The notes under the pieces: model-generated
What the model saw: the letters and a program-made list of their open reading frames with translations, nothing else
Database searches by the model: none
What the model was told of the DNA's origin: nothing
Translations under genes and position numbers: made by a program
Source of the DNA: Candidatus Micrarchaeota archaeon
GTDB lineage: Archaea; Micrarchaeota; Micrarchaeia; Micrarchaeales; CABMGC01
NCBI GenBank assembly: GCA_028867025.1
Contig: JAGWHC010000001.1
Coordinates: 275,198 to 339,197 of the forward strand
Direction of reading: 5' to 3'
Length of the DNA stretch: 64,000 nt
In this document: one piece after another, positions 1 through 64,000 of the stretch
How positions within the stretch are numbered: position 1 is the first letter of the stretch
Layout of the letters: the number at the start of each line of letters is the position of its first letter

Positions 1-187
1 TGTGGGGCTTTTTGCAGCGGTGTCAAACACAACGGTCCCCGGACTTGCTGGCAACGACTTCTCAACTGTAGCGCAGGGGGCTATATCGAACTATTACGCG
101 TTCATTTTTGCCGCAGTATTTCTGCTTTTTGCGGCTGCGCTTGGAAGCGTGATAATAATCAAGAAGTTTACCAGACTGGTGGTTTGA
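1..187 (+). CDS. nuoJ: NADH-quinone oxidoreductase subunit J, C-terminal part (truncated by window edge)
   Basis: Hydrophobic last helix YYAFIFAAVFLLFAAALGSVII resembles NuoJ TM5; its stop overlaps the nuoK start (TGATG). Confidence 0.7.
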   Translation, partial: VGLFAAVSNTTVPGLAGNDFSTVAQGAISNYYAFIFAAVFLLFAAALGSVIIIKKFTRLVV

Positions 188-489
188 TGATAAGTTTCGT
201 GCTCATTGCTGCCGTGGCGCTGATGGGAGTCGCGCTTGCAGGAATCATAACAGACAGGCATTTCGTGGTGATAATGCTGGCTGTGGAGCTGATGTTCATC
301 GCGAGCAGCATACTGCTGGTCTACTTCTTTTCGTACGGCGCCTCTCCCGATGCTTCTGCGGTGCCTATGATAATCTCGATATGGTCTGTTGCAGCGGTCG
401 AAGTGATAACGCTCATAACGTTTTACGTTTACATGAAGGCGAGAGGCTTTGATTTTGACGTTACGAAACTCTCGAAGTTGAAGTGGTAG
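187..489 (+). CDS. nuoK: NADH-quinone oxidoreductase subunit K
   Basis: About 100 aa with 3 TM helices; MLAVELM and AAVEV carry the two conserved Glu; lies between nuoJ and nuoL. Confidence 0.9.
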   Translation: MISFVLIAAVALMGVALAGIITDRHFVVIMLAVELMFIASSILLVYFFSYGASPDASAVPMIISIWSVAAVEVITLITFYVYMKARGFDFDVTKLSKLKW

Positions 490-490
490 C

Positions 491-2251
491 TTGACTCCTC
501 TCATAATCCTAGTGCCCTTGCTAGCCGCCATACTTGCGATTGCGGTGGACAAGCGCCATGACCATGCGAAGTACATAGCGATTGCCGGCGCGCTCATCAG
601 CCTGGTGCTTTTCCCTATGGCAGACGGTGGAATCGAGGGTATTACGTGGTTCTCAATAGGCGGGGTGCAGCTCACAATCACCACTTCTGTGCTGCCGCTG
701 AATTATCTGCTCCTGTCGCTGGTACTCACAATAGGCGTGCTAATCCTTGTCTACTCAGCAGGTTTCATGGACCTGCCGAGCGAGCAGCGGCGCTACTACA
801 TAGAGATGCTCGCCTTTGAGGCCGCGATGCTCGCCTTTGCGATGGCCGGCGACTTCATAGTGCTGTTCATCGCCTGGGAGTTCCTCAGCCTCACGAGCTA
901 TCTCCTGATTGGCTTCTGGTATGACAGGGATAAGGCGATTTCTGCAGCGAGGAAGACAATTACCATAATACTCATAGGCGACATCGCGCTGCTTGGCGCC
1001 ATGGTGGTGTTCCAGAACAACTTCCACAGCCTGCAGTTCAGCGCCATACTAGGCAATGCAGGGACAGGCCTGACTGTGCTACCAATGCTGCTGCTCCTTG
1101 TGGCGGTGATGGCCAAGTCTGCGCAGTTCCCGCTGCAGGAATGGCTGCCTGATGCGATGGAGGGCCCGACTCCTGTGTCTGCATTCCTACACAGCACAAC
1201 CATGGTCAAGGCTGGCGTGTTTGTGACCATACTGCTCTTTCCACTCTTCTCGGCCGCTGGCCTGCTTCCGGTCATGCTTGTGATTGGCGCCGCAACCGTT
1301 GCAGTGGGCATCTTTGGGGCGACAAGGGAGAGGCACATAAAGCGCGTGCTGGCATACTCAACCGTTCAGGAACTTGGCCTGATGCTCGTGGCTGTGGCCA
1401 GCAACGCTCTTCTGGCCGCAATCTACTTCTTCTTCGCGCAGAGCTTCTACAAGGCGCTGCTCTTCTTCAGCGCCGGAAGTGCGATGAAAGCTACGGACAA
1501 GGAGGACCTGAGCGAGATGAGCGGCATAAAGAGGAACAAGATAGTGTACATCACAACGCTGTTCGGCGTGCTTGCGCTTGCGGGATTCGTGCCGTTTGAC
1601 GGCTTCTTCGCTAACATCGGCATAGACTCGGCATTCTCCATGAACCTCGTCGCGTACGCGCTCATGTCGCTCGTGAGCATAGCAACGAGCTTCTACATCT
1701 TCAGGTGGATGTTCAAACAGTCCAAGAAGGCAAACGCAAGGGTCGCCCTGAACTACGACTCTGTACCCAAGACCATGAGCTATAGCATGATAGTCCTTGC
1801 TGCTGCGGCTTTGGTTGCAAGCGCAGCGTTCTTCGTCTTTCCCAGCGTCTTTTCAGGAATCGGGGGCAGCACGATTAATGCGAACGTCATCGACGCCGGG
1901 GTAGAAACGGCGCTTGTCGTCTCCGGAGCGTACATAGGATATGCTATTTACGGGCAGCAGAAAAAGACACGGCTCAGCAGAATGGAGCCAGAGTACATGT
2001 TCAACCAGGTGTACACAGCGGTGGCGATCAACGCTGCGTATGCTCATGTAGCGAGCTTCGTGGAGGCTCTCGCCGAGGGAGTCGCATACGTTGACGCAAG
2101 GCTCAACTCGGCTATGGACTGGATCGGCCACGGTATGATAAGGCTGTCGGAAAGGATGCGAATGTTCGCAAGCGGCAGCATAAACGCGTACGTCGCGCTC
2201 TTCGCTATCGGAGTCCTGGTGATTGTCCTGGTGGTTGTGGCGACCTTATGA
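491..2251 (+). CDS. nuoL: NADH-quinone oxidoreductase subunit L (antiporter-like)
   Basis: WEFLSLTSYLLIGFW, KSAQFPLQEWLPDAMEGPTPVSAFLHS and KRVLAYST; C-terminal transverse helix; TTG start. Confidence 0.93.
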   Translation: MTPLIILVPLLAAILAIAVDKRHDHAKYIAIAGALISLVLFPMADGGIEGITWFSIGGVQLTITTSVLPLNYLLLSLVLTIGVLILVYSAGFMDLPSEQRRYYIEMLAFEAAMLAFAMAGDFIVLFIAWEFLSLTSYLLIGFWYDRDKAISAARKTITIILIGDIALLGAMVVFQNNFHSLQFSAILGNAGTGLTVLPMLLLLVAVMAKSAQFPLQEWLPDAMEGPTPVSAFLHSTTMVKAGVFVTILLFPLFSAAGLLPVMLVIGAATVAVGIFGATRERHIKRVLAYSTVQELGLMLVAVASNALLAAIYFFFAQSFYKALLFFSAGSAMKATDKEDLSEMSGIKRNKIVYITTLFGVLALAGFVPFDGFFANIGIDSAFSMNLVAYALMSLVSIATSFYIFRWMFKQSKKANARVALNYDSVPKTMSYSMIVLAAAALVASAAFFVFPSVFSGIGGSTINANVIDAGVETALVVSGAYIGYAIYGQQKKTRLSRMEPEYMFNQVYTAVAINAAYAHVASFVEALAEGVAYVDARLNSAMDWIGHGMIRLSERMRMFASGSINAYVALFAIGVLVIVLVVVATL

Positions 2252-3618
2252 TAGAGACATATGTTTTTGCAGGCCTCGTTGCGCTCCTTGCCATCGGAAA
2301 CGTTGTGCTGCGGATAATTGGAGGAAAAGACAGGCACCTTGTCTTTAATCTAGCAGTCCTTCTAGTCCTGCTTCCGGCAATCTACATGCTCGGAAGCAGT
2401 CCGGGCACGCACTTCAGCATGATTTCAGTCAATCCGTTCTCGGTGTTCTTCTTCATGCTGTTCACCGCGACCATGTTTCTGTTGAATCTTATAGCGTATG
2501 CTCGCTCGAAAGACTACAATGACTTCGCACTGCTCGGCGCCTTCGCGCTCACGGGTATGTATCTCGTGGTATCATCGGTATCGCTGATAACCATATTCCT
2601 CGGGCTGGAGCTTATGAGCATACCTTCGGCTTTCATCGTCCTTCTTTCGAGGAGGCAGAGCCTGGAGGCTGCAACAAAACTCTTCATAATGGCTTCTGTC
2701 GCAATCGCCTTCCTTTCCTTTGCAGTAGTGCTAGTATACGGCTCTTCAAACTCGCTGGCGCTGCAGAGCCAGCAGGCCAGCGGCCTGATTTATTTTGCGC
2801 TCGCGCTTTTCATTGCATCGCTTGGGTTCGAGGCTTCGATATTCCCATTCAATGTACTGCTGCCTGACGTGTATCAGGGATCAGCAGGATACGCGACAGC
2901 AATGCTCGGCGGGCTGAACAAAAAAGTGGGCCTTGCTGCGCTCATGCAGGTGCTGATACTTGTCTTTATCTCGTTTCATCTCGCATTCACCATAGTAGCT
3001 GTGCTCGCTGTACTCACAATGTTCTACGGCAATCTCGTCGCACTGGTGCAGACAAACCTGAAACGGCTCTTCGCCTATTCCTCAATCTCCCAGGCCGGGT
3101 ACATACTGATAGGCATAGCTGTTGCGACGCAGAGCGGTGTGGGGGCAAGCATCTTCCAGATGTTCGCGCATGCATTCCTGTTCATAGGAGCCTTGGGCAT
3201 AGTGGCTTGGCTTGAGAGCAAGGACAGGAATGAGATAAACGATGTCATCGGCCTCTACAAGGAGAACAGGTTCGCTGCAATCGCGCTCACTATCTTCATG
3301 CTCTCTTTCGTGGGGCTGCCTTTCACTACAGGCTTCATGGGGAAGTTCCTGATATTCCTGAGTGCGGTAAACGGAGGCCTCGTGTGGCTCGCGCTTTTCG
3401 GAGTCATCAACAGCATTATCTCGATCTTCTACTACGCGAAAGTAATGACGGCCATGTACACCACGAAGTTCGGGTCGTACCACATCAAGATGGACAGGTA
3501 CACGTTCACAGTGATAGCGGCCTGCCTCGCCATTACGCTTGCTTTCGGCATATATCCGCAACCTATGATCCAGGCAGTAACCGGAGCGGCCGGACACCTC
3601 ATAGGCGCTGGTGTGTGA
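2248..3618 (+). CDS. nuoN: NADH-quinone oxidoreductase subunit N
   Basis: LGLELMS, LEAATK, PDVYQG, QTNLKRLFAYSSISQAGY, GLPFTTGFMGKF and NSIISIFYY. Confidence 0.92.
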   Translation: MIETYVFAGLVALLAIGNVVLRIIGGKDRHLVFNLAVLLVLLPAIYMLGSSPGTHFSMISVNPFSVFFFMLFTATMFLLNLIAYARSKDYNDFALLGAFALTGMYLVVSSVSLITIFLGLELMSIPSAFIVLLSRRQSLEAATKLFIMASVAIAFLSFAVVLVYGSSNSLALQSQQASGLIYFALALFIASLGFEASIFPFNVLLPDVYQGSAGYATAMLGGLNKKVGLAALMQVLILVFISFHLAFTIVAVLAVLTMFYGNLVALVQTNLKRLFAYSSISQAGYILIGIAVATQSGVGASIFQMFAHAFLFIGALGIVAWLESKDRNEINDVIGLYKENRFAAIALTIFMLSFVGLPFTTGFMGKFLIFLSAVNGGLVWLALFGVINSIISIFYYAKVMTAMYTTKFGSYHIKMDRYTFTVIAACLAITLAFGIYPQPMIQAVTGAAGHLIGAGV

Positions 3619-6390
3619 TTACCTCTTGCCGTACTTGCTGAAGAAGGTGAGGTACCTGCCGAGGACTAGAGTGGGAGCCGAAGGCCTTGCTTTTTGAATC
3701 AGTTCGAGTATGTCGCTGCTTCTTATCTTCGCTTCCTTTCCTGAGGAGAGGCTCAGCTCTAGCGTGTTCATCTTCACCTGTCTGCAGATGTTCGCTATGT
3801 CGGCTCCGGTGTAGCCTTCCGTGGTCTGCGCAAGCTTGTTGTAGTCCATGTCGTTAGCGACAGGCGCTTTCTCCAGGTTGATTTCGAAAAGCTTTGCCCT
3901 GCTTTCTAGGTCAGGAGGCGGCATGAATACGAGCTTGTCGAATCTGCCTGAGCGCAGGAGGGCAGGGTCAAGGACGTCGGGTCTGTTGGTCGCGGCAACT
4001 ACCACTATGCCGGTAGCGTCCTTTATTTTGTCGAACTCCTCAAGGAACTCGCCAGCCATCTGGATCTGTGATCCCTTCGCAGAGTCCCTCGAAGGCACCA
4101 TCGCATCTATCTCGTCTACAAAGACTATTGCGGGCGCGTTCTCCTTCGCCCTGTCGAATATTTCCTTTATTGCCGCGGTCGCCTGGCTTGAGCCATATTT
4201 CGTGAGGTCATAGCCGGATATCGAAAGAACTCGCACGTCGCCGACCTCGTTGGCCAGAGCCTGCATCAGCATCGTCTTCCCTGTGCCCGGAGGTCCGAAT
4301 AAGAGTATGCCCTTTATGTTGCCTATGTCGTACTTCTTGAGAAGCTCGGGATGCAGTATCGGTATCTCTACGGCCTCGTGCAGCGCCTTCTTCGCCTCCT
4401 CCAGGTCCACAACATCATCAAGGGTCAGCTTCCTGGTTTCCTCCATCACCTTTTCAGGATGCATCCTGCGCTCATAGTCCAGCCTGAAGGTGTTGTATGT
4501 CTCGAGCTGCGCCAGGGACGTCGAAGGCTTAGTTCCCTTGATCACGGTGATGACATCGGCCATCTTTATGGTGAGCACCTCGCGTTTCGATATTGCTTTT
4601 TCTCCCACCTCTCTGCTCACCTCCTCGCACGCGTTCTTTATGTCAGCTGCGGAGAACCTGTTGGTCAGGCTTGCGAGCTTTCCGTAGTCTATGTCTTTGC
4701 TTACGGGCAAGTTGGATAGGTAGTAATGGAATATTTTCTCCCTTCCTGGCTGGTCAGGCAGTCCCATGAAGATTATCTTGTCGAATCTTCCGGGGCGCAG
4801 CACAGCGGGATCCAAGAGCTGCGGCGCGTTCGTCGCTCCGACTATCACCACGTCTGATATTGCCTTGAAGCCGTCCATCTCGCTAAGCAGCGTCGTTATG
4901 AGCTCGAGGCCGCTCTGGCTCTCCTGACTCTCCCTCTTGCCAGCTATGTTGTCTATTTCGTCGAAGAACAGTACGCACGGTGCGTGCTTCTTTGCCGTGG
5001 CGAATATCTTGGCGAGTGCCTGCGCGCTTTCCCCAGGGTAAGGGGATATCAGCGACGCCGCACTCACGTAGAAGAATCCGGCGCGGATTTCATTGGCGAG
5101 CGCCCTCATTATGAGCGTCTTTCCTGTTCCAGGAGGTCCGAAGAGGAGTATTCCCTTGGCGGGATTGACCTTGTACGCGCCTGATATTTCCCTGTGCTCT
5201 ATAGGTGCGAGTATGGATTCTTTCAGTTCTTGCTTCGTTTCGTCGTAGTTTGCGACGTCGTCAAGGGTTTCCGATGAGCCCTTGGTCAGATCTTGGAATG
5301 CCACCCCGAACTTGCCGAGTATGTCCTGCTTCATCACATCCAGGGCTTGGACCACCTCGACGTCTGTAGCCTCGAGAACGAATATGATGATCGGCGTGAT
5401 TATGAAACTTGCTATCACCAGGGGATTGAATGGTATGCCTGACAGAAGAGAGAACACGAACGACGACACCGGCAGCACCGCGCCGAACAGGCTCGCTATC
5501 GTGCCCTTGTACGCCGACCTGCTTTTGACCGCGTAGTTGGCAATGCTGAACGCTACGAATATCCAGAGCAGGATTTGGGGCAGGGTGTACTGTATGTTGT
5601 AAACGATGGCGGCGCCAGCGGAATAGAAGCCGTCGAACAGGTGGTTCGCGACGTTGTAGCTGAAGAAGACAGCTAGCGCATTGGCGAAAGCTCCTGCAAA
5701 TCCGCCTATCGTGGGAACTGTGTCTGTCACAGTAAGGTACTGCGTATACGACAGGCCCTGCACGTATTTTGCATGGCCCTGCTGGGAGTTGTATGCTATA
5801 GGACCAGATAGTGGAATGTTCGCAAGGTTGGACACTATTACCACTATCAGAATCACCAGCGTTGCTATTATCGCGCCGCGTTTGAAGCCCAATACAAGCA
5901 CCGCAAGTATGAATGCAGGCACCTCAAGCAGCAGGCCAAGGTAGGAGAGAGGAAGGGCGGTGAGTGCATATGCGTACGAGATGGACCTGTAATGCTTGTA
6001 GCCGAGGAACAGAGACGCGCTTATGATTATGGTGATGAGCCATGCCAGCAGAGGAGCTTGGTATATGATCATCGGCAGCGTGAGAAGCAGAAGCGCCATC
6101 AATCCCGCGAGCGGAGCGAGATATGTGAGTATGAAAACCAGGGCGAGCAGCGGCATAAAGAAGAGCAGAGGAAAGAAGGGGAATGCTATTCCAAGGCTCG
6201 CGAAAGCGAAAGTGGTTGCAAGGGAATCATGGAAATTGTGGTTCGCGACTACCTTCTTTACAATGTCCTTCAGCCTGTAGATGTAGAGCGGCACAAGCTT
6301 GCGCCGCAGCATCTCGCTCGGAGTCTCCTTGGGCGGCGGATCAGCGTCAGCGCTCTTGCCCTCGCTTTTCGCGCCAGTTCTCCTCGGCAT
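3619..6390 (-). CDS. Double-AAA+ (CDC48/VAT-like D1-D2) ATPase with N-terminal multi-pass membrane domain
   Basis: Two GILLFGPPGTGKT Walker A motifs, two hhhhDEID Walker B motifs, two SRH (DPAVLRPGRFD, DPALLRSGRFD); residues ~55-340 largely hydrophobic. Confidence 0.9.
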   Translation of the reverse strand: MPRRTGAKSEGKSADADPPPKETPSEMLRRKLVPLYIYRLKDIVKKVVANHNFHDSLATTFAFASLGIAFPFFPLLFFMPLLALVFILTYLAPLAGLMALLLLTLPMIIYQAPLLAWLITIIISASLFLGYKHYRSISYAYALTALPLSYLGLLLEVPAFILAVLVLGFKRGAIIATLVILIVVIVSNLANIPLSGPIAYNSQQGHAKYVQGLSYTQYLTVTDTVPTIGGFAGAFANALAVFFSYNVANHLFDGFYSAGAAIVYNIQYTLPQILLWIFVAFSIANYAVKSRSAYKGTIASLFGAVLPVSSFVFSLLSGIPFNPLVIASFIITPIIIFVLEATDVEVVQALDVMKQDILGKFGVAFQDLTKGSSETLDDVANYDETKQELKESILAPIEHREISGAYKVNPAKGILLFGPPGTGKTLIMRALANEIRAGFFYVSAASLISPYPGESAQALAKIFATAKKHAPCVLFFDEIDNIAGKRESQESQSGLELITTLLSEMDGFKAISDVVIVGATNAPQLLDPAVLRPGRFDKIIFMGLPDQPGREKIFHYYLSNLPVSKDIDYGKLASLTNRFSAADIKNACEEVSREVGEKAISKREVLTIKMADVITVIKGTKPSTSLAQLETYNTFRLDYERRMHPEKVMEETRKLTLDDVVDLEEAKKALHEAVEIPILHPELLKKYDIGNIKGILLFGPPGTGKTMLMQALANEVGDVRVLSISGYDLTKYGSSQATAAIKEIFDRAKENAPAIVFVDEIDAMVPSRDSAKGSQIQMAGEFLEEFDKIKDATGIVVVAATNRPDVLDPALLRSGRFDKLVFMPPPDLESRAKLFEINLEKAPVANDMDYNKLAQTTEGYTGADIANICRQVKMNTLELSLSSGKEAKIRSSDILELIQKARPSAPTLVLGRYLTFFSKYGKR

Positions 6391-6446
6391 AATCTTAACT
6401 CTCTGATATGTATATTAATATTGGTTAAACTGGTATAAGTATGCTT

Positions 6447-6546
6447 CCCGCAGTAGCTCAATGGCAGAGCGCGCGCCTGTAGTTTTGAAAGCTGGCACAT
6501 AAAGTCAGAAAGCGCGATGTTGCTGGTTCGACTCCGGCCTGCGGGA
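6447..6546 (+). tRNA. tRNA-Tyr(GTA) with 28-nt intron at 37/38 (6483-6510)
   Basis: Acceptor CCCGCAG/CTGCGGG with C1:G72 and discriminator A; D-arm GCTC/GAGC; anticodon stem CGCGC/GCGCG; T-loop TTCGACT. Confidence 0.93.
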
Positions 6547-6563
6547 TACCTAAAAGGTAAGAA

Positions 6564-6821
6564 ATGGTAGACTACGTTATGATTTTGGGTTTTGTAGCGG
6601 GCGCGTTCACCACCTTTTCTTTCCTGCCGCAGACATTCAAATCAATAAAGACGAAATCCACAAAGGACATTTCCTGGTACATGCTGATAATTTTGATTAG
6701 CGGACTGGTGCTTTGGATGGTATACGGAATCATAATAGGGTCCTCGCCGCTCGCTGTTTGGAATTTCATCTCTCTCCTGACTACAGCCCCGATGGCCGTG
6801 CTTAAGTTAAAATATGGTTAG
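6564..6821 (+). CDS. SemiSWEET / PQ-loop family transporter
   Basis: 85 aa, 3 TM helices; TTFSFLPQ..K..KTKSTKDIS and WMVYG. Confidence 0.88.
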   Translation: MVDYVMILGFVAGAFTTFSFLPQTFKSIKTKSTKDISWYMLIILISGLVLWMVYGIIIGSSPLAVWNFISLLTTAPMAVLKLKYG

Positions 6822-6837
6822 GGGCAAGTAATACTGC

Positions 6838-6910
6838 GCCTTGGTAGTGTAGTGGTCTAGCATACGAGCCTGTCACGCTTGTGACCCGGGTTCGAATCCC
6901 GGCCAAGGCG
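6838..6910 (+). tRNA. tRNA-Asp(GTC)
   Basis: Acceptor GCCTTGG/CCAAGGC plus G; anticodon arm CGAGC-CTGTCAC-GCTTG; T-arm CCGGG-TTCGAAT-CCCGG. Confidence 0.95.
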
Positions 6911-7006
6911 TAAAACAAATATACTGTTCGTTTCTGTATGCAAGTAAATCAGCAGGAAACTCTGATTTAAAAGGTTTCGATTTCAACTTTAGTCTGAGGT
7001 GGGCAG

Positions 7007-7486
7007 ATGCAGGAAGTATACAAGAAACCTCTGACCGAAACCGAGGCGAGGTCGCTCAGAGCGCGTGAAATAATGAGTTCGCCCGCAGTAACGGCAAGCG
7101 AAAAGACAAGCATAAGGGACATAGCTAAGCTCATGAAGAAGCACGATGTTGACGCTGTTGTGATAACAGACAAGAACGGGATTCCTGCAGGCATAATAAC
7201 AGAAGGCGACATTGTAAGGAGATTAGTGTCCACCAAAAGGAACCTGTGGTTCGTTAAGGCAGGTCACGTGATGAGCAAGCCGCTGGTGACTGTTGGCAAG
7301 GACGCCATGCTTGAAGACGCGGCAAGGTACATGGCCGAGAAGAAAGTGAAAAAGCTGTGCGTCGTTGACGAGAACAACAAGCTTGTCGGCATGCTGACCA
7401 CCGAAGACATAACCAAGAACGCGGGCTACCTGATAAACCTCCTGGAAGAGGTCATACACACCGGCTACTACTCCGCGCTTCTCTAG
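7007..7486 (+). CDS. CBS domain (Bateman module) protein
   Basis: Two CBS repeats: AREIMSSP...GIITEGDI and HVMSKP...VGMLTTEDI. Confidence 0.9.
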   Translation: MQEVYKKPLTETEARSLRAREIMSSPAVTASEKTSIRDIAKLMKKHDVDAVVITDKNGIPAGIITEGDIVRRLVSTKRNLWFVKAGHVMSKPLVTVGKDAMLEDAARYMAEKKVKKLCVVDENNKLVGMLTTEDITKNAGYLINLLEEVIHTGYYSALL

Positions 7487-8902
7487 CTACACTGCGAAAG
7501 GCGAAAGCAGTAGGAACGGGGCTATTCCAAGGATAACAGTGGCAGCAGAAAGGAAGACCATCGATACTTTTATGTCGTTTCCGGGATTGGTGAACGGCTC
7601 TATCGCCTTGGAGGTGCTGAAGAACACGCGCTCCGCAACAAAGAACATGAACGCCCCTATTATCAGTATAGCAGCCAGCGGCACTATGCCTCCTACGCTG
7701 TATACCCCAAAGGCGCCGATGAACACGAGAAGGTCGCCTATGAAGCCGCTGGTAAGGGGTATGCCCACAAGTGCGAAGACTCCGAAGACGAATCCGTAGG
7801 CGAGCATCGGAATGTTTTTCACGACTCCCTTCAGCCTCGCTATGAGCATTGTGCCGTACGCCTCATCGAGCGCGCCCGCTACCAGGAAAAGCAGAGAGAT
7901 GATTATCCCGTGGCTCAGCATCGAGTAAAGCCCTCCGGCTATTCCGAAAGTGCTCTGGGAGGCTATGCCAAGCGATGCGATTCCCATGTCAACTATGCTC
8001 GTGTACGCGATAAGCCGCTTGAGATGCTCCTGCCTTATGGCGACCATGGCGCTGTAGAGCGCAGAGAATCCGAAAAGCGCCGCGAGCGGCAACGCATATG
8101 TTGATGCGATAGGCAGCATCAGAAACATGAGTATCAGCCCGTAGCCTCCGAACTTGAGGAGTATGCCTGCGAGTATCATGCTGCCTGTGGTGGGTGCCTC
8201 GGTATGTGCGTCAGGAAGCCAATTGTGGAACGGGAACGACGGAATCTTGATGAGGAATGCAACGCTCAGGAGAAGAAGCGCGAGAAGCTGCGTTGCCTGT
8301 GGAAGCGATGACGATTGCGATATCACTGAGGCTATGTTGAACGTCTGAGTGGGCAGGCCAGAGTATATCACAAGTATGCCCAGCAGAAGAAAGAGACTTG
8401 CGACTATGGAGTAGATCAGGAACTTTATCGCAGCGTAGCGCCTGTCGTACCCGCCGAAGATGTAAATTATGAAGAACATCGCCACCTCACTTATCTCCCA
8501 GAAGAGGTAGAAGAGGAAGAGATTACCAGCCAGGAATACGCCTAGCGTCGCCCCGGCGGTGAGCAGGAAGAGAAGGTTGTAGATTCGCTGCGATTCCTTG
8601 ATGAAGCTGCCTGCGACGAGCGCGGACGCGAACAGCACTATCGCGCTCATGACCATAAAGATGTTGCTGTACCTTGTCAGCTCGAGATCCAGGTTTATGC
8701 CCAGGTTCTGGATGTAGCCCTGCTGGAAAGACAGTAATGGGAAGCCCTGCGACAGTCCGAACCATGCGGCGCCGAACACTATGGCCAAGACTATAAGCGA
8801 GGAGCCCGTGGAGACAAGGAACGACTGCTTCTCGGGGATGAAGAAGAGCGGGATGGCGAATACGAAAGGCAGGAAAACGATTATTGGCAGAAACCAGAGC
8901 AT
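7487..8902 (-). CDS. nuoM: NADH-quinone oxidoreductase subunit M
   Basis: FYLFWE, RRYAAIKF, KIPSFPFHNWLPDAHTEAPTTGSMILAGILLKFGGYG, LKRLIAYTS and MLSHG. Confidence 0.93.
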   Translation of the reverse strand: MLWFLPIIVFLPFVFAIPLFFIPEKQSFLVSTGSSLIVLAIVFGAAWFGLSQGFPLLSFQQGYIQNLGINLDLELTRYSNIFMVMSAIVLFASALVAGSFIKESQRIYNLLFLLTAGATLGVFLAGNLFLFYLFWEISEVAMFFIIYIFGGYDRRYAAIKFLIYSIVASLFLLLGILVIYSGLPTQTFNIASVISQSSSLPQATQLLALLLLSVAFLIKIPSFPFHNWLPDAHTEAPTTGSMILAGILLKFGGYGLILMFLMLPIASTYALPLAALFGFSALYSAMVAIRQEHLKRLIAYTSIVDMGIASLGIASQSTFGIAGGLYSMLSHGIIISLLFLVAGALDEAYGTMLIARLKGVVKNIPMLAYGFVFGVFALVGIPLTSGFIGDLLVFIGAFGVYSVGGIVPLAAILIIGAFMFFVAERVFFSTSKAIEPFTNPGNDIKVSMVFLSAATVILGIAPFLLLSPFAV

Positions 8903-8970
8903 CGAACCAGCAAAAGCTAGGTGCGAATTTCAAGCTTATATTGGTTGTGCAGAAAGCTCGCAACCGATAA

Positions 8971-9279
8971 TCAGTACGCGGAGTCTATGCTGCTTTCCGG
9001 GAACCCGAGGCTGACCAGCTCCTTCTTTGCGGCTGCTATGTGGTCGCCCTGCAGCTCTATCACTCCTTTCTTGTGCGTGCCCCCGCATGCGAGCCTCGTC
9101 TTGAGCTCCTTTGTTGTCTTGTCCAGATCGTCGCCGCTGAGGCCTTCGACTATTGTGACGAACTTGCTGAACTTCGCCTTCGCCTTGTACACCTTGATGC
9201 GCTTCGTCGCCTCCCTGTCTAGGATCTCGCAGACGCAGATCTCCTTTGGCAGACCGCACCTTGGGCACATCTCAGGCAT
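8971..9279 (-). CDS. sui1: Translation initiation factor aIF1/SUI1
   Basis: CPRCGLPKEICVCE and KELKTRLACGGTHK..IELQGDH. Confidence 0.95.
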   Translation of the reverse strand: MPEMCPRCGLPKEICVCEILDREATKRIKVYKAKAKFSKFVTIVEGLSGDDLDKTTKELKTRLACGGTHKKGVIELQGDHIAAAKKELVSLGFPESSIDSAY

Positions 9280-9281
9280 TA

Positions 9282-9476
9282 CTATTTGGCACCTTTCTCC
9301 TTCAGGAGAGTCAAAATCTGGGCCCGTGTGCGCCGCATCTCCCTCACCTTCACTTTCTTGCTCTGCACTCCGGTGGCTGCTATCTTCCTTTTCTCTATAG
9401 ACAAATCGAGGGACAGCTGCTGAAGCCTGTTTCTAAGCATATCTACGCTCATCGCCCTTAGGTCTTTTATACGCAT
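9282..9476 (-). CDS. rpl29: 50S ribosomal protein L29 (uL29)
   Basis: MRIKDLRAMS...KVREMRRTRAQILTLLKEK; lies between rps3 and sui1. Confidence 0.9.
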   Translation of the reverse strand: MRIKDLRAMSVDMLRNRLQQLSLDLSIEKRKIAATGVQSKKVKVREMRRTRAQILTLLKEKGAK

Positions 9477-9500
9477 TACAATCACATATTGGGCATTTCC

Positions 9501-9511
9501 TTATATTTATA
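9501..9511 (-). promoter_or_regulatory. Putative internal TATA box for rpl29-sui1
   Basis: TATAAATATAA on the minus strand, ~25-35 nt upstream of the rpl29 ATG, just after the rps3 stop. Confidence 0.4.
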
Positions 9512-9513
9512 GC

Positions 9514-10140
9514 TTACTTTGCGGCCTCCAGCGCCTTCGGCATCTCTATCTTCTTGACCTGGCGGTCCGGGAACTGCGTGCCCGGCTGGACTATCCTTAC
9601 GTATATGCCTATCGCCCCGTACTTTGGATAAGAGGTCACGTGAGCCTCGTCCACCAGCTTGACTGTATCGCCTGCTTTGGGAATGTAGCCGAACCTTACC
9701 TTGATCTGCTTTGCCTTTGCTCCCTTTGCCGCGAGCTTTCCAGTTGCGACTATCTCGGCGCCGAGCGCGCCGTTGTCTATCACTGTCTTGAGCGTTGAGT
9801 GCAACAGGCTCCTCGCATTTGCGCCCCTCTCAAGCGCGTTGGCTATATGCCTGCCCACGAGCCTGGGCTCGAGCACCTCGTTCTTCACCTCCGCGACGCT
9901 TATCTGCGGGTTGTCTATCTTGAACCTTGCCTTGATCTCCTGGGTGATCGCGTCTATGGTTGAGCCTCCCCTGCCTATGACCCTGCCTGGATTGGTCACA
10001 TACGCGGTTATCCTTGTTATGACAGGAGTCTTCTGTATCTCGACCCTGGAGAAGCCCGCCCTGCTGAGCGTTTTCTCCAGATATTTGGATATCTCGTGCT
10101 TGACCATCGCATCTTCGATAAACTTTCTTTCCACTACCAT
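9514..10140 (-). CDS. rps3: 30S ribosomal protein S3 (uS3)
   Basis: ERKFI, RAGF, KH motif PGRVIGRGG, GAEI..GKL and GAIGI.V.I. Confidence 0.96.
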   Translation of the reverse strand: MVVERKFIEDAMVKHEISKYLEKTLSRAGFSRVEIQKTPVITRITAYVTNPGRVIGRGGSTIDAITQEIKARFKIDNPQISVAEVKNEVLEPRLVGRHIANALERGANARSLLHSTLKTVIDNGALGAEIVATGKLAAKGAKAKQIKVRFGYIPKAGDTVKLVDEAHVTSYPKYGAIGIYVRIVQPGTQFPDRQVKKIEMPKALEAAK

Positions 10141-10144
10141 GAGT

Positions 10145-10768
10145 TCACTTCTTTGCCACCGCCTCGGCCTTCGCCGGTGCCTTCTCCTCCCTTGCCTTGG
10201 GCTTCGCCGCGGCTGCAGGCTTTGATTTGACTGAGCGCACCGGGTTCCTTACTCTTATCAGGCGCTTCATGTTCTCGGTCAGGGAAGCGGCGCTCGGGTT
10301 GGCGAGCCCTATCTCGATCTTCGCATACTCGATGTCGCTGTGTGTTCTTGCCGACATGCCATACATTCCCCTGCCCCACGAAAGCGAACCCTTTGACGGG
10401 TTCCTCCTTGCTATGTTCGTCTTGTTTGCGGACGCGTGGACTATGTAAAGCGAGTCCTCGTCGAGCCCCTTGCTCCTCGAATTCGCTATTGCGTTCATCA
10501 ACGCCAATCTTATTTCCTTAGCCGCCTTTGCCGGATAGGCTCCCTTTCTTCCGCCGAGCTCATGCCTCGAGCCCATGTGCTTGTTGAACTTGTGGAATGG
10601 AATGGGAGTCTGTATTCTTGCTATGCCCTCTATTACCTCGAACGCCCTGTCTGTCTTCAGGTACCTTATTGCGTCGCAGACGGCGCACAGGTCCTTGTAG
10701 CTCGCGTCGACATCGTATCTCTGCGCCATGCCTACTGAATCGCTTGGTATGTTCATCGAGTATCTCAT
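10145..10768 (-). CDS. rpl22: 50S ribosomal protein L22 (uL22)
   Basis: ASYK...VC.AI, YPAKAA, NAIAN...KGLD and LYIVHASAN; operon position. Confidence 0.93.
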   Translation of the reverse strand: MRYSMNIPSDSVGMAQRYDVDASYKDLCAVCDAIRYLKTDRAFEVIEGIARIQTPIPFHKFNKHMGSRHELGGRKGAYPAKAAKEIRLALMNAIANSRSKGLDEDSLYIVHASANKTNIARRNPSKGSLSWGRGMYGMSARTHSDIEYAKIEIGLANPSAASLTENMKRLIRVRNPVRSVKSKPAAAAKPKAREEKAPAKAEAVAKK

Positions 10769-11161
10769 CTACTTCACCGCGAGGAACTTGCTTCCTCTGG
10801 TTGCCCTTATTCCAGGAGCCGAATGCACGACGCGCTTTGTAGTGAACGCGAACTCACCGAGCCTGTGACCGAGCATGTCCGGCGTTATTGTCATCTCCTT
10901 GAACTCCTTACCGTCATGCACCGCGAACTTCACTCCGACCCAACTTGGCAGTATGACTGCTTCGCGGAGCTGCGTCTTTATCACTTTGCCTCCGCCGTTC
11001 TTCTTCACCTCCTCGATTATTCCCATCAGCTGTTTGTATCCGAGGCTCATGCGCTTCAGCGCCCTCCTCTGCCTTGCTGTTATCAGCTTGGAATAATCAG
11101 CCAAGCTCATCTTCTGGAGCTCCTCCAGGCTTTTTCCTCTGAAAGCGAATACTCTTGGCAT
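10769..11161 (-). CDS. rps19: 30S ribosomal protein S19 (uS19)
   Basis: FRGKSLEELQ and MLGHRLGEFA.T.K.V.HSAPGI.ATRGSKF. Confidence 0.96.
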   Translation of the reverse strand: MPRVFAFRGKSLEELQKMSLADYSKLITARQRRALKRMSLGYKQLMGIIEEVKKNGGGKVIKTQLREAVILPSWVGVKFAVHDGKEFKEMTITPDMLGHRLGEFAFTTKRVVHSAPGIRATRGSKFLAVK

Positions 11162-11163
11162 CT

Positions 11164-11883
11164 TCAGCTCCTCTTCTTCCTACCTACCCTTCTTGCAGCT
11201 ATGTGGCCGACCTTTGCCCCTGGAGGCGCGTTCCTGGATACCATGCTCGAAGCGCCCTTGTGATGCTGCTTGCCTCCGAACGGATGATCGACAGGGTTTG
11301 CCTTGACTCCCCTGTGGTGGGGCCATGGCGCGTTTATTGCATGATGCATGTAGTGGCTCTTGCCAGCGCTGAGTATCGGCTGCGCGTCTGCGCCGCCTCC
11401 TGCTACAGCGCCTATCTGTGCCCTGCACTCGGGCTTTATGTTAGTAATCTTTTTTGATGGCAGAAGCAAGCTTACCACGCCCTGCGTGTGCGAGACCACA
11501 GTAGCGTAGCTTCCTGCTGTTCTTGCCAGTTTGCCCCCATCTCCAGGCAAGGCCTCGATGTTGTACACCGGTGTGCCGTCAGGTATCTTGTCAAGTGGAA
11601 GAACACTGCCGAGCGTTATTTCTGCACTGCCACCTTCTTGTATTCTTGATCCTACGCGAATGCCCTCCGGAGCGATGAATATCGTTTCTGAGTTGTCCTC
11701 GTAGACGACGCGCATCAACGGCGCGCTGTGCCCCGGATCGTCTATCAGCTCCATCACCTCTCCCGTCATCCTGTTCTCTATCTTTCTGTTCGGGAAAGTA
11801 ACGTCCGCCTTGAATGTGTTAGGCGGTTTCCTGAACGCATTGGTTCCGCGTCCACGCCTTTGCTGATGAAGATTCTTTCCCAT
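11164..11883 (-). CDS. rpl2: 50S ribosomal protein L2 (uL2)
   Basis: MGK...QRRGRG, DPG.SAP, NPVDHPFGG and APPGAKVGHIAARR.G. Confidence 0.97.
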   Translation of the reverse strand: MGKNLHQQRRGRGTNAFRKPPNTFKADVTFPNRKIENRMTGEVMELIDDPGHSAPLMRVVYEDNSETIFIAPEGIRVGSRIQEGGSAEITLGSVLPLDKIPDGTPVYNIEALPGDGGKLARTAGSYATVVSHTQGVVSLLLPSKKITNIKPECRAQIGAVAGGGADAQPILSAGKSHYMHHAINAPWPHHRGVKANPVDHPFGGKQHHKGASSMVSRNAPPGAKVGHIAARRVGRKKRS

Positions 11884-11891
11884 TCGTTCAC

Positions 11892-12143
11892 CTATACTAG
11901 CTTTAGCTTGAGCGCTATGTCGCTCGCCTTGAACTTGCCGCTTATCTTTATGTACGCCCTCTTCCTGTTCCTGGGCTCGATCTCAACGTTAACCCTGTCA
12001 ACCTTGACCTTGAAGGTGTCCTCGAATTCCTTCTTTATCTGAGCCTTGTTAGACCTCAGATCCACCATGTAAGTGACTACGTTGTTCCTCTCTATCATGT
12101 TGATCGCTTTTTCAGTGGCTATGGGGTACATGAGCGCGTTCAC
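11892..12143 (-). CDS. rpl23: 50S ribosomal protein L23 (uL23)
   Basis: YPIATEKA..MIE..N, NKAQIK, F.VKV..VN and KRAYI; GTG start. Confidence 0.95.
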   Translation of the reverse strand: MNALMYPIATEKAINMIERNNVVTYMVDLRSNKAQIKKEFEDTFKVKVDRVNVEIEPRNRKRAYIKISGKFKASDIALKLKLV

Positions 12144-12997
12144 TGCATCACCATCTCCTTAACCATATGCGCTTTCTGCTTTGTCTCTGTGCCCCTCGCG
12201 TTCATGACGGATTTGCCGATGCCTTCGGCAAGTGACAGGAACGCGGCCTCCGACCAGACTGTAAGCCTAGGCCTGGCTCCCGGAGCAAGCTTCTCGACCT
12301 TCATCCTGTCAACTCCAAGAACATCGACGCCCGGAATGTTCCTCCCCGCCTTTTCAACGGAGCTCGAATCTTTTGCCACTATAAGAACGCTGTTCCTGAA
12401 ATACCTCTTTGCCACCTTTCTCCTCTTGCCCTGGTTCAGCCTTGGGTCATGGGATCTTGAGATGTCTTCGGACAGGCCGAGAGCTGAGAGCACCTTCAGC
12501 AGCTCCCTCGTCCTTGATATCTTTTCGATCTGCGACGACACAACCAATGGCAGCGTGCCCTTCTGGTAAGTGTGATTCTGTTTTATGAGAGCTGAGTTGC
12601 CTGTTCCTGCGACGGCGCTTGAAAGCGCTTTTTCATACTCCTTCCTGTTTATTCTCTCGATTATTGTCTTTTCGACCTTCTGCGGGTGCGCTCTCCTTCC
12701 CTTGACTGAAGAAGGTATCTTCCTGACTGCGCCCATTCCTCCCTTCGCAAGCCTCTGCCTGGGTCTCGGAGGCAGGCCAGTGTGTCTCTGCGTCCTGTAT
12801 GTGCCATATCTGCCAGTGTACGATGCCGACGTGTCCATTCCAGCAAGTAGGTAACGGCCCTGCGGCTGGTATTCCCTGCTTTGCTCCGCGAGCAAGGCGC
12901 GCCTGACTATGTCTTCGTTGAATGCTGTGCCGAAAACCTCAGGCAGTGCTATCTTTTTCTCCACCCTGCCATCGGTTTGGTAAACGTCGACTTCCAT
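12140..12997 (-). CDS. rpl4: 50S ribosomal protein L4 (uL4)
   Basis: LPEVF, GRRAHP, RINRKE...AL.SA and RNIPGVDV...LAPGA.PRLTVWSE. Confidence 0.95.
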   Translation of the reverse strand: MEVDVYQTDGRVEKKIALPEVFGTAFNEDIVRRALLAEQSREYQPQGRYLLAGMDTSASYTGRYGTYRTQRHTGLPPRPRQRLAKGGMGAVRKIPSSVKGRRAHPQKVEKTIIERINRKEYEKALSSAVAGTGNSALIKQNHTYQKGTLPLVVSSQIEKISRTRELLKVLSALGLSEDISRSHDPRLNQGKRRKVAKRYFRNSVLIVAKDSSSVEKAGRNIPGVDVLGVDRMKVEKLAPGARPRLTVWSEAAFLSLAEGIGKSVMNARGTETKQKAHMVKEMVMQ

Positions 12998-13962
12998 CAA
13001 GCTCCCTGCTTTGATTCAAGCGATATGTATGTTATCTTCGGTGCCACCGGCTTTCTGCTCGCCCTCAACGCCTTCCTTATCCTCAGTAGCCTTTTTGCCG
13101 GGCCCACCACCGAGCCGGCAAGCAGCAGATAATCGTTCTTGATTGTGCCGAAGTTCAGGAAGCCGCCGTTCGGCGTGACGCTTGCAGCATCCTGTATTGT
13201 GCCTATCTTAAGCACGCGCTTGTTTATCTCGGTCCTGTAGTTGAATCCAAGATGGCCGGCCTGGGGCACAGAGAAAAGGACTTTGCCGGGGCTGAAGGCG
13301 CCGAGAGGGGATATGTGCCTCCTCTTCCCAGTTGCCTTGTGGTACTGCCTCGAAGCTCCGAACCTGTGTATGGGTCCTTCCCATCCCTTGCCCATTGAAA
13401 TCCCGATTATGTCTATGAAATCGCCGTTCGCGAGGACCTCGCTTGGCTTTATCTCCTTGCCTATTGCTTTCTCGATGAATGCTATCTTCGAAGCTGTGTC
13501 CTTTCCGCCGACGGGGAACTCGAACCTTATCATCTTCTTTATACCTATTCCGAGAGGCGTTGGATCTGCAAACGCGAGTGCCGTTACCTCGTCGTACTCT
13601 CCGGCTTTTTTCTTTGCTTCTTCCACGTTGCCCGACTTCACCTTCTTTATCCCGACTTTCTCCGCCATGGCGGCATCGTAGACCTCGGTTGCGGGCTGCC
13701 TGTAGAGGTAGCTTTTCTTGTAGAGCCTTGCTCCGTAAACGAACATCTTTGGGAACACCACGACCGTGGCGGCCCTCGTGATTTCCTGGCCTTTCGTCGG
13801 TGACTGTGAATCGTCTATCATGCCTATGTGGGTCATCCCGGCCTTGAACGCCACGAGAGAGAGGACCGATGGCTCCGCTGGCGTGGGCCAGTTCCTGACT
13901 CTCGGAAGTAGCCTCTGCGCCCGTCTGTGGGGCCAATATTCTAGCGAACCTCTGTGACTCAT
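12997..13962 (-). CDS. rpl3: 50S ribosomal protein L3 (uL3)
   Basis: RGSL.Y.P.RRA, FKAGMTH, GKG..GP..RFG, VPQAG.LG...RTE.NK and GGF..FG. Confidence 0.96.
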   Translation of the reverse strand: MSHRGSLEYWPHRRAQRLLPRVRNWPTPAEPSVLSLVAFKAGMTHIGMIDDSQSPTKGQEITRAATVVVFPKMFVYGARLYKKSYLYRQPATEVYDAAMAEKVGIKKVKSGNVEEAKKKAGEYDEVTALAFADPTPLGIGIKKMIRFEFPVGGKDTASKIAFIEKAIGKEIKPSEVLANGDFIDIIGISMGKGWEGPIHRFGASRQYHKATGKRRHISPLGAFSPGKVLFSVPQAGHLGFNYRTEINKRVLKIGTIQDAASVTPNGGFLNFGTIKNDYLLLAGSVVGPAKRLLRIRKALRASRKPVAPKITYISLESKQGA

Positions 13963-14079
13963 GCCTATGCACTTGAAAAAGTAGCACAGCTGCGCTGTCA
14001 ACGTCGAAAACAGCTAACCTAATGGGCGATTTAGGTTTATAAAAGTGTTGGAAACGGGATGTTTGCGGAAGTAAAGCCG

Positions 14080-14517
14080 CTAGTCCTCGTCCAGCCCGAG
14101 CAGTTCCCGGAAAGCCCTTTTAATCGAGTCGGAGAAATCTGAAGCTGCTTCCATCTGCGGGCTTGTCGCCTTCAGCTTGTCCCTCTCCCCCTCGAACGAC
14201 TTGAGAGCGAGTTCGGGATCAGAGGTGAGCGCAACCACGTGGCAGCTCCAGTTGGTTTCGTCTATCATCTGGCTGGCGACGACGGCGATTTTGCTCGCGT
14301 TCCCGCTTGATACCTGATAGACGTTCACCTGTCTTACCACGGTGCCGTCTTCGCTCCGTATTGCGCTACCAACCTTTTCGTAGCTTATGTCCACTGCCCA
14401 CGGCAGTCCGCCATGCACGAACTCCTTCATCCTGAGTTCCGGAACCCCGAACTCTGCTGGAGCTATCGTGTACTTGAACCCCTTGTGTTCCCTTAGGACG
14501 GCTTCTTTTCCTGCCAT
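14080..14517 (-). CDS. Hypothetical protein
   Basis: 145-aa ORF with ATG start filling the intergenic gap; no motif recognised. Confidence 0.65.
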   Translation of the reverse strand: MAGKEAVLREHKGFKYTIAPAEFGVPELRMKEFVHGGLPWAVDISYEKVGSAIRSEDGTVVRQVNVYQVSSGNASKIAVVASQMIDETNWSCHVVALTSDPELALKSFEGERDKLKATSPQMEAASDFSDSIKRAFRELLGLDED

Positions 14518-14535
14518 TTATCCGCCTGTTTCAAA

Positions 14536-14748
14536 TCAGTAAGGATGATTGTGTGGGCTTGCTCTTTGGCGTTTTTGAGGGGCGTCTCTCAGAGGGAGCC
14601 TTGCGTCTGCTATGCGCCGCAGCACCTTGGAGACCTCAAGTTCTGTCTTGGACCTGACTACGCTGTCTATCACCTGCGCTTCTGGGGTTTCGACTAGCCA
14701 GGGTCTGGAGACTGGATTCTTTGACGTTTTGATATTGCCCGCAGTCAT
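14536..14748 (-). CDS. Small hypothetical protein
   Basis: ATG-started ORF between pcc1 and the 14080 ORF on the same strand; no motif. Confidence 0.45.
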   Translation of the reverse strand: MTAGNIKTSKNPVSRPWLVETPEAQVIDSVVRSKTELEVSKVLRRIADARLPLRDAPQKRQRASPHNHPY

Positions 14749-14779
14749 TATATCGTCTTTTGAGCTATTTCTTGACGGG

Positions 14780-15028
14780 CTATTTATGCTTTGTGTGCTG
14801 CTTCGTAAAAAGAGAGTCGACGTCACTCACGACCTTTAATTGCTTTACCGCGCTGGACACAGAAGCTAGCAATGCTATTGCATCGTCTGCTTCCACTCTT
14901 ATATCCACAGTGCCTGTTCCGGCTTTGAATGTCAGGGATCCTCTTTTATACTTCTTGCCCTTACCCAGAATCCTGACGTAGTCCTTGGCCTTCGGACCCA
15001 GCCTTAGTCTCAGGATGGCGCTGGGCAC
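14780..15028 (-). CDS. pcc1: KEOPS complex subunit Pcc1-like
   Basis: 82 aa; RGS...VDIRVEADDAIALLASVSS..KQL fits the Pcc1 pattern; adjacent to rpl15e. Confidence 0.65.
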   Translation of the reverse strand: MPSAILRLRLGPKAKDYVRILGKGKKYKRGSLTFKAGTGTVDIRVEADDAIALLASVSSAVKQLKVVSDVDSLFTKQHTKHK

Positions 15029-15036
15029 GCTCTCGC

Positions 15037-15612
15037 CTAATTGTCGCGCCTGCTCATTCCCTGCGCGACGCTCGGCCTGTTCCTGGAGGTCCCGAAGCCC
15101 TTGTTCACAATCCCCCTGAACTTCTTGCCTACGCTTGTCAATCCGCGCGTCGCCCTGCCACGATGGGATATGACTCTTGCGTATGCGGAGTCGTTGACTA
15201 TCGCAGGGTGCGTCCTGTCAAGCAAAATCACCTCGAAGAATTTGTAGTTGCCGTCTTCGCCTACGAAATATGAATTGAGCACCTCGCAGTTTGCAAACCT
15301 GTTTGCAGCCCTCTCCTCGGCACGTGCCTGAAGCGGCTTCCTGAAGGCGTAGAACCTACCCTCCTTGGACGGCTTCCTTCCGGCCTCTATCTTCCTCCTC
15401 TTGCTGAGCCCGCGGTCCACCCTGACTCTCGCTATCACAACTCCCTGCTTCGCCTTGTAGCCCAGTTCCCTTGCCCTCGCGACATTGGTGGGTTTCTCGA
15501 CCCGCTCCACAGGGGACTGCGCCCTCCACGCGGCTATGCGCTGCTTCAGCAGCGTCGATCGCGTAGCGTAGTCCTGCTGGAATGACCTGTTTATGTGCTT
15601 GTAGGCGTTCAC
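15037..15612 (-). CDS. rpl15e: 50S ribosomal protein L15e
   Basis: RVEKPT...RARELGYKAKQG, GRKPS, VLNSYFVGEDG.YKFFEVIL.D..HPAI and RGLTS.GK. Confidence 0.97.
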   Translation of the reverse strand: MNAYKHINRSFQQDYATRSTLLKQRIAAWRAQSPVERVEKPTNVARARELGYKAKQGVVIARVRVDRGLSKRRKIEAGRKPSKEGRFYAFRKPLQARAEERAANRFANCEVLNSYFVGEDGNYKFFEVILLDRTHPAIVNDSAYARVISHRGRATRGLTSVGKKFRGIVNKGFGTSRNRPSVAQGMSRRDN

Positions 15613-15648
15613 TTTTCCACCGAGAGAATAAGCCTTGCTCGCTGAATC

Positions 15649-16806
15649 TCACTTGTTGCTAATTATATCTGCCAACCCCTTTAAATACAAATAGGTTGCA
15701 GCGTAGGCCGGCAGTTCAAGTTCCTCGTTTTTGTATGGTCCGAACTCCCTCCCGTTGATGGCAAGCCTGTACCTGGAGTCGGCCCTGACTCTCAGCTCGC
15801 CTGTTTTGAACGCGAGCGCTCCCTTCATCGGGTCGAAAATCTCGAGGGCTGCGAGCGACGGCACCTTCTTGGCTATGAGCCCTGTGCCGCCGTGTATAGT
15901 GTTTGGCAGGCGCATGAGGTGCGAGGGGTCATTTGTCACTCCCTTGTCTATCCTGTTGCCCTGGTTGATTACCTGCCTGCTTAGCAGGTTCCCGAAGACG
16001 CTCTCCCTGTTTGGTATGCGTACGAAATCCCAGTTCCCCTGGGATATCTGCTCCCTCACCTTGACTATGTTCTTGAATATCCAGGATGCGGTGACCTTGT
16101 CAATACCAAGCGAAGTGAGGTCCTCCTTGCTGCTCGCGGCGTCAAGGAAAGCCTTCGCGACCTTGCCACGCCATCCGCCGTCTCCGGGCCCTGGTCCCAT
16201 CTGCTTCTCGTGCCTTGGATCTATCTTGACAGTGTAGAAGAATGAATTGTAGTCGGGCTCCTGCCCGAAGATGTAGTTGCTTATCTCCTCTCTCGCACTT
16301 TTGTTCAGCGAGAGCACGCTCTCCTTCCTTATGTGGACATGGTAGCCCCTGTTGCCGCTGAAGTTTATCTCCAGTTCCCTCTCTGAGAAGCCGAAGTCTG
16401 GAACGAGGAAGTTCTCTACCAGCTTTATCACCTCCTCCTTGGCCGCATCGAGGCACTTCTCGCACGCCCATTCCTTTCCGTGCTCTATCCTGCACGGCAG
16501 CTTCACTATATCGCCGGCATCTATGTCGAACCTCAGCTCTGAACCGAGCCATTCCTTCCTGTCCATGGGCGCGTCGGGGTTCTTGTAATAGGCTGCGGAG
16601 TAGTCCACGTGCAGCGGCGCAGTGTCAACTAGATACGAATGCAGCTCCCTTTCGTTCTTGAAAGACGTGTGCCTTACTGCTATCCTGCTCGCAAAACTTC
16701 CGAATCCGAATTCGCGCTGCTCGATCCTGTCTGGGGCTGCGCCTGTGGCTGACTTGTAGTAATCCCTTATGTATTCGGTCACTGTCTTGTTCCCGATGTC
16801 TGACAC
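15649..16806 (-). CDS. priS: DNA primase small (catalytic) subunit
   Basis: QREFGF, YSAAYY, ELRFDIDA, FSGNRGYHVH and IDKGVTND..HLMRLPNTIHG.TG. Confidence 0.95.
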   Translation of the reverse strand: MSDIGNKTVTEYIRDYYKSATGAAPDRIEQREFGFGSFASRIAVRHTSFKNERELHSYLVDTAPLHVDYSAAYYKNPDAPMDRKEWLGSELRFDIDAGDIVKLPCRIEHGKEWACEKCLDAAKEEVIKLVENFLVPDFGFSERELEINFSGNRGYHVHIRKESVLSLNKSAREEISNYIFGQEPDYNSFFYTVKIDPRHEKQMGPGPGDGGWRGKVAKAFLDAASSKEDLTSLGIDKVTASWIFKNIVKVREQISQGNWDFVRIPNRESVFGNLLSRQVINQGNRIDKGVTNDPSHLMRLPNTIHGGTGLIAKKVPSLAALEIFDPMKGALAFKTGELRVRADSRYRLAINGREFGPYKNEELELPAYAATYLYLKGLADIISNK

Positions 16807-16891
16807 AGGAGCCCCTATCTCTTTCTTGCGCCGAGCCTTTTATACTTTCACGTCGGCTTCGTGAAAGGAATAAAATACTTGGCTGGAAAGG

Positions 16892-17254
16892 ATGATCATG
16901 GAGGAGGTAAAGCAGGTCATAGTGGTGAGGAAGGACCTGAAGATGGGCGCCGGGAAGCTTGCTGCCCAGGTTGCACACGCATCCATGCTCAGCTACACCG
17001 AGTCACTAAAGAAAGACAAGGAGATAACGAGGGCTTGGTTTGATAGCGGACAGAAGAAAATTGTGCTTGAAGGCGACGATGAGAAAATGCTGGAGAGACT
17101 GTACAAGGCGTTCCAGTACGAGAAGGTTCCGTGCGCGCTTGTTAACGACGCTGGCCTCACGCAGCTTCCTCCTGGAACGACAACCGCGCTGGGAATAGGC
17201 CCGGATCTTGCTCAGAAGATAGACAAGTTCACCAAACCTTTGAAATTGCTCTGA
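16892..17254 (+). CDS. pth2: Peptidyl-tRNA hydrolase Pth2
   Basis: KQVIVVRKDLKMGAGKLAAQVAHA and DAGLTQLPPGTTTALGIGP. Confidence 0.96.
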   Translation: MIMEEVKQVIVVRKDLKMGAGKLAAQVAHASMLSYTESLKKDKEITRAWFDSGQKKIVLEGDDEKMLERLYKAFQYEKVPCALVNDAGLTQLPPGTTTALGIGPDLAQKIDKFTKPLKLL

Positions 17255-17257
17255 TTT

Positions 17258-17515
17258 CTAGCCATGCCTCCGCTTCAATAGAATCAGGATTATCTGGAAG
17301 GAAAAAGCAATCACATTGGTTATCAATATGGGCAGCGAGGCTAGAACGAACCCATAGATGGCCCACAGTCCATTGCCAGAAGTCATTATTCCGAGCCATC
17401 CCCAAGAGATATCCTTGGTTTTCCTGGTTCTATAAGATTTGATTATCTGAGGCAGCACCGCAATCGTAGTAAGCGCGCCTGCCACGAAACCCAGAATGTC
17501 TATCTGACTGAGCAT
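17258..17515 (-). CDS. SemiSWEET / PQ-loop family transporter (second copy)
   Basis: GFVAGALTTIAVLPQIIKSYRTRKTKDIS and WAIYG; GGTGA SD precedes the ATG. Confidence 0.88.
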   Translation of the reverse strand: MLSQIDILGFVAGALTTIAVLPQIIKSYRTRKTKDISWGWLGIMTSGNGLWAIYGFVLASLPILITNVIAFSFQIILILLKRRHG

Positions 17516-17590
17516 TTTGTTCACCAAACAGTATCTGCAGGCGCCGCCGGTTCAAGTGAGAAAATGAATAGACGGCGCCGCAAGCATTCT

Positions 17591-18382
17591 CTACACTCTT
17601 CGTATGTTAAGTACCGGGAATATCTTGGTTGCCATCTCTTCCGCAACCTGCCCTCTCAGCCATGGGTCTCTCTTGAGCTTTTTGTCGTAGAGCGGACCTA
17701 CGTTCCCCAACGGGCATGTGGCAAAGTCCCCTACTGCCTTCTCCTCTCCGGCTATCGCTTTGCCCAGAGGAGTTGACAGGTCACGTTCGTCTATACCTTC
17801 TGGGTTGTTCACTCCGAGGTATGTGAAGTCCCTCATTGGCAGACCGAGCGCGTCAGCGTGCATCAGATACCTGGTTCTCTTGAACTCCCAGCCGCATACA
17901 ACTACCTTATCGGGCATCTTCTTAGCCATGCGGTAGAACACTGCTGTAGAAAAGGCCACGTTTTCGAACGAGTCCCTTGCGAAATCGTCTATTGTTGCCC
18001 TCGCCCTTACTTCAGGAAGCTCATTCCACCTGAATTGGCCTGCTAGAATGTAGTAGCTTTGGCTCTCGCTCAGCGGAAGTGAGGTCTCGCCGTCTGGACG
18101 TTGGACATCCCTGGTTATGCCTCCGGAGAATACGAGAAGGCTCTTTGAAAGCTTGCCTGCAATGTCAACTCCTGCAAGCGCGTGCTGCGTATAGTATGGG
18201 GCCTCACCACGGAAGCCTCCGAGCCAGTAGTCGTCGTTGTTTGCGTGCTCCTTCTCCTTTCCTACATACACAGCATGTCCGGGAACGATGACAAGCTCCT
18301 GCAGCGACCTGTAGTCCTTGAAGCCGCTTACTCCCACCTGGGATGAGCCTGACATAATGCTGGACTGGGTTTTTGTGGGCAT
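17591..18382 (-). CDS. DUF218/Yor238w-like protein, paralogue 1
   Basis: LVIVPGHAV, LLVFSGG.T, SESQSY, FARDSFENVAFS, GWEFKRTR and KRDPW. Confidence 0.65.
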   Translation of the reverse strand: MPTKTQSSIMSGSSQVGVSGFKDYRSLQELVIVPGHAVYVGKEKEHANNDDYWLGGFRGEAPYYTQHALAGVDIAGKLSKSLLVFSGGITRDVQRPDGETSLPLSESQSYYILAGQFRWNELPEVRARATIDDFARDSFENVAFSTAVFYRMAKKMPDKVVVCGWEFKRTRYLMHADALGLPMRDFTYLGVNNPEGIDERDLSTPLGKAIAGEEKAVGDFATCPLGNVGPLYDKKLKRDPWLRGQVAEEMATKIFPVLNIRRV

Positions 18383-18391
18383 TCGATCACT

Positions 18392-19177
18392 TTAGGCCCT
18401 CTTGGGCGCCAGCTCAGGCATAAGCTCGTCAAGACGATACGCACGGTATGCCAGCTGGTTGACCCCGAACGGATCCCTGAGCGCGTTCTTCTCGGCCAGC
18501 TTGCCTGGCAAGCCGAACGTAACTCCGTAAGGGTCCGCTTTGTAGGCGTCAAACGCTTTCTTCTCGAATCCCTTCTCCTCTATTTCAGCCAGGTTAGGAG
18601 GGTTGTTTACGCCCTTGTACTCAAAATCTCTTGGATTCAGCATCTTCGTGGGAAGTGATTCCGCGTTGAACCTTAGTCTGGGCTCCTTGAAGGTCCATCC
18701 ATATTCGTATACCTTGTCAGGCATGTGGCCCGTGAGCACGTTGAATAATGCTATGGAATAAGCCACGTTTCGGAGAGAGTCCACGGCGAATATCTCTGCG
18801 ACACCGTTCTCGATTATCTCAGGCTTGCGCACCTCAGCGATCTGCAGGTACGATTGGCCTTCGGATCTGAAGCCGGCCGCCTTCCTGGTGAACCCGCCAC
18901 TTGGCATGAAGAGGTTTGACTTGTCCCTCAGTGCCCCCTCAATGCCCGCGTCTATGTGTTCCACATAGAATTTCGGGTCATCCAAAGCGCCTGACCAAGA
19001 CTTGTTCTCCAGCGGTTGCGCCGGATCCACGCAGATTCCATGTCCGGGAACGATGAATAGGTTCCTGTACTGCGAGAAGTCCTTCACCTGCGTTGTCCCA
19101 ACAATCGTGGAGCCCAACATAACTTTTGTCTGTCCGCCAACTTGTTTTTCGACTGCCGACATGTTATTCACAGGCAT
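18392..19177 (-). CDS. DUF218/Yor238w-like protein, paralogue 2
   Basis: LFIVPGHGI, PSGGFTR, SEGQSY, FAVDSLRNVAYS, GWTFKEPR and LRDPF; colinear with paralogue 1. Confidence 0.62.
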   Translation of the reverse strand: MPVNNMSAVEKQVGGQTKVMLGSTIVGTTQVKDFSQYRNLFIVPGHGICVDPAQPLENKSWSGALDDPKFYVEHIDAGIEGALRDKSNLFMPSGGFTRKAAGFRSEGQSYLQIAEVRKPEIIENGVAEIFAVDSLRNVAYSIALFNVLTGHMPDKVYEYGWTFKEPRLRFNAESLPTKMLNPRDFEYKGVNNPPNLAEIEEKGFEKKAFDAYKADPYGVTFGLPGKLAEKNALRDPFGVNQLAYRAYRLDELMPELAPKRA

Positions 19178-19370
19178 ATTTCTCTTGGCCTGTATATATG
19201 TCTAGGCGATATAGCATATATATTGGTATATTAGTATATATCTGCCTCGAGAATGCGCGCGTCTGTAAGCCGTTTTTCATGCCGAGAGCGTCATTTTTGG
19301 CACAGTTTCAGCGCTTGAACCGAATCGCATATGCGTATGGCATAAGGTATATATAGGGAAAAGGCAACAT

Positions 19371-20357
19371 ATGTGCATGGAGAAAAAACTCTTCAAATTC
19401 GGCAGGAGCAGCTATGCGATAGTGCTGCCGAAGTCCTGGGTCAGCAAGAGCGGACTGAGCAAGAGCGGCCAGGTATTCATGAATGAAGACGAGAACGGCA
19501 ACATAGTGCTAGGCACCAAGAGGACCGGGACGACTGAGTTCGAGGAGGTCGTGAGCAAGGAAACCTACACCTTCCTATGGCGTCTCATAGGCTTCCACTA
19601 CATGTACGGCACCACCAGGCTGCGAGTCTACTCGAAGGATGGCTTCACAAGCAGGCAGATAGGCGCTGTGGAGGACAACGTGCGCAGGTACTATATGGGC
19701 TACGAGATAACCAGCCAATCAGCCAACGACCTTGTCATAGAGGACGTGATGAACATCAAGGACATGTCAATGGACAAGATACTAGCCAAGATCTCTTTTC
19801 TGGTGAAGGAGGAGTTCAAGGACCTGCTCGGCGGCAACTATGGGAAGAGCATGATGCTGCCGAAGAAGGAGATTCTTACAGACGAGCTTTTCGCAAGGCA
19901 GAGCGCCAGGGCGGGAAAGATAAAGGCTGGGGGCAAGTACACCACGATAGACAGCATGGAGGAGCTTGTGAACAGGTTCTACCTGCTGGGCATAAGGTAC
20001 CTAAACATAGTCAAGCCGGGCAACACCTACCTGTACCTCAGGCCTCTCCAGTTGATGGAGGACTCCGGAGACCAGATCTCCAGGCTTTCGACCATGAACG
20101 TAGAGAAGGCACATGCTGTGATAGGCGACATAGCGACGCTGTTCAACGATAGCGTAGAGGCGATGACAGGAAAGAGGGAGAAGATAGACGCCGTTTTCCA
20201 GCTCACCGAGGCGATAATGAAGAAGATGGAAAAGCTGAAGGAGGAGAGGCACCTGTACGAGGTGCTCTACGACCTCACCTGGGACATAGCGGTGATTGCG
20301 GAGGCAGGCCTGATAAGGGAGAAGCTGGGCGAGAAGACTGGGCTTGAAACTAGCTGA
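19371..20357 (+). CDS. AbrB-domain / PhoU-like phosphate-uptake regulator (archaeal type)
   Basis: N-terminal KLFKFGRSSYAIVLPKSWV (AbrB/SpoVT); GFHYMYG; EELVNRFY and MEDSGD resemble PhoU repeats. Confidence 0.8.
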   Translation: MCMEKKLFKFGRSSYAIVLPKSWVSKSGLSKSGQVFMNEDENGNIVLGTKRTGTTEFEEVVSKETYTFLWRLIGFHYMYGTTRLRVYSKDGFTSRQIGAVEDNVRRYYMGYEITSQSANDLVIEDVMNIKDMSMDKILAKISFLVKEEFKDLLGGNYGKSMMLPKKEILTDELFARQSARAGKIKAGGKYTTIDSMEELVNRFYLLGIRYLNIVKPGNTYLYLRPLQLMEDSGDQISRLSTMNVEKAHAVIGDIATLFNDSVEAMTGKREKIDAVFQLTEAIMKKMEKLKEERHLYEVLYDLTWDIAVIAEAGLIREKLGEKTGLETS

Positions 20358-20371
20358 TTCGGCCTAGCATA

Positions 20372-20387
20372 TATGGTATATACCATA
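20372..20387. promoter_or_regulatory. Perfect 16-bp palindrome TATGGTATATACCATA, candidate operator
   Basis: Read directly; lies between the PhoU-like gene and the epimerase gene. Confidence 0.45.
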
Positions 20388-20484
20388 CCCTAATATACGT
20401 GCAAATTGCATAAGATGATTGTACATTCTGAGACCCCTTCAATAAGGGGCAAGGATTGGTGGGTGGGGAAAACAGGTAAGATGA

Positions 20485-21408
20485 ATGAAGGGTAAGCGAG
20501 TCATAATCACTGGCGGGGCCGGATTCGTAGGCAGCAATCTAGTGGAGGTGCTGTCGAAGAACAATATGGTGCTGGTGCTGGACAACATGCACACAGGCAA
20601 CGTGATCAACCTTAACGGTATGCTGGGCACAGAAAATGTAAAACTTGTGGAGCTTGACTCCAGCGAGATAGACAAATGCGGGTTCACTCCTGATGTCATA
20701 TTTCATTTGGGCATGTATTCGTCAACTCCGATGTACAAGGAGAACAGGAACCTTGTGCCCCAGGTGATAGATGGCGCTACGCAGGTGCTGGAGTACGCGA
20801 AGAAAACAAACGCCAAGGTCGTAATCGCCTCATCCTCATCCATATACAACGGCCATCCAACCCCGCAGCATGAGGGGATGGTGCCAAAAGTAACTGATTT
20901 CTATACAGAAGCTAGGCTGGGAGTCGAGAGGCTTGCGGAACTATACGGCAAGATGTACGGAGTCAACTCCACCTGCATGAGGTTCTTCTCCATATATGGA
21001 CCTAGAGAGAAGAGCAAGGGCAGGTTCGCCAACCTCATTTCGCAGTTCATCTGGGACCTGCAGGATGGCAAGAACCCCGAAGTGTACGGGGACGGATCGC
21101 AGAGCAGGGATTTCATCTACGTAAAGGACGTCGTTGATGCGCTTGTCACAGCCGCAGAATCAAACAAGACCGGGATATACAATGTAGGTACAGGAAAGAG
21201 CTACACAATAAACGAGATGCTGCAGAAGCTCGGGGAGCAGATGGGCAGGGAGGTCAGGCCAAAGTACATAGCGACGCCCTTCAGCAACTATGTGATGCAC
21301 ACCTGCGCCGACATGACCAAGACGAAGAATGAGCTGGGCTTCGTTGCGAAGCACTCACTCGACGAAGGCATAAAACTTACAATAGAGCATAACCTTAAGG
21401 AGAAATGA
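20485..21408 (+). CDS. NAD-dependent nucleotide-sugar epimerase/dehydratase (extended SDR)
   Basis: ITGGAGFVGS, ASSSSIY, YTEAR (YxxxK with K->R), RFFSIYGP and YGDGSQSRDFIYVKD. Confidence 0.92.
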   Translation: MKGKRVIITGGAGFVGSNLVEVLSKNNMVLVLDNMHTGNVINLNGMLGTENVKLVELDSSEIDKCGFTPDVIFHLGMYSSTPMYKENRNLVPQVIDGATQVLEYAKKTNAKVVIASSSSIYNGHPTPQHEGMVPKVTDFYTEARLGVERLAELYGKMYGVNSTCMRFFSIYGPREKSKGRFANLISQFIWDLQDGKNPEVYGDGSQSRDFIYVKDVVDALVTAAESNKTGIYNVGTGKSYTINEMLQKLGEQMGREVRPKYIATPFSNYVMHTCADMTKTKNELGFVAKHSLDEGIKLTIEHNLKEK

Positions 21409-21782
21409 ATCGAGCAATAAAATCGGGGCGATTTCTTATACCAAGCAAGAAGATTACAGATGTTAGGCCATGGGGTGGTTTCGAGCAGTTCGTGAATAAT
21501 GAAAAGTGTAGCGTGAAGCTTCTTTACATAAAGAAAGGTAAGCGGTTGAGTTATCAGTATCATAATCACAGATCAGAAGTTTGGCACGTGGTTTCCGGCA
21601 GGGTGCTGATGACCATAAATGGCAAGAATCTGCTTTTAGGGAAAGGTGGAGAGGCAGTCATACCTGTGAAAGCCAAACACAGAGGCAAGGGTTTAGCCGA
21701 CGCAGTGATTCTTGAGATAGATTATGGCAAATTCGATGAGGACGACATAGTGAGACTGCAGGATGATTTCAACAGGAAGTAG
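21405..21782 (+). CDS. Mannose-6-phosphate isomerase type II C-terminal cupin
   Basis: RPWG, RLSYQYH.HRSE.W.VVSG, KHR and EDDIVRLQDDF.R. Confidence 0.9.
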   Translation: MNRAIKSGRFLIPSKKITDVRPWGGFEQFVNNEKCSVKLLYIKKGKRLSYQYHNHRSEVWHVVSGRVLMTINGKNLLLGKGGEAVIPVKAKHRGKGLADAVILEIDYGKFDEDDIVRLQDDFNRK

Positions 21783-22697
21783 TCAACCGACAAAAGTGAG
21801 CCAGTCGCTGAACTCTTCGTTCTTGCCCAGCACCACTTCATCATATGCTTCCATGAGCATCTTTGTTATGGGTCCTATTTTACCATCTCCTATCTTTTTC
21901 GAGTCTATTTCGATTATCGGAGTTATTTCCGCTGCCGTGCCAGAGAAGAACGCCTCATCGCTCGTGTACATCTCCTCGCGGTGTATCTTGCGCTCCTCTA
22001 CCTCGAGTCCCTTCGCTTCTGCTATTTTCATTATGCTGTCGCGGGTTATGCCCAGAAGTATGTCTGAGTCCTTGGAAGGTGTCACTAGCCTCCCCTTCTG
22101 CACGAAGAAGATGTTTTCTCCGGGGCCCTCGGCAACGTCCCCGTTTATGGAAAGTAATATGGCCTCATCGGCGCCCTCCTTCTTTGCTTCCAAGGAAGCG
22201 ATCACTGAGTTGAGGTAGTTGCCACTGCCCTTCGCCTCCGGCGGGAGTATCGTAGTGTGTATCCTCTGCCACGAGGACACCCTGCATTTTATCCCATTGT
22301 TCTTGTTCGCGAAATAATTGCCGAAAGGTATAGCGGCCACTATTATGCTTATGGCTGCATCTACTGGCGTCACGCCCAGCTTCGTGGTCCTGTAGAAGCC
22401 GAACGGTCTGATGTAGCATTCCTGCAGCTTGTTCTTCCTTACCGTGTCTACTATAGCATCGTGGATCTGCTTCTGCGTGTATCCTGGATTTATTCCGTAT
22501 ATCTTCGCGCTCTTGAAGAACCTATCAACGTGATCATCCAACCTGAAGATCGCCGCGCCCTTATCGGTTTTGTAGGCCCTTATTCCCTCGAAAAAACCGC
22601 TGCCGTACTGCAGCGAGTGCGTGAGCACATGCACCTTCGCATCCGAGAAAGGAACGAACTTGCCATCAAACCAGATATACTCTGCGTTTGCCTGCAT
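21783..22697 (-). CDS. ilvE: Branched-chain amino acid aminotransferase (PLP fold IV)
   Basis: IWFDGKFV, HSLQYG.GFFEGIRAY, YIRP, AK..GNY, EGPGENIF, LLGITR and FFSGTAAEITPI. An alternative TTG start at 22736 is possible. Confidence 0.95.
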   Translation of the reverse strand: MQANAEYIWFDGKFVPFSDAKVHVLTHSLQYGSGFFEGIRAYKTDKGAAIFRLDDHVDRFFKSAKIYGINPGYTQKQIHDAIVDTVRKNKLQECYIRPFGFYRTTKLGVTPVDAAISIIVAAIPFGNYFANKNNGIKCRVSSWQRIHTTILPPEAKGSGNYLNSVIASLEAKKEGADEAILLSINGDVAEGPGENIFFVQKGRLVTPSKDSDILLGITRDSIMKIAEAKGLEVEERKIHREEMYTSDEAFFSGTAAEITPIIEIDSKKIGDGKIGPITKMLMEAYDEVVLGKNEEFSDWLTFVG

Positions 22698-22732
22698 AGT
22701 AGCCTCTGGGGAAGCAAAATTAAAATATGCGC

Positions 22733-23086
22733 TCAAAATGCTGGGCCAAGCCCATAGCCGGAGAGCGGATTATTCCGCCCTCCAGCGCTCCCATCCTTCC
22801 GCGCTTCGTACATGAATGCGCGGAAAGCCTCCAGTCCACGTTCGGTCATCCTGAGAGGCTTCTGCTCTTCCCCCTTCTCTGTGAACTCCACCACACCCTT
22901 CTCCTTAAGTTTCTTCAGCGCATACCAGGCTCCGCTCCTCGATATCTCATAACGGTCGCACATGTACTCCACGAAGCTCGTCGCCGTAGAGCCCCAATCC
23001 ATGCCTATCTCGGCGAGCACCTGTGCCTCCTTACCGCTAAGACGCACGACCGCAATTGCATAGCTACTAGTTCGTCCCACTTGCAT
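22733..23086 (-). CDS. Winged-helix DNA-binding protein
   Basis: ISRSGAWYALKKLKEKGVVEF...LRMTERG. Confidence 0.75.
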   Translation of the reverse strand: MQVGRTSSYAIAVVRLSGKEAQVLAEIGMDWGSTATSFVEYMCDRYEISRSGAWYALKKLKEKGVVEFTEKGEEQKPLRMTERGLEAFRAFMYEARKDGSAGGRNNPLSGYGLGPAF

Positions 23087-23293
23087 AAGAGCACCAGAGA
23101 AAGACAGAAGGTTAGCCCTTACGCCGTGGGCTTGATGTTATTTACAAAGTAGCATGTCAGAGGCATGCCAGTGGCTATCCTTGAGAATGAGTCGTGCCAC
23201 TGCATTGTTCTCTCGCTGCTTTGCATACGAACACAGTATTTTATTTATGCGGGGTTCATGGTATTTAAATCTTTTGTGCTGAGACGTGCCGCT

Positions 23294-24145
23294 ATGGATC
23301 TGGGATTTACAGTGTCATTGCTGGTTCTGGTAGCCATCGCCGTAATGTACGCAGCGTTCGACCTCTTCAACAAGAGGAACGTTCCGGACATCTTCGCGTA
23401 TGCAAGCGTGGTCGTGGGCATCATAATAACGCTTGCCTTCCATCAGAGTGATCTGACGCTGAGCCTGGTAGTTGCTGCAGTGGTGGGCAGCATAGGATAC
23501 GTGATATACAGGCTGGGGCTCTGGGGTGCCGGAGACTACTTCGAACTCATGGCAATAAGCCTCGTCCTCCCGGTGCAGCCGGTGCCGACACTGACAAGCA
23601 CGGCCCAGCTCGGCCTGCCCTTCATATTATCGGTCTTTGTTGCCACCGGCTTCGCTGCGATATGGATTGTGCCGGTTTACTATCTGCTTTTTATCCACAG
23701 GCCGTGGAGGATGAAGCCTGACTTAAAGCACCTCAGCTACGGCTTCTCGCTCTTCCTGCTGTATGTCGCACTCTTCATGTTCATCTACTACTTCTACGGA
23801 TTTAGCGTCGACAGGATTGCGCTGATCATGCTGGTCGCCGTACCATCAGCGATAACACTGGTATTCGAGGAGGAGATAACGTCGCGAATGGTTTCCAAGA
23901 TATACCCAAGACAGCTTGACGAGGGCGATATCATCGCGTTCAACATGCTCAGCATGCGCGAGATCCGTTATTTCTCCAAATACAGGGGGTTTGGAAGACT
24001 TGCCACAAAGAAGCTGATAGGCAATATGAGGAACGTGAAGGCGAAGCTGCCCGTGTACAGGAACGCCGCGCCTCTGGCTGTCTTCATACTGATAGGAATG
24101 ATACTCTCGCTGCTCCTGGGGAACATTGTGCTGTTCATAGTTTAG
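23294..24145 (+). CDS. A24 family prepilin/prearchaellin peptidase-like protein
   Basis: FDL..KRNVPD and WGAGD aspartate motifs; multiple TM helices; C-terminal APLAVFILIG. Confidence 0.8.
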   Translation: MDLGFTVSLLVLVAIAVMYAAFDLFNKRNVPDIFAYASVVVGIIITLAFHQSDLTLSLVVAAVVGSIGYVIYRLGLWGAGDYFELMAISLVLPVQPVPTLTSTAQLGLPFILSVFVATGFAAIWIVPVYYLLFIHRPWRMKPDLKHLSYGFSLFLLYVALFMFIYYFYGFSVDRIALIMLVAVPSAITLVFEEEITSRMVSKIYPRQLDEGDIIAFNMLSMREIRYFSKYRGFGRLATKKLIGNMRNVKAKLPVYRNAAPLAVFILIGMILSLLLGNIVLFIV

Positions 24146-24151
24146 CTGGTG

Positions 24152-25027
24152 TTAGTAGACGAGGTCGAGCAGTTCGTCCTCAGATCTTACCCCTTCTATT
24201 TCCTTCTTGCCCAAGATTGGCACGCCTAGCATCTTGCCCTTCTTTCTAATGCTAAGGAAAAATGGATAGTTGTTCTCGAATGTTTCCCTGATGGCGCTGA
24301 AGAAAGCTGCACGCTTTGCGAGTGTGCGAAAATTGGCATCGAAGCTTATCTCGAAATAGTTTCTGTCCTTAGCCACTATGTCGAATGGGGCGCTATGCAG
24401 CTCCAGAGCCTGCATGCCTGTCCTTTCGAACTTCTCGGCCTTCAGCCGCAGCGCGAAACCGCGGGGCAGCTCCGACTCTATCCCTATCCTGCTGTTCAGC
24501 ACCTTCTCGATTTTCTGGATTGTGCTGATCGCCGCATAGTTGGGCTCCTCCTCGTGTTTGTATAGTGTTGATTTTGAAAGACCTGTCTGCCTTGCGAGTT
24601 CTGTCACTTGCATGTTGCTTATTTTTCTCAGGTTCCTGAGGCGCACGTTGTCTATTGGCGCCTTTATGCCGAATGACCTTGATGCCAGAAGCTTTGCTTC
24701 CCCGTGTATCAGGTTTGGAAGGGTTTCGGGGGAGATGCACCTTACCTCAAACCTGTAATGGCTCACGTTTTCCTTCAGTTTCCTTGAGCCCGCAACCGAG
24801 CCCAGGATTATGGGTTCGGCGTCAAGGAACCTCGCCAGTCTGAAAAGCGCATTGGCTTCCTGCCTGGTAACTGAATCTATGTCCTGGGCCACTTTAATTA
24901 TGAATTTCTGGCCCTGCCTGGCGGCTATCACATCTACAAGCGTGTGCATGTTGCTTGCTGTCACGGTGGCGAAGCCGCTGGCCTCTAGTTCGCGCTCTGC
25001 TGTTTTCGCTATGCTGCCTTTCTTCAT
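24152..25027 (-). CDS. Archaeal HTH transcriptional regulator with nuclease-like N-domain (COG1395-like)
   Basis: DVIAAR...IIKV..DIDS; cro/C1 HTH LRNLR...ELARQTGLSKSTLYKHE; APFDIVA. Confidence 0.8.
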   Translation of the reverse strand: MKKGSIAKTAERELEASGFATVTASNMHTLVDVIAARQGQKFIIKVAQDIDSVTRQEANALFRLARFLDAEPIILGSVAGSRKLKENVSHYRFEVRCISPETLPNLIHGEAKLLASRSFGIKAPIDNVRLRNLRKISNMQVTELARQTGLSKSTLYKHEEEPNYAAISTIQKIEKVLNSRIGIESELPRGFALRLKAEKFERTGMQALELHSAPFDIVAKDRNYFEISFDANFRTLAKRAAFFSAIRETFENNYPFFLSIRKKGKMLGVPILGKKEIEGVRSEDELLDLVY

Positions 25028-25109
25028 GAGCGCATATTGGTGCTAAAGGCTTTTATCATATGCCGTGGTGGCGGCACTGGGATGCGCCGCCTACCAAAGA
25101 TTTCGGTAC

Positions 25110-25310
25110 TTACGCCGTCGCCTGCTCCTGCAGTACTGTCAGTACTTCATCCGGGTTGATGTACTTCCTCTCGGGTAGCCTTGCCACCCACGCCTTGTCC
25201 TCGTCAGTTATTTCGGACATGTTGGTGCACTGTGCCTGTATCTCCTTCTTTGTTGCCGGATACTCCAGATGTTTCCGGATGTGCTCTTCCACTGATTTCG
25301 GTATTCCCAT
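25110..25310 (-). CDS. DUF2795-like small protein
   Basis: LEYPATKKEI...RLPERKY.NPDEV. Confidence 0.7.
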   Translation of the reverse strand: MGIPKSVEEHIRKHLEYPATKKEIQAQCTNMSEITDEDKAWVARLPERKYINPDEVLTVLQEQATA

Positions 25311-25402
25311 CCTACCACCCGCACCAACTTGGAATCGTCTGATATATATTGGTAGCCAAAAAGTAAGGTTTTAACGAAGCAATTTGCGCTTTTGCCATAT
25401 CA

Positions 25403-25762
25403 CTAGTCTGTGTGGTTTGGCAGGTCGTCGAATTTCTTAGGAAGCCTGCCCCTGGCCATCATCTCCTCTGTGTGTATCGCCCCCGCTATGTTCCACATTG
25501 CCTGGGCGAGATGGTCCTCGTCGCGCTTGCCCTCTATGTGTTGGTTTATGTGTCGCAGCGCAGAATCAAGGAACCTCGATATGGGCATGCCCTTCTCCCA
25601 GTTTCGCTCCCCGTACTTCAGTGCTCCCTTCTCGTATATGAACGCAAGCCTGCGCAGTGCGGTATTCGGTATGAGATCATACCTGCCCTTGCCATCGCGC
25701 GAATCCCGCTGGGCCCCTGAATCAAAAACCTGCTTCTTCCCCGAATCCTTAAGATCGGCCAT
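25403..25762 (-). CDS. dATP/dGTP diphosphohydrolase domain protein (DUF5664-like)
   Basis: SGAQRD..DGKGRYDLIP, GALKYGERNWEKG, SALRH and EDHLA...WN. Confidence 0.8.
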   Translation of the reverse strand: MADLKDSGKKQVFDSGAQRDSRDGKGRYDLIPNTALRRLAFIYEKGALKYGERNWEKGMPISRFLDSALRHINQHIEGKRDEDHLAQAMWNIAGAIHTEEMMARGRLPKKFDDLPNHTD

Positions 25763-25801
25763 TTAACCCCCAAAGAAAGATTAAGTCAGAAAATATATAG
25801 C

Positions 25802-25876
25802 TGCTCCCACCGGGATTTGAACCCGGGTTACGGGGTTGAAAGCCCTGTGTCCTTGGCCGGACTAGACGATGGGAGC
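25802..25876 (-). tRNA. tRNA-Glu(TTC)
   Basis: Acceptor GCTCCCA/TGGGAGC plus A; loop CT-TTC-AA; T-arm CCGGG-TTCAAAT-CCCGG; A28.C42 mismatch. Confidence 0.92.
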
Positions 25877-25908
25877 AGATGTTAGTGCGCTGTCGGCTTA
25901 TTTATTGC

Positions 25909-26511
25909 TTACCTTCTTTCCAAGAACCTGTCGACTATTTCCCGCGTTTCCCTGCTTGCGCCATCTATTCCGTTCTCACCATTGACTACCTTGAACCTGA
26001 ACCTCTTTGCCAGATTGAGATACGCTTTCCTTACCTTGCTGAGCGTCTCCCTCTTTTCGAAAATCTCCCTTTGCTTGCCCCTCTTTTCTATCCTCGAGAT
26101 AGAAAGGTCAGGGCTCACGTCCACAAATATAGTGAGGTCAGGCATTCGGAATTCGCGGTTCACATTGTATAGCCAGTGCGTATCCACGCCTGATGCAAAG
26201 CCGTAGGCGAGTGTCGAGAACATGTACCTGTCGCACACGACTATCTTGCCCTGCTCCAGAGCCGGAAGTATGACATCTTCAAGGTGCCTTGCGCGGTCTG
26301 CACAGAACAGAAGCTGTATGGACTTGTAGGAAGCGCCGCCGTTCTTTTTCAGCACCTCCTTTATCACGCTACCTATCAATCCGGTTGTTGGCTCCTTTGT
26401 CAAAAGCGTCTTGTACCCTTTCTTTCTCAGGTATGCCTCGAGGAGAGACGACTGGGTTGTAACTCCTGCACCATCCAACCCCTCAAACACTATGAACAGG
26501 CCCTTTGCCAT
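25909..26511 (-). CDS. tmk: Thymidylate kinase
   Basis: FIVFEGLDGAG.TTQ, TKEPT, LLF.ADR..H and VVCDRY.FS..AYG. The P-loop Lys appears replaced (GAGVTT). Confidence 0.9.
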   Translation of the reverse strand: MAKGLFIVFEGLDGAGVTTQSSLLEAYLRKKGYKTLLTKEPTTGLIGSVIKEVLKKNGGASYKSIQLLFCADRARHLEDVILPALEQGKIVVCDRYMFSTLAYGFASGVDTHWLYNVNREFRMPDLTIFVDVSPDLSISRIEKRGKQREIFEKRETLSKVRKAYLNLAKRFRFKVVNGENGIDGASRETREIVDRFLERR

Positions 26512-26673
26512 ACATTCCCCCGATTCCTATAACGAACACTTCTGTGAGCTTATTTATAAATGTACACAATAAATCTGACACTTGCTTGCGCATGTTTTAC
26601 GCGCAGAAAAAATGCGCACAGCAAATAGTAAAAAGCCGCCGCCTCAATTATTCTGGACTCTTCTTGGGGTTTC

Positions 26674-27318
26674 ATGAGAGGTATTCTGATTGCTGTAGAA
26701 GGTGCCGATGGAGTAGGCAAACACACGCAGGTGACAATGCTTAACGAACGCCTGAAGGACGAAGGATACAGCACAAAACTTTACTCCTTCCCTGATTATG
26801 AATCTGATTTTGGGAGAATTCTCAAGAGGAATCTGGTGGGGGTGAAGGTTGTGAACAACAAGACTTCTTTTCTCACATATTTGGCTGATATGACTGAAAA
26901 GGCTGGAAAAATAGAAATGGACGTGGAAGCGGGGAATGCTGTTGTACTGGATAGGTACCTTTTCAGCACAGTCGCATATGGCACCACTTTCGGATTTGAT
27001 TACGAAGACGCAAAGATGGTGGAGCGCATTTTTGCGCTGCCGCAACCAGATGTTGTTTTGTATATAGATATGCCTGTCGAAACCTCGATGGTTTGGAAGA
27101 ATGCACAAAGGTCTTTGGAGAAGGAGGACGCTGACAGATATGAGAGAAACAGGGCGGTACAGGAGAAAGTGAGGGCTATCTATGAAAAGCTCATGGAAGA
27201 AAGTTTCATGGCGAGCAGGTGGGTAAAGATAGACGGAGGTAAAAGCAAAGAGGAGGTTCACGAGGCGATAATGAAGGCGGTGATTCCTGTTTTTGTTGAG
27301 AACAGAGTCAAATGTTGA
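26674..27318 (+). CDS. tmk: Second thymidylate-kinase-family dNMP kinase
   Basis: LIAVEGADGVGKHTQ, SFPDY, VLDRYLFSTVAY and LPQPDVVLYID. Confidence 0.85.
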   Translation: MRGILIAVEGADGVGKHTQVTMLNERLKDEGYSTKLYSFPDYESDFGRILKRNLVGVKVVNNKTSFLTYLADMTEKAGKIEMDVEAGNAVVLDRYLFSTVAYGTTFGFDYEDAKMVERIFALPQPDVVLYIDMPVETSMVWKNAQRSLEKEDADRYERNRAVQEKVRAIYEKLMEESFMASRWVKIDGGKSKEEVHEAIMKAVIPVFVENRVKC

Positions 27319-27344
27319 TTCTAATCTTCTGATTCTTCCAGAGT

Positions 27345-27833
27345 CTATTGATTAGGATACTTTTCTACCTTGTTCTCTACATAGACTATTGGTATCCCTG
27401 CCTGTTTAAGGAAATCGCGCGTCAACTTTGCCGCATGGTATTTCTTTTGACAAACTATGCGTTCCACGCCTGCATTTATCAACATCTTTGTGCAGGTGAA
27501 GCACGGCTCAAACTTCACATACAGGGTAGACCCTCCGACGGAAATGCCGTGCAGTGCTGCCTGGAGTATTGCGTTCTGTTCAGCGTGTATCGTTCTTATG
27601 CAGTGCTTCGAGACGGTGCCGTCGGGATTTACCTCATCGCTCATAAGATGCCCTACTTCATCGCAGTGCGGCATGCCCCTTGGCGACCCTACATAGCCTG
27701 TGGTAAGGATCCTTTTGTCCTTCACGAGTACAGCGCCGTTTCTGCCTCTGTCGCACGTACCTCTTGTACCTACGACATGTGCCACATTAAGAAAATACCT
27801 GTCCCATGAAGGTCTTTTGTATTTTTCTACAAT
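27345..27833 (-). CDS. dCMP deaminase (ComEB-like); true start appears upstream of the ORF-track GTG
   Basis: RPSWDRYFL, RGTCDR, TGYVGSP.G..HC, HAEQNA and PCFTC zinc motifs. Confidence 0.9.
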   Translation of the reverse strand: MVEKYKRPSWDRYFLNVAHVVGTRGTCDRGRNGAVLVKDKRILTTGYVGSPRGMPHCDEVGHLMSDEVNPDGTVSKHCIRTIHAEQNAILQAALHGISVGGSTLYVKFEPCFTCTKMLINAGVERIVCQKKYHAAKLTRDFLKQAGIPIVYVENKVEKYPNQ

Positions 27834-27942
27834 AGCACCTCGCTTAGTTAGCTACGCTGAAGGGGTAAGGGGTACTTGGAAAAGAAGAGCTATAAACAGC
27901 TCACGCTAGAGTTTGTAGCAAGATGAACAGCGCCTTCTTGGA

Positions 27943-28221
27943 CTATCTTGAGAGGTCGTTCACTTCTTCCTTTGTAGTCTCCTGCCCGCCGACCGAAGGT
28001 GCGGATACGAGCACTACGTCGCCGACGTTCTTCACGCTCTTGTACAGCACACTCTTCTGCATCAGCGTCTTTCTCATGTCGCCCTTCATGCTCTTCATGG
28101 GTATCATGAGAAGCCTGCTCACTTCTCCCTTCTCCAGATCAACTATTATGTCCTGCACTTCGCCCAAATATTGTCCGGAGTCGCTGTATATGTCCATTCG
28201 ATAGATCTCGGAAAGCTTCAT
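27943..28221 (-). CDS. PRC-barrel domain protein
   Basis: LSEIY.MDIYSDSG.YLGEVQDIIVD...GEV and VKNVGDVVLV. Confidence 0.88.
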   Translation of the reverse strand: MKLSEIYRMDIYSDSGQYLGEVQDIIVDLEKGEVSRLLMIPMKSMKGDMRKTLMQKSVLYKSVKNVGDVVLVSAPSVGGQETTKEEVNDLSR

Positions 28222-28302
28222 TTTCTCGCCTTGTCGCCGCTATTATACTCTACTAATACATTTATAAGTTTTTTAGAATAGCGGAACGCTCTGCCCGATC
28301 AG

Positions 28303-31026
28303 TCAGTTTTTAACTTTGACGGGCATGGCTTTCTGCGGCTGGGTGCTACCAAGGCGTATCGTCTTCTCCTGCTCCATCGCCCTCTCGTAAGCGGCATTGG
28401 AGCGCAGCAGTCCCTTGGAGATCAGGTGTTGCGCCAGGATAGTCTCGGTAACGTGCCTCGTCATGCGCGAGTTGTCATACTCGTCCTTGGCCACGTAGAT
28501 GTCAACTATGTGGCAGCCGTTGATCCCCCTTATCCCGGATGGCACGTGTATGTTCCTCACGTAGGAGCTCTGGGAGGAGTCCTCCATGGAAAGCCCCCTC
28601 AAGACTACGTGGTTTAGCGTGCTTACGCTCTGCATGCTGTGTAGATCGCCGACGAATGTGGCCACAGCGCTCGACTTGCTTCTCTCCAGCGCCTTTATCA
28701 TGCCAGGCTTGGTGGCAGGGTACCTGTGGGACATCTTGACATTGAACTTGTGATCAATGTCTTCTATGGCATAGGTGTCTGTGCCCGTCTCCTTTCCGCT
28801 AATGGCCTTTATCCTGGATTTCCATCCTTCCGGAAGTTCGCCGTTCTCTCCCGCCATGCTCAGGTACATGATTGTGGAGTTCCTTAGGCGTATCGCTTCA
28901 TCGTGCGCTTCGTCGGCCTCGGTGTTGTTGGCGTGGTTTCCAGAGACAAACGCTATGCCACCTCCGCGCTTCACTACGTCATGGATGACCGGCCCGAAAA
29001 TCTGTATAAAGACTAGAGGCTGCGCGTCTACGTTCAGGATGACCTTGGTATTCGGGTTTGCTATCTCTATTTCTGGGTCAGTTCCCTGGCTTATGATGCT
29101 CGCGTAGCCAATACCTTCCCCTCTGTTGCCCTCCAGTATATCGCCGTCGAAGACTATGCCGTCTGGCTTCTTTTCAAGAAGGAGCTTGACCGCAGCCTTC
29201 ATGAGCTCTATGTCCCCGTGGCCGCCGATATGCGTGTCGGTGATGTGCGCGAACCTATAGCGCCTCTCCGGAAGCGGCTCTGGCTTGCTCATGTAAGGGA
29301 CCATCTCCAGGAGCGTGGATTCTGTCAGCCAAGCAGCATCCCTTGGCTTGAGCTCGCTCGGCCTCTTGCTTTTGATCACTGCCACTTCAAGACTCTCTTT
29401 TGCTTCAATCTCACCTGTTCCGGAAGGTCCGTTCGTGTTCTTAACCGAGCTCAGCATCTTCTTTACTACAAGGCCCTCTTCTATGTCGCTAAGCGCTCGC
29501 TGGTCCCTCAGCAACCTTTCGTTGAGCGAATCAAGCATTATGTCAAAATCGCGGCCTATTGTGATCATTTTAGCTCCGCTGTCTATCAGCGTCTTTGCCA
29601 CGCTCTTAGCTTCCTCTATCTTTGTGCCTTTCTTCCATTCAGTGGAAACGCCTTTCACTCCGTCGCTTCTCCAGAAAGGCCCCTGTTCCACCGTAAGGAG
29701 CAGGGATTTTGACTCGCCCTTAAGCAGCTCCAGCGAGCTTGAGCTGTAGGCGTGGTGTCCGCTCAGCAACAAGTTTATCGGTGCGCTTTCAAGCTTGTAT
29801 TTTGCATACTCGTCGCTGTTCTCAAGAAGTCTGTTAAGCACAACGGAGGGCAGGTTGTTGCTTGAGGTTGTCAGTGCCGCGCTATTTTGTCCCAGTGACC
29901 TACCGATAATCACGTTTACCTGGAAGCTCCCATCCCTAAGTTTGTACACGCTCATTGCGTCGCTCTGTATGCTGAGGTCTCTTTTCCTTCCGAAAACGTC
30001 CTTGAGCGTGGACATGTAGAATGAGACGCTCACGGCGTGTATCTCCTTCATCACATCCGGAGGCGTCCTTGGAGTGTGGGCGAACCTGGTTACCTCCTTC
30101 GTCTTGCTCTGCACTTCTTCGCTTATGAGCGCAAAATCCGCATCCTTCAGTCTTTTTTCTATTTTTCTTAGGGAGTTTGTTAGCCTTTTTGCTTCCAGCA
30201 TCAACTCGTCGAGTTTCTTTTGATCGTTCTGCGCGTTCTTAATCTGGTCGTCCACCAGCTGCTTCTGTTCCATCCTCGCGGTCTGCATCTCGATTAGCTC
30301 ATCCTTGGTGAGCTTTGCCTTTGACATTGTGTCAAGGATTGCTAGATGTTTCTCCCTCTCGACCAGCTCGTCAAGTTCCTCTCTGTTCATGCGCATTTTT
30401 ACTCTGATGTTATCGATTTCTTCCAGGATGTGGACGTCACGCACGTCGTCCGTCCCAAGACCCGAAACAAGCTTTTGGATGGAATCTATGCAGCTTCTTA
30501 GCGTGTCTTCTCTGACAACTCGCGCATCCTGGGTGTCTTGAAGGAAATCTTCTATCGCAATCGGATCAAATGCGTAGGCGAGCTGTATCTTGAGGTCAAG
30601 ATCGTCTACGTTGTTGTCATCGCTCACGCCAGTTACGTAAATCACTTTCGAGGTGCTTGGCAGCGTACGGAACAGCCTTTCCATATGGGGCTTCATCTTG
30701 GCCGCGGCGTCGTCTATGTTTTTTACGCCCTCCTTTAGCGACAAAAGCCTGTACTTCTTCCTCTTAGACGCGACTTCTGGTATTTCGGGCAGGGCGCCGC
30801 CTAGTATCGTGAGCATGTCTGGTACTTCGTGAGGGTTGTGCTGCAGATAGTACGCCAGGCCTATGAGGTTGTCGGTGCTCATGTAGTTTGAGGCTCCGGC
30901 AAGCTGTGAGATTGTCAGCACTTTGAAGTTTTGTCTCTTAATCTGTGATTCGGCAGCAACGCCTGTAGAAGGAACAGGAACTTGCTCTAAATCCTCAATT
31001 CCAGTTTGACCTGGATTGGTCGCCAC
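28303..31026 (-). CDS. Large coiled-coil protein with C-terminal calcineurin-like metallophosphoesterase and probable degenerate N-terminal copy
   Basis: HITDTHIG, FDGDILEG, VSGNH, MSH and VGDLH in the C-terminal half; long K/E/L-rich heptad region at aa ~160-320. Confidence 0.75.
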   Translation of the reverse strand: MATNPGQTGIEDLEQVPVPSTGVAAESQIKRQNFKVLTISQLAGASNYMSTDNLIGLAYYLQHNPHEVPDMLTILGGALPEIPEVASKRKKYRLLSLKEGVKNIDDAAAKMKPHMERLFRTLPSTSKVIYVTGVSDDNNVDDLDLKIQLAYAFDPIAIEDFLQDTQDARVVREDTLRSCIDSIQKLVSGLGTDDVRDVHILEEIDNIRVKMRMNREELDELVEREKHLAILDTMSKAKLTKDELIEMQTARMEQKQLVDDQIKNAQNDQKKLDELMLEAKRLTNSLRKIEKRLKDADFALISEEVQSKTKEVTRFAHTPRTPPDVMKEIHAVSVSFYMSTLKDVFGRKRDLSIQSDAMSVYKLRDGSFQVNVIIGRSLGQNSAALTTSSNNLPSVVLNRLLENSDEYAKYKLESAPINLLLSGHHAYSSSSLELLKGESKSLLLTVEQGPFWRSDGVKGVSTEWKKGTKIEEAKSVAKTLIDSGAKMITIGRDFDIMLDSLNERLLRDQRALSDIEEGLVVKKMLSSVKNTNGPSGTGEIEAKESLEVAVIKSKRPSELKPRDAAWLTESTLLEMVPYMSKPEPLPERRYRFAHITDTHIGGHGDIELMKAAVKLLLEKKPDGIVFDGDILEGNRGEGIGYASIISQGTDPEIEIANPNTKVILNVDAQPLVFIQIFGPVIHDVVKRGGGIAFVSGNHANNTEADEAHDEAIRLRNSTIMYLSMAGENGELPEGWKSRIKAISGKETGTDTYAIEDIDHKFNVKMSHRYPATKPGMIKALERSKSSAVATFVGDLHSMQSVSTLNHVVLRGLSMEDSSQSSYVRNIHVPSGIRGINGCHIVDIYVAKDEYDNSRMTRHVTETILAQHLISKGLLRSNAAYERAMEQEKTIRLGSTQPQKAMPVKVKN

Positions 31027-31185
31027 CAGTCTCCCCGTCGATTACAAGCGTTGATAGAACAACGGCAAGTTTTAAAATATAGGAAAACCAGAATTTTACT
31101 TTGGTTATAAGTAACAGGGATTGAATCATGTTTCAAATTTTTTATCGCGAGAAACTTTTGACACTGGCCAGTTTATAAACATGAA

Positions 31186-32340
31186 CTAAGGCTGCATCCA
31201 GTCTATCTCGAAGTAGTCGTGCTTGCTTCCTGGAAGTTTGATCTGCCTGACCCTGTAGTACGTGACTGCTGTCTCTCTGTCCGCTATTGCAAGCAATAAC
31301 TCCAGCCCCATTTTCTTCGATTCCTCTATAGCCCTCGAGAATTCCTGCCCGCCTATGTACTCCTCCTCACTGAGAGAAAGCATCGCGAACTTCGGTGGGT
31401 TCCTTCCGGGCGCATCGGCTTCGCCACCGTGCCTGTGATACAGAACAAAGTCTATGTTCTGCATTCCGGGACTTGTTTTTCCGGGCACTGCAAGTATCAG
31501 TGTTTTCCTGACTGAATGCGCAACCCTTATGGCCCTCGCCCATTCCGATATGAGCAGCTTTGAGTCTTTGGGAAACACCTGAATGACGTGCTCCGAGTGT
31601 GTCTGCCCTTTGCTGGCTTCCATGGGCCTTGCGCCAGGGAAATAGACCCTGAAATGTGTTCCGAACTTGAATCCTGTCTTGACAACGTAGCCCTTTTCCC
31701 TCCAATCCCTGTAAACTCCGTAAAGGCTCATGAAGTCCTCACGCCTGCCAGTCGCCAGTTTCGCCAGTTCTGCCCTTGTTGCGTTTTGCAGCGCGAGAAT
31801 GCCCTTATCCATAAGAAGCAGCGTCTCGAAAACGTCGAGCTTGTTCAGGCTGCCTCTATCCGCCGCCTTGTACGAGCCGTACTGGCCTATCCAGAATTTC
31901 TCGTATAGCATCCTGCCATCTTTTGCGTCATCAAGAACAGCGACAAGGTCATTCTTGAAAAGGTTTCCGCTAAGTTTGCGCTTGGGCAACCTTAGCGACG
32001 AAGCGGGATAGCCTTTCGCCTGAGGCTGATGGTTTTTTGCATAGTCTTGTTCAGCAGGGATAGCGGTAAGCCCTCGATCCCTCCAGTCTTTGTATGTAAA
32101 GTACCTTGCCATGAACTTGTTGGAGTCTGAGAACCTTGCAGCGAGATCGCTGAATCCTATCTCCTTGCTGCTGTATCTGCAAACAGCGTTGCGCATGTCA
32201 ATCAGATAGAGTGCTTCCTCCACGGTCAGCTTCAGTGAATGGTTTTCAGGAGTGCCATAGAACCCTCTTTTCAGTATGTCCACAGTAGAAGCGTCCGTAG
32301 CGGTTATTGCGCCTTTGCCATGCATCTCAAGTTCAAGCAT
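31186..32340 (-). CDS. endA: tRNA splicing endonuclease, three-unit epsilon2 (ARMAN/Micrarchaeota) type
   Basis: Duplicated units (EEALYL..YKDWRDRG; YRDWREKG); catalytic unit KTGFKFGTHFRVY, HSEH and RVAHSVRK; ~384 aa from the ATG at 32340. Confidence 0.9.
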   Translation of the reverse strand: MLELEMHGKGAITATDASTVDILKRGFYGTPENHSLKLTVEEALYLIDMRNAVCRYSSKEIGFSDLAARFSDSNKFMARYFTYKDWRDRGLTAIPAEQDYAKNHQPQAKGYPASSLRLPKRKLSGNLFKNDLVAVLDDAKDGRMLYEKFWIGQYGSYKAADRGSLNKLDVFETLLLMDKGILALQNATRAELAKLATGRREDFMSLYGVYRDWREKGYVVKTGFKFGTHFRVYFPGARPMEASKGQTHSEHVIQVFPKDSKLLISEWARAIRVAHSVRKTLILAVPGKTSPGMQNIDFVLYHRHGGEADAPGRNPPKFAMLSLSEEEYIGGQEFSRAIEESKKMGLELLLAIADRETAVTYYRVRQIKLPGSKHDYFEIDWMQP

Positions 32341-32439
32341 GTTCGTCTTAGGTATATCGGCATCAAAGCGCTTATAAGCTTCTAGCGTGTCTTGAGTAGT
32401 GGCGACAGATTGGCTGCTGACCATGCCTATAACGAAAGA

Positions 32440-33408
32440 ATGAGGCGCGCAAGGATTGCGGTGCTGACCATACTCGGTCTGAGCATAGGCATGTTTATTG
32501 TCATTGCTGTCCTTGCCACGCTGAACGAGGGTTTGGACAAGTTCGTCGCTACCCTCGAATCGATAAACCCGCTGTACTATTCTGCTGCGCTTGTGTGCGT
32601 GCTTCTGAGCACGATAGTTGGTTTCCCGAAGTGGGACATGTTTGTTAAGAAGCTAGGTATACACATACCCTGGCAGCAGAATTTCGCAATCTATCAGTCA
32701 ATGTTTTCTATGGACATAACTCCGGGGAGATGGGGCAGGGCGGTGGTGGCCTATACGATCAACAGGATAACCGGGCTCCGGTTCGGGAAGACGTTCCCGG
32801 CTGTGGTCGCAGACATACTGACCGATTTTCTGGGTTTCATAAGCGTGGCGATAGTGACCTCATTCCTGGTCCGCAGCTACACTCTGGTGTCTATCGTGAT
32901 AAGCGTACTCCTGCTAATTCCGTTCTTCTTCATCTACGTACGTGCGCCGTACGAATGGGTGAAGAGGAAGCTTGGCGTATGGAGAAGGCTGAGAGGAGTG
33001 TTCAAAACCGCTGACATCTATTTCAGGAGCAGCAGGTCGTTGGACGCTGGAACATACCTGTACGCCATGATTTTCACCATACCCTCGGTGATACTGAGCA
33101 GCCTCGCGCTCTACTTCGTAATACTCAGTTTTGGAATCGCACTTGCTCCGGACCTTATTCCAACTATACTTTTCATATACACGTCATCGCTGCTGATCGG
33201 AATGGTGACCGGCATACCCGGCACTCTGGGAGTAACCGACGCTGCGATGCTCGGATACCTCATTGCTTTCTTCGGGAGCGCAGGCCTAACCTTTGGAATC
33301 GCATCTGCCATAATCATCTTCTACAGAATAGCCAGTATGTGGTTCACTGAAGGGGTAAGCACGGGCTTCTTGATCTACACGATGCGGTACTGGAAACTTA
33401 GGGGTTAG
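32440..33408 (+). CDS. Lysylphosphatidylglycerol-synthase TM / flippase-like membrane protein (UPF0104)
   Basis: Polytopic; ITPGRWG, GIPGTLGVTD and YRIASMW. Confidence 0.8.
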   Translation: MRRARIAVLTILGLSIGMFIVIAVLATLNEGLDKFVATLESINPLYYSAALVCVLLSTIVGFPKWDMFVKKLGIHIPWQQNFAIYQSMFSMDITPGRWGRAVVAYTINRITGLRFGKTFPAVVADILTDFLGFISVAIVTSFLVRSYTLVSIVISVLLLIPFFFIYVRAPYEWVKRKLGVWRRLRGVFKTADIYFRSSRSLDAGTYLYAMIFTIPSVILSSLALYFVILSFGIALAPDLIPTILFIYTSSLLIGMVTGIPGTLGVTDAAMLGYLIAFFGSAGLTFGIASAIIIFYRIASMWFTEGVSTGFLIYTMRYWKLRG

Positions 33409-34165
33409 ACAGCACCCTGTAAAGACTGTCTTTCTCAGCGAAACTGAGCTCTCCGGGCACTATGAGAGACAGCACCTTTCCCTCAAGCACCTTTGATAGC
33501 GAATTCATGTCCTTGAGTTTTACTTGTCTTATCTCCTTGTCATGCCTGCCCAGGTTTGCAAGAATCAGTATCTCTGTTTCCGCACTAACTGCCGATTTCT
33601 CAGAAATCGCATTCATCATTATCTCCATCGCTTCTGATATCCTCATGGGCCTGCTGTTCTTCTGGTCAATGTCAAGCAGAACAAGGGTATGCTGGCCGTT
33701 CTGCAAGTTTTTGTTTATAGAGTCGATGAAAGACCTTGGCTTGTATTTGTCTGACCAGAAAGGTATGGTCACCGTGGGCCCGAACTTGTAAACATCAAGC
33801 CCGCTCTCCCCTATGGCTATCGAGAATACGGAAGGCGCGTGTATGACTTCGCATTTGATCTTCTGTGCCTTTGCTTCGTTGAGAATTATGCTGTGCGTCG
33901 TCGCTATCAAAGGGTCTCCGGGGACGAGTATGACCACTTTCTTGTCCTTCGCCATGGCGACGGTGTGCTTGATGTCGTCCTCAAGGTCTTTCCTCTTGAT
34001 CTGCTTTGGCTCCCTTCCGGCCTGCCTTGCAATGAAATCAGCATACTCTTTTGGGATGAAAGATGTGTATGTCTCCAGCAGAAGCTGGTCAGCTTCCTTT
34101 ATCTCCTCGAGCGCGAGAGCCGATAAGTCCTTTGTTCCCAAACCCAATCCGATGAGAAAAAGCAT
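33398..34165 (-). CDS. dph5: Diphthine synthase
   Basis: MLFLIGLGL, ETYTS, LVPGDPLIATTH, SGLDVYKFG.TVTIPF and HTLVLLDI. Confidence 0.96.
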   Translation of the reverse strand: MLFLIGLGLGTKDLSALALEEIKEADQLLLETYTSFIPKEYADFIARQAGREPKQIKRKDLEDDIKHTVAMAKDKKVVILVPGDPLIATTHSIILNEAKAQKIKCEVIHAPSVFSIAIGESGLDVYKFGPTVTIPFWSDKYKPRSFIDSINKNLQNGQHTLVLLDIDQKNSRPMRISEAMEIMMNAISEKSAVSAETEILILANLGRHDKEIRQVKLKDMNSLSKVLEGKVLSLIVPGELSFAEKDSLYRVLSNP

Positions 34166-34166
34166 G

Positions 34167-34832
34167 CTACCCTCCCAGTGGTCTTGCTAGCTCAAGCAGC
34201 TTTTCGCGCAACTTATCAAGCTGCCCGGAAATCCCACTCGAGATGGCTACACCATCCGCTCCTTCTTTCACCGCCGCGCGTACGTCTTCGCCGCTCCTTA
34301 TGCCCGCACCCACCAAAAAGCGGCCCTTATAGCCGGCACTTCGCACAGCGTCAAGCACATATGACACAAACTCTGGTCTTTCTGTGGATATCGCTGTGTT
34401 GGACCCTATAAGCGCAGGATCCTCGACAATTATGAATGTTGGGTCAGATGCGGCGATACGCACCGCTTCTACAGGTCTGCTGGTAAATACGGCCGACTCA
34501 AGTCCGCTCTCCTTTACTGAAGAGATCATCCTTTCAAGCAAAATCACGCCTGTGGGCGCATCACTGTGATTCAGAAACGTTCCGCTTGCGCCTGCGTCCG
34601 CGATTGCCCCGAGTGTTATCGCCGCTGTGCCTTTGCTCGATGCGTCTACGCCCTGACAGTAAACCTTTGTTTGTGTTTTAGAGGTCAGAAACCCAAGGTA
34701 GGGGGTGGCTGGTGCGATTATGATCTCGGTTTTTGTATTGTAAGCCACGGATTCGGAAATTTTCGCCAGGTATACGGCGCGCTCTCCGAAAAATTCCCTG
34801 TTGTTCTTAAGGTTTAGGATGAGTGTTCCCAT
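34167..34832 (-). CDS. tpiA: Triosephosphate isomerase, archaeal type (divergent)
   Basis: ILNLKN, FLNHS, VEDPALIGS, LVGAGI.S and GADGV. Confidence 0.85.
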   Translation of the reverse strand: MGTLILNLKNNREFFGERAVYLAKISESVAYNTKTEIIIAPATPYLGFLTSKTQTKVYCQGVDASSKGTAAITLGAIADAGASGTFLNHSDAPTGVILLERMISSVKESGLESAVFTSRPVEAVRIAASDPTFIIVEDPALIGSNTAISTERPEFVSYVLDAVRSAGYKGRFLVGAGIRSGEDVRAAVKEGADGVAISSGISGQLDKLREKLLELARPLGG

Positions 34833-34837
34833 CTAGC

Positions 34838-35788
34838 TCAGTCTTTGATTCCTTCGGGAGTGATTTTTATGACTGTCTCGCCCTCTGGCATGTTTGGCGA
34901 GTCGACGAGCCTGATTATCCTCTTCTCTTCTTTGCTCTTCCTCACATAGAGCCTGGTGGTTGCTGCGTGTGCAACCACGTTCCCGCCAACCGGCGTTGTC
35001 GGGTCACCGAAAAGCATTCCTGGGTTGTCCATGACCTGGTTCGTGATGTAAACTGCGAGCGAGTATGCGTCTGCAAGCCTCTGGAGTTTGTGTATGTGCG
35101 CGTTCAGCTTCTGTTGCCTTTCGTTGAGCGCGCCCCTACCTATGAATTCTGAACGGAAGAGCGCCATCAGCGAGTCCTCAATTATCAGCTTGATGTTCTT
35201 CTCTCTTATCAGCTTGTCTGCCCTTTCTACGGTCAGTATCTGTTGTTCCGTGCTTGTCACCCTGCTCACGAATATGTTGTCGAGCACCTTCTTCGGATCT
35301 AGGCCTGCGCCCTTCGCGTCCGCCTCTATCCTTTCGGGTCTGAAGGTGCCTTCGGTATCGATGAAAAGCACGGCGCCGTCCAAACCTCCTTTACTAGTGG
35401 GCATCTGCACGTTAACTGCGAGCTGGAATCCGAGCTGCGTCTTCCCGCTCGCGAACCTGCCGTACATTTCAGTTATGCCGTTGGTCTCGACACCGCCACC
35501 CAGCAGTTCGTCAAGGCCCTTTGAGCCCGTGGATATCCTACCTATTGCCTTTCTCTTTTCCAAAACTGCCGATGCGGTCTGCACTTCTATGTTAGTTGCC
35601 TCCCTTGCCGCCTCTATTGCCTTCTTAGCGTTCTCCGCGCTGATGCCTATCATTTCGGAAAGCTCGTATGGCGAAGATGCGGCGACCTTTTCTATGTTGT
35701 CTATGCCAGAACTCCTCAATTTTGTAGCTGCGGCCGGTCCTATGCCGGGCAGATCCTCTAGCTCTTTTACGCCTTTGTCCTTAGCCAA
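34838..35788 (-). CDS. radA: DNA repair and recombination protein RadA
   Basis: LEDLPGIG, LDELLGGGVET, GRFASGKTQ, FIDTEGTFRPER, RQQKL and TNQV; TTG start at 35788 follows an AGGGG SD. Confidence 0.97.
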   Translation of the reverse strand: MAKDKGVKELEDLPGIGPAAATKLRSSGIDNIEKVAASSPYELSEMIGISAENAKKAIEAAREATNIEVQTASAVLEKRKAIGRISTGSKGLDELLGGGVETNGITEMYGRFASGKTQLGFQLAVNVQMPTSKGGLDGAVLFIDTEGTFRPERIEADAKGAGLDPKKVLDNIFVSRVTSTEQQILTVERADKLIREKNIKLIIEDSLMALFRSEFIGRGALNERQQKLNAHIHKLQRLADAYSLAVYITNQVMDNPGMLFGDPTTPVGGNVVAHAATTRLYVRKSKEEKRIIRLVDSPNMPEGETVIKITPEGIKD

Positions 35789-35894
35789 AATAGCCCCTAG
35801 GTTTTTGCTCAATTGAGAATATTAAAGCTTGCTACGAGTATGATTTATAAGATTTAAGCGTTAGTTACGCTGTGAGAATGATGCTTTACGCATT

Positions 35895-35929
35895 AAAAAA
35901 AGGCCAGCGCGTGCGATGCATGCGCTGGC
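35895..35929. other. Strong intergenic hairpin next to an A7/T7 tract (terminator or part of a small RNA)
   Basis: GCCAGCGCGTGC-GAT-GCATGCGCTGGC forms 12 bp with one G.U on +; preceded by AAAAAAA. Confidence 0.55.
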
Positions 35930-36049
35930 AAGGCGACCAGTTTCATACTTTTCCCCACAGTAGAGGATCCGTACGAGAACCTGAACACATATCGGCTCTT
36001 TAGGTTTAAAAAGCTTCCGAACTAGTGGAAGTTTTCAAAAGGATGAAAC

Positions 36050-36718
36050 ATGGTAAACGTGCTCACTCTCGATGGAAAGGGCGTCGTCCTAGCTGTGGTC
36101 ATGGGCGCCCTGATACTGTTTTTCGGGCAGGGATTCGGGCCCTTCTTCCTGCTTGTCATCATACTCTTCCTGGCCATCTCGGCGGTTGTCACTAGGATAG
36201 GAAGGAGGAGGAAGGAGGGGCTTGGGATATACGAGAAGGCGAGAGGCTGGCAGAACGTGCTTTCCAACGGCCTCGGGCCGCTGATAGTGGCTGCTGTGTA
36301 TGCCGCGAACAACTGGTACCTGCATCTTCTTCTCATCAACTTTGTGGCGCTTGTCTACGTGGCGAGCGTATGTGCCGTTGCCGCGGACAAGTTTGCGAGC
36401 GAAATAGGAGTGCTTAACGGCGAGCCGATAATGCTGCTCACGATGAAGCGCGTAAAGAAGGGAACATCGGGGGCGGTGACCGTGACGGGCCTGGCCGCAA
36501 GTCTGATCGGCTCATTCATAATAAGCCTCAGCGTGCTGCTGGTCGGGGGCTCTGTAAATGTTGCTGGGATTGTAGCTGTATCGGGGTTCATCGGGGGCGT
36601 TGCGGACTCGGTTCTGGGGTACTTCGAGGAGCAGGATATAGGAAACAAGTACACCTCGAACTTCGTTTGCTCGGTGGTCGGCGCTGCCGTTTCCTCTGTC
36701 CTTCTGTCGGTTCTTTAG
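36050..36718 (+). CDS. DUF92 / TMEM19 family membrane protein
   Basis: RGWQNVLSNG, ADKFASEIG and VKKGTSGAVT..G. Confidence 0.88.
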   Translation: MVNVLTLDGKGVVLAVVMGALILFFGQGFGPFFLLVIILFLAISAVVTRIGRRRKEGLGIYEKARGWQNVLSNGLGPLIVAAVYAANNWYLHLLLINFVALVYVASVCAVAADKFASEIGVLNGEPIMLLTMKRVKKGTSGAVTVTGLAASLIGSFIISLSVLLVGGSVNVAGIVAVSGFIGGVADSVLGYFEEQDIGNKYTSNFVCSVVGAAVSSVLLSVL

Positions 36719-36791
36719 GCAACTACGGAAGGAAACTTTTCAGATTTGCCATTATAAATAGGCGCTATTTTCAAGAAAAAGAAGTGGTTTT

Positions 36792-37586
36792 ATGCATCTA
36801 GTTGAACCCAAAGTCTTCCTTGTTGCTGAGTCAAAAATAGATCATCCTGAACTGAAATCTGCGTTGAGAGACATAGGAGGCGGCATAGCTGAAGAATGGT
36901 TTGAAAGAGTTGAGAACGCCTCGGAGTCGGACGGTGAGCTGCTCACCGAAGTGGCCGGCAGGGCATGCTATAAAAGCTACGGGGTTGGTCTGAATCCTAA
37001 CGTAAAGAGGATACGGGAAGATTCGGGCGAATACCTGAGCAACACACTGAGCAAAGGAGACGGTTCGATTTTCGAGCACACGATGCTTACTTTTGTGTTT
37101 GTAAACGTGAGCAGGGTGTTTACGCACGAGTTGGTTAGGCATAGGGTCGGTGTTGCGATAAGCCAGGAATCAAAACGGTATGTCAGGGAGGTTGACATAG
37201 GCGTTTGGGTCCCTCCGGGGCAGGGGGATCTCGAGGGCTGGATGGTCGAATCTGCACAGATCATGGAGCAGCGTTATAGGGAGAAGGAGGCCAGCTATGA
37301 CTGGGACAGTATGACTTTCGATGAGAAAAAGGCCAAAACCTCTGCGCTTAGACGTATGTTGCCTGAAGGGAGATCTACCGTTGTCGTCTGGTCGGTAAAC
37401 CTAAGAGAACTCAGGCATATATTGAACATGAGAACGAGCGAAGGTGCGGAAGTGGAAATGCGTTTTGTATTTGACAAAGTGGCAGACATCGTGAAGGAAA
37501 GGTTCCCTTTGGTTTTCAAGGACTTCGAGTCAAAGCAGATAGCGGACGGAACGAAGAGCTGGAAACCGCAGTATGCAAAGGCGTAG
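36792..37586 (+). CDS. thyX: FAD-dependent thymidylate synthase
   Basis: AGRACY.S, SIFEH, VSRVFTHELVRHR...SQES.RY and NLRELRH...R. Confidence 0.95.
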   Translation: MHLVEPKVFLVAESKIDHPELKSALRDIGGGIAEEWFERVENASESDGELLTEVAGRACYKSYGVGLNPNVKRIREDSGEYLSNTLSKGDGSIFEHTMLTFVFVNVSRVFTHELVRHRVGVAISQESKRYVREVDIGVWVPPGQGDLEGWMVESAQIMEQRYREKEASYDWDSMTFDEKKAKTSALRRMLPEGRSTVVVWSVNLRELRHILNMRTSEGAEVEMRFVFDKVADIVKERFPLVFKDFESKQIADGTKSWKPQYAKA

Positions 37587-37856
37587 CTAGTCTGTGGAGT
37601 ATTTCCGCCATTCTTTGTGTTTCTCAAGGAATTGGGGTATGTAGGGGCAGTCCGGCTTCACTTTCAGACCTTTTTCCTTTGCGAATTCGAAGACGGCTGT
37701 TGCGAGCAGTTCTGCCACTCCCTGGCCTCTGTCCTCTTGCGGCGTGAAGGTGTGATAAACGCTGATCGTCTTGCTATCTATTTTGGAGTAGAGCAGCTCC
37801 GCTTCCCCGTGCTCGGTCTTGGCGTAGAACCTTCCACTGGTGTGTTTTATTTCCAT
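37587..37856 (-). CDS. Small GNAT N-acetyltransferase (YjdJ-like)
   Basis: HTF.P...RGQGVA..L and KVKPDCPY. Confidence 0.88.
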   Translation of the reverse strand: MEIKHTSGRFYAKTEHGEAELLYSKIDSKTISVYHTFTPQEDRGQGVAELLATAVFEFAKEKGLKVKPDCPYIPQFLEKHKEWRKYSTD

Positions 37857-37865
37857 GCAAGCACA

Positions 37866-37938
37866 TGCGCATGCCGGGATTTGAACCCGAGTTGATGCCT
37901 TGGGAAGGCATCGTCCTACCAGGCTAGACTACATGCGC
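37866..37938 (-). tRNA. tRNA-Gly(CCC)
   Basis: Acceptor GCGCATG/CATGCGC plus A; anticodon arm ATGCC-TTCCCAA-GGCAT; T-loop TTCAAAT. Confidence 0.95.
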
Positions 37939-37964
37939 CCGTATGAGATTTGGCGCCGAATATT

Positions 37965-38738
37965 TTATCTTATGTAGCTTGGGTCTCCCTTGAACCTGCC
38001 TCCCATCTCCGGAGGGAATGGCTGCATCCTCGGCTCCTCAAGTTCCTTCAGCATCTTCTCGGTCTCGCCCTTTAGCTTCTCTATGCTGCTGAGGCTTATC
38101 TCCATTCCAAGCAGCTTGCCGATGACCTGCAGCACAGCCTTTGCAGAGTTCGCGTCCACGTCAAGCATGCCAGTCTCGCCCATTATGCATGCCGCGCTCA
38201 TCCTGTGCATCTTTGAAAACGCGACTATCATGCCGGCAGAGCCTAGCACGGACATGCCAGTCGCATCTGTAGGCGTCACGCCGTACTTCTTGATATGACC
38301 AACGGTCTGCGCGTCAGTTGCCAGGCCAAATACCTTGGGCTCCTTCACGTACTGGGTGCCCATGCTGTAGCCGCCGATAGTGTATATGCGCGTCCCTCCA
38401 AGGTGTTTGAAGAACTCGACTATGCGCTCATTGACCTCATACTGACCTTCAGGGGTAAGGGGCTGTGCGTCGCCGAGAAGTATCACGACGTCGCTCTTTC
38501 CCTTGACGCCCTTTGCGTAGTAGAACCTGTTGCTGACAAGCCTGAACGAGCCGTCCTTCAGCATTATTATCTGGTAGGGAAAGTGCGGTGAGTAGAGCGT
38601 GGCGAATCTCTTTGCCTTCAGCTCCTTCTTTAGATGCTCTGCCACCAGGCTCCCTATGCTGCCTATTCCAGGCAGCCCCACGAACAGCACCGGGTTGCTC
38701 AGTTTCGTCTTCTTGTAATATATCTTCGTCTCCTTCAT
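37965..38738 (-). CDS. PAC2 family proteasome assembly chaperone
   Basis: GLPGIG.IG, YSPHFP, GDAQP...GQY and CIMGET; C-terminal HbYX-like YIR. Confidence 0.9.
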   Translation of the reverse strand: MKETKIYYKKTKLSNPVLFVGLPGIGSIGSLVAEHLKKELKAKRFATLYSPHFPYQIIMLKDGSFRLVSNRFYYAKGVKGKSDVVILLGDAQPLTPEGQYEVNERIVEFFKHLGGTRIYTIGGYSMGTQYVKEPKVFGLATDAQTVGHIKKYGVTPTDATGMSVLGSAGMIVAFSKMHRMSAACIMGETGMLDVDANSAKAVLQVIGKLLGMEISLSSIEKLKGETEKMLKELEEPRMQPFPPEMGGRFKGDPSYIR

Positions 38739-38745
38739 GCCCCGC

Positions 38746-39486
38746 CTACTTCTTTACCTCTACGCTCAACTGGCCTTTATACTTTTCCAAGACCTTAGTT
38801 GCCTCCTTTATCTTGCCCTCCACGGCAGGGTAGCTGGAACCCTTGGCGCTAATCTTGTAGTGCGGGGCGCCCTCGTAAAGAACTTCTACGCCAAGCGCCT
38901 CAACTTCCCCGAACGCCTTCCTTATCGTCGTGGCTCCTCCCTTACCGTTAATCGCACGCAACTCAACAGAGTAGCCCACTTCATACTCTTTGGGTTTCAC
39001 GTTCTTGGCTACTATTTCCTCGAATGCCTTCTTGACATCGGCGTCCAGAACACCGCTCGGTAGCTTGTTCTCAACTACCATGTCGAGCATCTCCGAATAT
39101 GTGTGTGCCAACTGCGCGGCTTTCTTCTTTATTTCGTCGAGCTTGTTTTCTTTGTGCGCTGCCTGCGCTGCTTGGACGAAGAATTTCTCTGCCCTTTTCT
39201 CGAGGTTGTACTCGTTTATCTTGTCCTTCTTTTCCTTCGAGGTCACCTTCTTGAGCGAAACGTCAAGGGCCCTCCTTGTCGGATCTACGAACACGACCTT
39301 GGCAACGTCGCGCTGACCCTCCCTTATGAACTCGTGTATATTCTTGATCCAGCCGCTAGCGACCTCGCTTATCGGCAGGTATGCGTCGGCCTTGTATTCG
39401 ACGAGCTCGCAGTATGCCCCGTGGGGCATTATCTTGGTTATGTTTACCAGTATTATTTCTCCCATGTTTGGGAGCTCCTTCTGCAC
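38746..39486 (-). CDS. eif2a: Translation initiation factor 2 alpha subunit
   Basis: S1 domain GAY..L.EY, LPISEVASGWIKNI, DVSLK.V and GAP.Y. Confidence 0.95.
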   Translation of the reverse strand: MQKELPNMGEIILVNITKIMPHGAYCELVEYKADAYLPISEVASGWIKNIHEFIREGQRDVAKVVFVDPTRRALDVSLKKVTSKEKKDKINEYNLEKRAEKFFVQAAQAAHKENKLDEIKKKAAQLAHTYSEMLDMVVENKLPSGVLDADVKKAFEEIVAKNVKPKEYEVGYSVELRAINGKGGATTIRKAFGEVEALGVEVLYEGAPHYKISAKGSSYPAVEGKIKEATKVLEKYKGQLSVEVKK

Positions 39487-39496
39487 TATCGTGCAA

Positions 39497-39778
39497 TCAC
39501 CTCTTGATCTCTATCTTCTTCTTTGAGCGGTCGCCCATGACCCTCTCCACGGACTTGCCGCAAACTGTGCATTTAAGCATGATCTTCTGCTTCTTGGCAA
39601 GCTTCTTCACTATCAGCCTGAGTTCCGCGCTGCCTGTGTATCCCTTGATCGCCCTGTTGTGCCTCCTTGTTCCTATACTCTGTCCGCGCGCTGTGCCTTT
39701 GCCGTAGTTGGTAACCTTGTGCAGAGTGTGCTTGTTGCAGTATGGGCAATAAGCCATTATTTGGTTCTCTATTTTCAT
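39497..39778 (-). CDS. rpl44e: 50S ribosomal protein L44e (eL42)
   Basis: YCPYCNKHT.HKV and K.AKK...LKCTVCGK. Confidence 0.93.
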   Translation of the reverse strand: MKIENQIMAYCPYCNKHTLHKVTNYGKGTARGQSIGTRRHNRAIKGYTGSAELRLIVKKLAKKQKIMLKCTVCGKSVERVMGDRSKKKIEIKR

Positions 39779-39785
39779 AAAATCA

Positions 39786-40268
39786 CTAGGCGACGATTTC
39801 GCCTATCTTGTTCTTGATGATAAACTCGATGTCGTTGCTGTCCGATACCTCAACGACCTCGCCCTGCCTGAAAGGGCCTATCTTCCTGCCTTCGGTTGTG
39901 AAAACCTCAGGAATGTCGGAGGTAATTCTCATCTTTGAGATCTTTGTGATGGAGTCGTCCTTTGTGAGTACGCCCCTGATATCGTTGAATAGCTTCTCCT
40001 CCTCGACCGGTACCGAGGCTGGAAGCGGTTTGTTGTATGCAATGTAAAGAAGTATCTTCTGCTTTCTCTTCTCCAGAAGCGACGCAAGCATTCTTTTTGT
40101 GTTTTCGGCCTGTCTCTCATCCTCTTCGCTTCTATGTTTGCCCGAAAGAGAAGCCACATACTTGTCTGCCTGTATGTAGAAGTCCTGCTGTAGCTGCTGA
40201 AGCTCGCCTGTTGCTTTTTCCTGTTGCAACACCGAAAACAGAAACTCTGCGGAGACAGTAAGGCTCAA
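39786..40268 (-). CDS. GINS complex subunit (Gins51-like)
   Basis: EK...ELQ.L..DFY, R.QKI, EEEKLF and B-domain DIPE....G..IGPF..GEVV; conserved position upstream of rpl44e. Confidence 0.8.
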   Translation of the reverse strand: MSLTVSAEFLFSVLQQEKATGELQQLQQDFYIQADKYVASLSGKHRSEEDERQAENTKRMLASLLEKRKQKILLYIAYNKPLPASVPVEEEKLFNDIRGVLTKDDSITKISKMRITSDIPEVFTTEGRKIGPFRQGEVVEVSDSNDIEFIIKNKIGEIVA

Positions 40269-40506
40269 AAAATTACCCAGTGACAGTTAGATTCCACTAT
40301 TATCTCCCCGAACTTTTTATTATACTTGCTGTTAATTGACAAATATCTATATACATATAAAGAGAAAGCAGAGCGATTAGTGGAACTGAACCCTCTCCCG
40401 AAGCGTTTGACAACAAATAAAAAACACAAGCACATAGTTAAAACATTTGGGTGGGCCTCGGCGGGCGGTTACGCGTAATCGACCCGCTCATAGCCTTATT
40501 TTCGAT

Positions 40507-40604
40507 TAGCGAGGGGAGGATTTGGACCTCCGGTCTTCGGGTTTCACACAAGCCAAAACTGCTTTTATGAGCCCGACGGGTACTCCAGGCTACCCTACCT
40601 CGCT
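40507..40604 (-). tRNA. Initiator tRNA-Met(CAT) with 23-nt intron at 37/38 (40543-40565)
   Basis: A1:U72 acceptor AGCGAGG/CCTCGCT; anticodon stem TCGGG/CCCGA with three G-C pairs; T-loop reads TCCAAAT. Confidence 0.92.
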
Positions 40605-40661
40605 ATGCAATACACTAGCCTCTCAGGGTATAAAAGCTTTCAATCTCCAGAAAATCGGCAG

Positions 40662-41045
40662 CTACTTTTCTCTCTTTACAGGCTCAAACAAAAGTCCGCT
40701 CATTACCCTTTCGGACACGTTCTTCACAAAGGGCTTTACGATTTCATGTGCCTTTGAGCCAAAAGCATCCGACAGCTTATACTGCATGATTGCCACACTT
40801 CCGATTACTGTGTACCTGTGCGACACAAGCTTTGCATGCTCAAGCGTCGACATCAAGTCCAGCATGCCTGTTTCCGTTATCGGACTTTGAGGGTGTGATA
40901 TGTTGTACTGCAGCGTAAGGTCCTTCAGGCCGGCCCATTCGTGTTCGTTCAGGTAGCCGAGCAGCTGCTGATTTAGAAGCAGCACAGCGACAACCTTGGA
41001 TGTGTCCTTGTCGGTTTTTATCACTCTAAGCTCTTCTTCCCCCAT
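40662..41045 (-). CDS. Hypothetical protein, possible winged helix
   Basis: LMSTLEHAKLV...YKLSD..G resembles a wHTH wing. Confidence 0.55.
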   Translation of the reverse strand: MGEEELRVIKTDKDTSKVVAVLLLNQQLLGYLNEHEWAGLKDLTLQYNISHPQSPITETGMLDLMSTLEHAKLVSHRYTVIGSVAIMQYKLSDAFGSKAHEIVKPFVKNVSERVMSGLLFEPVKREK

Positions 41046-41054
41046 CTTGTCACC

Positions 41055-41450
41055 TTAACGGCCCGAGCGCTCAAGGAATTTGCTGAAGGCGACGGCCTCT
41101 TTCGGCCTCATCGTTTCGGCATAGACGCCAAGTTCCTCTTTGAATCCTGATTTTTCATCAAGTTTCAGAGAAGTAGCGCCCTCTCTCCTTATCTTTTTGA
41201 TTAGATTATCCAAATACCTTCTGGAACCTCCAACACTATCGGGCTTTGGTTGCAATATGCGCCTGATAACTGCGTCAGAGGGCTCTATCTCCACAAGCGC
41301 CTTGGCCTCGAGCTCCATCTCAATCCGCGCCCTGGTTCTTGCAGCCTCGCCTGTCACCAGAGATACTGGCGTTACGTTGACATCAAGGGCAAGTTCATCA
41401 AGGTCGCTTTCTCTCTCCGCAATTCTGCTTCCGAAAATAAATCTAGGCAT
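41055..41450 (-). CDS. Hypothetical protein
   Basis: 131-aa ATG ORF with GGGGAG SD; no motif. Confidence 0.6.
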   Translation of the reverse strand: MPRFIFGSRIAERESDLDELALDVNVTPVSLVTGEAARTRARIEMELEAKALVEIEPSDAVIRRILQPKPDSVGGSRRYLDNLIKKIRREGATSLKLDEKSGFKEELGVYAETMRPKEAVAFSKFLERSGR

Positions 41451-41470
41451 AGTTCTCCCCTAAACATGAA

Positions 41471-42202
41471 TTAGGCAGGCGAAGGTACAGCCTTGTTCTG
41501 TGCTTTGACCTCTTCCTCCTCGAAAAGGGCCCTTGCCTCCTCCTTGCTGAGCTGCTTCAGCGCCTTGCCGCAGCCCTCGCACTTGAACCTCATCTCATAA
41601 GCAGCATCGAATGGAAGTATCACCTTCGATTCCTCATAGCACTTCCCACAATAGAAGAAATCGTTGCAGTTGTCCGGCAGCCTGTAGCCGTTCTCCGGCT
41701 TCGCAGTCAGCGCGGTCTGATGCAGCTCCGTAAGCTTCTCTCCGTCAAGGTACCACTTGAAGGTGAGCCAGCCCTTGCTGTCCTTATTTGTGTCGTACCT
41801 CGCCACGCCGTAGCTGTCGAGCACATTGAGTATGCGCCTGACCTCGTTTATCTTCACGCTGAGATCTGCAGCTATCTTCTCATCGGTCTGAGGAGAATTC
41901 AGCATGCGTATAACGTTTATGGCCTTCTTGCCTACGTTCCTTGATATGAAATCGGCGAAAACAACATTCCCCAGAAGATCATCGACCCTGATCCTCTCGC
42001 CCTCAGCGAACTCAGCAGCAAGTTTTGCCTGGTCTTTGAGCGCCTTCTTCTGTGCCTTCAGGCGCAGCACCTTCCTTTCCTCTGCTCGCGCCCTCTTCTG
42101 GCGTTCGCTCATCCTGTGACTATTATTCGGCTTCGCCTTTGTTGACTTAGAACTAGCCTTCCTGCCTTTTGCCATCTTCGCACGACCGGTCTTCTTAAAC
42201 AT
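41471..42202 (-). CDS. tfe: Transcription factor E (TFE alpha)
   Basis: TDEKIA..L.VKINEVRRILN.L, GWLTF.W and zinc ribbon FYCGKC...F..A....FKCEGCG..L. Confidence 0.92.
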   Translation of the reverse strand: MFKKTGRAKMAKGRKASSKSTKAKPNNSHRMSERQKRARAEERKVLRLKAQKKALKDQAKLAAEFAEGERIRVDDLLGNVVFADFISRNVGKKAINVIRMLNSPQTDEKIAADLSVKINEVRRILNVLDSYGVARYDTNKDSKGWLTFKWYLDGEKLTELHQTALTAKPENGYRLPDNCNDFFYCGKCYEESKVILPFDAAYEMRFKCEGCGKALKQLSKEEARALFEEEEVKAQNKAVPSPA

Positions 42203-42266
42203 ATATTACGCACCACACAAATAAATATCCATTTACTTCTTTCATAATCATTCTAAAAGTCTAGGC

Positions 42267-42455
42267 CTATTCTCTCACTGCAGCCAATTCCAGCAATCCG
42301 TCTCTTCTTATCCTAATTAGGGCCGCATCTCTTCCGCCCTCCTTGACCATGAACTCATGGGCAACCAACAGCGTGCTTAAAGTGTAATTTGTACCATTCA
42401 CCGGTTTGTTGTTTGCTCCTATGCTCACATTCTTGCCAAAATCGGCTTCTATCAT
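42267..42455 (-). CDS. Small hypothetical protein
   Basis: 62-aa ATG ORF; weak wHTH-like tail. Confidence 0.35.
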   Translation of the reverse strand: MIEADFGKNVSIGANNKPVNGTNYTLSTLLVAHEFMVKEGGRDAALIRIRRDGLLELAAVRE

Positions 42456-42548
42456 TTTTTCACACTCAAACTATGTATTTTCTCCTATTTAAACAATTTC
42501 AAATCTTTAATTTTATTTTCGATTTTTTCGGATTTTTTAACCCCGTAC

Positions 42549-42878
42549 CTACTTGTTTCTAAACACGCGTCTTCCCAATTCGCTTATTGTAGCTACCTCT
42601 CCGAGTGCTTTACCCTCTTCCGTGAGCTCTATCTGAAGCTTTCCTTCTCTAAAAGAGCTTACAATCAGGCCTGCTATTTCAAGGGTGCTTAGCGCACCTA
42701 TTGCGTTGCCCCTCGAGAACCTTCCCTTCCTCCTCACTTCTTGCGTGTTAGTGGTGCCTTCGCTGCATACAAACTCGAAGACCCTGTGTACAACGTGTTC
42801 GTTGCTGTTCATGAGCTCAGAGTAGAATGTATCGCTGCTTATATTTAAAGTGTCTTTTATTTTGCAAAATACAGTCAA
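42549..42878 (-). CDS. Winged-helix domain protein
   Basis: SRGNAIGALSTLEIAGLI...IELTEEGK; start position uncertain. Confidence 0.65.
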   Translation of the reverse strand: MTVFCKIKDTLNISSDTFYSELMNSNEHVVHRVFEFVCSEGTTNTQEVRRKGRFSRGNAIGALSTLEIAGLIVSSFREGKLQIELTEEGKALGEVATISELGRRVFRNK

Positions 42879-42978
42879 ACAATTGTTATTTTGCTAATAC
42901 CTCTAGACTGCGGTCGCCGATATGTATTATGCATCTCCTGATATTTAAGCATACGGAGACTCCAGCGCTTTGGCAAAG

Positions 42979-43053
42979 CGGGCTCGGTGGGATTTGAACC
43001 CACGACTTGCTGGTTAAGAGCCAGCCACTCTGACCAATCTGAGTTACGAGCCC
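42979..43053 (-). tRNA. tRNA-Lys(CTT)
   Basis: Acceptor GGGCTCG/CGAGCCC plus G; anticodon arm GCTGG-CTCTTAA-CCAGC; T-arm GTGGG-TTCAAAT-CCCAC. Confidence 0.95.
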
Positions 43054-43063
43054 AAAATAGGGG

Positions 43064-44389
43064 TCACTTGACCTTTGTTCTTACAAACTTCTCTATTAAA
43101 GAATCAAATTCCTTTCCGTGCGGGCGTATCTCATATGAGACCTGCACTATTGGCTTGTTTGCGTTTATTATCTGCCTGATGTCTGTGGGGGTGGCCGACA
43201 GCACAATGTCGCATTCAGCCCTGTTCACGGTGGCTTCCAGGTCCCTTATCTGCTTCGGGCTGTAGCCCATGGCAGGCAGCTCCTTGTCCAAAGCCGGATA
43301 CCTCACAAAGGTGTCCTTTATAGTGCCAACAGCATACTTCTTCGCATCCACTGTGGTTCCCGCCCCGTACTGCTTTGCGGCCACCGTTGCGGCTCCGAAA
43401 CGCATGTTCCCGTGGGTTATTGTAGGTCCGTCCTCAATCAGCAGTACGCTGCTCCCCTTGATTATCCTTTCGTTGTCGACGCTTACCACGGAATCGGCGA
43501 GAAGCACCTTGGCGCCGCTGTTTATGCCTTTAAGGTTCTGCTTTACGCGCTCTACGTCAGTTTTCTTCGCGGAGTTGACCTTGTTGATTATTATCACATC
43601 CGCAATTCTGGCGCAGATCTCACCAGGATAGTAGGAGAGTTCGTTTCCGGCACGCAGCGGATCCGCGACAGTTATCATCAGGTCTGGTTTTATGAAAGGG
43701 AAATCGTTGTTGCCCCCGTCCCATATCACGACGTCGGCCTCGCGCTCCGCCTTCCTGAGTATCTTCTCGTAGTCAACCCCTGAGTACACCACGAAGCCGT
43801 TCCTAATGTGCGGCTCGTAGTCCTCCCTTTCCTCTATTGTTGTCTTGTACTTGACAAGGTCCTTCAGCTTCGCGAACCTTTGCACCGCCTGCTCCTTCAA
43901 TATGCCATAGGGCATAGGATGCCTTATGATTACGCACCTGACGCCCATCTTCCTCAGAAGCTTGGACACGTATCTTGTCGTCGGACTTTTCCCAGATCCT
44001 GTCCTTACCGCACAAACCGCTATCACCGGCTTGCTTGACTTGAGCATCGTGCTGTCCGGCTGAAGCAGTATGAAAGCGGCTCCGGCAGCATTCACAATGC
44101 TTGCCTTGTGCATTACCGTGTCGTAGTTTAGGTCGCTGTATGAGAGTATGCAGGCGTCAGCCTTCAGCTTCTTTATCAATGCCGGAAGCTCTGATTCGTC
44201 GTATATCTTGATGCCGCGTGGGTAAAGCTTTCCGCTGAGTTCTTTTGGATACGTCCTGTTTGCTATGAACGGGATCTGCGTTGCCGTGAAGGCCACGACC
44301 TCGTAGTCAGGATTGTCACGGAACAGCATGTTGAAGTTGTGGAAGTCCCTTCCGGCCGCGCCGATAATGATAAATCTGGCTCTTTTCAA
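43064..44389 (-). CDS. COG2403 P-loop protein (cyclic-2,3-diphosphoglycerate synthetase / arginine synthetase-like)
   Basis: GAAGRDFHNFN, AFTATQIP, AVRTGSGKS, RHPMPYG, WDGGNND and EDGPT.THG. Confidence 0.88.
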   Translation of the reverse strand: MKRARFIIIGAAGRDFHNFNMLFRDNPDYEVVAFTATQIPFIANRTYPKELSGKLYPRGIKIYDESELPALIKKLKADACILSYSDLNYDTVMHKASIVNAAGAAFILLQPDSTMLKSSKPVIAVCAVRTGSGKSPTTRYVSKLLRKMGVRCVIIRHPMPYGILKEQAVQRFAKLKDLVKYKTTIEEREDYEPHIRNGFVVYSGVDYEKILRKAEREADVVIWDGGNNDFPFIKPDLMITVADPLRAGNELSYYPGEICARIADVIIINKVNSAKKTDVERVKQNLKGINSGAKVLLADSVVSVDNERIIKGSSVLLIEDGPTITHGNMRFGAATVAAKQYGAGTTVDAKKYAVGTIKDTFVRYPALDKELPAMGYSPKQIRDLEATVNRAECDIVLSATPTDIRQIINANKPIVQVSYEIRPHGKEFDSLIEKFVRTKVK

Positions 44390-44540
44390 AAACTCCCCAA
44401 ACAGATTTGCATGCTAAAATATAATACCTTTTAGTAGGTTCGCTTTTAGGTCAGAAATTGCAGTTTACGAGGACAATTTTTCGACGACAAAACGCCCCAC
44501 AAACCTTTATAATGGTTGAACCGTATGTTATAGTATTAGG

Positions 44541-46460
44541 GTGCCAGTGAGTCAAATGCAAGAAGAACAGGATGAGTATAACGCATCCAAAATTGTCGTG
44601 CTTGAGGGAACGCAGGGCATAAGGAAAAGGCCCGCGATGTACATAGGCACAACAAGCAGTGCAGGTGCGCTGCATCTCCTTTTTGAGGTGCTGGACAACG
44701 CCGTTGACGAGGCTCTTGCAGGGTACGCGAAGAACATTTCAATTACCTTGACTCAGGACGAAACCGGGGACATAGGGGAGGTGAACGATGACGGACGAGG
44801 CATGCCAGTAGACATAATGCCCAAGTTCAACAAGAGCGCTGTAGAGATTATAATGACAACGCTCCACAAGGGAGCGAAGTTCACCAACGACACCTACAAG
44901 ATATCGGGAGGCCTGCACGGAGTGGGGCTCACAGTGGTCAATGCGCTTTCAGAGTTTACCGATGTTTCTGTGGCAAAGGATGGGAAAAACTACAAGCAGA
45001 CGTTTTCAAGAGGCGTTCCGACCAGCGCCTTGGAAACTCTGGGAGATGCGCAGGGCAACGGTACGACGGTCAAGTTCAAACCTGACCCTCAGATCTTTCC
45101 ATCCCCAAGGTTCGATTCGGCGCAGCTGAAGGACAGGCTCAGATATCTTAGTTTCCTCAACCCCAAGCTCCGGATAAGGCTTACTGACAACAGGTTCAAC
45201 ACCCACGAGGAGGAAACGTTCTTCTCCGAGAAGGGGATTGAGGACTTCATGAGGTACATAAACAAGGACCAGCAGACAGTCACGAACGTCATCCACGAAA
45301 AAAGGCAGGAAGAAGGCATGGTCATAGAGTTCGCCATGCAGTACGTCAACTCCTATGACGAAAGGCTCGAAGCCTTTGTAAACAACATAAGAACCGCGGA
45401 AGGCGGCACACACGTTATAGGATTCCACGCTGGTCTTTCAAGGGCGGTGATCAATTACCTGGCTAGGAACAACAAGAACGGCGCGAAGGTGACAGGAGAC
45501 GACACCAGAGAAGGTTTGGCTGCTATACTCAGCGTCCTCATGCCCAATCCTGAATTCGAGGGCCAGACAAAGGAGAAGCTCGGCAACTCCACAGTAAAGA
45601 GCATAGTCGAGACAAGCGTCTACTCGTTCCTGTCCAGATACTTCGAGGAACACCCCGCAGAGGCGCGAGGCGTGATAGAGAAGGCGATAAACGCGATGAA
45701 CGCCAGGGAGAGTGCAAGGCGCGCACGCGAGCTGGCAAGAAAGAAGAACATATTCGAGAGCGCTGTGCTCCCTGGCAAACTCGCAGACTGCATAGAGGAC
45801 GATCCGGAGAAGACAGAGCTTTTCATAGTCGAGGGCAAGAGCGCCGGAGGTTCAAGCAAGGAGGGGAGGAACAAGCAGATACAGGCAATACTGCCGCTGA
45901 GGGGCAAGATACTCAATGTGGAGAAGGCCAGCGAAGAAAGGATATTCGAGAGCGCTGAGCTGAACGTGCTCGTCACCGCCCTGGGCACTGGCATAAGGGA
46001 AACCTTCAACCCGGAGAAGACGAGGTACAAGAAGATAGTCATAATGAGCGACGCAGACGTTGACGGAGAGCACATCAGGACATTGCTGCTTACGTTCTTC
46101 TACCGCTACATGAAGAAGCTGATAGAGAACGGCTATATCTACATAGCCCAGCCACCGCTCTACAAGGTCACATCAGGCAAGAGTATCAGTTACTGCTACA
46201 CGGACGAAGAGCTTGAGGCAAAAAGGAAGGAGTACGATGGAAAGATGGAGGTTCAAAGATACAAGGGCCTCGGGGAGATGAACGCCGAGCAGCTGTGGGA
46301 GACCACGATGAACCCAGAAAACAGGATACTCAAGAAAGTCGGCATATCTGACGCTGAGAGGGCGAACAGCCTCTTTACGATCCTAATGGGAGTGGATGTG
46401 CATCCGAGGAGGAAGTTCCTTGAGGAACACTCAGGAGACGTGAAGTTCCTGGACATATAG
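44541..46460 (+). CDS. gyrB: DNA gyrase subunit B (short type)
   Basis: IRKRPAMYIG, EVLDNAVDE, DDGRG.P, SGGLHGVG, PLRGKILNV, DADVDG.HI and QRYKGLGEMN. Alternative ATG at 44556. Confidence 0.95.
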   Translation: MPVSQMQEEQDEYNASKIVVLEGTQGIRKRPAMYIGTTSSAGALHLLFEVLDNAVDEALAGYAKNISITLTQDETGDIGEVNDDGRGMPVDIMPKFNKSAVEIIMTTLHKGAKFTNDTYKISGGLHGVGLTVVNALSEFTDVSVAKDGKNYKQTFSRGVPTSALETLGDAQGNGTTVKFKPDPQIFPSPRFDSAQLKDRLRYLSFLNPKLRIRLTDNRFNTHEEETFFSEKGIEDFMRYINKDQQTVTNVIHEKRQEEGMVIEFAMQYVNSYDERLEAFVNNIRTAEGGTHVIGFHAGLSRAVINYLARNNKNGAKVTGDDTREGLAAILSVLMPNPEFEGQTKEKLGNSTVKSIVETSVYSFLSRYFEEHPAEARGVIEKAINAMNARESARRARELARKKNIFESAVLPGKLADCIEDDPEKTELFIVEGKSAGGSSKEGRNKQIQAILPLRGKILNVEKASEERIFESAELNVLVTALGTGIRETFNPEKTRYKKIVIMSDADVDGEHIRTLLLTFFYRYMKKLIENGYIYIAQPPLYKVTSGKSISYCYTDEELEAKRKEYDGKMEVQRYKGLGEMNAEQLWETTMNPENRILKKVGISDAERANSLFTILMGVDVHPRRKFLEEHSGDVKFLDI

Positions 46461-46467
46461 TGGTTTT

Positions 46468-48891
46468 TTGGCAGATTTGAAGAATGTTGTACTGGAGGAA
46501 GAGCTGCAGTCCAGCTACCTCGATTACGCGATGAGCGTAATCATAGGCAGGGCCATACCCGACGCAAGGGACGGCATCAAGCCTGTGCAGAGGCGAATCC
46601 TCTACGCAATGTACAAGATCAGCAACACGCACGATAGGCCTACGAAGAAGAGCGCGACAATCGTGGGAGAGGTAATAGGCCATTTTCACCCCCACGGCGA
46701 CATACCTATTTATGACGCGCTGGTCAGGATGGCGCAACCCTTCGCAATGAACCATACGCTTGTCGAAGGCCAGGGCAACTTCGGGTCAATAGACGGGGAC
46801 CCGCCTGCAGCCATGCGTTACACAGAGGTAAGACTGGCGAAAATATCGGATGAGCTACTTACTGACTTGGACAAGGAGACCGTAAACTTCCTTCCGAATT
46901 TCGACAACACCGAAAGAGAACCAGAGATACTGCCAACAAAGCTTCCGAATCTGCTTGTGAACGGTGCAGGGGGAATAGCCGTTGGGGTCGCGACAAGCAT
47001 ACCTCCGCATAATCTTGCAGAAGTGTGCGATGCGATGCTGTACGTGCTTGACCACAAAGAGGCAACAGTAGAGGAGATACTCGGAATAATCAAGGGTCCA
47101 GATTTCCCCACGGGAGGGATTGCGATAATGAGCCAGAATGCCACCAACGGCTACAAATACGGGCGCGGGCAGCTCACTGTCAGGGGCAAGGTCAATGTGC
47201 AGGCCGACGAGGGCAGGATCACCATTACCGAGATACCGTACAACGTCAACAAAGCATCATTCGTAGAGAACATTGCGAACCTCGCAAGAGAGAGAAAGAT
47301 AATCGGCATAAGGGACATCAGGGACGAGAGCGACAGGCAAGGGATAAGCATAAAGATCGACCTGACGAGGGACGCGAACGCAGACCAGATACTCAATCAA
47401 CTGTACAAACATACGCAGCTCGAAACCACATTTCCATTGATTCCGCTTGCAGTGACGGGCAAGGTACTCAAGAGCTTCAGCATAACCCAGCTGCTGAGCA
47501 CTTTCATAAACTACAGGAGGGAGATAGTAGGAAAGAGAAGCCAGTTTGAGCTAAAAGTGGCCAAGGATAGGCTGCACATAGTCCAGGGCCTACAGATAGC
47601 CGTCGCCCAGATAGACCGCGTGGTGAAGACGATAAGGGACTGCAAGGAGATAGGAGAGGCACGCGCCATGCTCATGGCCCACTACTCGCTTTCAGAAAAG
47701 CAGGCAAACGCGATACTCGACATGAAGCTGAGCAGGCTTACTCAGCTCGAGAACAGGTCGCTCAACAAGGAGGCTGACGAGCTGAACGAGCGGATCAAAT
47801 ACTACTCAGACGTCCTCGCCGACCCATCCAAGATCGACGACATCATAAAGCAGGAGACTCTGGACCTGAAGAAGAAGTACGGCAGGCCCAGAAAGACCGA
47901 GATAGTGCAGATGGAGCAGCAGTTTGAGATACAGGACGAGGACATGGTGAGCGATGAAAGGGTCAGTGTCATACTCACCAATTCAGGCTATGTCAAGAAG
48001 ATGGGCATAGCCAGCTACAAGGACCAGGAGAGAGGAGGCAAGGGCATTATCGCAATGAACCTCAAGGAGGGAGATTTCGTAAAGCACATGATAGCGCCGC
48101 GCAACAAGGACTACGTGCTCTTCATCTCCAATCTTGGCAGGCTGTACTGGCTCAAGGCATACAACATACCGGAAGGCAGCAGGTACTCTGAGGGCAGGTC
48201 GATAGTAAACCTGCTCAACCTGAAGGACGAGAGCATAGTTACGATGTTCAGGATAAAGGATTTCGAAACATCGAGCGTGGTGTTCCTCACCGCAAAAGGC
48301 CAAGTAAAGAGGACAAGCGCAAAGCTCTTCTCAAAACCCAGGGCCACGGGTGTCCGGGCAATTTCATTGAACGAAGGGGATGAGATAGCTGACGCCATGG
48401 TGGTGAGAGACGACCAGAAATACATAATAGTAGCAACGAAGAACGGCAAGTCGATAAGATTCGGCATAGACGACGTGCGCCAGATGGGTAGATCTGCGGC
48501 AGGGGTAAGGGGAATAAGGTTGCACGAAGGGGACGTTGCAAAGAACCTTATAGCGGCGGGAGAGGAAGGCAGCATACTCACCGTTTCGGAGAAGGGCTAC
48601 GGAAAGATAACAGACATAGCCGAATACAGGATGCAGGGCAGAGGAGGCGGAGGCGTCCTAAACCTTAAGGTGAACGACAAGACAGGCCCCGTCGCAAAGG
48701 CGCTCTTCCTGCGCAAAGAGCCGAAACTTCTCCTGATCAACTCGAAGGGTGTGAGTATCATGATGCCCATATCCTCGATAAGGGTTACAGGAAGGGCGGC
48801 AAGCGGCGTTAGGTTGATGAAGGTCGAGCCAGGTGCCAAAGTAATAGACGCGAGGCTGATGGAAGACTCAACTGCAGGAACGGAGGCATAA
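46468..48891 (+). CDS. gyrA: DNA gyrase subunit A
   Basis: SYLDYAMSVI.GRAIPD.RDG, HPHGD, catalytic AAMRYTE, GyrA-box QERGGKG and a beta-pinwheel CTD. Confidence 0.95.
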   Translation: MADLKNVVLEEELQSSYLDYAMSVIIGRAIPDARDGIKPVQRRILYAMYKISNTHDRPTKKSATIVGEVIGHFHPHGDIPIYDALVRMAQPFAMNHTLVEGQGNFGSIDGDPPAAMRYTEVRLAKISDELLTDLDKETVNFLPNFDNTEREPEILPTKLPNLLVNGAGGIAVGVATSIPPHNLAEVCDAMLYVLDHKEATVEEILGIIKGPDFPTGGIAIMSQNATNGYKYGRGQLTVRGKVNVQADEGRITITEIPYNVNKASFVENIANLARERKIIGIRDIRDESDRQGISIKIDLTRDANADQILNQLYKHTQLETTFPLIPLAVTGKVLKSFSITQLLSTFINYRREIVGKRSQFELKVAKDRLHIVQGLQIAVAQIDRVVKTIRDCKEIGEARAMLMAHYSLSEKQANAILDMKLSRLTQLENRSLNKEADELNERIKYYSDVLADPSKIDDIIKQETLDLKKKYGRPRKTEIVQMEQQFEIQDEDMVSDERVSVILTNSGYVKKMGIASYKDQERGGKGIIAMNLKEGDFVKHMIAPRNKDYVLFISNLGRLYWLKAYNIPEGSRYSEGRSIVNLLNLKDESIVTMFRIKDFETSSVVFLTAKGQVKRTSAKLFSKPRATGVRAISLNEGDEIADAMVVRDDQKYIIVATKNGKSIRFGIDDVRQMGRSAAGVRGIRLHEGDVAKNLIAAGEEGSILTVSEKGYGKITDIAEYRMQGRGGGGVLNLKVNDKTGPVAKALFLRKEPKLLLINSKGVSIMMPISSIRVTGRAASGVRLMKVEPGAKVIDARLMEDSTAGTEA

Positions 48892-48897
48892 AAGAGC

Positions 48898-51666
48898 TTA
48901 TCTCCAGTACTTCTTGGTCCTCACAAAATTCTTCTGAGCCTCGATGAGGTCTATCAGAAACTGTCTGTGGCTTTTCCTGAGCTGCTTCAGCGTTCTTGCC
49001 GCAGTCATGGCACCAATCCCATACACCGACAGTGCAGCGATCGCTCTGCTTCCATAGGCTTCGACAAGCCCGGCCTCGCGCAACGCTTCCTTGTAGTTCT
49101 TGCTCTCCATGAAATCAAGCGACTTGCCCGCAATCTTCTTCTTCACAGCTGACGCTTTTGCATCGCTGTTCATCGCCACCATTGGGCTCTTGCATCTCGG
49201 GCACGCCACAGTCTCGTCTTTCTGCACCGAAACCTGCCTCCCGAATTCCATGCCACAATACGTGCACAGCAGCTCGATCTTCTTCTCGTTTATCTTATGC
49301 TCGAGCTCGTTTATCGACGCCTCGTCGGGAAGCACCGGAAGAAGCAGCTCCCTGTAGTTATACGTCGCCCGCATTATCTCTTCAGCCAGCGGAGACGCAG
49401 CTCCCTCGAGCACGCTGATGTGCACCGTGCCTTTCCTGAGTCCTGCTATGAACGCGAGCGCGCTGCCCAGGTCAAAGTAGTTTTTCTTCAGGTCCCTTAT
49501 GGTTTCCTCAGCTATAGCGGAATCCTTGTAGAAGCTTACGAGCCTGTCAGCGTTGCTCTTCGTTATCGTTGCCTTCTTCTCGACCACTCCGAAGAGCTTG
49601 CACACCTGCACGAACTTGTACCTGAAGAGATCTGTGCTCGCTATGAAACTGTCGCTGCTTACTATGCCCTCGAGGTCGTAGTTCTTCATCGTCTCGAATA
49701 TTTTTCTGGTGCTGGGTCTCCTCTTCACCCCACCATAGTCTATTATCAGAGCATACGGCGTAACCTTGACAGGCACTCTGTTTCCTGCCGCCTGCGATGC
49801 GACATAAGCCACCACCTTTCCAAGGAACTCGTTGGCTCTCTTCCCAAGCGGCATGTGCACGACTGCGTAGCCCTCCAGTTCTTCTATTACAAGCTTGCTT
49901 TCTGATGGGGCGAAATATTTTTTCTGCGATTCGATAAAACCTTCGACCGCATTAGCAGTGGGCTTCCCCAGGACATCGACTTCCTGTGGCAGGCCCCTTT
50001 CGAAGATTTCATAGACGCCCTTGGCGGTTGCCTCTGATACCGGTATGTCCTCGCCCTCCCAGTCAGGTATCGCCGCCTCGAACTCCTCGCTCTGCTCAAC
50101 GAACACAGTATCCTTTTCGATGCTTACCACCTTCCACGGCAGGCCCTTCGTTATGAACGTTGCGCCCTCCTCAAGATAGTTGGCAGCGAACTGCTCGTCA
50201 ACTGTTGATATAACCCTGTTCCCCACCGTGCTCTTGACAAAAAACCGCACAGTATCAGGAATCACGCTTATGTTTGAGAAGAAGTAGCCGCGCGACCTGT
50301 AGCCTATGCCCGCACTTTTGTCCTTCACCCTGATCAGCCGCTCCCCGTCAAGGAAATTCAGCACTTTCTCGAACGTGGAGTCGCTGACCGATGCGTAAGG
50401 GGCAGATCTCCTGATTATCTCAAGCATTCTCTTGAGTTCTATCTTCTTGTACTCGAGCACAAACGCGCATATCTGGTTGGCTAGCACATCAAGCGCGTTT
50501 TCCTCTATCGAAGGGATCTCTATCTTCCCCATGCCCATCTGCCTGATTATCGAGATGGATTCAAGAGCCTCGATGTTGTTTGCAACTATTATCTTTCCGT
50601 ACGAGACCTCACTCGCCCTGTGGCCTCCCCTTCCGACTCTCTGCACGAGCCTTGTCACTTGGCGCGGAGAGCCGTACTGAATTACGAGGTTTATCGACCC
50701 GATGTCTATCCCGAGCTCGAGGGAGCTGGTGGCTATTATGCTCTTCACCTTTCCTTCCTTGAACTCGTTTTCCACCTTTATCCTCTCCTCCTTGTCGAGA
50801 GAGCTGTGATGCACGCCTATGCCTCCAAACTGCTCCAGCCTGTTGAAATACACGAGCTTGCTGCCAAGCGACTCTACCACCTGTCTCGTGTTCGCGAATA
50901 TAAGCGTAGATTCGGAGCCCTTCACGAGATCGGAGATCCTCTCTATCCTGGCGAGAGTCGACGCATCAAGGTTGAATTTTTGCTTGAATTCAGAGTAGGC
51001 TTTTCCCGGGTGGTGCGGCATCTCTATGTTTACCTTTATCTCCTTCTCTCCCTTTGCGTCAATTAGCGAGCATGGTCCCGTGCTGCAAAGGAACCTTCTT
51101 GCTTCCTTTGAGTTGCCTATTGTGGCGCTGATTCCAATCCGCTGGTACCCGCCTGCCAGTTCGGCAAGGCGTTCAAGCGCTACCGCAAGCTGGGCTCCCC
51201 TCTTGTTCGCGTACAGCTCATGGAGCTCGTCCACTATTACCGCGCGCACGTTGGCAAGCGCGCTCCTCAGCCTCGGAGAGAGAAAGAGGTTCTGCAGAGT
51301 TTCAGGCGTTGTTATCAGCACCTCGGGAGGAGACGCTGCCTGCAGCTGCCTTTCTTTGGTAGGGGTGTCGCCGTGCCTGACAGATATGCTTATCCCAAGT
51401 TCCCTTGCCATTACCTCCAGTCTTTTCATCAGGTCCCTGTTGAGCGCCCTCAATGGAGTGATGTAGATGAGCCTTATCCCCTTCCTCTCGTTCTCGTTCA
51501 GCAGGCGCTTGAAGAGAGGAAGCACCGCGGCCTCGGTTTTGCCGCTCCCTGTGGGAGCGGTTATTATGCAGTTCTCTCCCTTCTCCACGTGCGCAAGCGC
51601 GGCTTTCTGCACATCGGTGAAGCTGCCGAATTTCTTCAGGAAAATCTCGTATGGATCAGCAGGCAT
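48898..51666 (-). CDS. lhr: Lhr-like SF2 helicase with C-terminal Cys4 zinc ribbon
   Basis: APTGSGKTEA, YITPLRALNRD, RHGDT, TTPE, VDELHE, HHSSL, TSSLELGIDIG and QRVGR.GH; CTYC..CPRC. Confidence 0.93.
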   Translation of the reverse strand: MPADPYEIFLKKFGSFTDVQKAALAHVEKGENCIITAPTGSGKTEAAVLPLFKRLLNENERKGIRLIYITPLRALNRDLMKRLEVMARELGISISVRHGDTPTKERQLQAASPPEVLITTPETLQNLFLSPRLRSALANVRAVIVDELHELYANKRGAQLAVALERLAELAGGYQRIGISATIGNSKEARRFLCSTGPCSLIDAKGEKEIKVNIEMPHHPGKAYSEFKQKFNLDASTLARIERISDLVKGSESTLIFANTRQVVESLGSKLVYFNRLEQFGGIGVHHSSLDKEERIKVENEFKEGKVKSIIATSSLELGIDIGSINLVIQYGSPRQVTRLVQRVGRGGHRASEVSYGKIIVANNIEALESISIIRQMGMGKIEIPSIEENALDVLANQICAFVLEYKKIELKRMLEIIRRSAPYASVSDSTFEKVLNFLDGERLIRVKDKSAGIGYRSRGYFFSNISVIPDTVRFFVKSTVGNRVISTVDEQFAANYLEEGATFITKGLPWKVVSIEKDTVFVEQSEEFEAAIPDWEGEDIPVSEATAKGVYEIFERGLPQEVDVLGKPTANAVEGFIESQKKYFAPSESKLVIEELEGYAVVHMPLGKRANEFLGKVVAYVASQAAGNRVPVKVTPYALIIDYGGVKRRPSTRKIFETMKNYDLEGIVSSDSFIASTDLFRYKFVQVCKLFGVVEKKATITKSNADRLVSFYKDSAIAEETIRDLKKNYFDLGSALAFIAGLRKGTVHISVLEGAASPLAEEIMRATYNYRELLLPVLPDEASINELEHKINEKKIELLCTYCGMEFGRQVSVQKDETVACPRCKSPMVAMNSDAKASAVKKKIAGKSLDFMESKNYKEALREAGLVEAYGSRAIAALSVYGIGAMTAARTLKQLRKSHRQFLIDLIEAQKNFVRTKKYWR

Positions 51667-51670
51667 ATCT

Positions 51671-53308
51671 CTAGCCAAAAGGTATGAAGGCGCTTCCAAG
51701 GACAGTCCGCGTTGTGTTCGAAACGGTATAGTTGAGCGCTAGCGTCAGGTGGATGTTGAGAGCCGTTCCGTTTATCGGCGTAGAGACGCTGTAGCAGGTC
51801 GCGTTCGCTGTCGTACTCCCTCCGCTTTGGAGCGTTTTGTTTACCGTGAAGCCCACAATCCCTGCTATTTGATAGCACTTGATGCTGTTGAGCGTGGCCG
51901 AGGCATTGAGCTTGTTGGTGATCTTGAGCGATATGTTGCCTTTGCTGTAGCTGACGTTGCCGCATCCGAAAGAGTCGTTGAACTCGCACGTGTCTATCAC
52001 TCCTGACTTGAAAACTACAGAGGGGCCGCTGACGTTTAGCTTCTGTAGTATACCTTCCGCGCTGACCGCAGCGCTCACCGCAAGCGATGTATTGACAAGC
52101 GAGAAAGCGGAAAGGTTATACCCTCCCTTGTATGCAGTTGTCCTTATCAGGGCAAAACTGCCGAACTTCCCTGATTTCAGAGGTATGTATGTGTTGCAGT
52201 ACGATGTGCCGTTGGCCTCGCCTATAAGGCCGAAGCATGTGGCGTTGATTGAGGTGCCGTTGGATATCGTGTCGTACACGAACGTGCTGTTGCTCACAAT
52301 CGAAAGCCTGGCAATGTAGTCGCCGCTCCTGGAAACCAAGCTGTAGTTAGCGAGCGAGGTCGAGTTGGGGATGAAAAGCGCAGCTCCAAACCTTGAGCCC
52401 AATCCCTGCATCTGCACCGGGTTGAAGTCCGCGCTGCTCTCGTTTATGATTGTGTAGCATGGGACAGAGTTCTTTTCCGCAAGCACCTGCAGCCAACCCC
52501 CTGCATACCAGCCGCAGAACGTTGTGTCATTCAGCATCTTTACGTAGATCACGGTTCCTGCTGCCGTGGTCACGTTTGCCGTGCTGAGGTGGGATCCGAT
52601 GGTTGCCGCCGAGAAGATGCTTGGCGAAAGGTAACCCTTTACCCAGATTGAATAGACTGCGCTGCCGTTGTTCGAGTAATTCGCCTCCCCGACAGACATG
52701 TTCTTTATGTAATACGAGGTCAGGTTGAAGATCGGCTTTAGGAAAGCGTCAAGCTGCCTGTTGCCAGTCAGCGTGAATGTGCTCACGTTGAACTGGTCAT
52801 AGAGATATGAGCCCAGAAGGTATGCGCCGTTTGTAAGTGTCGCATGCCTGAACAGGGTGATGTTGCTCTTGGGTAGAAGTGAAGAAGGCGATGCGTTCTC
52901 CGGCACAAGCACGCTGAGCGACGCATATGCCTGCGAGTGCGACCTGTCCCCTATGTTGTAAAGCTTGCTCGGATCGGCAACGACGCTTATGGCATAGCTT
53001 CCTGGCAGCGTCGGCGAGTAGTTGAATATGATCGTAGCCTGCTTGCCAGCAGGGAGCGTCACCTTGTAGAGCGTCGTGAGGTTGCCGTTCACCAGCACCC
53101 CCAGGCTCATGTTTGATACGGCATTGCTGCCGTTGTTGAAGACGTTTATGTCAAACTGAGACTTCTGGTAGGGATATATTTGCGCGTTCGCCGCCGGGCT
53201 GATTCCGAGAGCTATGCTTATTGTTGGCTGGTAGAAGAACCTGAAGTAGAAGGCTACCGCTGCTATGGCCACAATGAGCACCGCCCACAGATAAACCTCT
53301 CTCCTCAC
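51671..53308 (-). CDS. Membrane-anchored surface glycoprotein with CARDB/Ig-like domain
   Basis: N-terminal TM; V.N.G..PG.Y.I.V.ADP CARDB-like motif; many N-x-S/T sequons; Cys pairs; GTG start overlaps the upstream TGA. Confidence 0.75.
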   Translation of the reverse strand: MRREVYLWAVLIVAIAAVAFYFRFFYQPTISIALGISPAANAQIYPYQKSQFDINVFNNGSNAVSNMSLGVLVNGNLTTLYKVTLPAGKQATIIFNYSPTLPGSYAISVVADPSKLYNIGDRSHSQAYASLSVLVPENASPSSLLPKSNITLFRHATLTNGAYLLGSYLYDQFNVSTFTLTGNRQLDAFLKPIFNLTSYYIKNMSVGEANYSNNGSAVYSIWVKGYLSPSIFSAATIGSHLSTANVTTAAGTVIYVKMLNDTTFCGWYAGGWLQVLAEKNSVPCYTIINESSADFNPVQMQGLGSRFGAALFIPNSTSLANYSLVSRSGDYIARLSIVSNSTFVYDTISNGTSINATCFGLIGEANGTSYCNTYIPLKSGKFGSFALIRTTAYKGGYNLSAFSLVNTSLAVSAAVSAEGILQKLNVSGPSVVFKSGVIDTCEFNDSFGCGNVSYSKGNISLKITNKLNASATLNSIKCYQIAGIVGFTVNKTLQSGGSTTANATCYSVSTPINGTALNIHLTLALNYTVSNTTRTVLGSAFIPFG

Positions 53309-53787
53309 TGCACCACGTCCATAGCTCCCTTGTTCCTGAGCTCGCGGATTGCCTCCCCTATCTTGCCTGAAATCTCCTTGTAGTCGGATTCGTAGAGGCC
53401 ACTGGCCCAAGTCAGTGCGTCATACCTGTCGCCCATCGCCGGGGGCTTGAGATAGAACTTCCCCTGCGAGTTCTCCACGAGGCCCATCTTCTTCATGCGC
53501 AGCAAATGATACCTGAGCGTCTTCTCGTTCATTACCTCCCAATTCTTGGTTATGTACTCCTGCAGCTCGGCCACAGACGGGTCGCTTTTCCTCACGAACT
53601 GGAAGTTCAGTAGCGCGTCAAGCACAGCAACCGAGCTAAGCCTCGATTCTCCAGGGTTTATGACGCCGAGCGAGAGGGCGAGCCAGCGCACTATCGACCT
53701 GCGCGTCTCAAGTACCTCCTTGGTGAGGCGCATGTTCCTAAGTGTCACCTCCTTGTCTATGAGTTCGGATTCGCTTAGCTCTGCCAT
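53305..53787 (-). CDS. Winged-helix domain protein
   Basis: EKTLRYHLLRMKKMGLVE...GKFYL; WLALSLG..PGESR. Confidence 0.75.
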   Translation of the reverse strand: MAELSESELIDKEVTLRNMRLTKEVLETRRSIVRWLALSLGVINPGESRLSSVAVLDALLNFQFVRKSDPSVAELQEYITKNWEVMNEKTLRYHLLRMKKMGLVENSQGKFYLKPPAMGDRYDALTWASGLYESDYKEISGKIGEAIRELRNKGAMDVVQ

Positions 53788-53867
53788 AAACCAAACCAAA
53801 ATGTTGTCAGATGAACGCTTATATCTTTATCCCGCTAGATTTATATGCGGTTCCTGCGGTGCAAGCG

Positions 53868-54092
53868 ATGCCGAGATACTACAAGGTGTACGACAGCAAG
53901 CAAATCCTCTTCGTGACCGTCGATGACGGTGGAGCTGTCATAATCAAGGACGAGGGGGGAAGGAAGGTTTTCCTCTCCAAATATCAGGCAAAGCTTATGA
54001 AATTTGGGATAGAGAATCTACTCAAGAACCTCTTCGAGGGCGTCGATTCCAAGGACGTGCACATCGAGGAGCTAAGGGAACCTGCTAGATAG
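53868..54092 (+). CDS. Small hypothetical protein
   Basis: ATG ORF downstream of a TTTATA box, directly upstream of prefoldin. Confidence 0.6.
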   Translation: MPRYYKVYDSKQILFVTVDDGGAVIIKDEGGRKVFLSKYQAKLMKFGIENLLKNLFEGVDSKDVHIEELREPAR

Positions 54093-54099
54093 TGGGACG

Positions 54100-54462
54100 A
54101 TGGCACAACAAACAAACCAAACCGGAAACGAGGCAGAAAAGACGGTGCGCGATTACCAGATGTTGCAGGAGCAACTGCGTTCCGCCACGCTCCAGCTCGA
54201 CCAGCTCCAGATCCAGAAGGCTGAGCTCGAGAAGGCGAAAGACGAGGTCGGAGGCGCCAGCGGGAAGGTCTACATCACCGTGGGGAGCGTGATAGTCGAG
54301 ACGAGCAAGGACAAGGCGCTCTCAGACATAAAGGAGAAAGCGGAGCTCACTGAAGTGAGGATAGGTTCGCTGACGAAGCAGCTCAACGAGCTCAAGACCA
54401 AGGAGAAGACGCTCAGCGAGAAGATAACGCAGCTGTACAAGCAGAGCCAGGGAACGGGCTGA
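54100..54462 (+). CDS. pfdB: Prefoldin beta subunit
   Basis: Two coiled coils around the VY..VGSV.VE beta hairpin; followed by a DHH gene as in other archaea. Confidence 0.9.
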   Translation: MAQQTNQTGNEAEKTVRDYQMLQEQLRSATLQLDQLQIQKAELEKAKDEVGGASGKVYITVGSVIVETSKDKALSDIKEKAELTEVRIGSLTKQLNELKTKEKTLSEKITQLYKQSQGTG

Positions 54463-54468
54463 TCAGCG

Positions 54469-55479
54469 ATGCGTGCCATCGATATCGATGAGCTTTGCAA
54501 TACGCTAAAGGCATACAAGGACAAGCGAGTGGTGCTCACCTTCCACACTATAGGAGACCGAGACGCCGTGGGATCCGCCATGGCGCTTTCCTCTTTCTTC
54601 CCGAACGCCACCGTCTTCACCCCGGATTTTATAACCAACAACGCAAGACGGATGCTCGCCTACATAGGCTACTCGGAAAGGCTGAAAACCCAGCTACCTG
54701 AAGGCATAGACCTTGTTGTCGTGCTCGACGCAAACAATACATTCGCGCTCGGCAGGCTCAGCGAAAGGCTCGTGCCTTCATCAGCAAAGATACTCTTCAT
54801 AGATCACCACATGGTCCACAAAGACATGACAATCGACGCCCTGATATTCAACGATGAAAAATTCAATTCCACGGCAAGTATAGCGTGTGAGGTTCTCAAG
54901 AAGCTGGGGCAAAATATAGACAAAAGCGTGGCGATGCTACTCCTCAACGGGATAATAGCCGACTCAGCGGACATGCAAAACTCATCCCCACTGACCTTCC
55001 GCCAAGTTGCGGATCTGCTCGAGATTGCGCAGACCGATTTTTCGTTCTTCTCCGAATACTTTCATGAAAGCATACCTACGGGCAATAGGTACCAGGCGAT
55101 AAAAGACGTAGCTTCAGCAAACATAGAGGTGGTGGGCAAGTACGTTTTGGTCTACGGCAGGGCTACAGAGCATGCCAATGTCGTCGCCGACGCGGCGCTC
55201 AGACTGGAAGCCGACGCAGCAGTGTTCTGGACTGTCGGCAACACTGAGGCATCTGTATCCGCGCGCCTTCGTGCGCCTCTGGACAAGAAGCTGTCCATGC
55301 ATCTCGGCGTGATAATGGAGGACATAGGCGTGCTGATAGGAGGCACAGGAGGCGGCCACGCATGCGCTGCTGGAGCCTACGGGATAAAGAAGGAATCTGC
55401 TCAGGTTGCAGGCGAGGAAACTGTGAAGAGAATCAAAGCGATAATGGAGAAAAACTCAAGAGGCAGCGACAACGCGTAG
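54469..55479 (+). CDS. DHH/DHHA1 family phosphoesterase
   Basis: H..GDRDAVGS, VVLD, IDHH, GIIADS and GGGH..AAG. Confidence 0.93.
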   Translation: MRAIDIDELCNTLKAYKDKRVVLTFHTIGDRDAVGSAMALSSFFPNATVFTPDFITNNARRMLAYIGYSERLKTQLPEGIDLVVVLDANNTFALGRLSERLVPSSAKILFIDHHMVHKDMTIDALIFNDEKFNSTASIACEVLKKLGQNIDKSVAMLLLNGIIADSADMQNSSPLTFRQVADLLEIAQTDFSFFSEYFHESIPTGNRYQAIKDVASANIEVVGKYVLVYGRATEHANVVADAALRLEADAAVFWTVGNTEASVSARLRAPLDKKLSMHLGVIMEDIGVLIGGTGGGHACAAGAYGIKKESAQVAGEETVKRIKAIMEKNSRGSDNA

Positions 55480-55995
55480 AAAATGCCTTCTTCTAGTAGC
55501 GCGTCTATTTCTCCCGTTCTTTACGACTTCACGCACCACCTGTGCTTTCTCGCGCGCATCTATGGCCGCAAGGAACACGCCTCTCCAACCAGTTTTGATT
55601 CCTAGGCTCGCTGCCTCGGGCATGTCTCCCAGAGAATGGTGCAAAAGAGAATCCACTAGTTTGGTCTTGAGGTCATCCGGCGAAGAGCCTGAAGTTACGT
55701 CAATCGGGCCCGTGATGCCAGCCACGAAATCTCCATAGTTGTCAAGCAGCGTCGCAATCATGATGCCAAGCATCTTCTTTCCGGCCTTCGGGGAGATGCG
55801 CACCTCCAAGGTCCTAGGCCTCTCGACTATCTTGTACACCGCCGTCACCCATTCCGATCCGTCGCTGTTTACCTGAAACCCTGTGATTACACCGTCTTCC
55901 CGCAGCGTCCTGCCAGTCTCTGACAGAAGATCTGCGGCCGCTTTTCCAGAGTCTCCGATAGTCTGCTTTGTCGCTCTTACTGACATTTCACCCAC
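55456..55995 (-). CDS. Hypothetical protein
   Basis: 179-aa ORF convergent on the DHH gene; no motif. Confidence 0.55.
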   Translation of the reverse strand: MGEMSVRATKQTIGDSGKAAADLLSETGRTLREDGVITGFQVNSDGSEWVTAVYKIVERPRTLEVRISPKAGKKMLGIMIATLLDNYGDFVAGITGPIDVTSGSSPDDLKTKLVDSLLHHSLGDMPEAASLGIKTGWRGVFLAAIDAREKAQVVREVVKNGRNRRATRRRHFLRVVAAS

Positions 55996-56129
55996 ACCAA
56001 AAATAATTTAGTAACTTAACTTAAAATACCCATCGAAACGATTCGTAACTTCCTTTAACCGAATACGTGTTTCTGTCCAAATTTAGTTCAGATTGTTGAA
56101 CAAACTGACATTTTTGCGCAGCCGTACCT

Positions 56130-56351
56130 TCAGTGTCTTCTTTCCGTTCTAGCCAAGGCCCTCATCCATTTTGGTGCAGCCGCTATTTCTTTTGCGTTCT
56201 CCTTCATCGTTTCTACGATGTCTCCCTTCACGAAGTTCTTGTCTATAGCCCTGTAAGCTGCAGCAAGTCCAGCTTTTCTGGCGGGGTCTTTGGTACGGCT
56301 TATCAGTTCCGCACATACAGAAGCCCATGCCTCCTCAATCTCCTCCTCAAT
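56130..56351 (-). CDS. Unannotated ~73-codon ORF (ATT start, or pseudogene with early TAA)
   Basis: Manual translation IEEEIEEAWASVCAELISRTKDPARKAGLAAAYRAIDKNFVKGDIVETMKENAKEIAAAPKWMRALARTERRH; fills an otherwise empty gap. Confidence 0.35.
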   Translation of the reverse strand: MEEEIEEAWASVCAELISRTKDPARKAGLAAAYRAIDKNFVKGDIVETMKENAKEIAAAPKWMRALARTERRH

Positions 56352-56435
56352 TGTCCTTGTTTATAGTTTTGTAGCATAGAAGAGCCGCATGTTTCTAGCT
56401 TAAATATCTGACGAGCCAAATCATCATGGGGTTCT

Positions 56436-57638
56436 GTGAAGATAGCCATAGTGTCTGATTTTCACCTGGGCTACGATAGGTTTAGGGAAGATGCCTTCAA
56501 GCAGGCAGAGCAAGCTCTCGAAGCCGCTGCGAGCGAAGCAGATGCGATAATCATACCTGGCGATGTCTTCGATACGCGCGTCCCAAGGCCGGATGTGCTA
56601 GCAGAGGCGATAAACATATTCAGGAACCTTTCAAAGAAAGAATGGAGGGCTAAGGTCACAGAGGTCAAGGCTGCAAGCAGGGCGTACACGAGCGTTCCAG
56701 TGGTCGCGATACCTGGAACCCACGAGAGGCGTGCGCAGGGAGTGGAGAATCCCGTAAACCTGCTAGGACTCGCGGGGCTGCTGGTCGACGTGAGCGACGG
56801 CTATGCGGTAATCGAAAAGGGAAGCGAGAAGGTTATGGTATTCGGGATAGGAGGCGTTTCTGAAGAGCGTTTCCTCGAAACCATCAAAAAGCTGGATCCC
56901 AAACCGATGTCAGGACATTTCAGCATCTTCATGTTCCACCAGTCCGCCTACGAGCTGCTTCCTTTCAGCGACGATTTCATTCACCTTGACCAGCTTCCGA
57001 AAGGCTTTGATCTATACGTCAACGGTCACATACACAACAGGGTGGAGAAGAAGGTCCACGGGAAGAACTTCCTCATACCAGGCAGCACCGTACTCACGCA
57101 GCTCAAGGACGGCGAGCAGGAAGAGAAGGGTTTCTTCATATTTGACACAAACTCAGAAGCGTACTCCTTCAGAAAGATAAAATCCAGGAGGTTCACTGTC
57201 GCAAAGGTAAACGCGGAAGGCAAAACCGCAGGCGAGCTTGAAGCGGAGATAAGGAAAGCGGTGGATTCCGCGCTCAAACCAGGGGAGGTGCCCATAATCA
57301 GGGTGGAAATAAGCGGCGCGATGAAGAAATCCAGAAGCATAGACGTGGATTTCCACGGTATAATGAAGGGATATCAGGGCAAAGCGATTGTGGAGATAGC
57401 GAAACCAGGCATGGAAGCGATAGAGGCTAATAACACGGACATCGACGCTTTGAGGAAGGGTTCGCTGGAGAACATGTCTGTCAAGGATTACGGCCTTGGG
57501 ATCTTCGTCGAGAAGCTGAGAGGGAACAAGTACGAGCTCGGCATAGGCCCCACAGAGCTCTTCGACCTGCTGAGCGAGGACGGCAGCAAGGACAAGGTAA
57601 TAAAGAAGGCTCTCGAAGAGCTGTTTTCTAGCGCGTAG
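56436..57638 (+). CDS. mre11: DNA repair exonuclease Mre11/SbcD-like
   Basis: VSDFHLG, PGDVFD, PGTHE, MFHQ, NGHIH and PGS; capping domain. Confidence 0.85.
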   Translation: MKIAIVSDFHLGYDRFREDAFKQAEQALEAAASEADAIIIPGDVFDTRVPRPDVLAEAINIFRNLSKKEWRAKVTEVKAASRAYTSVPVVAIPGTHERRAQGVENPVNLLGLAGLLVDVSDGYAVIEKGSEKVMVFGIGGVSEERFLETIKKLDPKPMSGHFSIFMFHQSAYELLPFSDDFIHLDQLPKGFDLYVNGHIHNRVEKKVHGKNFLIPGSTVLTQLKDGEQEEKGFFIFDTNSEAYSFRKIKSRRFTVAKVNAEGKTAGELEAEIRKAVDSALKPGEVPIIRVEISGAMKKSRSIDVDFHGIMKGYQGKAIVEIAKPGMEAIEANNTDIDALRKGSLENMSVKDYGLGIFVEKLRGNKYELGIGPTELFDLLSEDGSKDKVIKKALEELFSSA

Positions 57639-59022
57639 AGGATCTGCTTTTGAACTCCGCGTACTCAAAAAGCGCTTCCAGCGAGTCTATGGCTGCGATG
57701 GGCGAATCGTATACAGGTACACCTCCTTCTTCGAGCAGTTTTGCCTGCTTCTCAGTATACTCGGTGCCCACGCTGATCACAAGCAGGGGCTTTGAGAGCG
57801 TTATCTTTTTCTGCACCATCTCCCTTGTGACTGAAGGATCAGCTCCAGGAGTCTGGTAGAGTATTATCACTACCAGCATGTCCGTGTTCCTGTCCGCGCC
57901 TATCAGGTCAAGCGCCTGCCTGTACCTGTTAGCGTCGGCGTCTCCGGCAAGATCCAGCGGATTCGCTATGTTGACGAGTCCGGGCATCACCTTCTTGAGC
58001 GCCTTTTTCGTGCCCTCAGCGTAATCCGCCATCTTCAGGTAGCGCGAAGACGCAATCTCGTCGGCCGTTATCACTCCCGCACCACCGCCGTTTGTTATCA
58101 CCGCCACCCTGTTCCCCGATGGTTTCACCTCGGAAGCAAAAATTTTTGCATAGTACAGCAGCTCGCTAAGGTCGTTTGCAATGGCAAAGCCGAACTGCCT
58201 GAAAATCGCCTCCTGCACGGCATAGTTGCCGGCCAGCGAAGCTGTGTGGGAATGGGCAGCGTTTACCCCGGCGCTCGTCCTGCCGGCCTTGAGCACAACC
58301 ACAGGCTTCTTCTTCGTCAGCTTTCTCGCCAGCTCGACGAATTCCTTGCCACGCTTTATCCCCTCTATGTACAGCACGATCACCTTCGTCTCATCGTCGT
58401 TCATCAGGTACTCAAGTATGTCGACCTCATCCACGTAAGCAGCATTGCCGTAAGATATGAACTTCGATAGCCCAAAACCCTCCCCGGCGATCACGTCAAG
58501 CACCGTGCTGCCCACTGCGCCGCTCTGCGACACGAAGCTTACGGAGCCTACCTTTGGCCTGCTTATCTTCTTCATCGGGAGGAACATAGTATCGCTCTTC
58601 GCCCTGGTGTCCATCACGCCAAGGCAGTTCGGCCCCACCATGGCGATGCGGTATTTCTTTGCAATCTCTGTTATCCTGTCCTGGAGCTTGACCTCGCCAA
58701 CTTCCGCGAATCCGCCGCTCACGACTACAACTGACTTCACCTTCGCCTTGCCGCACTGCTCCAGCACAAGAGGGACTATGGGAGCCGGGACGGCTATCAC
58801 CGCAAGATCAATGGTGTCCTTTATCTCCAGCACAGTCCTGTAGGACTTTCGCCCTAGAATCTCATCAGCGTTCGGATTCACAGGATAGAGCTTGCCTTCG
58901 TAGCCCGCGGCTATGTAATTCTGCATTATCACGTTGCCCACCTTGCCTGGGCTTCGCGAGGCGCCTATGATCGCCACGTTCATTGGCTTCATCATCGGTG
59001 TAAGATCCATTCGCGTGCCCAT
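57628..59022 (-). CDS. acdA: ADP-forming acyl-CoA synthetase alpha subunit
   Basis: VAIIGAS..PGKVG, GPNCLG, SQSGA, phospho-His SHTASLAG, TNGGG.G and NPLDL.GD. Confidence 0.93.
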   Translation of the reverse strand: MGTRMDLTPMMKPMNVAIIGASRSPGKVGNVIMQNYIAAGYEGKLYPVNPNADEILGRKSYRTVLEIKDTIDLAVIAVPAPIVPLVLEQCGKAKVKSVVVVSGGFAEVGEVKLQDRITEIAKKYRIAMVGPNCLGVMDTRAKSDTMFLPMKKISRPKVGSVSFVSQSGAVGSTVLDVIAGEGFGLSKFISYGNAAYVDEVDILEYLMNDDETKVIVLYIEGIKRGKEFVELARKLTKKKPVVVLKAGRTSAGVNAAHSHTASLAGNYAVQEAIFRQFGFAIANDLSELLYYAKIFASEVKPSGNRVAVITNGGGAGVITADEIASSRYLKMADYAEGTKKALKKVMPGLVNIANPLDLAGDADANRYRQALDLIGADRNTDMLVVIILYQTPGADPSVTREMVQKKITLSKPLLVISVGTEYTEKQAKLLEEGGVPVYDSPIAAIDSLEALFEYAEFKSRSSTR

Positions 59023-59026
59023 AGAA

Positions 59027-59644
59027 TCACGTAAGTATGCGGATGTCGACCGCCTCATAGGAGTCCTGCCTCACAATCACAGGGTTCAGGTCAAGTTCCG
59101 ACACTTTCTTGTTTTCAGTAAGCAGCTTCGACACTTTCATCAAAAGCGATACTATCTCATCCTCGGCCTTGCCGTCGTATGTTACTATCTTCCTCGACTG
59201 CAGCTCTGAAAGCATGTCCACTGCGTCGGCTTTTGTTATCGGGCACAGTCTGAGCTGCACGTCCTTGAACGCCTCTACATAGACGCCGCCCAGACCCACG
59301 AGCAGCACCTTGCCGAACTGCGCGTCCGTGTTCCCGCCGATTATTATTTCGACACCGGGGTCTGCCATCTTCTGCGCAAGTATCTTGTAGGGTCTCAGCA
59401 TCCTGCCCCGCCTGACCAGGTCATCGTATGCAGCAGCGATCTCCTTCTCTCCGTCAATGTCGAGCTTTACGAGCCCGGCCCTGCTCTTGTGCACCGCCTT
59501 TTCAGAAATAAGCTTGAGCACTATCCTTTTTCCCTTCGCGAAGTCCGCCGCGCTCTCGGCGCTGTTCACATACGCGCTTCCAATGCTCTTTATCTTGTAC
59601 TTGTCCAGAAGCTTCCGAGCCTGCATGTAGTCAAGCAGAGGCAT
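59027..59644 (-). CDS. acdB: ADP-forming acyl-CoA synthetase beta subunit (ATP-grasp)
   Basis: VLK..S...HKS..G.V, E.IIG..D.QFG, GLGGVYVE..KD and ELDLNP. Confidence 0.92.
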   Translation of the reverse strand: MPLLDYMQARKLLDKYKIKSIGSAYVNSAESAADFAKGKRIVLKLISEKAVHKSRAGLVKLDIDGEKEIAAAYDDLVRRGRMLRPYKILAQKMADPGVEIIIGGNTDAQFGKVLLVGLGGVYVEAFKDVQLRLCPITKADAVDMLSELQSRKIVTYDGKAEDEIVSLLMKVSKLLTENKKVSELDLNPVIVRQDSYEAVDIRILT

Positions 59645-59651
59645 TGGCTCA

Positions 59652-60359
59652 CTAGATAGAAGAAAACACGCCAGGCATGTACGCGTACAGATAGTACACT
59701 ACGGCTACAACCACTATCACTGCCGCCACACCAATCCAGAGCTTCCTGCGCGGCTTGCCGTGCAGTTTGAGCGGGGGTATCTTGCTGTCCATCGGGCCTG
59801 CCGGCGCCTCCGGTCGCATGGCCGTGGCCCCCTCCTGAGGTTGTGCCACCTGCGGTTCCTGTTGCACCTGTTTCTGCACAGGCGTCTGAACAGTTTGCAT
59901 CGGCTTGGCCTGCAGGAAACCCTGCTCGGTAAGCGTAAGCTCGACATTGCCGTTCTTCAGCTCATATCCCACGAAGTTCTGCTTGTTTAGCTTGTAGAGC
60001 CTGAACGCAAGGTCCTTGGAGCGCACGTTCAGAGTGCTCTGCAGCTCTGCGGGATAGCGCTTTCCTCCAGACATCTGTCTCAGCACCTCGAGGTCCAGCG
60101 CATCAATCGACTCGCCGCTTTTCGCCTCAGCGTCCGCCTTGAGCTTATTTCCCGCATCTGTTACCACTATGCTGTTCGGTCCTGGATAATATGCGGTGAA
60201 ATCTATGAGTCCCTTCTGTTTCAGCGACCCTGTTATGTTCGCGGCGTCAAACACGCTCGCGTTTATGACACTTCCAAAGCGCTCAAGCGTGGTGTCCTTT
60301 TCTATCTTGAGAAGGCATGTGAGGTCTAGGAAGTTTATGTTCTCAGGATTAGAAGCCAT
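59652..60359 (-). CDS. Tandem winged-helix protein with Q/P-rich linker and C-terminal TM anchor
   Basis: SLKQKGLID..VTDAG and KLNKQNFV..LTEQG; QTPVQKQVQQEPQ linker; RRKLWIGVAAVIVVVAVVYYLY. Confidence 0.65.
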   Translation of the reverse strand: MASNPENINFLDLTCLLKIEKDTTLERFGSVINASVFDAANITGSLKQKGLIDFTAYYPGPNSIVVTDAGNKLKADAEAKSGESIDALDLEVLRQMSGGKRYPAELQSTLNVRSKDLAFRLYKLNKQNFVGYELKNGNVELTLTEQGFLQAKPMQTVQTPVQKQVQQEPQVAQPQEGATAMRPEAPAGPMDSKIPPLKLHGKPRRKLWIGVAAVIVVVAVVYYLYAYMPGVFSSI

Positions 60360-60418
60360 GGTAACAGTTAACCTTTATATGTTAACAATTAATAGTTTTG
60401 CATAATTCTGTGATTTCT

Positions 60419-61669
60419 TTGGAACTCCAGTTTCTTGGCGGCGCAAGCGAGGTGGGCAGGTCCGCCATATTGTTCAAGGGCAGCAAGCACATAATCATGG
60501 ACTACGGCATAAAACTCAACCATAAGACCGAGTACCCGTTGCCTGCCGGCAGAGTTGACGCCTGCGTGCTAAGCCACGCGCACATAGACCACAGCGGCAA
60601 CTTCCCCTTCCTTTACAAGGACGAGCTTCCGATAACGTACGGAACCGAGCCCACGAAGGAGCTCAGCAGCCTGCTCGTGGAGGACTCAATGAAGGTCGGC
60701 AAGAAGAACCATCAGCCTCCGAAATTCAACAAGCACAACCTGCGCAGCTTCCTTGAGAGATTCTCGTCGCATGATTTCGGGGAGGAGATAGAACTAGGCG
60801 AGTATTCCATAACCCTCTATGATGCCGGGCACATAAGCGGTAGCTCGATAACCAAGATAGAGAGCAGGAAGAGCGGCAGGAAGCTCGTGTACACGGGCGA
60901 CTTCAAGCTCGAGCCGCAGATGATCCAGGGTAGCGCAGACATAGTGAAGAGCGACATACTGCTCACAGAAACGACGTATGCAAACCGTGAACATCCTGAA
61001 AGGGAGGAGTTGATCCGCAAGTTCGCCGATGAGGTAAGGCAGACGCTAGACAACGGAGGCACAGCTCTCATCCCGAGCTTCGCGGTGGGCAGGGCGCAGG
61101 AGATACTCGCTGTGCTGCACAAGTACAAGCTTTCCGACCGTGTTTTCATAGACGGCATGGCGCGAAAGGCGACGCAGATAGCGATGAGGTACCCGGAGTA
61201 CATACGGAACGTAGATCTGCTCCACGATGCGATAAAGAAGATAATGTGGATAGGCAGCGAGGAGCACAGAGGACATGCAGTCAGCGGGCCAAGCATAATA
61301 CTCACCACTGCGGGCATGCTCAATGGCGGACCCGTTCTGAACTACCTCACCAAACTTGGCCCGAATTCCAAGATCTTCCTCACAGGCTACCAGGTCGAGG
61401 GCACCAACGGCAGGAAGCTGATGGAGGGCAAACCGCTTTCGATAGACGGCAGGAAGGAGGTGGTGAAGACGCCATGGGTGTACTATGATTTTTCAGCGCA
61501 TGCTGGCAAGTCAGACCTCTACGAATATGTGAAGAAGAGCAGCCCAGAGCTCGTGATATGCGTCCACGGAGACCAGAAGATAGCCGAGGAGTTCGCCGAA
61601 AGCCTGAAGGTCGAGGGCTTCAAGACGCATGTTCCAAGGCAGGGCGACAGCATAAAACTGGATTTCTGA
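60419..61669 (+). CDS. Beta-CASP metallo-beta-lactamase RNase (aCPSF2-like, no KH domains)
   Basis: FLGGASEVGRS, SHAHIDHSG, AGHI.GS, YTGD, FAVGRAQE, FSAHA and VHG; TTG start. Confidence 0.9.
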   Translation: MELQFLGGASEVGRSAILFKGSKHIIMDYGIKLNHKTEYPLPAGRVDACVLSHAHIDHSGNFPFLYKDELPITYGTEPTKELSSLLVEDSMKVGKKNHQPPKFNKHNLRSFLERFSSHDFGEEIELGEYSITLYDAGHISGSSITKIESRKSGRKLVYTGDFKLEPQMIQGSADIVKSDILLTETTYANREHPEREELIRKFADEVRQTLDNGGTALIPSFAVGRAQEILAVLHKYKLSDRVFIDGMARKATQIAMRYPEYIRNVDLLHDAIKKIMWIGSEEHRGHAVSGPSIILTTAGMLNGGPVLNYLTKLGPNSKIFLTGYQVEGTNGRKLMEGKPLSIDGRKEVVKTPWVYYDFSAHAGKSDLYEYVKKSSPELVICVHGDQKIAEEFAESLKVEGFKTHVPRQGDSIKLDF

Positions 61670-61727
61670 GTCATACGCAATCCTGGCTTGCGCTAGCCTC
61701 GATAAAACGCCAAGAATCAGGGTACTA

Positions 61728-62027
61728 TTATTCTCCCTTTCCTACGACTTCTATCTTGCCGTACTTGCCAGTGCTTAGCTGAGGGTTGCCCTTGAACTCG
61801 CTCACGTAGCCGTTGGTTACCTTTACCTTGTCACCAACGCTCACGATGTCTATGTTGCCTTCCCAGAGCGATATGGCTATGCTGCCTGTGTCGTCGCTTA
61901 TGACAGCGTCGGCCACGTTCAGCCTCTTGCCATACTTTGTGATGACCTCCCTGGGGTCACTCTTCTCTGTGATGGTGCCTTCAAGTTCTACGTTAGTAGC
62001 CCCTGCTTTCAGTTCAGATATCTTCAT
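61728..62027 (-). CDS. ssb: Single-OB-fold single-stranded DNA-binding protein
   Basis: KISEL..G..NV, D.TG.I...LW, GD.V.V.NGY..EFKG..QL..GKYG; GGTGA SD. Confidence 0.88.
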   Translation of the reverse strand: MKISELKAGATNVELEGTITEKSDPREVITKYGKRLNVADAVISDDTGSIAISLWEGNIDIVSVGDKVKVTNGYVSEFKGNPQLSTGKYGKIEVVGKGE

Positions 62028-62258
62028 CTGTTCACCGTGAGGTAGAATATGTTTGTAGGGTTATAATAATGTTTCTTGGGAGTTCAGCTGCCAGTTCCGC
62101 TATTTGCGCGCCTGTCAGCAGGACCCTGGCAAATCACGCTGATCGGCATAATAAATCTCAAAATGATAAAAATATCAGTATATAATCTAGTAATATAAGT
62201 AAATATTCATATTATTTCTCCAAAAAGTATTTATACAGTCCAGGACAACATACAGGCA

Positions 62259-62350
62259 AGGAGTCTGTTAGACATTATATTGCAGAGGTGCGCGGCTCAT
62301 TTTGAGATGCCCACTCCTAACATCCCATCCTTCCGTGCACCTCGCATTCA
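62259..62350 (+). ncRNA. Candidate structured non-coding RNA
   Basis: 11-bp helix GAGGTGCGCGG/CCGTGCACCTC enclosing a hairpin and a CU-rich loop; BRE/TATA-like CAAAAAGTATTTATAC ~25 nt upstream; no credible ORF. Confidence 0.4.
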
Positions 62351-62378
62351 TGCTTAAGATCAAGGCGCAGCGGAGCGG

Positions 62379-62702
62379 CTAGTAAAGCTCCCCAAACGCG
62401 TCCTTGATGCTTCTTATGGTCCCCGAAGTCCTTATTGTGTAGAATCCCATCCGCCTTCCGTCCAGCTCCTTTACGAAAGAGAGAGCAAGGGCGATATTCC
62501 TCTCGTACCCCCTGTTCACGCTCACAACGAAGACCCTGTCGCTCAGCTGGGCCGCGACCTGCGGGTTCGCCTTGAAGAAGGGCAGCTCTCCAAGGAACGC
62601 CTTCATGCCGCTCTTCAGCATCTCCTGTTTCACCGAATCACCCAGGCTCACGTTCTCGCTGGCTTCAACCATCACATACCGCACTTTCTTCCTGAATATC
62701 AT
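62379..62702 (-). CDS. pop5: Ribonuclease P protein Pop5/Rpp14
   Basis: RKKVRY, FLGE and TIRTSGTIR; coupled to rpp30. Confidence 0.85.
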   Translation of the reverse strand: MIFRKKVRYVMVEASENVSLGDSVKQEMLKSGMKAFLGELPFFKANPQVAAQLSDRVFVVSVNRGYERNIALALSFVKELDGRRMGFYTIRTSGTIRSIKDAFGELY

Positions 62703-63205
62703 AGCAACTCGCCTAGTCTGCCAAGCGCCTCCTTGGCGCGCGGGGGCTCTATGCCAAGGAATCCAGCAACCTCAATCATCTGCAGGCCCGCCATGAGGCA
62801 TTCGCTGCTGCTTGCAAAAGAAACCAAAGCAAAGGGAACCTTCGCCATCAAGACGCTCTTGACCAGTCTTCGCATCTTCGCCATCGATTGCACCCTTGAA
62901 GTGCCATCGCTGCAGGTTACCTCGCTCAGCGGAATGATCAGCATCTTCTCATTCTCCTTGACCTCATCCAGAACCTCCCGTCCGGCAGAGATCCCTTTCG
63001 GAATCACTCCAATCACGTTGCTCTGCCTCAGGCCCTTGGTTATCGCCTCCTGGCTATCGCTTCTTACGACGCCCTTGCCTCCGGAGACAACTGTTTTTTC
63101 GAAAACCTCCGCGTCCTTCCCGGTTTGGAATATCTTCTTGTAGCCCAATCGCGCCGCCAGGGATTCCGGGACTTCGTGAAAGTTAACAAGATCAAAAAAT
63201 TGCAT
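62699..63205 (-). CDS. rpp30: Ribonuclease P protein Rpp30-like (shortened, divergent)
   Basis: FFDL start and VPFALVSFA....L....M...A..LG....AKEAL C-terminal pattern; directly upstream of pop5. Confidence 0.7.
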   Translation of the reverse strand: MQFFDLVNFHEVPESLAARLGYKKIFQTGKDAEVFEKTVVSGGKGVVRSDSQEAITKGLRQSNVIGVIPKGISAGREVLDEVKENEKMLIIPLSEVTCSDGTSRVQSMAKMRRLVKSVLMAKVPFALVSFASSSECLMAGLQMIEVAGFLGIEPPRAKEALGRLGELL

Positions 63206-63209
63206 GAAA

Positions 63210-64000
63210 TCATGTCGCTGCAGGTTTGGCCTCTCCCTTGGCTTCGCTCTCGGCAAACATGCTCTTCTCTATAGTCTCCTTTATCTTGTCAGCTGGATAG
63301 GCGAGCTTGATGAGCTTTGTGTGGCCGCGTATGCCCTTGCCGCTCTCGTACGTGTCTATCAGGCCTTGCATCTCAAGGTCAGAGATGTACTTCCTGTACC
63401 ACCTGCTGCTCTTCGGCTCGCGGCTCAGCGTGTTGCTTATCCTGCTGTACTTGTTGTAGACCTCGCCGCTGAATATGTACATGTCGTTGCCGTCGGTTAG
63501 CTTCTTGTACCTGCTTCCCTGCAGCGAGAGCAGGGCTATGGAGTATAGCACAAGCTTCTGGTGCTCCGGCAGCGTGGATATGACATCGTAGGCGACCTGC
63601 TCCTCAGCGTCCTTCTGCGCCTCGTTGACCTCATCATCGCCTATCCTGCTCTTTCCGTGCTCCTCCGCGATCTCTCCAGCCCGCGAGAGCACTTTTAGCG
63701 CAAGCCTCGCATCACCGCTCTCCTTTGCCGATATTGCAGCCACAAGTCCCAGCACCTCCTGCGCTATCACGCCTGACTTGAAGCCCTTCTCAGCCCTGTC
63801 CTTTATTATCGCTGCGAGCTCGTTAGAGTTATACGGAGGGAAGGCCAGTTCGCGCTCGTACAGCGTCGAAAGCGTCCTGGAGTCGAGCAGCTCCTTGAAG
63901 TCTATCCTGTTAGACACGCCTACTATGGTTATCCCACCGGAACGTATGTCGCTGTTTGCCCTGGTTAGCGTGTACACAAGGTCGTCGAGGTCCTTTACCA
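63210..64000 (-). CDS. cdc6: Orc1/Cdc6 replication initiator, C-terminal part (truncated by window edge)
   Basis: LVYTLTR, IVGVSN..F...LD.R..S.L, FPPY...EL..I..DR, GDARLA and wHTH ISDLEMQGLI. Confidence 0.95.
   Translation of the reverse strand, partial: VKDLDDLVYTLTRANSDIRSGGITIVGVSNRIDFKELLDSRTLSTLYERELAFPPYNSNELAAIIKDRAEKGFKSGVIAQEVLGLVAAISAKESGDARLALKVLSRAGEIAEEHGKSRIGDDEVNEAQKDAEEQVAYDVISTLPEHQKLVLYSIALLSLQGSRYKKLTDGNDMYIFSGEVYNKYSRISNTLSREPKSSRWYRKYISDLEMQGLIDTYESGKGIRGHTKLIKLAYPADKIKETIEKSMFAESEAKGEAKPAAT

Follow-up and report, generated by a model that had tools for sequence, protein, structure and literature searches.

A Micrarchaeota protein family combining an intact and an inactive DP1-like metallophosphoesterase domain, with a helical arm inside the inactive fold

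DP1, the small subunit of archaeal DNA polymerase D (PolD), is a 3'-5' proofreading exonuclease and, like Mre11 and SbcD, one of the metallophosphoesterase (MPE) nucleases that, with their inactive descendants, the polymerase B-subunits, are central to DNA repair and replication. Mre11 functions as a dimer in which two MPE domains are joined to a coiled-coil protein. The B-subunits of DNA polymerases alpha, delta, epsilon and zeta in eukaryotes are inactivated MPE domains; such inactive domains are known as scaffolds in these subunits, in Vps29 and in GAP50. In the eukaryotic pair Dbr1-Drn1, according to PMC4105757, an inactive MPE paralogue binds and enhances the active one. The two are separate proteins that work on RNA lariats, and they provide the system described below with a precedent, not with a sequence relation. 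The 907-aa protein that we analyzed in a Candidatus Micrarchaeota archaeon belongs to this known superfamily, but the presence of a live and a dead DP1-like copy in one chain, with a coiled-coil arm inside the fold, is new. This combination is absent from the Pfam, NCBIfam, PADLOC and PHROGs libraries, and neither a tandem MPE with a coiled-coil insertion nor this Micrarchaeota family is described in the abstract openings of the literature searched. The original prediction had found the architecture unfamiliar, and no characterized family matched the whole protein: none of the DP1 (NF003116-NF003120), Mre11 or SbcD models gave a match at E ≤ 1, and the Pfam scan revealed neither an OB fold nor a capping domain nor any further family that binds DNA.

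The gene (907 codons plus stop) occupies positions 28303..31026 of the window, i.e., of the entire 64,000-nucleotide stretch under analysis, and is read, like all of its parts and upstream signals located below, on the minus strand, from a GTG start codon (31026-31024) to a TGA stop codon (28303-28305). It had been predicted to stand alone behind an AT-rich upstream region of its own, and direct reading indeed revealed a Shine-Dalgarno-like GGGGAG (31031..31036), 4 to 5 nt upstream of the GTG, and a putative, TATA-box-like promoter element, TATATTTTAAAA (31070..31083), about 45 to 55 nt upstream of it; on sequence inspection, the latter sits in a 160-nt spacer downstream of a tRNA-splicing endonuclease gene. 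In the stored gene call (P0002, 872 aa), the protein begins only with residue 36, which would truncate strand beta1; the preceding 35 residues are conserved with an 83%-identical homologue (P0003, start MATAP..). That the reading frame is real was confirmed: it is far beyond chance, because 56 homologous representatives of like length exist among 1.84 billion proteins and because dN/dS between the G000 and G010 copies is about 0.07 (N-terminal MPE domain, 0.07; arm, 0.035; C-terminal MPE domain, 0.047), values that are approximate since dS is saturated. All parts of the protein appear to be under strong purifying selection, and its gene, present in single copy in its genome, has diverged to an extent like that of neighboring housekeeping genes. 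The whole-chain structure model reached a pLDDT of 84.6 and a pTM of 0.84. At its ends lie a disordered, acidic and poorly conserved N-terminal tail (residues 1-29; 30940..31026; pLDDT, 28 to 38), with an amino acid identity of 0.38 to G010 and a dN/dS of 0.86, and a basic C-terminal tail modeled with low confidence (residues 881-907; 28306..28386; pLDDT, 53 to 70; net charge, +3), which ends in a [KR]-[VIL]-K-x motif (here, VKVKN) recurring among the tails of the 38 aligned members. The protein contains only two cysteines, at positions 179 and 838.

The C-terminal domain (residues 586-880; 28387..29271) is a catalytically intact MPE domain, as judged from PF00149, fold matches and ligand counts. 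The calcineurin-like motifs I to V noticed in this half from the outset (TDTH, 596-599; GDILEG, 628-633; GNH, 696-698; (M)SH, 765-767; GDLH, 793-796) are all in place, with motif I (D597-x-H599) at nt 29230-29238, motif II (G628-D629) at nt 29140-29145, motif III (G696-N697-H698) at nt 28933-28941, motif IV (H767) at nt 28726-28728 and motif V (G793-D794-x-H796) at nt 28639-28650. Across 48 members, D597, H698, H767 and H796 are invariant and H599 and D629 are each found in 47; N697 occurs in 43, with Q in the other 5, and position 794 is H in 32 and D in 16. The C-terminal copy keeps its full binuclear-metal active site across the family, which additionally carries two specific, invariant residues here, Q669 and E710. 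The Pfam match itself was marginal (PF00149; 23.0 bits versus a cut-off of 21.5; E, 1.2e-4) and covered motifs I to III only. The model of residues 586-893 shows the two-sheet beta-sandwich MPE fold, with VIA Z-scores of 13 to 16 to dozens of MPE structures, among them DP1 (8ppt_A; Z, 16.3; rmsd, 2.8; 212 residues aligned), MJ0936 (1s3l_A; Z, 16.2), Mre11 (about 15) and LpxH (14.2), and the top Foldseek E-value (6.1e-6) went to the cNMP phosphodiesterase Rv0805 (3ib7). MJ0936 and Rv0805, which were compared by fold alone, are equally good fold matches but, in contrast to the 907-aa protein, are single-domain enzymes of 165 to 300 aa. On the profile level, DP1 of the same order was matched over 191 columns (hhalign, 95.4%; E, 1.7e-8), pairing GDxIEG with GDlvDG, NiDxQ with DiYxQ, GNH with GNH and GHxH with GHIH, compared to 47 columns for Mre11 (hhalign, 74%).

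The N-terminal half had been suspected of echoing the same strand order with its metal ligands lost. This turned out to be correct: FKVLTISQL (34-42), PDMLTILGG (69-77) and VIYVTGVSD (128-136) correspond to motifs I to III, and VIIGRS (372-377) and LLLSGHH (419-425) correspond to motifs IV and V. The structure model and VIA place the first part of the inactive domain, beta1-alpha-beta2-alpha-beta3 with pseudo-motifs I to III, in residues 30-133 (30628..30939) and the second part, with pseudo-motifs IV and V and a strand order parallel to that of the C-terminal domain, in residues 345-502 (29521..29994). A separate model of residues 29-530 (pLDDT, 88.0) adopted the MPE fold, with a best VIA match, across the helical insertion (model positions 1..479), to PolD DP1 (5ihe_A; Z, 17.8; rmsd, 3.4; 232 residues aligned), in addition to matches to the polymerase delta B-subunit (3e0j_A, 15.4), to further polymerase B-subunit structures (6p1h_B, 13.7; 5vbn_A, 13.5; 3flo_A, 12.9), and to Mre11 (Z, 12 to 12.7; 3av0_A, 12.7). 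MPE-fold proteins made up 47 of the 50 rows listed by the fold search, spanning about positions 1..480 of the model, and Vps29, GAP50 and polymerase B-subunits were all among the matches. The N-terminal profile also matched that of the C-terminal domain (61%; E, 8e-5), with beta1/motif I and beta2/motif II paired, while its matches to DP1 (2.4%) and Mre11 (14%) were not significant. In the 48 members, position 41 of pseudo-motif I is E (21), D (15) or Q (5), the histidine position 43 has become G in 32, and the aspartate position of pseudo-motif II (77) is G in 30 and E in 13; the N-H pair of pseudo-motif III (134-135) and position 376 of pseudo-motif IV are variable, and H424 of pseudo-motif V is H in 25. 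The domain has conserved residues of its own instead, i.e., G56 (47/48), P69 (44/48), K112 (42/48), R117 (46/48), Y130 (45/48), D136 (47/48) and N139 (46/48), and carries a glycine-rich G-[ED]-x-G-G-G loop and a K-P-H..R motif, as well as FGR (345-347), GPF (449-451), K469-T470..T473 and S483-G484 in its second part. In short, the N-terminal copy is a pseudo-enzyme that has kept the fold, lost the ligands and acquired conserved motifs of its own, under a constraint like that on the active copy. An inter-domain linker (residues 503-585; 29272..29520), modeled as a long helix (503-527), a low-confidence loop and short helices, connects the two and contains the motif K-[LR]-P-S-E-[LIM] (554-559; nt 29350-29367; K554, 38/48; P556, 44/48; S557, 43/48; E558, 46/48).

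Inserted into the inactive domain, directly after pseudo-motif III, is an antiparallel helical (coiled-coil) hairpin (residues 134-344; 29995..30627). A coiled coil of about 160 aa had been predicted to interrupt the pseudo-phosphoesterase; its location was right, but the structure model extends it to about 210 aa, roughly 100 residues each way, with outgoing helices 134-153, 155-188 and 194-237, a turn at about 238-240, and returning helices 241-264, 269-296, 303-316 and 323-344. All 48 members have a helical insert (121 to 233 aa), in which position 280 is near-invariant (K in 45, R in 3). The coiled-coil label rests on the structure model, on an alignment of 91 arm residues to the CT398 coiled coil (rmsd, 2.3) and on profile matches to solved coiled coils (PcsB 4cgk, E 2.8e-4; designed antiparallel coils; tropomyosin); heptad periodicity was weak in a simple Fourier scan, which is not a proper coiled-coil predictor. 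With a net charge of -12, the arm is acidic and DNA binding by it is therefore not suggested. For an arm-mediated homodimer, a complex prediction with two copies of residues 130-348, run without controls, scored 0.04 against a mark of 0.42 and gave no answer in either direction. As originally stated, the protein has neither a Walker A motif nor a zinc hook: a regex search found no Walker A and no CxxC, and Pfam found no P-loop family. Elsewhere in the family, scattered, nonhomologous regex matches to Walker A and CxxC occur in 3/48 and 1/48 members, respectively.

By profile and structure, both halves appear to be nearest to DP1 and then to Mre11/SbcD, with the reservation made above for the N-terminal profile. 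Both halves find their top structural match in DP1, which is also the best profile match of the C-terminal domain and has in common with it motifs of the shapes GDx[IV][ED]G, D-x-x-Q (ahead of helix alpha2), GNH and GHxH. However, the 907-aa protein lacks the OB fold and the N-terminal domain of DP1, its MPE domain is duplicated, with one copy dead and bearing an arm, and an insert specific to the family comes after motif II. With Mre11/SbcD it has the MPE nuclease fold in common, and the single chain may resemble an Mre11 dimer in outline, a likeness that, together with the packing of the two MPE domains, is suggested by the pTM alone; unlike in Mre11, the two domains belong to one chain, one of them is active, the profile match is short, and the coiled coil is inserted into the nuclease fold rather than being part of a separate ATPase subunit. 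The N-terminal half is, like the polymerase B-subunits, ligand-less yet conserved, which by analogy may indicate a docking role, but it has no OB fold and no known polymerase partner, is fused to an active copy and contains the arm. Finally, a long antiparallel helical hairpin projecting from a globular head beside an MPE nuclease domain recalls the arms of Rad50 and SMC proteins; the original comparison with these holds for the shape of the arm and for nothing beyond it, since Walker A/B ATPase, zinc hook and hinge are missing and the arm is inserted in an MPE fold.

Our best explanation, held tentatively and with somewhat less than even confidence, is that the product is a soluble, cytoplasmic, single-chain and pseudo-dimeric DP1/Mre11-like nuclease. 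A tandem duplication of a PolD-DP1/Mre11-type phosphodiesterase domain would have given rise to the two-domain chain. The C-terminal domain is predicted to be an Mn/Fe-dependent phosphodiesterase acting on nucleic acid ends, where it would, like DP1 and Mre11/SbcD, work as a 3'-5' exo- or endonuclease and release 5'-mononucleotides. The dead N-terminal domain may be a fixed, noncatalytic element that gives the substrate groove its shape or provides a docking site for a partner, comparable to the second subunit of Mre11 dimers or to the inactive MPE domain of polymerase B-subunits. The arm, roughly 13 to 15 nm long if fully extended, could act as a spacer or docking rod. The most likely role would be the processing of DNA ends, in repair and recombination or else in the breakdown of DNA and RNA for nucleotide salvage in a reduced-genome symbiont. 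The nuclease reading is also in line with the UvrD-PD-(D/E)XK helicase-nuclease that occupies the corresponding slot in one same-genus genome (see below). Of the three functional guesses made originally, DNA processing has the best support, given that DP1 and Mre11 are the closest relatives. We consider it improbable, if worth stating, that the protein is an ATPase-free, single-chain counterpart of Mre11-Rad50 built from one live and one dead DP1-type domain locked into a pseudo-dimer, in which the conserved, metal-free and glycine-rich pocket of the dead domain senses a DNA end or nucleotide signal and gates the live nuclease, while the arm serves to gauge distance or to tether another molecule. 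If true, genome-reduced Micrarchaeota would possess a machine of a new class for processing DNA ends or scavenging nucleotides, and the protein would be a natural example of how a pseudo-nuclease resembling polymerase B-subunits originates.

Fold and active site do not separate a nuclease from a small-molecule phosphodiesterase or pyrophosphatase, acting on cyclic nucleotides, 2',3'-cyclic phosphates, dinucleoside polyphosphates or the like, with the N-terminal domain as a metal-free ligand sensor. We rate this alternative as unlikely. The Rv0805, MJ0936 and LpxH matches fit it, the conserved non-ligand residues of the N-terminal domain would fit a binding pocket, and the neighbors of the gene in this genus include a nucleotide cassette made up of a dCMP deaminase, a MazZ-like domain protein and two thymidylate kinases. 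The original prediction was correct in placing the gene next to this cassette and to a PRC-barrel gene, whose family has been connected with cell division in archaea (10.1101/2023.03.28.534520); all of these are its neighbors in the window. Farther afield, the family member of G040 is followed by a MazG gene, and that of G013 has a nucleoside phosphorylase beside it. However, this adjacency is not functional evidence, because same-genus genomes (G001, G004 and G012) keep the PRC-barrel gene and the cassette while the slot itself is empty, and neighbors differ outside the genus: all-against-all BLAST of the ORFs around 13 family loci found no shared neighbor beyond the genus, and the 58 flanking proteins examined with Pfam at 10 loci were unrelated housekeeping proteins, plus one IS605-type TnpB, which eliminated a conserved operon partner. 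Furthermore, the C-terminal profile is nearest to DP1 over nearly the whole domain, and a 900-aa, two-domain body with a long arm would be unusual for a metabolite hydrolase.

A stand-alone antivirus or antiplasmid nuclease, with the same chemistry and with pseudo-domain and arm sensing the invader, is what a second original guess, that of a defense effector, amounts to, and we regard it as decidedly unlikely. In its favor are an accessory, patchy distribution and a variable genomic slot. Among 301 sampled genomes of the phylum Micrarchaeota, 47 have true members (46 of them in one order), as do 20 of 41 close relatives, with gaps even within the genus. The family splits into three or more deep subfamilies whose distribution cuts across genera and families, and two copies are present in G024. 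Within the genus, the slot holds subfamily A (G000, G009 and G010), an inverted subfamily B member with 21.5% identity while the flanking EndA has 74% (G005), a UvrD-PD-(D/E)XK helicase-nuclease with GajB-like helicase matches (G002), or nothing. Against this, no defense family in PADLOC-DB 2.0 (dated 2023 and poor in archaeal systems) matched the protein, PHROGs gave generic MPE matches only, and the flanking genes are, as mentioned, housekeeping genes; the gene is under strong purifying selection and has diverged about as much as these neighbors. A viral origin was rejected as well: searches of viral contigs with two queries (P0001 and P0040), in scans that find close relatives only, gave no tblastn-confirmed relatives, and Foldseek against BFVD returned single-domain MPE proteins only (TMq ≤ 0.26). 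Mutual exclusion with the UvrD-PD-(D/E)XK protein was also considered and dropped; in the 41 genomes (both, 3; helicase only, 5; family only, 17; neither, 16), the two show no association.

That the protein is a partner of Rad50 in place of Mre11, a fused "Mre11 dimer" with its arm along the Rad50 coiled coil, we find highly improbable. PF00149 listed four MPE genes in the genome, with no Mre11 among them, both halves are Mre11-like in fold, and Rad50 (670 aa, with zinc hook) is encoded by an orphan gene flanked by FtsZ, GNAT and PAC2 and lacking an adjacent nuclease gene, which had raised the idea of an Mre11 replacement. However, a separate 400-aa Mre11 is encoded in the window (56436-57638, plus strand; NF041031 Mre11_Sulfo, E 3.2e-25; PF00149, E 2.7e-11), first picked up by TIGR00619 as a 408-codon open frame, and this ruled out the replacement and largely refuted the partnership; in addition, no Mre11 family model matches the 907-aa protein and no Rad50-binding helix-loop-helix could be identified in it. 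ORFs of 400 to 441 aa with a comparable Mre11 match are listed for the majority of the 41 relatives, irrespective of whether they have the family, that of the window alone being confirmed by a family scan. As the genome also has its own DP1 (526 aa; NF003118, E 2.8e-137, 458.6 bits), the 907-aa protein replaces none of the three. Hardly more credible is a mainly structural or scaffolding protein (in cell division, chromosome organization or host contact) with catalysis as a secondary matter, for which the known MPE scaffolds among the fold matches, the long arm and the PRC-barrel neighbor could be cited, but the C-terminal active site is kept in 43 to 48 of 48 members, the PRC gene persists without the 907-aa gene, for which roughly half of the close relatives gave no match, and the protein has no hydrophobic N-terminus and no signal peptide-like or transmembrane-like segment (maximum KD19, 1.47), which also leaves the original suggestion of a host-directed protein without support.

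If the protein is a nuclease, it offers a compact model of how pseudo-enzyme partners and arms shape nuclease action, and it may bear on DNA processing by DPANN symbionts, dependent as they are on scavenged nucleotides; should it prove ordinary, it would remain a clear-cut example of a domain that was duplicated within one lineage and became inactive in one of the two copies. Since the family is confined to one order of uncultured archaea, its reach is limited. In other members, weak PADLOC matches, with E between about 1e-3 and 1e-2, were seen to the coiled-coil regions of JetC and LmuB (P0008) and, once each, in P0017 and P0036; they fell largely within the coiled coil, with no nuclease or MPE family among them. 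The ESM Atlas tentatively placed the protein near unnamed or Metallophos clusters at 0.90 to 0.91, with 163 to 166 shared features (under the guide value of 170).

The open reading frame at window positions 28303 to 31026 (minus strand; 907 codons, GTG start) was confirmed, and it encodes a conserved, soluble protein with two metallophosphoesterase (MPE) domains: the C-terminal one has an intact binuclear site, and the N-terminal one has a pseudo-site that is under constraint and carries a helical arm as an insertion. GGGGAG was read directly from the sequence 4 nucleotides upstream of the start codon, and a TATATTTTAAAA box lies approximately 45 to 55 nucleotides upstream of the gene, within the 160-nucleotide spacer that follows the tRNA-splicing endonuclease gene. 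A gene call already on record here (P0002; 872 aa) begins at residue 36 of our model. Since beginning there would truncate the first strand, which is conserved, and since a homologue with 83% identity and a similar N terminus (P0003) has its start where our residue 1 lies, the sequence argues for the 907-aa model as the better one. All motif strings listed in the original prediction occur in this protein, in the order proposed, and its sequence contains no TM-like segment, no Walker A motif and no CxxC, in line with the predicted lack of a Walker A and a zinc hook.

Pfam yielded only a marginal Metallophos match (residues 591 to 699; 23.0 bits, with a cut-off of 21.5), and NCBIfam and PDB sequence searches returned nothing useful. 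No PADLOC model matched, and PHROGs produced only a generic metallo-phosphoesterase family. A full-length AlphaFold2 model, built with a 38-row family alignment (A1), was confident (pLDDT, 84.6; pTM, 0.84), the latter score suggesting how the two MPE domains may pack. Residues 586 to 893 are predicted to form an MPE domain, with DP1, the proofreading small subunit of archaeal DNA polymerase D (PolD), as its best structural match (8ppt_A; Z, 16.3; rmsd, 2.8; 212 residues aligned), followed by the small phosphodiesterase MJ0936 (Z, 16.2), at a Z of about 15 by several Mre11 structures and at 14 to 15 by the B-subunits of polymerases delta and zeta. The N-terminal half (residues 29 to 530) was folded separately (pLDDT, 88.0) and searched against 48,161 chains without Foldseek prefiltering. 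Here, too, DP1 ranked first (5ihe_A; Z, 17.8; rmsd, 3.4; 232 aligned), ahead of the Pol delta B-subunit (Z, 15.4), the small phosphodiesterase MJ0936 (13.8), the Pol epsilon (13.5) and Pol alpha (12.9) B-subunits and Mre11 (12.7). As the DP1 match spans model residues 1 to 479, this half is best described as a single predicted MPE fold, the parts of which (30 to 133 and 345 to 502) are split by helical residues 134 to 344, much as had been proposed from sequence. The helices of this arm are predicted to go out, turn at approximately residues 238 to 240 and come back; an unbroken stretch of 91 residues can be overlaid on the coiled coil of CT398 (rmsd, 2.3), and the family profile matches solved coiled coils (PcsB, designed antiparallel coils and tropomyosin). 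While the MPE superfamily is already known, the tandem pairing of a live with a dead DP1-like domain, in which a coiled-coil hairpin is predicted to be inserted after pseudo-motif III, appears to be new: the architecture is absent from the Pfam, NCBIfam, PADLOC and PHROGs libraries, and none was found in the literature accessible to full-text search.

Residue conservation was counted in 48 family members, 14 read from genome loci and 34 taken from A1, from which rows P0003, P0005 and P0014 were left out as duplicates of loci. The C-terminal metal ligands are kept almost throughout (D597, H698, H767 and H796, 48/48; H599 and D629, 47/48; N697, 43/48, with Q in 5), position 794 being His in 32 members and Asp in 16, which bears out the predicted intact domain; further family-specific invariants are Q669, E710, G744 and G837. 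At the N-terminal equivalents, position 41 is Glu, Asp or Gln, position 43 is Gly, position 77 is Gly or Glu, positions 134, 135 and 376 are variable, and position 424 is His in only 25/48. With its ligand positions thus replaced, this copy has, judging from sequence, lost metal binding. It has near-invariant residues of its own (G56, P69, P80, K112, R117, Y130, D136 and N139, and the motifs F345-G346-R347, G449-P450-F451, K469-T470 and S483-G484), every one of the 48 members has the arm insert (121 to 233 aa), and a linker motif, K-[LR]-P-S-E-[LIM], is near-invariant at 554 to 559. Between the source genome and its relative G010, the N-terminal MPE, the arm and the C-terminal MPE had dN/dS values of 0.07, 0.035 and 0.047, respectively (approximate, because dS exceeds 1), with relaxed constraint in the two terminal tails only. 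Low ratios and private near-invariant residues together mark both the dead domain and the arm as functional parts of the protein.

Profile alignment of the starts of the two domains (61% probability; E, 8e-5) pairs beta1/motif I and beta2/motif II. Against the C-domain profile, DP1 of the same order scored 95.4% (E, 1.7e-8), with 191 columns aligned and motifs of corresponding shape, whereas Mre11 of that order reached 74% over only 47 columns; the N-domain profile was colinear with, but not significantly similar to, DP1 (2.4%) and Mre11 (14%). Taken together with the structural ranking, these alignments favor an origin in which a DP1-like phosphodiesterase domain was duplicated in tandem.

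The nearest relatives of the protein are nucleases that trim DNA 3' ends. On the likeliest reading, though one short of even odds, the C-terminal domain would be a metal-dependent nuclease to which the dead domain would be a fixed partner and the arm a spacer or docking rod. Possible models for the partner role are the second subunit of Mre11 dimers, the inactive MPE domains of polymerase B-subunits and Drn1 as the partner of Dbr1 (PMC4105757). Two weaknesses of this reading are the acidic character of the arm and the fact that fold and ligands cannot tell nucleases from nucleotide hydrolases. A phosphodiesterase that acts on small molecules and has a sensor domain, a role for which the match of the C-terminal MPE to MJ0936 (1s3l_A; Z, 16.2) might be cited, seems to us unlikely. 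A defense nuclease is somewhat less likely again; such a role would share the nuclease chemistry, but the protein matches none of the PADLOC models. Partnership with Rad50 is very improbable, as is a mainly structural role in a protein with these C-terminal ligands. The source genome encodes a zinc-hook Rad50, whose solitary gene is flanked by FtsZ and genes unrelated to it (G000:C11:458484-460514), and an Mre11 of 400 aa (56436 to 57638, plus strand; NF041031, E 3.2e-25; PF00149, E 2.7e-11), which was found with TIGR00619 after being missed by a PF00149 search of the genome. This Mre11 gene lies inside the window; the idea that the 907-aa protein replaces Mre11 had rested on the search that missed it and was withdrawn. 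The Mre11 and Rad50 genes are unlinked, approximately 127 kb apart on the same contig, unlike the mre11-rad50 operon usual in archaea. The DP1 of this genome is normal (526 aa; NF003118, 458.6 bits), and two further small phosphoesterases are SbcD-related/PdeM-like.

An exhaustive phmmer search of 1.84 billion representatives found 56 proteins at an E value of ≤1e-3 (47 at ≤1e-10 and 22 at ≤1e-30), so that the protein represents a family rather than a one-off; most are 850 to 1,000 aa and match over their full length, and the shorter ones resemble fragments. Searching whole genomes with the single protein gave matches in 20 of 41 close relatives (a set including G038, flagged as unpublished, on which no claim depends) and in 12 of the 25 high-quality ones. 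The phylum was sampled with 301 genomes, of which 54 gave matches to the 38-member profile; seven of these matches were rejected as short motif I-II hits in other phosphoesterases (ORFs of 277 to 505 aa). The 47 true members comprise the source genome, 20/53 genomes of its own family, 25/75 of a sister family and one genome from another family of the class. A tree of the protein family has at least three deep subfamilies, in which genera and families are intermixed. One genome, G024, carries two paralogues (L015, 1395 to 3959, plus strand, 854 aa if counted from the earliest start codon of a 931-codon open frame; L016, 5938 to 8937, minus strand, 999 aa in a 1,003-codon frame); these lie at unrelated loci, one adjoining ribosomal protein S11.

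Outside the genus, the neighbors, which are housekeeping genes, differ at every locus. Within it, the gene is flanked by a PRC-barrel gene (27943 to 28221, minus strand; 92 aa; PF05239, E 3.4e-8) and a tRNA-splicing endonuclease gene (31186 to 32424, minus strand; 412 aa, with two stretches matching the PF01974 catalytic domain plus an N-terminal domain, a multiunit form in a single chain). This slot holds orthologues in G009 (58% identity) and G010 (83 to 84%), and in G005 an inverted gene for a protein of 996 aa that belongs to another deep subfamily (21.5% identity; family HMM E, 2.7e-190), next to an endonuclease that is 74% identical. The slot is empty in G001, G004 and G012, and in G002 it contains an unrelated 962-aa UvrD-helicase/PD-(D/E)XK-nuclease fusion (L057, 6217 to 9105, plus strand; PF00580, E 1.8e-26; PF12705, E 7.3e-9). 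The variable slot, the intermixed subfamilies and the two copies in G024 thus show the gene to be accessory and subject to gain, loss or exchange; it does not evolve at an unusual rate compared with its neighbors. The fusion has GajB-like and DRT-associated helicase matches in PADLOC and occurs in 8/41 relatives; with the G002 protein as query, it was not found in the source genome. In G032, a TatD DNase gene lies directly downstream of the family gene, and an IS605-type OrfB/TnpB with a Cas12f-like TNB domain (L014, 2885 to 4132, minus strand) lies approximately 1.9 kb away.

The PRC-barrel protein is the most conserved of the neighborhood (96 to 97% identity across the genus; dN/dS, 0.02 to 0.03), and PRC-barrel proteins have been linked with cell division in archaea (10.1101/2023.03.28.534520). 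Beyond it lies a nucleotide-metabolism cluster (25403 to 27785) encoding a protein with a phage-type dATP/dGTP diphosphohydrolase N-terminal domain (25403 to 25762, minus strand; 119 aa; PF18909, E 1.1e-21), two divergently transcribed thymidylate kinases (25909 to 26511, minus strand; 26674 to 27318, plus strand) and a dCMP deaminase (27345 to 27785, minus strand); genomes of the same genus have a dCTP deaminase/dUTPase-like gene in this region instead.
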